NCBI GenBank assembly: GCA_037447605.1
Contig: CM074822.1
Span: 1,821,492-1,885,491, forward strand
Origin: Zygnema circumcarinatum SAG 698-1b
Taxonomy: Eukaryota > Plantae > Zygnematophyceae
Reading direction: 5' to 3'
Length of the DNA stretch: 64,000 nt
Positions 1-64,000 of the stretch are shown one piece after another. The position numbers and the translations under genes are program-made. The first letter of the stretch is position 1. Each line of letters starts with the position of its first letter. A model generated the notes under the pieces. It had not been told where the DNA came from, did not search any database, and saw nothing but the letters and a program-made list of their open reading frames with translations.

Positions 1-46
1 CAATCGCAAGGAACACTCTACATTCGATGTTTGTTCCGAACCTCTA

Positions 47-569
47 TTGGTCAAGGCCCTTCAGGTGCAAGTAGGAGCAGGTGCCCACGTGGCATCACCG
101 CATGCAGTCCGGACTGGAGACCAAGACGAGGACTTGTACGAGGTAGCACAGGGGCCGAAAACACACCGTGACTTGGAGGAGGTTTCAAAGACTGCCATAC
201 TGGAAGGGCTATTGGGGAGGATAAGCAGTGATTCTGAGCGGGATCTGCAGGCTGATTTGGCAATGCATGCAGCGGCAGAGACAGTGCAGGAGGAAAATGA
301 GTGGAGAGAGGTGAATGGTGGCAAAAGCAATGACGATTATTTGGAAGGGTTGGAAGGCAAGGAATGTGATGCTAGGAGTGGTGCTTTTCTGGTTTGGGAT
401 GAGGAGTTGTGCCGCAAAGAGATGCCACGTGGCAAGGTGAAAGAGATTATCGAAGCTACGCAGGCTATGGAGCTACTTGCAACCCACTTGGTAGGCTGCC
501 TATTTCTCGTCCCGACGTGCCACTTTTGCTTGACTAGGGCCCTCTTTGTGGTTTAATGATTAGATTAAA

Positions 570-610
<41 letters not shown>

Positions 611-1386
611 TGTTTAGATTCGCTGCATCTAGAAGTACAGACCAGGCTTCTGGAATTCAACGTTTTCAAACCTCCTCCATTGCTCCGGTTGTTGTGGGCT
701 GTCAGATCACGCAGTAAGTGCCTTTAGATGGATGTGTGCAGTTTGGTTTTAAGCTGTTGAGTAAGAGTGTTCCATCTTAGAGCAGAGAAACTGGTTCGTT
801 TGGTCGAATTGTGGACTAAGAAGTTTTTCTTTCCTTTGATGTGCTTTCAATGTTCAGGGCTGGGAGTGGTGCTATAACGAGCTTATTCTTGAGAGACTAT
901 GGCCGCCATTGGCAAAGGGCGCCCCTTCTCCAAATCTTGCTGGCAATGTTCGGCTGATGGGACGTCTCAGCCGGTGAGCCCTCCTCTCATCTTAACCGCC
1001 GGTAGCAGAATGCCATTGTCTTACGCCCTGAGTCTTACCTACCCTGTACGCTTTTGTACAAAAACGGAACGCAAAAAGTCCGTGAAAGCTTCTGTTAAAA
1101 AATAGAGCCTCAGGTGAGGGTATCCATGTGATGTTGAAACTTGAAAATAATAGAATTGTGTGGGTTCCCTTGCTGACTGAATACCACTCTGGCAAGCAGG
1201 CTTGGCTTCCTCCCTGATGGGACGGAGCTGCCGGGAGTGGCCCACATAAGAGCCGCCCTTCGCCACATCCTTGAGATCGGAGGCGAGGAGCAGCCGCAGC
1301 CCTTCTCCTCCACTGCTCGTGCGGCAGCCACGGCGGCCCTGAAGGCCATGGCTGCCATGGCTGGCTGCTCGCTAGGCAGTTCGCAG
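47..1386 (+). CDS. 3' portion of a MEE22 (maternal effect embryo arrest 22)-like protein; begins upstream of the window and its last exon is uncertain
   Basis: Exons <47-490, 858-973 and 1200-1386 join through GT-AG sites into ...TQAMELLATHL-GWEWCYNELILERLWPPLAKGAPSPNLAGNVRLMGRLS-RLGFLPDGTELPGVAHIRAALRHIL. From memory this resembles the Arabidopsis MEE22 C-terminal region (VELIACYTAWDWT...LLGQLSSIGVDAGGYENEGISNLR). Not confirmed by a search. Confidence 0.55.
570..609. repeat. (GTT)n microsatellite, intronic
   Basis: About 13 GTT units read directly. Confidence 0.95.
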
Positions 1387-1449
1387 GTCATGGGATATCC
1401 GAGCATTTTGAGGCAGTGCTCTAGCTAGAGCGAGGTTTTGTGTTGCAAA

Positions 1450-1795
1450 GGGTTGAAGGTGTATTTTACCTCGTCTCTTTCTCTTTCTGCTCTCGTTTGT
1501 TTTCTTGTGTACTCTCTCTTTTCTGCGCTCTCTTTCTGTTATTTCTCTCTCACACTCTTCTCCGCTCTCAGCTATCTCACTTTGTCGTCGTACCCTATCT
1601 CTCAGTTTTCCCTCTCGTCTCAGTTTTCTCTCCACTCTCTCTCCCCCTCTCGTCTCTGCTCTTTCCGCTCTCTGCTCTCTCTCTCTCTCTCTCTCTCTTT
1701 TCTGCTCTGCTCTCTATCACTCTCTCTCCCTCTCGTCTCTGCTCTCTCTCTGCTCTGCTCTTCCTCTCTCTCTCCCTCTCTCTCTCTTTCTCTCC
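1450..1795. repeat. CT-rich polypyrimidine low-complexity tract
   Basis: (CT)n and CTCTG runs. The S/L-rich ORFs listed here are artefacts of the tract. Confidence 0.9.
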
Positions 1796-2039
1796 GAAAA
1801 GGTTTCAGGCAACGAGGTTGGAATAGCGGAACTGATTTTCGACAGAAGCACCTGCTTGGTGATGAGCATAAAGGGCATGGCGATGATCTGAAACTTGTAG
1901 CCGTTTTTTTGACGGAGCTCAAGTACATTCCATTTCCAACATTTTGGAAACCTACTGCAGCACTGTAATCTACGGCTCGACGTCTCTCTTCTTTTGGGCA
2001 AAAGTGAACACACGAACTGGGAACCTTCCCTGCAACCCA

Positions 2040-5000
2040 TCAAGTCAGCTCCAAGTTTCCATGTGGTTCCGTGGAACTGTTTTGACCCCGTTTTTTCAGC
2101 ATGGTGGCCTCGGCAGCGTGTATGCACTCCGCCATGGAACAGTTCGTCTTCACGGAATTCGACTCCACATGGGAACGACTCGCCTTATAGCCACGCTGCA
2201 CCGCACAGCCAACACGTGACAGGGATCGTTAGAGAGCTGCTGCAACCAACTGCGGTCCGTTCCAAGAGGCCTAAGCAGGATCAGCAAGCTTGCAAGCCCA
2301 AAAATGAAAGACAACCGAACAAATTGCAATAAAAAAACAGCATCGTACTCTTTCAAACTTCGATTCTGGAGAAATAAAATGACTCCTTGCACACCTCATG
2401 AAGGGCCGCAATGAGATCTTTGCGGCGAGGAGTGGGAATTCGCCCTATGCGTGCTATCTGCACATCGCAGCTTACACCACACTCTTTGCCTGATCATCAG
2501 CTACAAGAATGTTAGGGTTTTAAAACTGAAGACGCAGGCAGGCTAGGCCCTAAGAGCCCCACTGAATCTAGCATAGGAGAAATATTACAAAGTTAGGCCT
2601 CGCCCAGCACCTGATCGAGGTGAATGTATCCCGGCAAAAGCTCCGGATCGCTCTCCTCCGCCATGATGCCCAGCAGTTCCGCCAACTCCTGAGACTGAAA
2701 CTGAAACTGGCCGGCCCCCTTCTGCATGGAACGGCTCGAGCTGGCGGACCCCTTTGATGGCGAGGTGGGATTGGTCCAGGACCACTCCTCGGCCAGGCGA
2801 GCCATGGCTGCCACGTCAGCACGAGAGTGCAGGGGACCCGTCCACATTGGGCCAATCACAGCCATCTGGCGAGGCTGGACAGAAGTAAGGGAAAAAAAAG
2901 GGAGGGAATGTGAAAAAAAAAATAAGGAAATGCTCAGTTACGGTAAAATCTGACGAAAGATCAAGGGCTGCTGAAAAAAAAATGCTTCAAAATGCTTTTT
3001 TGGTGTTTCAATGAATGCATGTGTGATGCCCTAATGCCCTCATCTTCCTGCAATGTGGGACTGCCACCTGGCAGCGGCTAGTAAGGCTCACCTCATGGCC
3101 ATGTACAGATGATCTGCAGAGGGCGCTTCCAAGCTCTGACCACTCAAGGGTGGCTACATTGCCACAAGCGAAGCAATGGGCGATAAATTTGTAATTTCTG
3201 TAACGGTCAACCAGAAGTCACGGATCATTTGCCATCAGAACTAACATCTCAAGTCGAATTTCCACAGCAAACCAACAGTTTAATGAGATGGCTATTCTAG
3301 GATGCAGTTCAGAGTTTCAACAGCACCGTCAAAGTAGTTACCAATCACGTACAATGAGATGGTAGAAGGGGAGGCAGAAGGCCTTACTTACGAAGCCTTC
3401 CATTGTTTTTGAGGGAGCACGCGCAGAAGTGTGCGAAAAACGGGTCCGTGAAATGAGTAATGCGAAAAGACGGGTTGAACCGTCAATCCCCTCGTAGCGG
3501 CTTCTCTGACAACCCCTCCTATAAGCATTCGTAGACCAAGTTCATTTGCATATGGAAGGGGGCGAATGTATGCGCCATAAGCACCAAGCGACCTGTTCCA
3601 TGCGGCAGGTTTTCAACGGAGGATTAACTTCTCAGTTCCTCACTTTATCTTCAGTTCACCCCCTTACCCACCCCTCTCTCCCCNNNNNNNNNNCCCCCCC
3701 CCCCCCCCCCCCCTACCCTCGCTTTAGCTGCCTCCCCTCTCTCTCTCCCCCTCTCTATCTCTCTCTCTCTTTTTTTTCCCATTTCAAAGAGTCACTTGCG
3801 CACCATAACCTTCTTGTCACAAGAGCAATTCAGAGAAAGGAATTCCACACATACCGGAAAGGAGCATGGCCGCCGGAAGAAAAGCCATCAGTTGACGTAG
3901 CATATAGTAAGCCGCCACGACGGATTGCCATTAAGGCTGAACCCAAAAACACCGAGTCGCTCCCAAATGAATCCACATCAATGAGGTCATAGTAATCTTT
4001 CACCTGTCAATTGCAAAACTTGAAACTCACATATGAAGTTATTCAACCATTTATTAGACGAGCCTCGCCTTATAAGGCTCAATGAGGAAACGAACAATAA
4101 CAATAAAGTGGTCCCAAGGACAACCTTGCCCAAATAAAACAAAAACTTGAATTTCCTTGTTACTGACAGAGCACACACTGTATTCCTCCACAGCAATTCG
4201 ATATAGAAGCAGAACGCGTCTACTGATGTGTTAAGAAAACAAAAAGTTGATGATTAGAAAACGAATAGTTAACGTTTTACGATGCGGAACGCCGATACTA
4301 TCTTCACCAAAGTCGACCTATTGCAGTGGATTTCCTCATATAAATTTATTGACAAGTGTAGTGACTTACGTCAGCCCACCTGATAGCAGTGGAACAATAT
4401 CCGATTGGCATCCTCATGAGTAATCCTCCATCGGTCAGACTCAACAGTCAACCCACTGCTGCCATCTCCCTCCCAGTTCCAGCGTACTGATGCGGCACCT
4501 CCTTCAGCTTCATTCCGACCCCTAAACCTTTTGCTGAATTCAACTGCATCAATTAAGCTATCACTACTTGCGCCGCCATTGTCAACACACACATCATCCA
4601 AAGCTTGGCCTGTAACGCTCGCATGTTCACATCCCTCAGCTTCACTCCTGCTTCCCGTCTCCTGAGCCCCACCTGCGTGTGTGAGATTGTGCAGGAGAGC
4701 GGGATGTGTGGCGGGGCTCGCATCATTCGCCCACACAAAGTCTGCTCCGGCATGCACCATATACCGAAGAGCCCGCACCCCACTTCCACACATTACATCC
4801 ATCACCCTTAAACTTCCAACGCTTTCCCGATACAGCGCTGCGGCGAGCATCGCAAGGTCCCTCCCAAGCGCACTCTCTCGCCGATAAAAGGAATTCCCCA
4901 AGATAAAACTCGCTCCCCTTTCACTGCTACCTCCTTCCACCCCTCGTTCTGAGCCTCCAGAGGAAACCCAACTCCCATCCTTTCCATCAGGGACCCCACT

Positions 5001-5153
5001 TGCGGCCTTCACTGCAATGCCATTAAAATTACCGCTCCTGCAACTCCTCCTCTGGCATTTCCCTTTCTCTCCCTCCTTCACCATCTGAACCTCTCCTCCT
5101 CTCCGTCCATTCAACCTCAGCCCCATGCCCGCCAGCCGCCCCGCCTCCGCCAT
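2040..5153 (-). CDS. TRM1: tRNA (guanine-26-N2)-dimethyltransferase, Trm1 family (similar to the plant At3g56330 type), with a probable organellar transit peptide
   Basis: Seven exons: 5153-4380, 4003-3855, 3592-3392, 3197-3092, 2874-2611, 2457-2395, 2195-2040. Motifs: SFYRRESALGRDL, VMDVMCGSGVRALRY, YDLIDVDSFGSD, GGLLYATSTDG, ELGLRMLIGG, HGPVFR, HCFACG, GPMWTGPLH, EESDPELLPGY, GYKASRSH, KTNCSM. Confidence 0.93.
3684..3693. other. Assembly gap (10 N) within a poly-C tract in a TRM1 intron
   Basis: Run of n flanked by C homopolymer. Confidence 0.95.
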
Positions 5154-5365
5154 GGCTACGCGCTGCCAGCTGCTTCCCCAGAGAGAGGGCTGTCTCCAAC
5201 CTTGGCGCTCATTCCATGCACCCTCAGTTACAGTTACAGTTTCACAAACTCACGGAGCCGCCCGTTCCCTGGCGCCGCGTGCAGCATCATCCGCCACGCG
5301 GCACCCCCTGGCCGCTTTTTGCTCTGCGGTGAGGAAGGCGGGAGAGGTGAGTGGAGCTCTCAAAC

Positions 5366-7621
5366 ATGGCGGCCATGGCGTCCTGTGGAGTGCGCCTCTC
5401 CCCTGCGACTGCTGCCGCATTCCCCGCCACCGACAGTGCCTCTTCCTCCTCGTCTTCGTCCTCCTCCTCCTTCCTCGCCTCCTCCTTCCGCGGCCTCCCT
5501 ACTGCTCGCCATGGCTCCCTTCAGAAGGCTGCAGCCCGCCTTGGGGCTGCTCCTTTAGGACGCCACGTGGCACGGAGGCAGCCCGGTGTTGTATGTGGAC
5601 TGGCAGACTTTGTGGGTGGGGACCTCCTTGGCTTCGACCTTGGAAGGTGGTGCGAGGAGCTGGAGAACTATGGCTCTCTGGGCTTCTACGCGCCCCCGGA
5701 GGGAGGCGCTGAGGGCCGCTACGCCACCGTGTTGAAGGAGAAGGGCTACCGCCTCATGAACATCTCCGCCAGGGGGCTGGGGGACCCCGAGGCCTACCTC
5801 ACCAAGGTCCATGGAGTCAGGCCGGTGAGGGAGACTTTAGCTGCTCTTGTGTTTTCTTATTTTTGTGAGATGTTTGTGGGCGTTAAGCCGCTGCATTGTG
5901 AATTGGGGTTTGCATCTGGAAGAGAGTCCCCTCTTTCTAGATTTGTTTGGCAGCGGTGCACGCTGCGGATCTGTTTGTCACCAGATTCGTCTGTGTTTGA
6001 GACTTGCCTTCCTTTAGCGGTTGGGAGTTCGCACAGGTTTGTGCGGAATACTCGGTTTTTTCCAGTGCATGTACCAGGATGCATGTCTCGTTGCCTCTAA
6101 CGTCATTCTTTGTTCGTAAGACGCGTCAGCAAAACTGAGTGGACGCTGTTTTCGGAACCTTGCAATGCATGGAGCAATTCATTGTTCTTCCCGATGACTG
6201 AGGAGAATGTCTTATCCTCTCATTCAGGAGCGTGAACGCTTTAGCTAGTGCGTGTGTTAGTCTTCGATGGGGACGAATTCACGTACGTCAGGAAGCTGAT
6301 GTTCTGCAGTACCATATTCCACGGATGCTATCGTGATCATAGACTTCATCTAGTTTTTCCTTCGTCTGGAGGGATGCAGTTCGATCAGGTCCTTTAATCT
6401 AGCATATGATTTTCCGGGGTTCATTTTTGCAGCCTCATCTAGGAAAGCAGGCTGTTGCACGATGGTACTTGCCCCCAGAAGTCGACTACCGACTCTCTAC
6501 CCTTCACAAGGATGACAAGGGCTTGGTCCTTTGGATTGGAGAGGCCAAGGTACGCTACCATGTGAACCTGCAACGAATTGTGTATGGTACTATGATAAGA
6601 ATTGTGGCGATCTGCTCAGAGTCTCACCTTCTGAGGTGATTTTAGGCAATTTGAAAATGCTTTTGTTCCGTTGTTTTCTAAGTACTAGAGGTTTCTTTTG
6701 CATCATCATTGGCTAAGTGCATTATGTGTGAGACCTATAGCGCACATCCACACAGTGGCATCGATGGTCGCTTAGTTTGTGTTGGTTTTGGTTTGACAAA
6801 ACTGGAAAATGGAAGCTATGATCTACATTCTGAACTCTATTGCTTTATTGTCGCATGGTCCAGGTGCTAGCGAAGAATGAGCTTCAGTTTTTGGCAATTC
6901 TTCCTGCCATTCGGCCAAATGTGAAAGTGGTGTGCGAAATGGGCGGAGCGTAAGCCCACTCTAACCCACTTGCTGGTTCAGTTTCTGATTCGACCCCATG
7001 CTCCACCTGCCTGCTCAGAGGCATCTATTCCCTGACTTGTTTATGCACATCAAGAAGTCTACTTTAGTAGACTGACAGTAGATTGACAGCTTCTCTTCAC
7101 CTTATGCCTTTCAAAAAAATAATTCATCCGTGCTTTTTATTGACGCATTCGTGAGGTCCTCGACTGCACAAGAGCCTCTGATCCCCCTCATCACTTGATC
7201 CTCGGCTTATCTTCGCTGAACACAACCGTTGCAATCTCAACTCGTTTTCTCTATGTACACGTCACCTGAAGACTTTGCTTTTGTCCTGTCTGACATGACT
7301 TCAGACTAAAGAAACCTCTCTATTGAACAAGTTCTCCGAATGTTTTAAAATATCCCTCTCTAGGTCAACTCAACGACCTGCAAAGCAAAGCTCGATCAGG
7401 AGTCTGAAAATCCTCATGTTCTTGCATGAGTTTTGCAGCAGATTTTGCACCTACTCTACGTCCTCAGTGCTTACAATGATAGGGTTATGGATGCATGATG
7501 CAGGCGAAAGCTTAACTGGAAGCCGCTCAAGGAAATCTGTGGCCTCCCTATCCCCAAGGTCACGCTTACGCCGGCTGAAGTTCCAGTACCGGCTGAGAAG
7601 GTCCCTGTGAGTGCGGAGTGA
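5366..7621 (+). CDS. NdhN: NAD(P)H-quinone oxidoreductase subunit N, chloroplastic (NDH complex)
   Basis: Exons 5366-5824, 6433-6549, 6864-~6951 and 7504-7621. A Ser/Ala-rich transit peptide is followed by DFVGGDLLGFDLGRW, PPEGGAEGRY, SARGLGDPEAYLTKVH, PHLGKQAVARWYLPPEVDYRL, LVLWIGEAKVL, ELQFLAILP and WKPLKEI. Confidence 0.95.
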
Positions 7622-8480
7622 GTGTGCACTGCTTCGAACTGAAGCTGCTGCAGTTCTATGTGCTGGGAAGACGGGGAGGGAGGACTCCATCTTGTGAATG
7701 TGAGCGTTAGTATAAACAAGATTGTGGCTACGCCTCTGTAAATTTTCAGAGGCCATAACAAAGGTTTGCAGTCTGGGAAGTAGCATGGGAGTGGTTCGCC
7801 ACTCGCTGGAATCAGCTGTTCCGTGTAGTGAACGTGGATATGCTTTCATTTTCAGTTGGAAGGGAGGGGCATCGGATGGCTTGTAATTGCCGTCCTTGAT
7901 CGGAGCTCAACTAGTATGACGTTACCTGAACTGCAGACCTGTAACAAATAACTGTGTAATCAATTTATGTGTTTCCAATACCGTTGAAGCTTGAAACGGC
8001 ATCCTCTAGAAGAAAACGGCTACTGGACTCCTTGGGTACCTTGATATGGGTTCTTAGGAATGATTTTTGGGTTGCGAACATTTACAGGAACCATGCATTT
8101 TATGTCTCCCGTTTTCAAAAGTTAAAAAGTCGTAGAAAGTCCACATCACAACAACAGCGACGCTCAGCGGTAATCCTTTATTGCAATATGTACAGTTAGC
8201 AGTACTGCCGCTTAAGACGTCCTTTCAACGCTTTTGCGGAAACAACAATCAGCTGCTCCTGAAATAAGGCAAAATTTGAGGTGAATGACGGGCTGCAGCA
8301 ACACAGAAACCGCTCAGACATGACTTAAACCTGAAATGAGACCAAATGAACGGCCTTAGGTGAAGCATAACCCTCCGAAAGAGCCTCTTGCTGGGATGGA
8401 GGGGCCCGGAGGAGGCTCCTCCGCAGCGGCAGCAGAAGGAGGGAAAGAAATGATGATATAGACAGAGCGAGAGTGGGCCC

Positions 8481-21519
<13,039 letters not shown>

Positions 21520-21773
21520 TGCATCGTCGTGCTAAAAAGAGGAGCAAGAAAAAAGAAGTATACCTGTGTTGAATCATACGTGGGAACGTCCAGGGTTCGT
21601 CGGTAAGCATGAACACAGAACAAGGAGCATGACCAGTAGCCACGAAAACCTAAAACGATGCCGAGCCTTGAACAGTGCAGCTCGGCAAAGATGACACCGA
21701 CAGGAACCTGCAGAGCTAGACAGATGCCAGTCCACCCCTGTCAGGGTTTGGCTGCAGTAATGCAAACAGAACC

Positions 21774-21810
21774 AAACCCTAAAAGGTGGACTAACCCTAA
21801 AACGACTTGA
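21774..21810. promoter_or_regulatory. Two telo-box-like AACCCTA motifs upstream of the EAF1 start codon
   Basis: aaaccctaaaa at ~21775 and taaccctaaaa at ~21792. Telo-boxes are known plant promoter/5'UTR elements; function here is unverified. Confidence 0.4.
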
Positions 21811-22964
21811 AATAACCTAACGAACGGGTTGCGGCTTAATCACCATAAGAATCCACATAGCATCCATCTTATACACGCATAAACAAGATTCGCAACGAAC
21901 ATCGAGCGGACACTATTCTCGCAACCCTAATACTATTCTGCAACACACAGACTTCTGCGAAATACTTTCTACTGCTCAGCCATAACAGAGACATATCAAT
22001 TTCATTCTGCTCTGAAAAGTAGCATACCTAAAGTATGAATGACTGGCAGAAAGCCCGGGTTAGATGTTCTCAGCAATATATCCCATTTCTAGTTCCATAG
22101 CAGCATCTGAGGCCTGGTGAGGCCCCGCCTTTCGTCCGTGGCCACTTATACATGGCGAATATGATTCAACTGATCATCTTGATGTACTCGAGCAAGACAA
22201 TCGCCAATCATTATCCGGTTTCCCGCATGCTATGCATCATCCTTCATGGCTGCAACGCAGCGGAGCAGGAGCTGCCCCTGCAGAGCAGCTTCGTCTCCAT
22301 GTGGCGCAGTTTCCGTCGCCTGCGATGATGGCAGCGCAGCGTGGTGCTATCTATGGCTCGAGGACACTCCTCTGCTCGAGGCGGCACTTCATCAAACCTC
22401 TTCTTTGCCGTTCGAAAGTTGTTGCTCGTTTACACAAGCATACACAATGTTTGTTAAACAAAATGTTGCACATGACAATGTTGATGTCTTAAAGTGTGGT
22501 TGGGTTTATGAAAGCCTTGAAGAGCGAACTCAAGATTGCCAATTCATTCACTCAAGACCAGTTTGTTTGGTTTTACTGCTTTACTTTAGGACGTTTTGAT
22601 GTAATCAGCATTGTAAGCAGCATTTTGTGATGGGCCACCTCCATGTCGTTCCAACGCAGGGGGTTTCAAAACATTGTGATTCTTATTGTTTCACATTCAA
22701 AGACCATCCCATAATGGATACGGCATTTTGAGAAGGAGACAACGGTCAGAGAGGCTACAAGCTCCATTAACGTTCTGTAATTCCAGAAACGGCTCAGATC
22801 AGCTTTTACATCAGCAACAGCTATCAGTAGAACTATGTACAGGGCTGCTTCAGACCCTTCCTGGAACTTACATCCCCATTATTGACTTTGTTGCTGCTAC
22901 CTACAGCAGAAAAGAACCTCAGTTTAGTTGCAGGCGCTTTATTACACCCTGGAGCAAATCCTGC

Positions 22965-25678
22965 TTATGAAGCAACAGCTTTTTCAAACGCCTTCACAAA
23001 AACTTCTGCTGGTTGAGCTCCCGAGATAGTCGTCTTTCCAACCTGCAAGACCATAGGGAGGAATGAATGAGGCTAGACTAATGGACTTTTATGGGAATCG
23101 TATTCGCACATGTAAGGAGTAAAGATGAAAGGTACAGCAGGCATACACTGCCATTCAAGTTAGCAGATGATCGAGTTTCTTCAATGCGTGAAATAGCAGG
23201 GCAGCAAAAGACGGCCTTACTCTGAAGAACGGCACTCCGGTCACATCTTTGGCATACGTTGTCAAACCCTCCACCACCTGCATTGGCACCACAGCCACGC
23301 ACTTAGAGAATGACAAAGGCTTTTGTCTTTGTGAAAGACAAAAGCCACAAGTGCCTTTTTGCCCTTCTGGGTACACGACGTTTGTTGACCAGAGAACATA
23401 GTAAAAAGCCCCTGAACTAAGTTGTCACCTCAATTAAAATTTCAATGATTGTAAATCCAAAGCAGTCAAGCATGGCGTTAATGTCACGCCAAAGTTGACG
23501 AGTTGTGCCTCCAGAATCAGTCAATCTAGGAAAGACGAGAAGCAATTCCCAAAAGACATAAGGGGAAGCAAACATTGACCAGCAAGGCAACGATATCGGC
23601 GGAAAACGTACTTCTCGGCGGCCTGCATTTGGGTCCTCAAGGAACTCCTTGGCACCAGCAATCCCAACTTTTTCCGCTGCAGCCAACAGAACCGCTCTGC
23701 AACACATGGAAGATCAAGGCTACACTGATGAGTATTACCCTGAAGCAGCTAGGTAGCGAAGCTACCCATTTCTAAAGTTGAAAGGACATAAACGACGAAA
23801 CTTCCCAATAGGAGAGGAAACAGTAGGAGAAACGAGGAAACATCGCGTCGATTGGCCAGGCTTATGAGAAGGAAAGGAATAGAATCGTGATTGTTAAGGA
23901 AGAGTTGCCTGAAGACCATTCATTCATTCATTCCATTTCAGGCAATGCAAACAGATTAAAAAAAATTCGTTCTTCTTCGGAAAAAGTGAAGAAGAACGAA
24001 AAAGTAGAAAGCACTAGAAAAGACAATGACAGTGCAGGTACTGCAAAACTCACTCACTCCAAACGCTGGAAATGCACGGATATGATAGTTATGCAAAACA
24101 GATGAAGAGCGAGCGGCAGATTGACACTAGATCGTCTGACCTGTCTCCAGGGAACTTCTCTTCGCAGAAGTAGTTCCTAAAAATCTCCTCCGCTAACGCA
24201 TTCTGCTTGTCCAAACCCTGCTGCGCCGCCAACTCCAGCAGACGGTGGCAGTCCATGGTGTTTCCTCTGCAGACGCCCAGGGGTTTCGCCATCCAGATTG
24301 TGGACAATGAATGCCTCATAATATGCAGAATGAGCAACACATTTCCATCTTTTCGTTGGAGGAGAAGTAAACCTGACAAAGGTTAGGGAGAAATGAAAGG
24401 AGCAAGACGTGGGAGGAGAAACAAGGTGGAGCGAAAATCTGGACAAGCAGGAGGTCTCCAGAAAAGAAGGTCGAATCCAGCTACCGAGATAAGCCAAAAC
24501 ATGGGCGGGAGGAAGGGGAAATAGAAAGGGAAGGCAAAATTACGTTTTCCCGCCCATCTTATACTCAAGGCCCCGTTCCTCAAAAAGGCGGGCCATGTGG
24601 GCTACCATGCCCTTGACTCGCCCTTCACCAAACTTCTCATAATAGTACTGCAGCTTGTCGCGACCTTCTACAGGAGCATTGGGATTGAGAAGAAATGGAT
24701 GCCATTGGACCTGCCAAAATATGTCACAACTATGAAATTGTTCAGTTCATGCGATCCATATATCCCTTCAGTTGCTCCCTCAGCTCTTTAAAGGAAGCCA
24801 AGCGAAAAACAAAGGGAGGAAAGCGGAGCAAGGGAAACGGAATAAGCAACAGTTCTGCCTTTAAAAACGGAATAGAAACACATCCGATCCTACTAACGAT
24901 TCAACCCTGGTTATGCATCCTGCCAATGTACACATCCAGAAAAGATAAAGGCTATACCATGTCTCCTTTAAAACATCGTGCAGTGACGGGAAAAAAACCT
25001 AGTTCTTCAGCTTAGAACTCTTCAGACTTCCTCGTCTCTTACCTCCACGTTGTACTTGTCTTTAGTGGCATTAATCGCCTGCTCCAAGTTCTTCTTCCCA
25101 ATAAAGCACCATGGACAAACCACGTCCGAAGTTATGTCGACCTTCAGTGTTGGCTTTGCGTCAGCGCCACTGTTTCTCTGAGCCGCAGGCATCGCTGCAG
25201 TGCACTCACTGACCCCGTTGGCGGAACAAAAAGCCTGCCACCCAAATCAGACGAGCAGAAAAAAAACCGCATGAGTTAAAGAGCGGATGAGAAAAAGAGT
25301 AATTGCAGCAACTTACAACATTAGCCGACGGTAACACCGCATAACATACCTGATGCCGAGCAGCCGCAGAGCAAGTGGACAGCAGACGAGAGAGAGCACT
25401 ATATCGCATATGCATACGAGGGCTTGAGCGCATGCATGCACATTACTTCACTGTATCCGAGTACTGAAAGGCGCATGCATTTAGATATAAAAAGACCTGG
25501 CCGCTTCCAGCCACGGCACAGCACTGCGGCAGCGCCGCAGCTGCGAGGAAGGAGCGCGCCGAAGGTTCCCGCCTGCAGACAGTCGGTACGCCGATATACC
25601 GAACAATGCAGCGTACGATTTTGGCAGCAGAGCAGAGCAGAGCAGGGAGCAGAGAGATGGGCGGCGGCGCGTGGCCAT
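22965..25678 (-). CDS. DsbA/FrnE-like thioredoxin-fold oxidoreductase
   Basis: KVDITSDVVCPWCFIGKKNLEQAI (CxxC, ~25.1 kb), GNTMDCHRLLELA...ALAEEIFRNYF, AVLLAAAEKVGIAGAKEFL, YAKDVTGVPFF and ISGAQPAEVFVKAF; stop at 22965. Core ATG at 25192. An upstream exon (ATG 25678, MATRRRPSLCSLL...) can splice in frame. Confidence 0.88.
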
Positions 25679-26094
25679 GGCTGGCGAGTGCGAGCGCGTG
25701 TCTGCTGGGTGAGAGCTTGCCTTCTTATGTCTCCCGCCGTGAAAGGACACCGCGGTTGTAGATGCGGGTGTAGAGGGTTCTCAAGGTGGTGTTTTCAAGT
25801 GAACACAAAGAACTTTGACAGTCCAGTCGGGAAAAGATAAGAAAGAAATTTGCAGGTAAGAGTGGAGTAGAGATTCGTCGAATGTATTCTTAACGGATGA
25901 TTATTAAGGAATATTTTCCTTTGAATGCGGTGCAGGGTTGTATTGGCCGTGTCTTGTCATTTGTTGAATAGGCGCTAAGATTAATCCAGCGGTGTGGTCC
26001 TTCCTGTATATACGTTTTATTGTTTTCTATAGTTCTTTTATTCAAGCATGGGGGAAATGGATATCTAACTGTCCCCTAACCTAGAGAGCTTTCT

Positions 26095-29000
26095 TTGGGT
26101 TCCTCTGGATTTCCAGTCTTATTCCAAAAGATTCTTCAAAAGAGGAACAATCAGAAACTGATAGAAAAAATTGCGGAATTGGAGGCGGAGCTTATAAGAG
26201 CAATGCGCGAAAGACAGGCTGAGAGAACAGGACGGATCCGGGCGCAGCAGGTGCGACGTGAGTTAACTCATTGCAGAGACTGCAAAAACTCTTGAACTCT
26301 TGAACTCTAGAAAGCTTTTACAATTAATAAATGACGGAAGAGAGGAATTGCTGAGCTAACATAAGGGCGGGCCTTTGGCAATGGGGCAGTTTTTCAAGAG
26401 CACTATTTTCATAGCATCATTAATAGATTTCAAATTTGTCTTTTAAGCTGGTAAATCTTGATCGTCTTGTAAACGAACCTATTGACGGGCAAGCTTAAAC
26501 CAAGGAATGCAAGACTCTGCTCGAAATTGCTGCGATTAACTTTAGGTAAATAGATAAATATGAACAGGTAAACATGTAAATATGTAAATAATTGGATACT
26601 TGTAATGGTGAAGTTGCACGGGGTGATTTTGTTTCACTTATACTGTGCTTAGTTCCTGCCTTTTCGTACGCATGAGTTAAACTGCATTTCTTAACAGGTT
26701 TCCAATTTCTTATATTTCGTGTTTTTAAATATAGAAAATCAGAATGCACTTCTCGACGACCAAAAATTCTTTGCCGACCGATGCGTATCCAATGACCCCA
26801 ATTGGCATTTTGCGCTCATGCTTTTCTACCAGGTATGCGGGCAGGGGGGGAGAGGAGTGGGAAAAGTTGGGATGGAGAGGGAGAGGGAGAGGAGAGGGTG
26901 AGAGGAGAGGGCGAGGGTGGGAGGGAGAGCAGAAACTAGCCCTGTTGACGTCTCACCCTCTCCCTCTCCCGCCCACCTTCGTCGTCTCTCTCCCTCTCCC
27001 TCCCACCTTCGCTTGTCCTCTCACCCTCTCTCTTCTCTTGTCACGATGATTGTCATCATCCTCTTCTTTGCTTTCCGTGTTGTGGTCCTTTAGGAATGGT
27101 ACCCCTCGCCAGCCACTCCTTGTACCTTTGGCGCGGTCCCGCTTGGAACTTCCTGTGAAGGGAGTCCCTCCCGCTGCCTTGGAGGGCTTAGCAGACTACT
27201 CGCATTGCTGGGTTCTCTACATATTCAATGTGAACACGGACATTTCGCGTCTTTGGAGTGATTCTAATCATCAAGACTTTAAATCCAAGGTAGGGAATAG
27301 CGTTAGATCATTAATTAAGTCATGTTTTTTTGTCAAAGCTGGCCACGAGGGAAGAAACCCACTAGGATATAGGCTTTCCAAAGTAGATTGTGGTTGTTTC
27401 CTGTGCTTTCGAGTAATAAGTTGAGTGAAGAAGCACTAAAACGAGTTGGATCCTGAATCAGTTGGTGATAGACAGCTCTCCTTTTCAGGTTCGTGTGCCA
27501 CGTTTGGATGGCGCACGGATGGGAATTTTTGCGACTCGCTCCCCTCACCGACCTGTTCCCATCGGCCTCAGCGTAGCAAAGGTGACGCCATGAATGTGGG
27601 GTGCAGCGCAGATGCATGATTTATTGGTGGATAATCACGAACGTGTAAAGCTACACACTTTATCAGTAGTGTTTGAATGTCAAGAATAAACTGATGGACG
27701 TAACCATAGAAGACGACGAGAAATATTGCCAAGATTGTCAATCAACCATTTGGTCCTCAGGTTGCTTTCCTGATCAGGTTAGAATTGCACCATTCTTATG
27801 CTGAATTGCTACTTACCCTAGCCAGATCTACCAGTGCTTCGTTGATTTTCTGTTTTGGAAATTCTCACCCTTCAATTGGGGCCTGCAGGTGGAATCTATA
27901 AAGGGCCGCTCCGTATATCTATCCGGACTCGATGTGGTCGATGGTACGGTGAGGGTCTAAGCCCGAGAAGGTGTTGCTCGCTCATGGTACTCTCTTGGGA
28001 CAGTCTCCCCATTGCAAAACCCTAAAATACACTTGTGAATGGACTGATGGGCAGCCTGTGCTGGACATCAAACCGTACATTCCCTACTGCGACCGAGTGG
28101 ATGGGGCATCTGTACCGTTATGGGCACAGGTTCGCATTTGCCCTGTCCCCCTTACTTCTCATTATTTGCATTTCAACTGATTCAACCTTTTTCTCTGTAT
28201 GATCACTACTCCCTTGGTTCATCATCTTTCGGCTTGCCTCTACTCGAGCCTCCGCCTTCGGTCTGTGCTTCTCGGGAATTACTGAGTGTCTCCTATTTGA
28301 TCTTGTGCTTTCCAAGTTCTGGGTAACTGACTTCAAGTCGGTCGATTTTCGATTGCTGCATATGTTCAGCGAGTTCAGCATGCTAACGCACGAAGTGTTT
28401 GTATGAGTTCGCAGGTTGGACGTCCTGATGACCCGCTCGAGTTGACAGCTGTAGAATTCGGACCGATGTTTGAAGGTGCCCTCCAAAAATGTTGGGAGAA
28501 AATGGTGAGCTACTCTTGAGTTCAAATCTTTGAAGCGGAATTTTGTGAAAGGGAGACATCTTTAGTCTTGAGAAGAAGTGTTTTTTTCTCCCTTGTAACT
28601 TCTTTTCCTCGACTGTGTTGAATGCTGCTGTAAACTTGGAATCTCCATGGTAGGCTGCTAGCTGACAAGCCAGTGCTGGGCTAGTCAGACAAGAGGCACT
28701 TTAGTCACAACTAGGGAGCTCCAATCTGCTGACTTTCTGTGGGGTTTCAGTTCAGCTTTTCAGTTCCATCGTTGCCAGTGGTCCACTGCCCTGCTCTGCT
28801 TTCCTCACTTCATACTTCACTTTTTGGGTGTTGGGGCGTGGCAGGGCGGCCGCTCACTGTACGGCTCAGCCCAGGAGGTGAAGGAGCTTGTGGCGCAAGT
28901 CCTTTCGCGAGATATTCGTTCTGTTTGCCAACGCCGCCGACCTCATGCAGGAAGAGTGTCCTCCCTGCACCAAGAAGATGAGTCCTGTTTGGAGGAGGTT

Positions 29001-29372
29001 GGCGAAAGTCCGCAATCCAATGAAGTGTTTGGTGGTGAACAAGCAGACTGCAGACAGGCTACTCCATCTGGTGGGAGTGGTGTTGAGGAGGAAACTCCTG
29101 CCCTTGATATACGAAGCAATCCTGTTACTTCTAGTCAGAAAAATCTTGTAAATGAGCTTCCGGATGGTAGGGATTTACCAATGGAGGGTAGTGTACATGA
29201 TCAGTTCTCATCAAAACCGCTCACTTCTGCTCTCGACAGAGTGGAAGCCAATGAGGGGCAAGATACCCAAGTGTGCTACCACCTTGTTTTAGAGGGCATT
29301 GACATCAGCTACAAACTAGAATCGAAGGTGGTGCTTGTAGAAAGCGCCCACCTGTGTATACGCGAGTCGTGA
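26095..29372 (+). CDS. TRMO: tRNA (adenine-37-N6)-methyltransferase TrmO/TsaA family; true start uncertain
   Basis: Coiled-coil N-terminus ELEAEL...ERTGRIRAQQ, then RNGTPRQPLLVPLARSRL, LEGLADYSHCWVLYIF, VRVPRLDG-RMGIFATRSPHRPVPIGLSVAK, LSGLDVVDGT-PVLDIKPYIPYCD and LVAQVLSRDIRS; stop at 29372. Confidence 0.92.
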
Positions 29373-29934
29373 TTTTACCATAATGTGACTGACCCATATT
29401 CCGATATTGGGTTGTCTGCTTTTAGCTGTCAAAAAGGACGCGAGTGGTTTTTACCCCCTTAAAATGTCAACCTCATCATCCGAACAAAACGAGCAAAATG
29501 TCACAGGCATGATGTGAACTGCAAGAAGCTATTGAGCCAATGAACCTATCTTTGCAAAGGGTAACAGGGAAAAGTTGTGTTGTTGCATTTCGCCATGTTG
29601 CACAACGCTTCATTTCATGCCTCGCCCTCGCCCTTGAGCCTGCCACAACACCTTCCTGCCCTCTGTCTGCGCCTTGGTCGGTGCAGACTCTGCAGACACA
29701 CAGAGACAGACGCTGGAAGGGTCAACTCCCACTTTTGAGGGACCCTGCAAGCGAAAAACCAATCATTTATTGCCACGTGTTCTACTTGCTGACATGGCAC
29801 GTTGTGATTGGCTGGACAGACATGGTCAGCTAACGGCGTCCCGGCAGAGAGGCCCGCTGAGCAGACGTCCGCCGCGGCCTCCCTCCGCTCCTTCCCTGCC
29901 GGCGCAGAGCCCCTCCGCCTGCAGGCCCACCGCC

Positions 29935-32900
29935 ATGGCGGGGGCGCCCGGCACGCGGCCAGGGGGCGTCGCGCTGGCCATGGCTGCAGCCGAGGCTGCG
30001 GACGGGTGGCCTCCGTAACAATGGAGAGGATAGAGGGAGAAGATAGAGGGAGTGGAGTCCCTGAGTCGCTATTTTGCAGCATTAGTTGGAGACTGTGGTA
30101 TGTGAATTGTTTCGTTTGTAGATCGATGCTCTCTTGCGCTGAGAGGATTCTGTGAAAAGTAGGGAAGCAGGTGAACTTGTTTAGCACAGATGCCACTGTC
30201 AATGGGACGTAGAGCGAAGCAGGGTCAGGGAGCAAGTCGGTTTTCGAGAGCCTCGTCAAACGGAGGGGGGGGATTCCTCCCTTCTTGGGAAAATTTGCGA
30301 ATATCAACAAGGTTGCAGCTTCTTTTAAAGGCGCTCTGCGTTTGGGCATTGTTTACTGTGGGAGGGTGGATAGCCAGTAAGTGGCCGCAAGCTGTTCCTT
30401 TGCATTCCGTTTCCTACCTCCGCCGTTCTGAGCTCTACTCAACGTTAGAAGCTACTTTTTTCTTAATGTTGTTTTTCACTAGGCAACATAACTATTTTAG
30501 TCATTTAGGGAAATCATGAATTGCACGTAAGGAATAGAATGGATCAAGGGCTTATTTCCGTTCAGTTGGGAGCCTATAGGATGACTCAATTGATCTCGAG
30601 TTTGTGTGAAAGCACCGTTTATTACACATGAAGTTTTTATTTATATGTGCCTTTCTTCGCCCCCTTGCTTTTGACAGTTCCTCTCGAATTAGTTCCCCTC
30701 TTCTCCCATTGCGTGGGACTTGGTTTCTACCTTGTCATTGTCACACAGAAGGCGAGATGGCTTATTCCCGTCTCACTAGGTGAGCACCATTCGTGTTTTG
30801 TGAAGCAAATTTGTGTTATACATCAGATGCAATGTCGCCTTGAAAGGAGAAAAAATGCCTCCTTTATGGTCTTATGTGATTTCCTGGTTCGTTCAGACAG
30901 TTTATTCAGGTCAATCATCAAAAAATTGTGTTAGGCTGTGCTGCAAATCTTCAAAAGAGCGTATATGAATGTGGCTGTCTTATTTTTTTTGCATCCAATC
31001 TCAATTTCGCAAACAAGGATCACTTTCCACCTCCTCCATAATACGGCCGTAAATGAGCCTGTGGTTGCAGGGGGCTTAGTCTATCTTTGCATTGTATACT
31101 TCACAGTCCCTCCAACAGCGTGGGCACTTACAACTCACATTCTAGGTTACGCTGTGAGTATCAGGCAATCCATTTCTCGGGGAAGTGCTTGTTCAACCAG
31201 CTGCTTTAGAAGGAAGAAATAGATTTGCAAGACCGCATCTTGAAATGCTAAATTTTGCCAGATAACGTTGGAGATTTATAATCCAGATTTAGCATTTTTT
31301 CAGCAGCTGCCTCGGCTAGGCCTGAGGATGTGCAGATTGGCAGTGTGGGAAACATATCAAGTCTATGTATCGTTTTACTTGTCGTCATCCTGTTGTTTTT
31401 TGGGCGGCCATGAAGTGACTGAATATTTGATTTTTGAGTGTCATTCCTCTTGGCTAATGCATTAAGTTTTGTGAAACTGCTTCGTTGTGTGATACCACTT
31501 CTGATCATGTACGCCTTCTTCTATCCTGTTTATTTCGACCTCCAAATTGCCCATCAATCCGGAAGTTTGCATTAGAAAGTTCTCTCTTCTTTAGTTTCAA
31601 AGTGTACGAGTGTCATGCAAGTGTTCAGCTTCAAAATTCATGCATTGCTCCCGTTTCATCTGCTTGTGATGGTTCTGCAGGGTCTTGTAGTACTGGTCAT
31701 CACGCATGTTTGCCTCAAATGGGTTGGAGCAGACCTACAGCCTCAAGGTATTTTCTTCTTTGCAAGTCACAAACGTGACAATGTGGCAGTGCTATTTATA
31801 TGTGTGGGCACCTTTTTGGCACCTTTTTGGCAGATCGTCCAAATGGGGTGGTTTTTTCATTCGTAGTTTATATTAGAAGGCTACGGCGAAGGTGTTATGA
31901 CGATAGATTTATTCTCGACTTTCTTTTACCTTTTGTGTTACTGTAATTACCGCAGTCCTGCGCATTGTCATAGTGGCCGCAATTCTCTCTTTCAATCACT
32001 TTGTCCTTTACTTTTGAGGAGATGGTTGTAGGAGTCTGAGGTTGACCTACACTGCTAGTTTTGATGGAAGCGGGGTATGGCGGTGCTGAAATACGGTTGC
32101 CCTATTTTGTGTCCTTATGTATCAGCCGAGCGATTGCTTGAGAGTGTTAAGGATGCCCTGCCCTCTGTGGACATGCTTCCGGCAGGTAAGCAGATCCTGC
32201 TATAAGGCCATGGCAGGCCCCTTTATTCCCTATGCACAGGTCGAGGTTGAGGTGTGAAACTAGACGATAAGTTAGTAGCTGGTTGCAAAATTTCTTACGT
32301 TGTCGTGTTGACTCGCACTTTTGGACTATGTCCTTTAATCTGCGTTTCTCCTAGAAAGTCTATTTTGTTTATACTGAAAAGGTCAGTTTTTGTGGGTGTA
32401 TTGCATCCAGCGTGGCTTAATCAAGTCCTTGCTTTATCCGAGATAGTCCGGAGATTGGCATGTGAACCATGGATCAAGGACGTGGATTAAAGTTGCAATC
32501 ATAGTGAGCATGTTCCCGATGTCAGGGTGTCTGTCAGGGTATTCTTTTTGGAATTGTGCGTCATTTGAATGTTGTTGACAATTGTGTGCAATTGCCTCTT
32601 ACCTTCAGCGGAACGTGTAATGGAGTACGTTGCGCTGTTGGTCAAAGATCGGCTAACAATCGGTAGGTTTGCTAAAGCGCAGAAGATGACTAGATTACCC
32701 TGTCGTATGACTCTCTTGGATGCTTGACCGTTCATTCCTCGATTATCAGTCAGACACGCGCAAATGCCTCGTTGGACGATTGGAGGGTTCTGCCACTGAT
32801 AACCAGTCAGCGAAGGGGGGAGGGCAATGTGTTTCCTGCAGTATAAGAATGCACCTTCTCTAGAGAGGACGAAACAATTGCAGTTGATTGACTGTGATGA

Positions 32901-35900
32901 TTTTACGTCGCTATGAGTTGTCATTATGTTCCTTTCAGCATTGTTGTTTGACATCTATGCATATCATGCTGGACTGTGTTGTGTAGGTTCGTGTAGGCTA
33001 TCTTTGCTGCCGTCATGAATCCGTTTGAATCTCTTTTGATTGCAAACTTGCACGTTTGACTTAGCTTGAGCTATTATCATCATACCCGTTTTGGACAAAT
33101 CATTCAAGGGGCTCTCAAATCTACACGCACACCATACTTCTTCTGCCACGGGTGCTTATGTAGCCCTAGCACTTGCATCCTCCTCTTAAGATTCAAACTT
33201 GTCTTACCACAGCACATGAAGCTCGAATTGAAAGAAATCTCCTCATCGATTCCTTTACTTGATGTGTAGAGCGGCTCTTGGATACGATAACGGGGGGAAT
33301 TGCCGACGGCATCAACGGAATTGATGTGCAGTTACTATGGGCCTTCGAAGTTCTGCGATGCCGTCTGGGGACCGGCGTTGATTGGTTCAAGGCTCCTGGA
33401 ATGGAGTGGCGGAAGGTTTTGGCAGCTATGCCCACTCAGAGAGAAGTGCCTTCTCCGCGTGTGGATGGAGGAAGAAGATGTGAAGGGGAAGCTACTGTGG
33501 CGACTGCAGCAGATGGCAGAAAAGGGATCGGCTTAGCCTTGGGGGCTTTGTTGGCTCGGGCACTTGCGTTGGCGGCAGACTGCCCGGGAGGCATTAGCTC
33601 TGCTCTGGGAAGTACTGCAGAGGCAATTCTGGCACATTCTCTTTCGTTGTACCCAAAAAGGTGAGGGAGTGGTTGTAGTTTATTTTTGCTTTTCTTCATC
33701 GAACAGAGTGGGTTCTAAGAATTACTGTCAGGGGAGGGTTTCCCATATCGTCCATGCAACGACGAAAGTCTTATCGTGAAGAATTCATCTGGTGGGGTTC
33801 TGTTCCCTTCTAGAATCAGGATGTGAAATCAATCAATCAATCAATTTCATCAATATTCGTGCCTTGATTTGTGCAGATGTGTCAAGTTTCTGTTGGACAT
33901 CCTGGTGGCAGCTGATGATGTGGAAGATGATGATGGCATACTCCTGGATGATGCCGGATGGCCATGGCAGCCCATCGCCAGGAGCAGCCATGAGCGCCCC
34001 CCCACTGCTCATGCAGCAGCAAAAGTGCCCATCGCTCCCAACAAGCATGCACAAGTTAGGCCTCGTCCGAAGGAAACAGTCCACAAAGACAAGATTGCGA
34101 AGGTCTGTAAGGGCAGCATTCCACCAGGGAAAGTAGATTCAGCAGAAGATGACTGTGCCATGATGGTGCCTGCACAAGGTGGGGCTCAAAGCTGCAGTCA
34201 CAAAGAAGATAAGCCGCAGAATTCAGCCAATCATACCAGCTTCCCCGCCCTGTCCCTTCAGTCCCCACATTCTCTTGCTGCACTGTGCTTAAGTATTATT
34301 GGCAAGGGCAGCTCTGCAATGCCTGTATCTCCTATGTTGAATAGTAACGATTTTCCTTCCTCCGCTGAAAGCTGCACATCAACCAGTCGACGACGGTTTG
34401 AGGGCCCACATGCCCAACGACAGATATCGACTGAGGAAAAAAATATTAGACCTCTGCATATGCAGCCTCGCAATGAATTTGTCTCTCCTGCTCGACCCGT
34501 CCAATCGGCAGCTGAAAGCAATCGAGAAGATGCACTTTCGAGAGAGAGAAAGGTATAACTAGGACTCTACTTATCATGCATGAGCTGTATGCCCTCCATA
34601 GCACGTTGAATATTGAAGTCGATTTTGTGCCAGAATAAGTCGCAGTTATGAATACCTGATTAGTAGACTATGAGTTTGGACAGGAGATCGAACTTTTCTC
34701 AGAGCCGAAGCTGCAGTCATTTATGTAAGTTCCGCTATAGGTCATTATGGGTGGCTAACCACTCGTCTGCTTTCTCTTCTTATGGTGAACCCAGTTGGAA
34801 GTCAAGTGGCGTGAAGAAAGGGCCGCTCGCTATGCAGCTGAAGCAGCGGCGGCATCTGCGGCAAGGAAGGTGGAAGAGCTGACCCGCCAACTACAGGCTT
34901 TCGAAACACTGCTCGGAAACTGGACTCCGCCATCCTTTAGTCTCTTTAGTTCTGTTGAAAATACCTGCACCATCGGAAAAGGAAGTAGATCAAACACCGT
35001 GAACTTCAAATCTGGCACCAATCGTCTCTTTGAAAACTTTGATCAGACAATGAAGCAATGGACGAACATTTGTCCTCACAGCAATGAATCTGATTCTACG
35101 GGAACTGCAGCGAGCTTCATAAAGGAAGGAGGGAGGGAAGAAGGCAGTGCTATTTCACAGGAAACAATCGTTGAGACTGTAAAGGGCCGTCCACTATGTC
35201 AAACAACCAACGCGGTGGGAGAGACAGGTTTTTCAAAGCTCGGTGAATACAGCTGTAGTGCATACAGGACTGATGAACCCAGCCCTAGAAGTGCTGTTTC
35301 AGATAGCAAAACGGGCTCTAATAGTGGGAGAAAGGAAGGTGATTTCAAGTCAACGTTTGAGGCCGAGATGAGTGTGTTGATGGGTGATAATGGAAGTCAT
35401 GGGACAAAGAAGCTAAGCGACGTGTTCCCCGACAGCGACGAGCAGAACACATTTTTCGATCATGAGTTTGAGACGAAGGAACATCATGTTGGATCGGGAA
35501 GGGGATCGGTACACAGGGGTACCTTGTACAACGACGCCGCTGTGCACGTATGTAGCTCAGAAGCTGCTTTGAACAATTGGCCCACTTCGACAGATGATGG
35601 TGTAGAAGCAGAAGAAACCGTTACGAGGACAACTGCAAATTGTCTAACTTCTCAACATGCATATCCTCCCAGCTGCAGCCTTGCATCACCTCCAGCTGAC
35701 TGTAGGCCATGGCTTCCTAGGGCAACTAGTAGTCTTAGAAGGAGAACTGGCAGTAGCATGGAGGCTGACACCGTGGGAACATTCAGCGAGACATGTCTCA
35801 GGGTCAGCCCAAGACACTACAAAAACTCTTCCGACAGCATTGGCAGGCAAAACTGCAGTTCTGTACCGACTTCCCCTTCGTGCAGTAGCAGAACCTCGTT

Positions 35901-37122
35901 GACGGTGGAACTGAATAGTTCAACTGCCGTGAGGGAGGCGGGGGGTTGCAAAGACCAGCTGGGTGGGATTAGTGAACTAGATTGTTTACCCAGTAACGAT
36001 AGGAGTATTCGCACACATGGGGGTGCAAGCTTTATGGATAATACCAGCAGTTCTCCTTGCGCTCACAGGGTTGCTTGCCAAACTGGAGATAATCCCTCAA
36101 TTTCCTTTTTTTCTAGAGATAGTATGCACTCTATTGATGAGAAAGGGCGTCATTCGGTTTCACCCGGTGAAATAGTCGATTCATCCGGATCTCATGGGGA
36201 AGCAGCCGTGCTCGGAACTTTGATTTATGTGAGAGGGTGCGAACCCTCCTGCACCGGACAAGAACTGCATCCGTATTCCAGTTTTCATGGTAGCATTTGT
36301 ACAGATATGGAGGTCAATGAGACTCGGTGTTGCAGCTCACATGTAGAATCGCTCAACACAGGGACGGGTGAAGCATATCAGTTTCGTTCATCGTTGCCGA
36401 CAACCGGCTCGTTAGATCAAAAGTTTACTTTTAGTGAACTGTCTGAAGCAAAAGCAAAGACTGGTCCGAAACCTATCGAACACAGAAGCTTGCACGGGTG
36501 TGCTTCGGTGAATGGTAGAGGGACGACTCAGCTACTTTCAGGACAGTTATCGATAGACCTCTCTGAGGCTTCTTTCCTGAGCAGTGAAGTGTTTGAAGAC
36601 TCTGCTTATCAGAAAGATGAGAGAGGGAGGATGGGAGGTGAGCCGATGGTCCAGCTTCCCACTAAATTCTCGAGAAAGTCAGTTGCGTGCTTGCCCTCTG
36701 ATTTGGTTCAGAATCTCGGCTTCCTCTCATCAGAACTGGAGGTGGCAATGCCGCAAACATCTGAAGGCGACAATGAGAAACCGCTTCCACTTAGCGTTGG
36801 ACAGGGAATGAAGAGGTAATAACGTGAAGTAGAGAGCTGAAAACCTATGAATGTACAGTTATGGAAGAGTACAGAACTTGCCAGAACTCTCCATCTGTCA
36901 CTTGTGGTCCTATTGTGCATTGCTTCGAGCGGCGAATGCAGGATCGAGCCTCCAAGGATTGAGCCAACAGACGGACTTATGGACTTCCTCTCTCTCACTC
37001 TGGCCAGCAAAGGTTTGGGGAAACAGAGCGGACTGGCCACAGCCCAGAACAGACTGCTGGTCCAAAGCACGGCTGTTGCGGGATGCGGTTTGAACGACAG
37101 GGAGAGAGGTTCTGCAGCATGA
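29935..37122 (+). CDS. Uncharacterised large multi-exon protein (hydrophobic N-terminal segments, helical middle, coiled coil, long Ser-rich disordered exon)
   Basis: ATG 29935 in a gccATGg context. Spliceable exons at ~30249-30376, ~30750-30780, ~32115-32185, ~32608-32663, ~33270-33660 and ~33877-34555, plus a 2-kb open exon at 34795-36817 (EERAARYAAEAAAASAARKVEELTRQL). No family recognised; it could be more than one gene, and the 3' end is uncertain. Confidence 0.5.
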
Positions 37123-38569
37123 CTTCTTTTTCTTCAGCATCCACTGCAGCGAAGTACAGACAATGTGAGTGTACGAACTTTGCTGTTGTTCTTGCAGAGA
37201 CTACTACGTGATTTTGTTTGGTCTAGAACTCTTGCCTCTGCTGAGAGCGCCGGAGCAGTTTGTAGCTTACTTTCTCTATGCATCATTTCTGTTCTTCAGA
37301 GGAGACTAAGCTAAGCACCTACTACACTACGGCCCATCCTTCCATCGTTGTCCTCCTTTAAATCGCCCGTGCATGGTCTTCCATGTCCAAACACAGGTCA
37401 GATCAATTGGTTCTCGCCTGATGAGTGTGTTTGGGCAAGAGGGAGTGTCCTCCCAATACTAAGCACTCGCGAACTTGCTTACATACAGACAGCGTGAGAA
37501 GGTTTTGCAGCTCTTCAGGTCACATGTGGTGTGCTCAGTTTGCTTCTACTTAGTATATGCAAAGAGTTTGTTGAAGTGTGGCCTGACAAAGGCACTCTGT
37601 ACCTGCAGGCATTTCATCATGAGGCCATCCACATGGCGATATTGGAGGGAACGGAAGGGACAGTGTTCGCCGCAATTGCTACTGTGCAGCTAAAGAAGCC
37701 CTTTGGTGGAGCAGGAGGCCTGGGCAGCTGCTGCTTCCACTCTAGGACTCTGTACCTTTAAGCTCCTTACAGCATTGCGGTGGGTCGCAAACAATGCTGT
37801 TTGCCCATCCTTACAGTGCTCTACCAATCACAACTGGCATGGACAGCCTGTTTTATAGATGCTTGGCTGACGATTACTGTACATTGTTTCTTAGGCGCAA
37901 ATGCGGAGGTGAATTATTGATGTTTTCTTTCTTAATAGTGGTCTAGTGCCGAGGGAAATCAAGATCCATGTAAATTTTTAGCACGTTTAGCTGCTCTTTC
38001 AGCCTAGCCTGGTTAGTCCTTGGACAGAAGAACGGAGCATGTCCGTCGTGCATCCTTGTAGTTCTGCGCCGTCGTCACATCTATTGCCCAACATAGTGGA
38101 GGAAACATGAAATGTAAGCACAATCTTTTGTGCATTCATGAGATGAAGTGAACTGTGGAGGTGCAATTGGCTGTTGGGATGGGTGGCTTGTCCCATGCCG
38201 CCATGGATGTGCGGGTCATAGCTCGCATGTGTCGTCATGTCGAGACGACGAGGCCTGCCATTGCCTTTAGGACAACGTCGCGAATCGATTAGGCGATACA
38301 GACGATACAATAACGATACGATATGATATGATATGGACCATCCGCAACTACCACCGACATTTGCCTCACAGCCCCATTTGTCCACGTGTACAACCAAATC
38401 TGCCACGTGTCACGATCGCACCTACCAGATAATAATTGGACGGCCAAGATCTGTCGTTGACCGATCCCTTTTGGACGAAGAGGAATCTCCAACGGCCTTT
38501 TCATGGAACGCCCCTTTCGCTGTTGCACATCGCGTTCACCACGTTTTCAACACATGGAGCCCCTTGTTT

Positions 38570-38613
38570 CCGTACGTCAGCCGTACGATATTCTAGAAGG
38601 TTTGAGCGTACGG
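38570..38613. promoter_or_regulatory. Three palindromic CGTACG (SBP-type GTAC core) sites upstream of FLAP1
   Basis: CGTACG at 38571, 38582 and 38607, about 300 bp upstream of the ATG. Confidence 0.4.
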
Positions 38614-38898
38614 CGGGCCGTCCCCTCCGGCCGCGTTCCCGGGCCGGGGCGGAGGGAGGGCCCGCTCTGCCCTCGGGCTCCGGAGCACGTGCACAGACGG
38701 GCGCGGCGCAGGGCAGCGTCATAGGGATAAGGATCCTCCAAGGGGAGGGCAGGCAGAGGTAGAGGGAAAGGAAGGGCAGCTAGGAGAGAGGAGAGGAGAT
38801 CGCGGTGTGGGAGGGTCTGGCTTTGAAGGACGAGCGAAGCTAAGTTAAGCTAAGCTTAGGGAGGAGTTTGTACAGACAGGAGAGTGAGGGAAGGGTTG

Positions 38899-41652
38899 AT
38901 GATGGCTGCGTCCTCGGCCATGGCGGGGGCGTTGAGGATGAGGATGCCGGCGGAGGTCAGCTGCTCGACGACAGCGGAGAGGACACACAGATGCAGGCTG
39001 GGTTGCCACGTGGCAGGACTGGGATGCGGCCTGGGGAAGAGCTCACTGCTCATGAAGGTGAAGCGTGCGGCTGGTAGCCCGAGCTGTGTCCGGGCTGCCA
39101 TGGAGCCGCAGCACGTGGAAGGTGCGAAGAAGGCTGTGGCGAGGGAACCAGGCAGCTTCTCGGAGTCCGCTAGCTGGCAGAGTAAGATCAGTCAGCTGGT
39201 CCCAGCGGTGCCAGAGTGGGTGCAATTAGGACTGGGAGAAACGCTCAGGTTCTTACAGCGGCCTGCAGTGGTAGCCATGATTGTCGCAGCAGTGCTCATG
39301 TGCACGCCAGACTTCGCCATGGCTGCACAAGGCGGTGGCAGAGTAGGAGGCAGAGTGTCGCAGGGATCTCGTTCCTATTCGGCGCCGGCTCAGACTTATT
39401 CCGCTCCATCAACTACCTACATTGCTCCTTCCTATTCCGCACCATTTTTTGCGCCGAGTCCGTTCTTTGGTGGTTGGGGCTGGTCGCCTTTCTATGCCGG
39501 CCCGACTGTCGTTGTGGGAGGCGGAGGCGGCGGGCTCGGTGGGCTGTTCACTGTTGTCCTTGTGGGGGCTGTGCTGGTCGTTGTTGCGAACTCCGTTTTT
39601 GGATTCCTTGGGGGAGAGGAGGAGGACGACGTTTACTCCACTACCACGAGCGTGATGAAGCTGCAGGTGCGGCTGTGAATAAGCAGAACTGCTCGGCTGT
39701 TGGGCTTGTTAGTTGTATTGTCAAAATAAGCAGGTGTGGGTCTTCAAATGAACAGAAGCAGACTAGCTATCGGCTTTGAGTGGGAAAAAAGGTAGCAGGG
39801 AAACTTAAGCTGTGAGACTGAACGTGAAGTAGTGTCAAGGTAATGGAGTTGGGTGTACCCAGCTGGGTTTTTGCATCTGGTTGTGATCAGAGTTAGCATC
39901 TCTTATATTTCTTCTCGCCTGTTAGTACATAAATCAATAAATAATGAGCTTCCTATTGTGTCTGTAAAGCATGAATCCCGGACTAACCTTGAAGTATTGT
40001 CGCCCTTATGTACGACTACTCTAAACTTGCACTTTGTGTAGTTGGTTTGAATCTTAAGAGCGGTTTTTTTCTTTTTTGGTGGGCAGGTGGGCCTGCTGGG
40101 TATGGCACGAACACTTCAGAAGGACTTGGATCGCATCGGCGAGCGGGCAGACACGTCCTCCGCGGAGGGTCTTCACTATGTGCTGACTGGTGCATCCTCA
40201 ATACCCAAGTCATTCCTTTTGGAAAAGGATTGGTGCCTTGCGTGTGAGACTGTGTTATTCCCTCAATTCCCTCAATCCCGCATTTTGTCAGTGCTCACAC
40301 GTGCTTGCGGTGCTTTTGCAGAGACTGTGTTGTCATTGCTCCGACACCCGGACTACTGCGTCTATGGCACAAGCATGGTGAGTTTGAAGGCCCTTGGTGT
40401 GAGCGAGTCTACTGTTTAATGGAAAGCATTAGAAGTCTGGAAGATAGGGCGAGCATGCGTTGCTCTCGTTGACCCGTTCGTTGCTGCAGAATTGTCGCCT
40501 TATTGGGTATTCGCCGTTCCGGTGAGCTAGTTAGCCACCGTTATCTTGAATTTGTCAGCGGAGCAGATTGGAAATTTGGGGTCCTCTTGTTTATGGTGTC
40601 TCCTGTGACGGTGTTCCTTTATGTCCCTGCAGACGGATATAAAGAGCAACGCGGAGGCGGGGGAGGCGCGTTTCAACAGCCTCTCGTTGGAGGAGAGAGG
40701 AAAGTTCCGCGAAGAGACGCTCGTCAACGTGGGCGCTGTGCAGCGCGGCAGCAGCCGTTTGGCCAGCACTGACCGCTTCACCTCCGAATATATTGTGGTA
40801 TGCTGAACCTCGATGAAGATGATTGGGTTTCTTTAGCGGTTTGCTTATGCGGCAAGGTCGATCTCTGTCATGTCTGTTGGGTTGATTATGGACTGGTATT
40901 GGTTTGCGGATTCAAAGCAGTTGATAGATAGAACATGTGCAACGGGTTGAGTTAAGTTATGCCCGGGTTTCTCTTGATTGTTTGAGATTGAAGTCTCGAA
41001 ATGCATGAAGTTTTTGCGGTCGGTTCTCATCCGGAATGCTCCTTGAAGCCATGGCCACCTTTGGTGTGAAGTCATTTAAAATTTTCTTTTTTTCCCTTCC
41101 ACCAGTAATGAGGGAATTCAGCCGTTCTCATCCAGTATGAAGATAGACGGGACATGAACAGTTGCACCCTCGTTGCATGTAAACTAAACTTAACTGGTCT
41201 TTTGAACTTGAGGCTTAGCCGGAAGACGGTGTGGGGGTCTCTGCATCCATGTTCTAGGGTTTTTAGGGTTCCGCCTCTCATCCTGCAAGGGTCGTGCTTG
41301 CGGGGGTGCAGGTGACCATCATTGTGGCAGCGGACGGGCGAGTGCAGCTCCCTGACGTGAACAGCGCTCCCTCCTTGAGGGAGGCTCTCACCATTCTCGG
41401 CTCCGTCCCTGTGGACGCCATCCAGGTCAGTCAGTCAGTCAGTCAGTCAGTCAGTCGGTCAGTCAGCCTCTCCCCTCGCCCTGAGAACAAGTAGAAGAAC
41501 AAGAACCCTTTGGAGGGGCGGGCTCGGCTGACATCTTAAAGGGGTGGGCGGGTGGGCAGGCGGTGGAGATTCTGTGGACGCCGCAGAGGGATGGGGACAC
41601 TCTGAGCGCAACCGAGATGCTGGCGGACTACCCGCAGCTGCGCTCCCTCTGA
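38899..41652 (+). CDS. FLAP1: FLUCTUATING-LIGHT-ACCLIMATION PROTEIN 1 (DUF1517), chloroplastic
   Basis: Transit peptide, then AAQGGGRVGG...SYSAP, a Gly-rich TM segment, TSVMKLQ|VGLLGMARTLQKDLDRI...GLHYVLT|ETVLSLLRHPDYC|...FNSLSLEERGKFREETLVNV...EYIV|VTIIVAADG...SLREAL|AVEILWTPQ...DTLS...DYPQLRSL*. Confidence 0.93.
41427..41465. repeat. (CAGT)n tetranucleotide microsatellite in a FLAP1 intron
   Basis: Read directly after the GT donor. Confidence 0.9.
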
Positions 41653-43612
41653 GGGGAGGGAGGGAGGGAGGGAGGGAGGAGGGGACAGGGCGGAGGGGCG
41701 CATTTGTAAATTGGTGTTGCGAAGGGCAAGCTGCTCTCGACGTGCCTTCGTTTGGGGCTTTAAAGTATATAAGGATGTTAGTGGGGTCGCAGTAGAAAGG
41801 GGCTATTTAAGAGATATGTTCGCTGGTACTTTTTGTGCGGAAGGTTGCAGGACTGGCTTGTAAATTTTCCTTTTTGGACTGTGTGGAGAGTGGTGCCTAG
41901 TGTAGGAGTTGGCCATTGATAGGTTTCACAAAAATGTGTGATCCGCCTGCTTCCGGAAATGCGCTTATTCAAAATATGGGTGTGCTGCTGCTCGCGACTG
42001 TGCTCCGTTTGCAGTCTGCATGGGGCCATCCGAGTGCAGGGTATTGCCTGCAATAGCTCTTGTGGTTTGACCGGGCGAGCGTTGGGATATGTCATGCAAT
42101 GAGAAAGACTAGTGGCTTGTTTCCATTGTGCTGAAATGTTTTGTGGCGGTAATGTATTATATATGAATAGCCAGTAAAAATGAAGTTAGAAGCCTTCCCC
42201 TCGACGTGTATGGCTAGACATGCGGAGTCTCTGAACATGTGCAGGCTGTGCGTTCCTCAACATCATTCGGAAGTGTACTGCAGCAGAAAAAGCAACACTC
42301 TATGAGTAAAATCCGATTACCATTCGGAAATAGACCGTATGGTACGATAAAGATGGTTTTTCGCGTGTACTTTAACTAGACATGGTTGAGAAATCACAAA
42401 ACCGTACACTTAAAATTTGAGTCTAGAACGATGATGAGATAATCGATCATCTACCCGCGGACGCTTCTGACTTGTTCTTCGGAAGATTCAGCGATCCCTT
42501 TGTCTTGGTTAGCAACGTGTAGGGTTCCTGCATCCTAAAGCGATGTAAAGTGATGTAAGGTCTAATTTCGGGCTACTCGGCAGAGTTCCGATTTTTTTTT
42601 GGCATATTCCTCGGAGGTGAGAATTGCGGCTACATCTGGCCAGTTTGCATGTTTGCGTGACGGGTTCTACCTAGTCCACTGCATCCTCAGATTCGGATCA
42701 ACGCTCTCACAGGCCCTCAGCATACTCGTGTCGAAAATGGCTGTCGTTAATGGCTGCTTGGCACCACGGTTTGGTGTCAACCGGTGGTCAATGGCTTGCA
42801 AGAGCGCACATTGAGAGCATAACAACCCACCGTTGAACCGAACTCTCGTGAAGGACGAACTCGTCTGCCAAGTTCACGGAAGGTTTGCCGCACACCCGGC
42901 GGGAGGCGTGTCGTCATTCCAATGGTTCGTCGTCTTGCGCGCACCGACCAGGGACCAATCGCAGGATTGGACGCGCGCACTCCCCGCTCCCCCATGCGCC
43001 TCAACCCGCCTCGGCCTCTGCCGGGCGGGACTGCGGATGTGATGACGCGAACAGTGCGTTCCATGTCCCCGTCTGCGAACGGAACAACTGCCTGTCATCC
43101 ATGCGGGCGATTGACGGCTTGCGTAAAAATTGGAGTTCGAGTTGCTCGGGCACAAACTGCTCTTGGAAGGCGCCATTTGGGGCGTCCGCATGACACAAAC
43201 CTCTGCCACTTCCACTTATAGTGCCGTGTTGTTCTTGTCGTTGTTGGGCCTGGAAGCAGAGTGCCGTTCATAGCTTTCTCCTTTCGTCCTTAGGTCCTAC
43301 AGTTACCGGTTCCTCGTGGTTCTCTTCTCCAAGTTGTTGTTGTTGTAGTCCATGTTGCACCTTCCATGGCCTCGCCATGCGCGAGATCAATGGCAGTCCT
43401 CGTCTTAATGTGCTCATGGTGCAACACGCCGCAGTGTACAATGTCCATGAAAGCGACGGCATGGCCATGATGCGCGCATTGATGGGTCCCCTCCCGCACA
43501 TGCGCATGCGCATATGCACATGCATGCATGCCGCCAGCCGTCAATGCGCGAGCCGCCCACCGGTCAGCCGCCGTCACCGCGCCACGGAGGTTACTGCCGC
43601 CCTGGCCCTAAA

Positions 43613-44601
43613 CGTACGGACATGCAATTATCGTCCGTACGGGAATTAACTACGCGCGCGACTCCGCCGGAGCAACTCCGTTCGTATTCGGCCAATCACA
43701 GCCTGCCAATTCACATATATACACGTGGTGGCATGTCATTGGCTCGCATGCGGCCACCCCTATGGCAGCCGCCCTACCCTCGATTTTCCTACAGTTTCAG
43801 GTTTCTGGTCCTTCGCACAGTGACGTCATGCCAAACCATTTCGTCGACCTCACTGCAACCCGTGACGGCACTTGCTTTTTTTTTTGTGTTTTTGATTGGA
43901 GAGAAAATGCACCAGTGCTCGGCCGCCAGCTGGCGCAGCCACTGGGCGGCCTCTGCTTTTGCGCTAGCGACAAAAATAGCCGCCCGTGGCCAGCTAACAA
44001 CGACGCCGAGCAAAAACGTGGTTTCGTGTGAACGCCCACGTGAACTTCGTTTTCGTACCGGTCGCATCATCGGATGAATAACGTCACGCGTACGGTCTCC
44101 CGGTCAGCTCGTACGGCTGTTTTGGCCGCGACGATGTCAACCGAAAAGCACGGACAGTGGCGTACGGCCCTCGCCAGTCCGCGCTGTTCCCCCCGTGTGC
44201 TACGTGTAGCACGGGTCGGAATGCGCCGTAGCCATGCAGATCCCGCCACGTTGGACGGAGTCAACCTTTTCCTTCACCGGAATCGGTTGGATTCGTCCGC
44301 CCGCCCTGTCGCGTAGCGGTTGGCTGCAACCGCTTTCCAGCGCGGTCGGTTCGTACGACTCGCGCCGTTGGCCGTACGTTATGTTTGTCGTTTTTGTGAA
44401 TGAAGGCGCGCCCAATGATGGCGCGGCGCCGCATTCAAGGAATGCGCCGCGCGGTTCCCGGCCGTACGGACAGCTGACGGGTTTCGTACCCCCGCTTACG
44501 GGCGGGCGGCGGGCGCGATCCTGAGCGATCTGGCGGCTGCGCGCTCGGGCGCGTTGGCTGCAGGGTACGGTTCGTATGGTACGGAACAGCCGCGGCCGTA
44601 C
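43613..44601. promoter_or_regulatory. Dense CGTAC cluster (candidate SBP-domain binding sites) upstream of EAR gene 1
   Basis: CGTACG at 43613, 43636, 44089, 44110, 44161, 44352, 44373 and 44463; single-strand CGTAC/GTACG at 44054, 44485, 44565, 44579 and 44597; CCAAT box at ~43692. Confidence 0.55.
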
Positions 44602-44785
44602 AGTGCGCGGGGGACGGGGCGCAGCGCGCGGCGGCACGACACTGACCGACCGACCGACCGCGGCGGGCGCCTCCGTCGAGGAAAGGGGGCGGACAAGGGG
44701 AGGGAGGGGACGAGGGGAGGGATAGAGGGAGGGGACGAGGGAGGGGAAGAGGGAGAGGGAGAGGGAGAGGGAGAGGGAGGTCGCC

Positions 44786-46615
44786 ATGGCTCTGTTCGAC
44801 AAGTTTCTGGCCGTGCGTAGACACCCCGGCACGACGCAGGCGGTGGAGCAGCCGCTGGCGCTTGCGGCGCAGCTGGCGGCACTGCAGCAGCTGTCAAAGC
44901 AGCAGGCGGGGGCGGGGGCGGGGGTGGGGGGGGGGGCGGCGGAGGACGTGTGGAGCGTCGTGCAGCGCCAGTTCCTGCCCAAGTGCTCCGACGCGGAGGG
45001 GCTCCGGTCCCGGTCGGCCAGCCCGCCCGCCGCGCAGCTCGCCGCTCTCAGCCAGGCGCTGCGCGCGGGCCTGCAGGGCCCCTCCGCCCGCGCGCCGTGG
45101 GTGGCGGCGGATATCGACGGCGGCAGCGCCCGCAGCAGGGCCTCGTCTGCCGCCAGCCCATCCTGCATCACTGCCACGTGGCAGCAGGGAGCAGAGACAG
45201 GGTCTATCCAGCAGCAGCAGCAGCAGGTCAGGCCCTACGAAAGCCTGTCCATGGCTGCCCGCGCGTCCTGCATAGCGCTCAGCCATCGTGCTGCGGCCGA
45301 CATGCTCCCTGCAGGATGTTTACAGACGGGGGAGCGGCTGCTCTCGTCTCTCGAGAGAGCGGCTGGCGAGGAGGTCGGCCGCTGGGCCGGTACCGCTTCA
45401 TCAGCGGCCCCGCCGAGGGCCCTGCAGCAGTCGAGGGGGAGCAGGGCGGGAGCGCATTTGGTTCCCACATTTTCTGGCGCGGAAGAGTCGGGCACCGCCA
45501 TGGCGGGAAGGTCGGATGCTAGAGCTGGCCGGGGGTTTTTCCGGAGATGTGTGAGCGAGGAGTTCCCTGCTGTGTTTTCTTCTGCGTACGAGGCCGACCA
45601 GGACGGCGATAGGAAGGTGCTCGCAAATGCATCGGAGAGGGCGCAGCTGCACCATGGAAGCGCTGGCAACGGCTCTCCTACCAGCTGCCAGTCCAGCACA
45701 ATTCTCAGCTCCGTCGCCTCTTTCCAATCCTCCAAGTCCTTTGGCGTACGCTCCATCTCTGGGCCTATTCTGAGTTATAGCACGCAGAAGCGGAGCTTCG
45801 ACGCCATGGCAGGGGCTGCGGAAGCGCAGGCTGCGGGTGCAGGCGACAGCAGCCCTGCGGGGTCGTACGGCGCCAGCAGCAGCAGCAGCAGCAAGAGGAG
45901 GCCGACTGCCAGTTGGCTGTCCCCTGCCTCCCCCGCCTGCCTGCCTCCCGCCTCTGCGCCGGAGCTGCCCCGCTCCGGAAGACATGGCGCCGAGGACGGC
46001 CCTCTCGACAAGCCCACGACTCTGAGCACAGGGTACTTTGTATCTCCTATTTCCCACACTTCTCCTCCTCCTCCTCCCGCACAGCAGATCCTACCAGCTG
46101 GCAGCAGCCGAGACGCCGACTGCAGCGCCATGGGACGGTCGGCGGAAGGGGGAGCGTGGAGCAGCTCTATATGGGACCCCGACAGCCGCCGGTCCTCGCA
46201 CGCGTATCGGAGCGCGGCGGCTGCCTCCGCTTTCGCTGCGACCCGTCCCTCCCTCCCGCCCTTTCCGCCGCCGTCTGCTGCTGCCGCTGCGAGCAGGGCC
46301 ATGGCCGCCCCTGCCTGCGACGCGTGCGGAGGGGCGGGCGGCAGCGGGTGCAGGTGCAGGGGAGCCAATCGCCGGCGCGGGGCGGCGGCGGAGGACTGCG
46401 TGCTGTTCGGACGGAGCATGGCGGGCGAGCGGGACGCGGCGGAGGGGGATGGGGGAGAGGCCGCCGCTGCACCCCTGTGGCAGCCGCTGCAGGGGGGGGT
46501 GAAGCTGGTGGCCATGGATTTGCAGGCGTCCTTCATGCCCAGGGAGGAGAGCCGAGAGAGTGGTGATGCCGCGGAGGCAGACAGGGCGAGCTTGGATCTC
46601 ACTCTGCGGCTTTAG
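44786..46615 (+). CDS. Intronless 609-aa low-complexity protein with an LFG motif and a C-terminal EAR motif (LDLTLRL*); putative transcriptional co-repressor adaptor
   Basis: gccATGg start after a GA-rich leader. A single GC-rich ORF containing KRSF, CDAC...CRC, CVLFGRSM, LWQPLQ and terminal SLDLTLRL. No known DNA-binding domain recognised. Confidence 0.8.
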   Translation: MALFDKFLAVRRHPGTTQAVEQPLALAAQLAALQQLSKQQAGAGAGVGGGAAEDVWSVVQRQFLPKCSDAEGLRSRSASPPAAQLAALSQALRAGLQGPSARAPWVAADIDGGSARSRASSAASPSCITATWQQGAETGSIQQQQQQVRPYESLSMAARASCIALSHRAAADMLPAGCLQTGERLLSSLERAAGEEVGRWAGTASSAAPPRALQQSRGSRAGAHLVPTFSGAEESGTAMAGRSDARAGRGFFRRCVSEEFPAVFSSAYEADQDGDRKVLANASERAQLHHGSAGNGSPTSCQSSTILSSVASFQSSKSFGVRSISGPILSYSTQKRSFDAMAGAAEAQAAGAGDSSPAGSYGASSSSSSKRRPTASWLSPASPACLPPASAPELPRSGRHGAEDGPLDKPTTLSTGYFVSPISHTSPPPPPAQQILPAGSSRDADCSAMGRSAEGGAWSSSIWDPDSRRSSHAYRSAAAASAFAATRPSLPPFPPPSAAAAASRAMAAPACDACGGAGGSGCRCRGANRRRGAAAEDCVLFGRSMAGERDAAEGDGGEAAAAPLWQPLQGGVKLVAMDLQASFMPREESRESGDAAEADRASLDLTLRL

Positions 46616-47079
46616 GGTTCAGCTGCTGCGTGGGCGTGTGTATCTCCGCCCCTGCTTTATGCTGGAGGCGGCCAATCAGCAGCGGGCGCACTCGTTGAGA
46701 AAGTGTGGCAATCCTTGCAGGCCCCTTGGAGGGCGCGTCTCGCAGCAATAATGCTCATGGCTTAGACAGCGTTCTCCGTGGAAGCCGTCATTTTATAAAA
46801 TTTGAGTATAATTTTTTCAATGTTTAATATATAAGCATGCGGCTATTGCCGCTTTTGTCTGGGCTTAGTTGTCGTCGTCTTTTGACCTCATTCAGTGGTT
46901 GGTCGCATGTCTGCACTCTGCATGCTGGCTGACGAGCTGCAAGTGCGTGGCAGACGACATGGCGGCTTGTGAGCATGCATGCATGCATGCATGACTGGCC
47001 GTGCGTTCTCGAATGGGGGGGGGGGGATGAAACGCGGGACAAGGGGCTGCAGGCATGCGCGGGTCTTGCTGGAAGGGCA

Positions 47080-47320
47080 GCGCGTGCCATGCCATGATCC
47101 CCATAGTGCCATCCATCTCATGCCATGATCCCATGGTGCTAAACATGCCATCCTATGATCCCGTGGTGCCATCCATGCCATGCCATGATCCCCATGCTGC
47201 CATCCATGCTATACATGATCCCCATGGGGCCAGCCGTCAATGCCATGCCATGGTCCCCATGGCGCCATCAATGCCATGCCAAGATGCCATGAGGCCAGCC
47301 ATCAATGCCATGCCATGCAC
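47080..47320. repeat. Degenerate ~30-bp CCATG-rich minisatellite
   Basis: About 7-8 imperfect copies of atgccatgatccccatggtgccatcc. Confidence 0.8.
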
Positions 47321-47560
47321 CCCCCCCCCCCCCCGCCGCCGCCTGCTGGTTCCACAGGGCGCGGAGCCGCGGAGGCCCCTTCCCCGCGCCCGCCCGCTGG
47401 CCTGCACGCGCGAATGTCGGCGGTCCTACCCACCATCATTGCTTCTTGTCGCATTAGCGGATCCGCCTGCAACCCGCTCGAGCTGGTACTGTAGCGCGCC
47501 GGATCCCGCCGCTCGGCCGCAACCGACCTGCCGCCCGCCGCGCCCGGGTCTAGTCGGTGA

Positions 47561-50352
47561 CCGTACAGGAATATGTCCGGTATCGGAGCGGAAACGACAA
47601 GAGCCGGCGTTGGCGACCGTGCGTGAGAGAAATGGTCAGGTTGCCGTACTTGTATTTATGTAAATAAAACAATACGGGTTTTTGTCATGTAGGTTGCCCA
47701 TTTGATGGGTCGCCAGATCGATTTTGCCACGTCATCGGCTTCATTACCAAATCTTTCTGGAACGCGCTGACCGTACGGCCTGGCAAGAGGGAGGGTGCGC
47801 ATAGTGGTGTCCAGATCCTCCTCAGGGGGGCGAGAGAGACAGGGACGCGCTGGGAGCCGATCGGACGTACATACATGCATGCATGCATGCTAGCCACCTG
47901 GCGGGACAACCCGGAGGCAGGGCCAAAGCGGCCATTCACAGCGCACCACGTGGCCACCACTACCTACCAGGCGCCCGCAAAATTCTTTTTTGTTTTTAAC
48001 GGACCGCGATGGAACGGCCGCCAGCCAATCAGAAGCCACCGACCACGCGTCGTTCTGTTGTATAATGGGCGACAGGGACAGTATGTCGTTTTCAGCAAGT
48101 GCGGAAATTATCGCGACCTCGCCGGGCGGGCCCGGAAATATCGGCACCGGCCGTCCGCTGCAGCCGATGTGCGGCGGTTCCCCAATCAAATCGCCGCTCT
48201 CGCCTGCCCGTCCGCCTGCCGGCCGGCGACGGCCGACGACCTCTCCGGCGGTGCGTCGCGGCGATGGTACGGTCCGAATAATTCCAAACACTTCCGTGGC
48301 CCCCAGGCTGGGGCCGTACGGAGATACGGACTGGTGCCGCCCCCCGCGAGCGAACCCCTGCGCGTTCCGGTAGCACGGCGGGCCAATGGTGCGGCGCCAG
48401 CTGGCCCGCCCTCCGACCGGTGCCCCCCAAGATAGCCAGCTGGCCTTGCGGGCGGGCCAAGTCTCTTGTCGTATGCGGGCAGTAACGACCGCTGGATTGC
48501 CACGTCACGGCGGCGACTAGGCTTCGGGTCTGGTTGACCGTACATGAACGCAGCTACTCGGAAGCTTCCATTCCAAGTTTTCGTCAGCTTCCGTTTGAAG
48601 GTCGCGGCCGTACAGGGACGAAATTCGCCAGTTTCGCACGTGCGACGCTTCGTTCTGTCGCACTACCGTAAAACCGAACAGGTTGCGAAAAATATTGAAA
48701 GATTTTGGCTTCTCAAAAAGCAAAAACTTTCAGAACCAGTTTCTCAAAAATAATCCTATAGTTGTGAACACGATTCATTGTGAGAAATGAGAAATGAATT
48801 CCTATTTTTTTTTCTCGATTCAATATTTAGGAATGATGTTTGTCAATATTTATGGAGAACCAATTCAACATTGACCAATTACTTATTGTTCGTGTTCAAT
48901 TTGAGTTTTCCCTGGGTCTACCAATCAACAAAATGGGATTCAAGAGGACCGCAAAGCGCGTGGGCCCGGAAGTTCGTACAGAAATTTTTAATCGGCTCGC
49001 CTGACGAGTCGTACAGTATGGCAATTATGGCGCTCGGAACTAAATAAAAATGACTGGGATAAACCATTCCCTTTCGAGGATGCTAAAATTATAGTTTAAC
49101 CGGATCCCTCGAATTGCACGGAACTAACGTGTCGAAAATTGGAATCCACACAAGCGACCGAACACATTGAGTCTTTGAGCTTTTTTCTTAAAACTTTCCG
49201 CTTTCTTAAATCGAAAATGTTCAACTATTGAGAATTGAGAATTAAGTAAACTCGTTTCTCAATTTCTCATTTCCTGTTCGGTTTTACGGCATTGAAGAGT
49301 GGCGAATGGATGGCCCGGTGCGACGCTTTGCCCACAGTGCGACAGGTCGCCTGTAATGCGACGCATGGTCCGTCGTGCGACAGACAGCATGCAGTGTCCG
49401 TCCGTCGCACAGGGGCCTGCAAAACGACACTTGTCCGCTGCGAGCGCGATTCGCTCCTTCGCATGCCACAGTGAGCGTGCCGCGCTGGCCGCCTCCGTTA
49501 TCAGCACATGGAACCCACAGGAATCGTGTCGTGACCTGCTGAAGGTTCCATGAAATTAGGGTTCCATACCGGCCAATGGTGCGAGGCGGCATTTCGGCGT
49601 GCTTACCCGCCTCCTTGCAAATACGACAATTAATACCGCCCAGTTGGTCAGCTGGCACTCTGTACGAAACCCACTTGACCTTCTAGCTGACGTCCTGACG
49701 TCCACCCGGCGGCATGTGATTGGAAGGTGGCAGATGCGTGCTGTCTTATTGCTGCGCCACTAGGCCGCATACGACACGATGTCAGATTCTCAAGATGTAC
49801 GGGCTCCCCCCAACGGTCCCATCTCGCTCCTGCGGACCCCGAGCGGTCCTTACGCCCCCGCGGTGCCGTACGCCCACCTCGCCGATCGCGGTCGCGACGG
49901 GATCCGCCCGCCCGGCGGCCTCGCTATCGGACACGGTAAGGCGCCACGCGGCGGCTGCAGACCGCTCGTCTGAGTATATATTTTGTCGTGATAGATGTTT
50001 GCCGCGCCTCGCAGGCTGGCGCGGGCCACGTGGCGTCCGGCGGTCCGGCCAGCGAACATTCAGTCCCTCCAGCCGCCAGGGCTTCATTGAATGGCCCGCC
50101 CCGCCGCATCCGGCGGCGTTGACGTGCGGCGGTCTGCCAGCGCAGGCCACCTGGCAGGCCTCAGGCCCGCCCGTACGCCAGGCCCGCCCCGGCGGTCGGC
50201 ACGGCTCGGCAGGTAGCGCCGACCGCCCGCCAGCTCCGAGAGCGCAAGGCGACAACTCACGGATCTGGACCCCGCTAGCCGCCAACTGGCGATCATTACT
50301 CCAACAGGGCCCGACCAATCAGCTCGCGCCTGGCCGCCCAGGGGTTCGTACG
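47561..50352. promoter_or_regulatory. Second CGTAC-rich regulatory region (about 15 sites, plus CCAAT and CCACGT boxes) between the EAR genes
   Basis: CGTAC/GTACG at ~47562, 47645, 47772, 47866, 48267, 48315, 48539, 48609, 48975, 49010, 49662, 49797, 49867, 50172 and 50347. CCAATCAG at ~48024 and ~50315; CCACGT at ~47727, 47946, 48500, 50026 and 50514. Confidence 0.5.
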
Positions 50353-50875
50353 GCTTGAAGGGACGGCCGGGATTTCGTATCTTATTTTCAACGCGGCGTC
50401 CGGATCCACCAGGCCGGGCCGCATCCACCTGTTGAACACGTAGACCCACTAGTGCCAACCGCACGAGCGAGCCCCAGCATTGACCTCGCGCAGGCGCGCC
50501 GCGACAAGGACCACCACGTCACCTCCCACCTCCGCAATAGGAGGGCGCGCAGCCTTATGACGTCACTCACAATGATTGTTTCGGAGCCGGGCGGCGACGG
50601 GCCGCTCCCGTCCGCGCGGGCGCTGACCGGTGAGAGTGCGCCAGCTGGCGCCCTGAGGGGCGGCAGGGCGGCACCCTCCCGCCAGCTCGCGCTACGCGAC
50701 AGAGACGCACCCACTTGTGCCTCCCTCCCTCCCTCCCTCCGTCCCTCTCTCCCTCTCTCCCCATCTCTCCCTCCCTCTCTCCCGCCCTCTCCCTCCCTCT
50801 CCGTCCCCCCCCCGCCCGCATGCCTCCGCCCCCCCGCCACCCGCCGTCTCCCCGCGCCTCCCCGCCGCCGCCTCC

Positions 50876-52870
50876 ATGGCGTTCCTCGGGAAGCTTTTGG
50901 CGGCCCCCGCGGCTCCTTCCCCTCCTCCCCCCCCTCCTCCTCCCGCGGCCCCCGCCCCTCTGAGCGGCGCAGAGCTCCTCGCCCTCCTCCAGCAGCACCA
51001 CGCCGCCAAGAGCGCGCGGGACCGCCACGTGGCCGCCTCCCCGCGCTCCTCCTCCCCCGCCAGCGTCTTCCCGCAGGAGATCAAGTTCGAGTCCACCCTC
51101 GCGCGGGCCATGGAGGCCGCCCAGAGGGAGAAGCCCGAGAGCAGCCATGGCTCCCTCCCGCCGGTCTGGCAGACGATCGGCAGCGCCCTCCTGTCCCCTT
51201 CGCCGTCCGACTCGAAGCAGAGCGTAGCAGGCGGCAGCCCGGGGGGGGCATCGCCAGACGGCGGGTGGGGGAGCCACGGCAGCCATGGCCGCCTCTGGCT
51301 CGAGTGCATGCTCGCGGTGGCCAGCGGGCAGTGGCCGCCTCCCCCCCCCGACAGCAGCCCTAGCGGCAGCCATGGCTCCCCCCGCCTGAAGACGGAGGCC
51401 GCCGCCATGCCGCGCCTTGCGGATGCGGGCGGGACTGGGCACAGCGAGCTCGCTTCGCAGCAGTCCATGGCTCTGCTCCGCGCGGCCGCCGCGCAGAGGG
51501 CGAAGGCGGGGCCGCTGCCGGCCATGGGTGCTGCAGATGGGGGAGGGAGGGAGGGCCACAGGGAAGCCATGGCGAGCCTCGCAGGGGTCTCTCTCCTGCC
51601 GAGCTTTCGCGACCTCATGGCGAAGCAGAATGCGGGCAAGGTGGTGGAGCCGAGCTCGGCAGCCATGGACGCGCAGCCTCTCAAGCTCCCGGACCTCAGC
51701 GCTCACAGCCTCCTCGCCGCCCTCTCCAGCCTCTCGTCCGCGGCATCCCAACCCTTTGGATCCATGGCGGCTGCCACCAAGCCGGACTCTCTGAGCCATC
51801 TGAAGAAGCGGCCCTTCCCGGAGGAGAGCAGCAGCAGCCATTTCCGGTTCGGGCCGGGGGGGGCGGCCTTCTCCTCCCTCCGCCTGCCCGCCGCAAAGCA
51901 GCGGAAGGTGGTAGTGGTCTCCTCCCCCTCCTCCTCCTATGGCGGCCCCGCCTCCATCTCCACTCCCTCCCCCCGCGACACCAACCTTGCACGCGCTTTT
52001 GAGGCGCGGCCGAGCCCGTCTCCCCAGCACGCCGCCGCCATGGCCGAGGAGGGCGAGCAGGAGGAGAGCTACGGACCGTTCTCCGCCGAGGCCGGCGCCC
52101 CCTCTCTCTCTCTGCCCACGTGGCAGAAGCTCCTGCTCTCCCCCCGTCCCGATCCGGCCCCACACGTGCGGCGCGAGACAGGTGGCGGCCGCCTGTGCTG
52201 CCCCAAGGGCTGCGCCATTTTCGGTCGAACGTGCGGCGGCGGCAGCCCTCCCGCCATATTCACATCGAGGGGGCCCTTTCCGGCCTTCTCTTCGTCTCAG
52301 GGGAGCCTCACTCCCCAAACGCCGCCTCCAATTTCGACATTGAGAGCATCCGGGAGGAAGGCTCTGCCGGCATCCAAGCTCGGCCATGGCTGCGCTTCCT
52401 TCGCCGGCAGCCCGTCGTCCACTTCGGTTCGGCTGGAGCAGAGCTTGTCGCCAGACCGGCAGAATGGAGGAGGCGGCCCTCTCTCCGGCGGGGAGAGGGA
52501 GAGGGAGAGGGAGAGGGAGAGGGAGAGGGAGAGAGAGAGAGAGAGGGAGCAGCCGCCGCAGAGCTTCCTCCTCTTCGGACAGAGCCTCGCGGCGAAGTTG
52601 GAGGCTCCCCGCGCCCCCCTGCCACCCCCCAAGGAGGTTGCAGTAGCGGCCGCCAACCTTTGGCTGCGGCTGCAGAGGAAGCAGCCGAGCAGAGGAGGCA
52701 CCGCAAATGCAGAACAGCAGAGTGGATTCTCCCCTCCTCCTCGCCATCACCCTCCCCTCCCCCCTCCCACTGCCCCTGCCCCTCCCCCTTCCCTTCCCAC
52801 TTCCCTCCCCTGCTTTGCGAGAGCGGTAGCAGCAGTGCCCGCGGGTCTGGACTTGGACCTGAGGCTGTAG
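50876..52870 (+). CDS. Intronless 664-aa low-complexity protein with LFG motifs and a C-terminal EAR motif (LDLDLRL*); divergent paralogue of 44786..46615
   Basis: ctccATGg at 50876, in frame with ORF 50717..52870. Contains KKRPF and KQRK (NLS-like), CCPKGCAIFGRTC, an (ER)n repeat, FLLFGQSL, LWLRLQ and terminal LDLDLRL. Confidence 0.8.
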   Translation: MAFLGKLLAAPAAPSPPPPPPPPAAPAPLSGAELLALLQQHHAAKSARDRHVAASPRSSSPASVFPQEIKFESTLARAMEAAQREKPESSHGSLPPVWQTIGSALLSPSPSDSKQSVAGGSPGGASPDGGWGSHGSHGRLWLECMLAVASGQWPPPPPDSSPSGSHGSPRLKTEAAAMPRLADAGGTGHSELASQQSMALLRAAAAQRAKAGPLPAMGAADGGGREGHREAMASLAGVSLLPSFRDLMAKQNAGKVVEPSSAAMDAQPLKLPDLSAHSLLAALSSLSSAASQPFGSMAAATKPDSLSHLKKRPFPEESSSSHFRFGPGGAAFSSLRLPAAKQRKVVVVSSPSSSYGGPASISTPSPRDTNLARAFEARPSPSPQHAAAMAEEGEQEESYGPFSAEAGAPSLSLPTWQKLLLSPRPDPAPHVRRETGGGRLCCPKGCAIFGRTCGGGSPPAIFTSRGPFPAFSSSQGSLTPQTPPPISTLRASGRKALPASKLGHGCASFAGSPSSTSVRLEQSLSPDRQNGGGGPLSGGEREREREREREREREREREQPPQSFLLFGQSLAAKLEAPRAPLPPPKEVAVAAANLWLRLQRKQPSRGGTANAEQQSGFSPPPRHHPPLPPPTAPAPPPSLPTSLPCFARAVAAVPAGLDLDLRL

Positions 52871-53423
52871 CGCCCCTCGCCGTGTTCATAGTTTTGGGTC
52901 GGAGCCTTTATTTTTGTGCCGTCCTCTGTCGATTAGTCAGGAGGGAGCTGTCCAGCCGTAGCTGTAAAGTTGTCTTTAGGGCAATAGCGATACATTCATG
53001 TACATGTACACCACAATTTGAATGAATAATGTGGAGATCCCACAGACACCCTCAGGGTTTCTGCTTCCATGCCAGATTGAAATTTTGCGCCGCCCTCTGC
53101 TGTAAGCTTCTTTTATTCTTTTGTTCTTTTATGCCTATCTGTTGGTACCCCTCCCATGTTAGTCGTCCCTTCTTTTGCAGTGGACGGCTGAGTTTGTTCC
53201 ACAATTGGCAGCACCCGCGTGGCCAGGCAGCGGTGAGCTGAGCCCTGCAGCCATGTTTGACTGACCCAACCAAACCAGGAAGGCAGCATGCTCATCAATG
53301 GACATGGGGCAATCCTCTTTACTGCTGTAAGCAAGGCTTGATCCAGACTCGCACACATTTTACATTCAGCCTCCACCCACCCATCCCACTTTTAACCCTA
53401 TGTCCTCCTCGCCTATGCGCTGC

Positions 53424-56400
53424 TCACTGAGCGAATCGCTTTCGACACAGCAGCGACCCCTTCTCCTCGTACTCCCTCTTTGTGACGGCCCTCCCCTTGA
53501 ACTCCTCACTGCTTGCGAACAGCGACCCGCCGCACCATGCGCTCAGCACAGGACTGCAGCATGTGCACGCAAACCCAAAGCAGCACCCGCAAGACATCAG
53601 CGACATGCACTCGTTATTGCTCCACAAAAGAAGAAAAGCGAAGGACGATAAGCTCATCAGACCGACCGACCTTGCCCGCACCATCACAGACAGCCTACAT
53701 GCATACATGCATACATGCATGCATGCAGAGCTGCCCCTCCCTCATGCGCGGCAGACCCACCTGGGGGGCGTATGCAGCCGAAGGTCGTATTCGTCCGGCA
53801 CCAACGGTCTTAGCTCCGCTTCTCTGCCATCCATGGGGGGGGGGTGGGAAGGGAAACAGACGGGTCATGTGAGATGATGCATCGCCGGCATGCATGCATG
53901 CATGGAGGCTGCATGCATGGCATGCATGCATCCCCCCCCATGGCAGCGGCAGCACTGCCTGCCACGCTGTGGAAGTCCACTCACAAGCGCTCTCGAAAGA
54001 AGGGGAAAAGTGTGCTCCCACCCGTCAATAGAATGCTGCCACATGCCAAATCCAACTAACGTTGGGTAAAGACACCTCCGAAACTGCCCCATCTAAGGCT
54101 TTTGTTTTCATCAAGCATGTTTCTAAAAGCACAAGTCTATAAGCATGCTTCCTAACCTTTGCCTATGGCAACCCCCCTCGTAAAGCAACATGGAGGCCCT
54201 TTCCGCTCACCTTGAGTAAAGAAGCGGCTGCAACTCCGCAGGGCTTGCCCTAACGGCACGATCTATGCATTCCGCCAAACCTGCCTCGTTCATCCCTGCA
54301 AGCAACCGCAAAGAGAGTCCGAAAGCGCTCATGGAAACAGGAAAATACTTGCTACGTCTCGAAAAAGAATGTTAATTCTCGCCCAGAGAAGAAACAGGTG
54401 AAGTAGAATATGCCATCCATTATAGAATTACCATGAGCTATACCCTCCAATCTCTCCGTGCACCGATCTACAAACCCATTGCCTATTTCTTCCTCCCCCT
54501 CCCGGGACACCCATTTGAATCTTGGACGATCTAACGCACATTTGCTGCCATTCAGAGCAAAGCGAGTTCGGCACAAAATCTCGCACCGAGGTCAGTCGGG
54601 TGAAACAGAGTTTCAGGAACCATGAAACGCTCGTTTGTGAGGGATAACTCCTGCAGCGCATAGAGAGAGACGTACAAGCAGTCAAAAAGTCAAAACACAA
54701 AGACAAAGGAAACGACACAAGACTACAGAAACAGAAAAACATCTCCAGATAACTCATGCACACCTGCTGCAGAGCTGCTGCCTCTTCCTCCCCTTTCCGC
54801 TTCCCTCGTGGACCACCACCCGGCGGTTCAGTAGGGACTTTCTTGCCTCCCCCTTCGAATCCTTTGCCATCCTTTGTCATACCCCCAACTCTTGCATTCT
54901 GCACTTGCCCTATCGCTGCGGATTCATCATCTGCAGCGACCTGCTTCTGCTTCTTAAGGAGCTCTGCCTGCAACTGCAGAGCCCCCTTCGCTTTCTCCAA
55001 ATCCTTGACATACCCGCGGCGGTGGCGAACTCCATCCGGCAGCACATATTCGGAGCGGAAAGGGTTCGTTGGACCTGCAGACCTGCTCTTGGCCTTCTTA
55101 AAACTTCAGAGTTTGACCCCAAAATGGTAAGAACACTGGGGTTTGGCGGCTCAGAGGGACTCACCTGCCGATGTTCAGATCTCGAAGAACATCCATGGAG
55201 CAGAAGCACAGCTTTTCCTTCACATCTTCCATGAGATATGTTTCATCCATCATGTTCCATGCGCGATATGATACCAGCTCCTTCAAATAGTTTGTTAGCG
55301 CTTTTCCACCCAGGTTGATTCGCCTGTCCATCCGAAACCCATACATGCAGTTCAGTAAACGCAATTAAAGGACCTACAAGGAAATACACGAACATAACAC
55401 TTGTGAAGGTCCGAGAAACCCTTGATGGAAAAACCTATTTTGTCACTTGTACGCTGGAATTGAACGTTTTTGCTTAACAAATGTCTGGTCGATAGAAACG
55501 CACCGCACAGCGCTTTTTATGATGTGGCCATTGAATATTGGCACCGCGTGTGTGAAGGAGAAGCCTGCGTCTACGACAAGACTGCAATCAGATCTCGCCA
55601 GAAGACTTCCTGGATGAAGCTTTGCCTACATCATGCAACAAACAGGAAACGCACCATATATCATTCAAGTTCGCGCATGCTCAAATGCATAGATGGTAGA
55701 AACAAGGCGAGGAAAGACCCTGTATCTGAACGAAGAAGGGGGCTTACTTGGTGAAGGTGACTGAGCACTGGCGGCGCCATGGTGCAGTACGATCGAAATC
55801 CATACTCCTCAAATACCACTTCGTCTGTGGCCTTCTGAATTGAGCTGAGGGTGAAGAGGGGCTCAGTTAGCAGCAGGCTGCACTCTGATGGTTTCACCTG
55901 GGCCAATTAGAGCTGGGCCTTTTGTTACAAGCTGCCCTCTGCTGTTCCCACCTGAACCAGAATTAACCAAAGTTGACAAAAGCCAACCTTGAGAGCAGTT
56001 GCTAAGACTTTCGCAATGACCAGTGCGACATCACAAGGGAGTAATGGCGGCTGCGGGTCGGATCAACCTGCGGAGTTGACGGGCCAACCTCGGACCGCAG
56101 AAGGGAAATATTCACACCTTCAGATGCACGCTGAGCGCGCGGTCCCAGACCTCCTTTTGCGCATCCCAGTTCACCACATAGCCTCGGTCCACGGGGCGGC
56201 GGAAGGTCAGCCCCTGCATCGTGCACGCCCAGTAAGAGAGGACGGCACTACCGGGATCACAAATTCTTAACGGAACTTTCGGACGTTGTTCTAAATGAAC
56301 AGTGTGCTGACCATTGCAAACGCGAAGCTTATACTGCTTATTTTTTCTTAACCTGCACTAGTCTTAGTTAAAAGTTGATTTCCGTCCGTTGTGCAGTACG

Positions 56401-56865
56401 CAACACGAGATTGAGATCAATTCCAATTCTATTCAAGCTTGACGCCCGCCTTCTTGTCATGCTCTAGCTGATAAGTACCAGCAAGAAGCGTCCTTGACTT
56501 GAATTACACACATCATCACTTTGACCTAAAGGGTGACCACACTTCGACAATAGAGTCTTCTCTAGCGGTTTCACGTACTACGAAGCTATTCTTCAGCTTG
56601 TCTTTTCATTTCTTTTTTCTTCCTTAACTGCGGCGTAAGGCCATGGCGGGCCCTCCAGGGCCCTCGAGCAGACCTGCACGTCGTCGCAGTTGTGGACCTC
56701 GTCAGCGACGAAGGCCCGGCGGCCCGCTCCCCCCTTGGCGCGGAAGACGCAGTTGGGCAGGACGGCGCGCGGCGCGGCCTCACCCGCCAGCCCCGCGCGG
56801 CACTGCGACCCGCCGCTGTCCAGCACCACCACCACCCCCTCCCTCTCCCTCTCTCTCTCCGCCAT
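53424..56865 (-). CDS. ARP6: Actin-related protein 6 (SWR1 complex subunit)
   Basis: VVVLDSGG...AVLPNC | RRPVDRGYVVNWDAQKEVW | SLLLTEPLF...DEVVFEEYGF | LVVDAGFSFTHAVP | INLGGKALTNYLKELVSYR...DETYLMEDVKEKLCF | YVLPDGV | LTNERFMVPETLFHPTDLG-MNEAGLAECI | ILLTGGSTLFP | ELRPLVPDEY | AWCGGSL...VTKREYEEKGS..CRKRF*, joined by GT-AG introns. Confidence 0.95.
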
Positions 56866-57046
56866 GGCTGCCAGCCGTCCCTCCCGCGGGCTGCGACTTT
56901 CCGCCCGGCGCGCTCCATGCGCGCGAAACTGCCGCCGTATAACGGGGAGGAACGGAACGGAACAGAGGGGGCAAGGAGCTTCGGCTGGAGCAGTTGGCGG
57001 TGCGATCTCAGCTCGCTGTTTGTTGAAGGCCAGGTCCCTGGTCCCT

Positions 57047-57120
57047 CGTGGTTCCCCAAGCTGCTTTTGTCCATGTACATTTGATGGCATCATCGCCATC
57101 GTGAGATCAATGCCATTCCC
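57047..57120 (+). repeat. Short interspersed repeat, copy 1 (copy 2 at 60078-60153)
   Basis: Both copies share cgtggttcccca...gtccatgtacatttgatg(g/a)catcatcgccatcgt...atcaatgcca. Confidence 0.75.
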
Positions 57121-58249
57121 CCCCCTCACGATGTCATAATGTGCGAGCGTGTGTGGGGGTGTTGGGGGGGGCGAGGCCGTTCAACATTAGGGAAATGTTT
57201 GGTGGCGTGTCGCTGTGCGGGGGCGTGCGCGGCTCGAGGGCACAACGCATCGCTGGGAGGGAGACATGCCTTCGCCGTGCCGATGGTCGCTCGATGAGCC
57301 GGGGCGACTGCAGCTCTGAGGTGGCCATCGGTTTGAAGCGTGGGAGTGCCGCCGATTATCCTCACGGTTGAAAAGGGAAAGCCAACGGTTCATGGTTTGT
57401 CAGGCTGCTTAAGCCTGTACTTTTTCGCATTCACGAAATTTGTGATTAGAATCGCAAGCATGCATTGCCTAGGAGAACACAAAATCTCCTATGATGAGAA
57501 TCCATTTTCATAAGCAAACACCAGAAAGCACTTGGTTTCTGCAGTTCAACCAAACTTTCAGGTGGAAAGAATTGATGCTCAAGCATAAAAGGCTGACTCC
57601 TAGAATCCATCTTAACTGAAACTAGTGATTTATCCTACTTCAAGTATCCCTAAACCAGGCATACTCGTTCACCCGGACGAGGATACCCTTCTGCTCCTCT
57701 TCTAAGGGCTTGCATAGCTCCCGTACGTATACCCCTTGTAGATATCGCTATGGATCAGAAACATGTAGAATAAACAAGGTTCTTAATTATGAACATACAC
57801 TCGGCCCCATACAACCAAGATCCCAATCGCGACTCCTCCCATGTGAAAGATAACGCAAACAATGGAGAACTCACCTCTACCTCCATTTCTTCATCAAGCT
57901 TCGAAAACTGTGTTGAATTTAAACGCGCTGAGAAGTTGCAACTCAGAGCGTGGTTCCCCAATTGAAAACCTGTTTGTATGCTCATGAATCAGGAGCGGGA
58001 CCGGGGGGTCTCGCTCGAAGTGTGGTAGATGATCGAGGGCAGAGAGGAGAGAGGATCAGTCGGGAAATGCTTCCATCTTTAGGTGTAGTATTAGCTCAAG
58101 GCCAGTCAGGCAATCAAACGCCAAACGGAGAGACAGCCACACCGCCATGCACGGAAGGAGAGGTTCATGATTGCAACCTTTTTAAAAGGGATGAGGTGGC
58201 CGAGGCTTTAGCGAAAGGAAGGTGGCAACTGGATCTCAACCAAGCTGAA

Positions 58250-58613
58250 GGAAAAATGGATGATGTTGGAAATGATGTTGAGAGTCACGGTACAGGTAGA
58301 TGAAGAGTGGAGTGAGAAAAAAGGCGGGAGGATTGTGATTGGACAACAACTGTGGAAAGAATGAAAGAAGAGACTATTACGGAGGTCTCTTTGGAATGGT
58401 AAACATGTGACAAGATGAAACAAGATTGGAGCTCTGGGTGGTGTGTGTCCTGTTTACCATTCCAAAGAGACCTCTGCAATAGCCTCTTCGTTCATTCTTT
58501 CCACATAGTCGTCATCGTATCCAATCACAATCCTCCCGCCTTCTTCCTCACTCCACTCTTCATCTACCTGCACCATGACTCTAAGCATCACTTTTAGCAT
58601 CATCCATTTTTCC
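58250..58613. repeat. Long imperfect inverted repeat (arms 58250-58405 and 58451-58613; ~45-nt spacer)
   Basis: The left arm ggaaaaatggatgatg...ctctttggaatggtaaaca matches the reverse complement of the right arm tgtttaccattccaaagag...catcatccatttttcc, with scattered substitutions and one indel. Confidence 0.92.
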
Positions 58614-59279
58614 TCCCTCTCCCTCTCCGCTATGGCCGCCAGCCGTCCCTCGCTGCGACTTCACGCCCGACGCGCTCCATGCGCGCGAAACACGGGACGG
58701 TAGAGAGGCCTCGCGGGGCCTCCCTCGGCTGGAGCATTCATTATTGGACTCTGCGACCTCGCCTCGCCTCGCCTCGCCTCGCCTCGCCTTGTGCTGCTTC
58801 AACGTGCGAGCGCGTGTGAGGGGTTGTGTGGGCGGGGGGGCGAGTCCAGTCCGCTGAACAGGCGGAGAATGGTTCCTTTCGGGCGAGAGGCTGTGCGGGT
58901 GCGTGCGCGGCTCGAGTGCACATCAAACACATCGATGCGAGGGAGAGAGCGCTGCGCCGTTTGCCGTTGGTCGCTCGATGAGCCGGGGAGACTGCAAGTC
59001 TGAGGTGGCCGCTTTGAAACGTGGGAATGCCACCGATTATCCTCACGGTTGACGAGGGAAAACCAACGGTTTATGGCTTGTCGAGCTGCTTAAGCCTGGA
59101 CTTTGCTCGCATTCACGAAACATGAGATTGGAATGGCAAGCATTGCCTAGGGGAACACAAAATCTCCTATGATGAGAATCCATTTTCATAAGCAAACACC
59201 AGGAAGCACTTGGTTTCTACAGTCCAACCAAACGTTCAGGTGGAAATAATTGATTCAAATGTGGTCAAGCATAGAAGGC
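58612..59279 (-). pseudogene. Degenerate duplicate of the ARP6 promoter/5'UTR/first codons (source 56840-57592); start codon changed from ATG to ATA
   Basis: Collinear blocks, e.g. ccagccgtccct...cgctccatgcgcgcgaaac, ggtcgctcgatgagccgggg, ccgattatcctcacggttga and aacacaaaatctcctatgatgagaatccattttcataagcaaacaccag. gccatgg has become gctatgg. Confidence 0.8.
58757..58788. repeat. (CTCGC)n pentanucleotide microsatellite
   Basis: About 6 units read directly; absent from the source copy near ARP6. Confidence 0.85.
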
Positions 59280-59840
59280 GAATGAGAAGTGGCTGAGGGC
59301 CCCTGCAGCACACGGGCCGATACATGTCGACTCCCAATAGCTCCATTGATCAAGCTCGATCAAGCGAAACTAGTCGACCAGCCCTGAACAAGCGAAGCTG
59401 CATTCAATTGCCGAGAAATGATGAGGAACTAAAATTTGCGATAGGACCTATCCCACTCTAGAACAAGCTACTGCTGCTCAAAAGGACGCCACCCAACAGA
59501 AATCAATCGAAAGAACCATCACAAGAAAGCAAAACTTCAGCAGCCGTTTGCACCCGCCTTTTTCTTTCCCAACCAGCCCTTCTCACTGCATTTCCCTCTC
59601 GCCGCACATCCCTCTGCCTGCACCCACAGGCGAACAGCCTTCCAGCGTCCCTCCCTCTCCGCCTGGTAATTGAGCTGAACGTGCAGCGCTATCGCATGAC
59701 ACCGCAGGTCGCGGAAATTGGGCGGACGGGCAGCTCTGGCCGGCTTCAGCCAGCCATGGCTGCCTGCTGGGCGCCGCGAGGTGGTGCGATTGCTTTTTTA
59801 TTTGATGCAAATTATTAAACTTAGCCATTCAATCAAACAA

Positions 59841-59930
59841 GAGCATTTGGCCGAGTGGTTAAGGCGCACGCCTGCTACCTGTGAGAGTGTGTGGGTTCTA
59901 CCCGCGAGAGTTCGAATCTCTCAGTGCTCG
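59841..59930 (+). tRNA. tRNA-Ser(GCT) with an 8-nt intron at the canonical 37/38 position
   Basis: Acceptor GAGCATT/AGTGCTC, D-arm GCC-GAGTGGTTAA-GGC, anticodon stem CACGC/GTGTG, loop CT-GCT-A[cctgtgag]A, long variable arm, T-arm GAGAG-TTCGAAT-CTCTC, discriminator G. The spliced length is 82 nt. Upstream CAA triplets and a downstream TTTT terminator are present. Confidence 0.92.
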
Positions 59931-59943
59931 TTTTGTACTTTGT

Positions 59944-60001
59944 TGCTACCTGTGAGTGTGTGTGGGTTCTACCCGCGAGAGTTCGAATCTCTCAGTGCTC
60001 G
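59944..60001 (+). pseudogene. Tandem duplicate of the tRNA-Ser 3' half (anticodon, intron, 3' exon) plus terminator
   Basis: 59873-59943 is repeated with a 71-bp period and one substitution (A38 to T). No 5' half or A-box. Confidence 0.9.
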
Positions 60002-60077
60002 TTTTGTACTTTGTTGTGGAGCAACCATTGAAATGTTTGCGTGGTCTTTTCCTTTTTGTCCAGTGGGTTGCAAAGGA

Positions 60078-60153
60078 CGTGGTTCCCCATGATGGTGTTG
60101 TCCATGTACATTTGATGACATCATCGCCATCGTCACATCAATGCCACATCCCC
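60078..60153 (+). repeat. Short interspersed repeat, copy 2 (copy 1 at 57047-57120)
   Basis: Same shared core as copy 1. Confidence 0.75.
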
Positions 60154-60470
60154 TGAGTTTCCGGTCAGCTATTGTCCACGTCGATACAACGGTCGCCAGC
60201 CGTGCCTACTTGTTTGAACCATTGGCCTCAGACGTGGCTAACTAGATGTTGGTACAGCAAGTCACCATGTTGGTTCGAACAATTAAATTTGATGGTGAGT
60301 GAGCACTGCCAGTGGTTGCAGCCTTTGAGTGGAGGACAATTACCAATGGTTGCAATCTTTGTTTACCAGGGAATGCCAACCAAACCAATCAATGGGAACT
60401 ATTGGCCAACATCCATCTTTGACTAATAATTGCTGATCTAATGGTTCGATTTGTGCTGTACTGTACAATA

Positions 60471-60603
60471 GGGGGTGTCAGACTTAACGAAATCTTACGA
60501 ACAAAAAAAATTTGTAAGTACTCCGCCGCACCAGGATTGCGATGTCACCTAAGTACTCGTTCTGGTCTCAAACTTACGAACGATTTTTAAGTCTGACACC
60601 CCC
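60471..60603. mobile_element. 133-bp MITE (non-autonomous DNA transposon)
   Basis: Perfect 17-bp TIRs GGGGGTGTCAGACTTAA (60471-87) and TTAAGTCTGACACCCCC (60587-603), flanked by TA on both sides. An alternative reading is an 18-bp TIR with an AAT TSD. Confidence 0.88.
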
Positions 60604-61197
60604 TAATGGTTGCATAGCGGACGTTGGATGAGTTGGGTGTCCAACGTGTTTGCGCACGTTATCTCAAGTAGCCGTAGCAATGGTTGTAAACCAAATAACG
60701 ACGTTCCGCAACACGCAGCGACACATGGCAATATCAAAGACATAGGTCAGCATGCTGCCAGTGAGCGGATGCAGACGTGAGGGCAGAATAAATGCAGTCT
60801 GCTGCCAAGCCGTTGCCACACCAGAAGGCAGCGGAGCAGGGTATTTACTACACCTTCAATAGTATGGGTGTGACATTATTATTTCGTAGCATGCGACAAC
60901 AGGGCGTGAATTTAACCGAGCACAGCAACCGCCCGACGTAAGCTCCGACAGTGCACTGCAGCCTCTATAAGACTGAGAAGGTTCCAAAGTCTGCAGATAC
61001 CAATCCTGCTGCTGTAGCAGCGCTACTGCAGCAGTCTGCCTCTATGACTCGCCGAACCTCGTCACCCTATACAGAAATAATTTGTACAAGGAAATGTATC
61101 CCTCACGATGTTTATTCAGGAAACATCATAGAACAGGCTCTCCTATATAGGCCATGCGAGAACAGGGACTTCCATGATGCTGTCAAAGTCTCCGGTT

Positions 61198-64000
61198 TTA
61201 TCTCAGCACAGTCCCGTCGCAGATCTTCCAACCGGTCTCTGTGAGCACGAGGTCGTAATGCACGGTGTACGCGTCGCGGTAGGAGTCGCTCTGCAGCTGG
61301 GAGGGGTCGAACAGCCGCGCACTCTCCTCGATGGTCGCTTCCACTGTAGCGCGGTGCCCGTCGGGGGCAAGCTGCACGTCTCCAATCTGAAGGGCAGACA
61401 GCAAGGGTTACAAGGTTGAGAACACGGGCAAGCAACACAAACATAGAAGAGAAAGAGCTAGAAATAGTACACAGTTCAAAAGGAAGAGGTGATTTGGGAA
61501 AGGGGAAGTAACACAAGAATGGAGGATGAGGAGAAGAGTCGTGCAAGAAGGGAACTGACCCCTTCATTCAGAAAGCAAGGGAGGAGTAGGTGAAGGGCGA
61601 GTACAGTTCTATGGACCCCCTGGGTCGTTCATTAGCCCATAGAACCATGAGGACGCAAATGCGAATGCTCTTATAGCTTAGACAAGCAAGGATTGGAGTA
61701 CCCGAGTGGGTTCCTTTTCGCGCAGAGGAGGTTGGCAACTTTCCAAGGTGCACAAATCAGTCTTTCCACTGCAGATGGACTTTCCTTCCATGCTGAAATT
61801 CAACGATGCTAGAAAACTCTTCACACATACTGACAGCTTGCACATGGCAATTGCATCGCCTGCCATGCACACTTTCTGTCCTTGCCAAAGTTTTCTCATA
61901 TCTCGCCCGTGCAGTTTCAGTTATAAGCAGATTCAAAGTAGCTTTAGCCCACCTTGAGGTTCAGCAGAGTGAACTCCCAACGCCACTTGTTGATGCGCGC
62001 TTCGACGGCTTTTGCTCGCCATTTGTCAAGCATAGGGCCCTCCAGAATCTGGAAGTCAAACAAGCCTCTGCTGCTGTCAAGTGCTGCTATTTTCCGTTTG
62101 CTTCTCTTGGTGGTCGCCCACGCGCCACTAAGAATATGACATGACCGTCCTCACAAAAACTTCGATTACCCTCACAATAATCTTCTGGGTTTCTGCCTGA
62201 TGGTTCCTATCCAAACCTGCTTCCAAACTTTCAATTACCTACGGGCAAAAATTTCTGAAGAAAACCGCAGTTCAACTTTAGATTACATCCAAGCAGCAGT
62301 GTAGCAATAGCATGCTGTGCTGCAACTGTCGTTCAATTTCTTCCAGCTTTAGATTGATCAATTTTTGCCTGAGTCATAGTGCCTTTAAAACTGACCTCTT
62401 CGAGTCTCCCAATATCATGCTTCGTGCCAAGGGCTGCCGCTTTCACCTCCTGCCAGTTCGTCAGCACGTTCTGCGCTATCTTCTGTTGTCTTGCCTTTAC
62501 TATCCGAATTTCTGCTGCCTCTTTCCCCCTTCCTGTATGGCCCAAACATTTAATGCCACAGAACTTGAGTCGTACGGCAGCCTGACAAGATTACATGCTG
62601 AGACTACGGCGGTGCTTCAAAAGCAATTACGACTATATATAGATGGAGTGACATCAAGACGAGACCGAACTATGATCAGTCAAAACTCATGTACTCAGAG
62701 GTTTCAAGAGCAGAGATGGTCCTGTGGTCTTTGAGTTTAAGTCATATGTTTGTGTACCGATTGAAGAAAACCAAAGAGAAGAAAGAAGGAATGAAGGAGA
62801 ACTTCCACAAGCCATTCTCTCACCTAATGACTCTGAGATTTCAGATACTGCAGCTGGAAATTGTCCAATTGCGAACCTCCCACCAATGTGCTTTCTGCCC
62901 ACATAACCTGCCACAATTGCGCTCCCAAGAGCAAAACAGAGAAGCACCATCTTTCCTCCATTCCACCATGAGCTCTTCTCCTTCTGCTCCCTGGCAGCAG
63001 ACAGCTCTCCTTCCTCGTCCGCCATGTCCAAAAGTCCGTTGCCCCCTCGACCAAAACCAAACTCTGTGCTTCCATGAGCTGCCTCTCGATCCATTTCAGA
63101 AAGCATAGCCACATCGCCAGACCCTCCAAAGACTTCTCTATCTCTCAACCAGAACTCCCGTTGACTCCGATTCCGTGCCACAATAGCTGTCTCTACTGTC
63201 CCTTCAGACTTTGCAACATATTGACTTTGATTGTTTCCGTTTCTCTGCTGCCAGGCTCCATTCTGTATCACTGCATTCCCCTTCCCTTCGTCAGTTTCGA
63301 ACTTTCCATTCGCAAGAACACCTCGCAACGCCCTCAAGGCGGCCAAGGCCTGTCTTGCCGCCCCTCCTGCTTGCGCACCTGCATCTTTGATACTATTCAG
63401 ACAAAGTGCAGAACCCCTCTCTAAGCCGTCCAATTCGTTTATAACCACAGGAGCATCGAAGTAATCCCTCAGGCTGACTTGCTTTCCCTCCAGATCCCTA
63501 AACCGTTGGATGAGAATCTCTTCCAGCCACCAATGCAGTGCTACACAGAGGCCGGAAAGAAGCTCCGCTTTCAGGGGCTTCTGATCCATCTCACTTCTTC
63601 CCGTCGCTTGTCCATTGGTGACTTTAGCACCCCCCTCTGCGACTTCATCCCAATCTCTGCCTACCTCAACATCCACTCCTAATCCTGTCCCAGTCATTTG
63701 ATTCCACCACAGGCCTGAAGCCTCTGGAGAATTCTCATACACAAATCTTGCCATTGTGAGGTCGCCTGTGGGCGGATCTTCATCCAATCCCAGCCGCATG
63801 AGGCAGTCTCCCACCTGCCCCAAGAGTAGAGCACACATAGCTCGCTCTACCGACAGTTCGTTTGGAAGAAACCCTTCACTTTCCTTGCTCGCCCTCTGCA
63901 GGACATCTGACCGCTCCTCCAGCTCAGCAAGACGAGCATCTGCTTCTTTAATGTCACTCGGACGATTGTTGAAGAATCCCCTCGCAACAAGTGCGAGAGC
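61198..64000 (-). CDS. ARC6: 3' portion of an ARC6-like plastid division protein (C-terminal DUF4101/IMS domain); starts beyond the window
   Basis: CALLLGQVGDCLMRLGLD...FVYENS...GLCVALHWWLEEILIQRFRD...LRDYFDAP, a TM segment, AQNVLTNWQEVKAAALG...HDIGRLEE|ILEGPMLDKW...WEFTLLNLK|...ATVEATIEESARL...YTVHYDLV...GWKICDGTVLR*. From memory it is closer to ARC6 than to PARC6. Confidence 0.85.

Follow-up and report, generated by a model that had tools for sequence, protein, structure and literature searches.

Two probable tandem genes of a streptophyte alga, ending in EAR-type motifs, as candidate TOPLESS adaptors

Adaptors that lack a DNA-binding domain (DBD) and carry an EAR motif (NINJA, TIE/SPEAR and SPL) have so far been described as land-plant proteins. 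No algal TIE was found (PMC12349606), yet conservation of TOPLESS extends to charophyte algae and includes the EAR-binding groove; the EAR-binding TPL N-terminus is highly conserved there (PMC6797205). Do two neighbouring open reading frames of Zygnema circumcarinatum, ORF1 and ORF2, encode adaptors of this kind in an alga? Both lie in the 64,000-nucleotide stretch of DNA that was analysed (the window), at these positions:

44786-46615, + strand: ORF1, a single uninterrupted coding sequence of 609 aa plus stop
50876-52870, + strand: ORF2, a single uninterrupted coding sequence of 664 aa from its ATG, plus stop
44672-44785, + strand: GA-rich (GGGAGA)n tract immediately 5' of the ORF1 ATG, a probable 5' leader
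50717-50875, + strand: CT/C-rich tract immediately 5' of the ORF2 ATG, a probable 5' leader containing an out-of-frame ATG at 50820

An earlier note on this DNA had reported two same-strand ORFs of 609 and 664 aa about 4.3 kb apart; coordinates and sizes were reproduced, and the spacing is 4,260 bp. Each frame sits within a GC island (70-71% GC), and that of ORF2 is open stop-to-stop from 50657. The ORF1 product is rich in Ala/Ser/Gly/Arg/Pro and the ORF2 product in Ala/Pro/Ser/Leu. GC content at codon positions 1/2/3 was 0.66/0.66/0.77 in ORF1 and 0.68/0.63/0.81 in ORF2, and in both it was only in the sense (+) frame that GC3 exceeded GC1 and GC2. In Markov simulations of DNA of the same composition, the 629 open codons of ORF1 were matched in 0 of 3000 runs, and the open length of ORF2 had p = 0.0013. 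By GC3 and by length relative to simulations, ORF1 and ORF2 look like real coding frames. Two observations count against this explanation, namely a weak ORF1 GC3 signal across about 45500-46400 and the GC3 of neighbouring exons (0.42-0.66 vs about 0.8 in the ORF pair). Alternatively, both could be untranslated open frames left over in islands of high GC, whether as non-coding RNA, as decaying duplicates or as artefacts of composition, their shared strings being duplication relics. High GC favours long ORFs, an antisense ORF of 727 aa overlaps ORF2, and the public protein collections searched contain no protein like ORF1 or ORF2, nor the two themselves. However, the GC peak of the ORF2 antisense frame falls at position 1, the ORF1 antisense frame is broken into pieces, and more than 600 codons stay open in both sense frames despite DNA divergence beyond a detectable repeat. 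Shared residues also persist where the codons have changed synonymously, and their anchor points coincide exactly with ATG and stop. An origin as leftover frames appears improbable; that ORF1 and ORF2 are real, selected, paralogous protein genes is, by contrast, a reading we hold with high confidence. Their uninterrupted frames and the similarity at both ends suggest a single-exon structure.

The two proteins have nine collinear motifs in common from Met1 to the stop, among them the following:

44786-44812, + strand: ORF1 N-terminal motif MALFDKFLA, starting at Met1, with a predicted helix at residues 2-12
50876-50902, + strand: ORF2 N-terminal motif MAFLGKLLA, starting at Met1
44873-44890, + strand: ORF1 LAALQQ, within predicted helix 23-41
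50978-50995, + strand: ORF2 LALLQQ, within predicted helix 31-54 (pLDDT 73-79)
45848-45874, + strand: ORF1 mid-protein motif SSPAGSYGA, shared and collinear
51920-51946, + strand: ORF2 mid-protein motif SSPSSSYGG, shared and collinear
46118-46153, + strand: ORF1 first FG-type motif DCSAMGRSAEGG (aa 445-456)
52208-52243, + strand: ORF2 first FG-type motif GCAIFGRTCGGG (aa 445-456)
46397-46426, + strand: ORF1 second FG-type motif CVLFGRSMAG (aa 538-547)
52565-52594, + strand: ORF2 second FG-type motif FLLFGQSLAA (aa 564-573), predicted helix 562-575
46460-46492, + strand: ORF1 AAAAPLWQPLQ, an AAAxLWxxLQ motif
52643-52675, + strand: ORF2 VAAANLWLRLQ, an AAAxLWxxLQ motif, predicted helix 585-600
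46592-46612, + strand: ORF1 LDLTLRL, followed at once by TAG
52847-52867, + strand: ORF2 LDLDLRL, followed at once by TAG

All strings quoted earlier were recovered (the N-termini, LALQQ, QKRSF/KKRPF, LFG, AAAxLWxxLQ and the terminal LDLxLRL-stop). L[AL]LQQ follows the N-terminal motif in both proteins, which also share a small basic patch (QKRSF vs KKRPF). In the six-frame window (128,000 aa), the pattern MA[LF][FL]xK[FL]LA was found only at the two ORF starts and SSPxxSYG in these two ORFs only, while four of the eight occurrences of PhiFG[RQ][ST] belong to ORF1 and ORF2. The FG(R)(S/T)-type motif is present twice per protein, one copy more than the LFG first noticed.

BLASTP and phmmer detected no similarity between ORF1 and ORF2, and no DNA-level repeat was detectable between them. 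Their global alignment scored 91, whereas shuffles and block permutations gave about -13 ± 25 (z 3.8-4.5); of 400 block permutations, no more than one reached 91. Likeness was found in the C-terminal 100 aa (shuffle p = 0.001), the last 20 aa (shuffle p = 0.0005) and the N-terminal 45 aa (shuffle p = 0.02). Most of the identical motif residues have different codons in the two genes; at the terminus, where six residues and the stop are identical, this holds for 5 of these 7 positions. The claim that motifs recur in the same order despite low identity was borne out beyond chance by global alignment, shuffles and six-frame pattern counts, and the view that ORF1 and ORF2 are diverged paralogues is supported. 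They are most probably intact tandem genes, anciently duplicated, whose disordered products have no folded domain and retain under selection nothing but a series of short linear motifs.

No Pfam family matched ORF1 at E <= 1, and none matched ORF2 save a spurious sub-threshold DUF3915 on the low-complexity run encoded here:

52472-52561, + strand: (GAGAGG)n tract encoding the ORF2 (RE)n run, a predicted single helix

This tract was the sole source of database matches. A PDB sequence search gave no match for the pair, a full-length profile run against 1.84 billion protein representatives returned only (RE)n low-complexity matches and no plant protein, and neither the ESM Atlas nor two metagenome scans yielded a relative. 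AlphaFold predicted mostly disordered chains with helices only (mean pLDDT 36 for ORF1 and 45.5 for ORF2). Flanking + strand ORFs had no domain found either, including no zf-C2H2 Pfam match. Pfam, PDB, profile search and AlphaFold agree with the earlier view that the proteins belong to no known family and have no recognisable DBD, and their status as an orphan gene pair, with no detectable relatives or known domain, appears well supported. Conservation rests on a single paralogue pair because no orthologue was found; the "family" is at present two genes.

The proteins might instead be transcription factors or chromatin proteins that combine a repression motif of their own with an unrecognised DNA-binding element in the N-terminal helices or Cys stretches. 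N-terminal helices are predicted in both proteins, Cys patterns occur in each (CxxC-x8-CxC in ORF1, CCxxxC-x6-C in ORF2), and models from one or two sequences leave room for a small fold. Against this, the Pfam, PDB and profile searches gave no match, neither protein has a C2H2 or QALGGH pattern or a zf-C2H2 Pfam match, and pLDDT is low throughout but for the (RE)n helix. Nor are the Cys stretches collinear between the paralogues. The clusters once thought to be shared lie at ORF1 aa 511-524 (CDAC..CRC) and ORF2 aa 441-446 (CCPKGC), and the ORF2 stretch is aligned to ORF1 aa 445-456, where it forms a second FGR motif. We consider a hidden DNA-binding element hardly probable.

The terminal EAR motif proposed for both proteins held up. 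Judged by sequence, LDLxLRL qualifies as an EAR motif of the SUPERMAN/TIE (DLELRL) type. Among the 179 window ORFs of >=100 aa it has two occurrences, namely these C-termini, and in the whole six-frame window it is found only in ORF1 and ORF2, both times at the stop. Generic LxLxL is frequent (the long ORFs of the window, 30,557 aa in all, contain 258); only the strict LDLxLRL-stop is rare. LxLxL and R/KLFGV-like domains each recruit TPL/TPR (PMC3443911), and in the Chlorokybus CaARF a KLFG (LFG-type) and an EAR-like motif both contribute to binding of the TPL N-terminus (PMC6797205). As in the repressor ARFs and RAV, LFG lies upstream of the EAR motif in the same disordered region of our proteins; unlike them, the pair has no B3 or PB1 domain and carries the FG motif twice per protein. 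The earlier reading of LFG as (R/K)LFGV-type did not survive. CVLFGRS and FLLFGQS are without the defining basic residue and Val: V/L precedes LFG (A/I precedes M/F-G) in place of R/K, R/Q follows G in place of V, and a pattern search found neither [RK]LFG nor [RK]LFGV in the two proteins.

Could real paralogous, disordered proteins carry these motifs for reasons unrelated to TOPLESS, such as kinase or other docking, a hydrophobic C-terminal degron or an export-type signal, with the EAR likeness a coincidence? Paralogy and motif selection are shown, yet the motifs are not tied to TPL. The pair has basic patches (KRR at aa 370, RRR at 529, KKR at 310 and KQRK at 341), and a pattern search found no classical NLS in either protein; LxLxL is common in translations and the LFG is non-canonical. 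The terminus, however, is LDLxLRL, matching the SUPERMAN/SRDX and TIE DLELRL core and not a loose LxLxL (PMC6479872, PMC12349606); it forms the very end of the protein, as the SPL motif does (PMC4650584), and is the sole LxLxL of ORF1. A coincidental likeness is unlikely on balance, though it deserves serious weight.

The comparison with SUPERMAN is close at the motif itself, since the LDL..LRL core of the SRDX repression domain, one in experimental use, LDLDLELRLGFA (PMC6479872), is matched by LDLDLRL (ORF2) and LDLTLRL (ORF1). SUPERMAN is nevertheless a C2H2 (QALGGH) zinc-finger transcription factor, whereas ORF1 and ORF2 are without a finger and their motif ends the protein, with zero residues after it. 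Like NINJA/AFP, the pair would be disordered, DBD-less adaptors recruiting TOPLESS by an EAR motif. The EAR is N-terminal in NINJA, whose family is defined by the Pfam domains EAR (A), NINJA_B and TDBD (C), none of which matched ORF1 or ORF2 at E <= 1. Neither a homeodomain Pfam match nor TLxLF (WUS-clade WOX), nor a PB1/AUX_IAA Pfam match (Aux/IAA), was found in either protein.

TIE proteins measure roughly 130-200 aa and SPL about 310 aa; at 609-664 aa, our proteins are about three times that TIE length. TIE/SPEAR and SPL/NZZ resemble the pair in having no DBD, a helical N-terminal part and a mostly unstructured remainder, and in placing the EAR at the extreme C-terminus (TIE DLELRL; SPL LSLKL). 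TIE proteins combine an N-terminal helix with a C-terminal DLELRL (PMC12349606), and both our proteins end in an EAR of that type; in SPL, TPL is engaged by the final five residues (LSLKL) and TCPs by the N-terminal part (PMC4650584). In contrast, no sequence similarity to either family was detectable, and the FG and LW motifs are extra, not being described for TIE/SPL. ORF1 and ORF2 could be extremely diverged algal members of this land-plant family, given the same order of N-terminal helix, basic patch and terminal DLxLRL, and an algal origin of TIE was left possible by the TIE study (PMC12349606). Contrary to such descent, the profile search of 1.84 billion representatives gave no homology to the TIE/SPEAR N-terminal helical Motif 1, a pattern search found the TIE NLS KRGK in neither protein, the lengths differ as above, and such short motifs arise convergently. 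We regard common descent with TIE/SPEAR-SPL as very improbable. The earlier note had likewise seen no NINJA or SPL/TIE signature, in line with the absence of the NINJA Pfam domains and of KRGK.

We return to the adaptor reading. The terminal LDLxLRL would dock to the alga's TOPLESS co-repressor in its N-terminal groove, and the N-terminal helices, FG and LW motifs would bind partner protein(s), most likely transcription factors, or possibly offer a second TOPLESS surface. The proteins would then be DBD-less bridges that convert their partners to repressors, like land-plant SPL/NZZ, TIE and NINJA. From these short motifs, we propose tentatively that the two products may act through TOPLESS as adaptors. 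The dual-motif repressor-adaptor family suggested earlier stands in part: paralogy, the absence of a known family and the terminal EAR were upheld, and the R/KLFGV-type motif was not. A more specific version, in which they are algal-lineage DBD-less TOPLESS adaptors not related by descent to NINJA/TIE/SPL, built from a terminal EAR, two non-canonical FG(R/Q)(S/T) motifs and a partner-binding N-terminal helix, is distinctly doubtful. Were such a separate algal invention real, disordered bridging of transcription factors to TOPLESS in streptophyte algae would predate land plants, and the adaptor strategy would arise repeatedly by assembly of short motifs. If the two proteins do bind TOPLESS, they would represent an independent algal case of that strategy and a handle for identifying the algal transcription factors repressed in this way.

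The coding frame was examined first, because high GC makes long open reading frames easy. Both ORFs described in the earlier note are present on the + strand at the positions it had assigned to them, with 4,260 bp between them. The frames compared are these:

44786-46615, + strand: ORF1, an uninterrupted frame of 609 aa
50876-52870, + strand: ORF2, an uninterrupted frame of 664 aa from its ATG, open from 50657
50567-52750, - strand: antisense ORF opposite ORF2, 727 aa, R/G-rich
62690-63838, - strand: ARC6-type plastid-division exon (Pfam ARC6, E 8e-19)
4374-5153, - strand: TRM1-type tRNA methyltransferase exon (E 2e-7)

Both ORFs lie in GC-rich islands, with 69.5% GC over ORF1 and 71.3% over ORF2 compared to roughly 45-55% in most of the window; in the GC contrast, 44001-46000 and 50001-52000 stand apart from the rest of the window. 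GC at codon positions 1/2/3 of the + frame was 0.66/0.66/0.77 in ORF1 and 0.68/0.63/0.81 in ORF2, which is the usual GC3-high pattern, and GC3 was about 0.8 in both genes against 0.42-0.66 in the other long open frames checked in the window (0.45 in the ARC6-like exon and 0.52 in the TRM1-like exon). The signal is weak within ORF1 at about 45500-46400, a stretch that nevertheless holds in-frame motifs common to ORF2. In first-order Markov simulations of the same DNA (3000 trials), the 629 open codons of ORF1 were never reached and the 737 open codons of ORF2 were reached in 0.13%. The 727-aa antisense ORF has its GC maximum at codon position 1 (0.81/0.65/0.69), from which we read it as a shadow frame of a GC3-rich gene; it had no Pfam match and no counterpart opposite ORF1, where the strand is split into frames of 173-325 aa. 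Retrocopy origin, biased gene conversion and recent origin are candidate explanations for the outlying composition of the pair. An out-of-frame ATG 56 nt 5' of the ORF2 start opens a 47-codon frame (50820-50963, +) extending across the main ATG; should transcription begin 5' of this ATG, the frame would be an overlapping uORF.

Nine short matches are collinear between the two proteins, so that the shared, ordered motifs proposed earlier were borne out and extended:

MA[LF][FL]xK[FL]LA: residue 1 in ORF1 and ORF2
L[AL]LQQ: ORF1 30, ORF2 35
AGxxL[VL]P[TS]F: ORF1 221, ORF2 236
[QK]KR[SP]F: ORF1 332, ORF2 310
SSPxxSYG: ORF1 355, ORF2 349
C[SA]x[MF]GR[ST]xxGG: ORF1 446, ORF2 446
[VL]LFG[RQ]S[ML]A: ORF1 539, ORF2 565
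AAAxLWxxLQ (the LW motif): ORF1 560, ORF2 591
LDLxLRL, with the stop directly after: ORF1 603, ORF2 658

The Cys clusters that had been counted among these motifs did not hold up, as they are not collinear. The CCPKGC stretch of ORF2 aligns instead to ORF1 residues 445-456, and the two form a second FG-type motif beyond the LFG motif. The window contains 179 stop-to-stop ORFs of 100 aa or longer (30,557 aa together), and the generic LxLxL string occurs 258 times in them; LDLxLRL occurs twice, at the C-termini of ORF1 and ORF2, and LFG[RQ]S[ML]A also twice, again in ORF1 and ORF2. Six-frame translation of the window (128,000 aa) confined the N-terminal pattern and SSPxxSYG to the pair and yielded eight matches to hydrophobic-[MF]-G-[RQ]-[ST], half of them (4/8) within the pair's 1,273 residues. 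ORF1 has no LxLxL other than its terminal motif, and ORF2 has just one more, inside the LW motif.

The paralogy of the two proteins is visible only in global and collinear tests. Pairwise BLASTP left it undetected (E = 1.4), and phmmer with all filters off gave negative scores. The global alignment scored 91, compared to -14 ± 24 for shuffles of ORF2 and -6 to -14 ± 25-27 for permutations of blocks of 10, 20 or 40 residues, in which order is lost while local motifs and low complexity remain; the observed score corresponds to a z of 3.8-4.5 and was reached by at most 1/400 permutations. Tested alone, the ends also gave low p values (last 100 aa, p = 0.001; last 20 aa, p = 0.0005; first 45 aa, p = 0.02). 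A DNA repeat search between the loci returned microsatellite-type families only, with no DNA-level trace of duplication, and the identical residues of the shared motifs are mostly encoded by different codons. Over the terminal motif and stop, ORF1 reads TTG GAT CTC ACT CTG CGG CTT TAG and ORF2 reads CTG GAC TTG GAC CTG AGG CTG TAG, the codons differing at 5 of the 7 identical positions. Because the codons differ and no DNA repeat beyond microsatellites is found, the likeness is kept in the protein sequence read in this frame; because its two ends coincide with the start codon and the stop codon, simple single-exon models are the most economical. From these comparisons we conclude that ORF1 and ORF2 probably stem from an old tandem duplication, with selection acting on short linear motifs.

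Each protein ends in seven residues, LDLTLRL in ORF1 and LDLDLRL in ORF2, that by their sequence form an EAR motif of the SUPERMAN/TIE kind. For comparison, the engineered SRDX domain reads LDLDLELRLGFA (PMC6479872), and TIE proteins terminate in DLELRL (PMC12349606). The known plant repression motifs LxLxL, DLNxxP, R/KLFGV and TLxLF all recruit the TOPLESS co-repressors TPL/TPR (PMC3443911). In charophyte algae, the TOPLESS N-terminus that binds EAR motifs is highly conserved, and a Chlorokybus ARF contacts it via KLFG plus an EAR-like motif (PMC6797205). The layout, with a helix at the N-terminus, two FG motifs in a disordered body and an EAR at the end, would fit a candidate adaptor that lacks a DNA-binding domain and bridges partners to TOPLESS. 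The proposal of dual-motif repressor adaptors is retained in its terminal EAR, as far as sequence goes, and not in its second motif, since the LFG motifs have neither the R/K nor the V by which the B3 repression domain is defined. These LFG motifs, the commonness of LxLxL strings and the lack of a classical NLS, none being found in either protein, count against leaning on the adaptor reading.

The EAR-motif sequence definition is the only membership definition that fits the pair. The Pfam domains of NINJA/AFP were not found in either protein, in agreement with the earlier report that the NINJA signature was not seen. Both proteins also lack the defining features of R/KLFGV proteins and of SUPERMAN-like C2H2 fingers, as well as those tested for WOX and Aux/IAA. 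They differ from TIE/SPEAR in having no detectable homology and no KRGK, and are presumably about three times longer than TIE proteins; at best, the pair may work like TIE/SPL by analogy. ORF1 and ORF2 appear to form a new family that is lineage-restricted and so far has two members, and its placement in a known functional kind, that of EAR-bearing disordered adaptors, is partly supported.

No DNA-binding or other domain was found with Pfam and PDB sequences, in agreement with the earlier note, which described the proteins as DNA-binding-domain-less. At E ≤ 1, Pfam gave no match for ORF1 and only a sub-threshold DUF3915 on the Arg-Glu run, (RE)n, for ORF2, and the pair profile matched no PDB sequence. 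Pfam recognised no domain in 20 + strand ORFs lying on either side of the two genes, which leaves no hint of a DNA-binding exon nearby. Mean AlphaFold pLDDT was 36 for ORF1 (two-sequence alignment) and 45.5 for ORF2 (single sequence), and the only elements predicted were helices, at the N-terminus of both proteins and in the (RE)n, LFG and LW regions of ORF2. The (RE)n tract (52472-52561, +; ORF2 aa 538-558), encoded by (GAGAGG)n, is predicted to form one helix (pLDDT about 90). Nothing in these models, which are limited by shallow inputs, points to a small fold.

A search for relatives, of the kind that the earlier note had called for but run as a full-length pair profile, found none. Neither full ORF, used as query in a word-index protein search, matched anything, itself included. 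In simulation, the full-length two-sequence profile still recovered orthologues at 30% identity and most fragments of 150 aa, and it sets no length limits, so that fragments and fusions are covered as well; against 1.84 billion representatives it returned six matches (E 2.6e-4 to 9.3e-4), all short proteins aligned on the (RE)n tract (an ERERER run) alone, which we rejected as low complexity. The ESM Atlas gave no usable match for ORF2 and, for ORF1, scores of 0.77-0.78 to unnamed clusters with no usable lead. Metagenome scans with the N-terminal and C-terminal patterns yielded about 600 pattern matches each, 0 of which were confirmed. Distant relatives would escape these methods, since the two paralogues miss each other with them.

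All five (CATG)n runs of at least 3 units in the 64-kb window (43519-43530, 46974-46993, 47874-47889, 53714-53725 and 53889-53904) fall within 43.5-53.9 kb, flanking both genes. In land plants, CATGCATG is also the RY element to which B3 factors bind; the (CATG)n runs here may be no more than a local microsatellite. A 65-nt tandem repeat (TGCCATGCCATGATCCCCAT...) is present in about three to four copies (47085-47323, +) within the GC-rich spacer that separates the genes. Elsewhere, a 739-aa open frame (8655-10871, -; GC1/2/3 = 0.77/0.35/0.42), with no Pfam match, contains about 200 glutamines in a row, along with other long poly-Q blocks, and accounts for a GC-skew spike at 10001-12000. Two further features were recorded:

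59841-59930, + strand: tRNA-Ser(GCT)
3684-3693: assembly gap, 10 N
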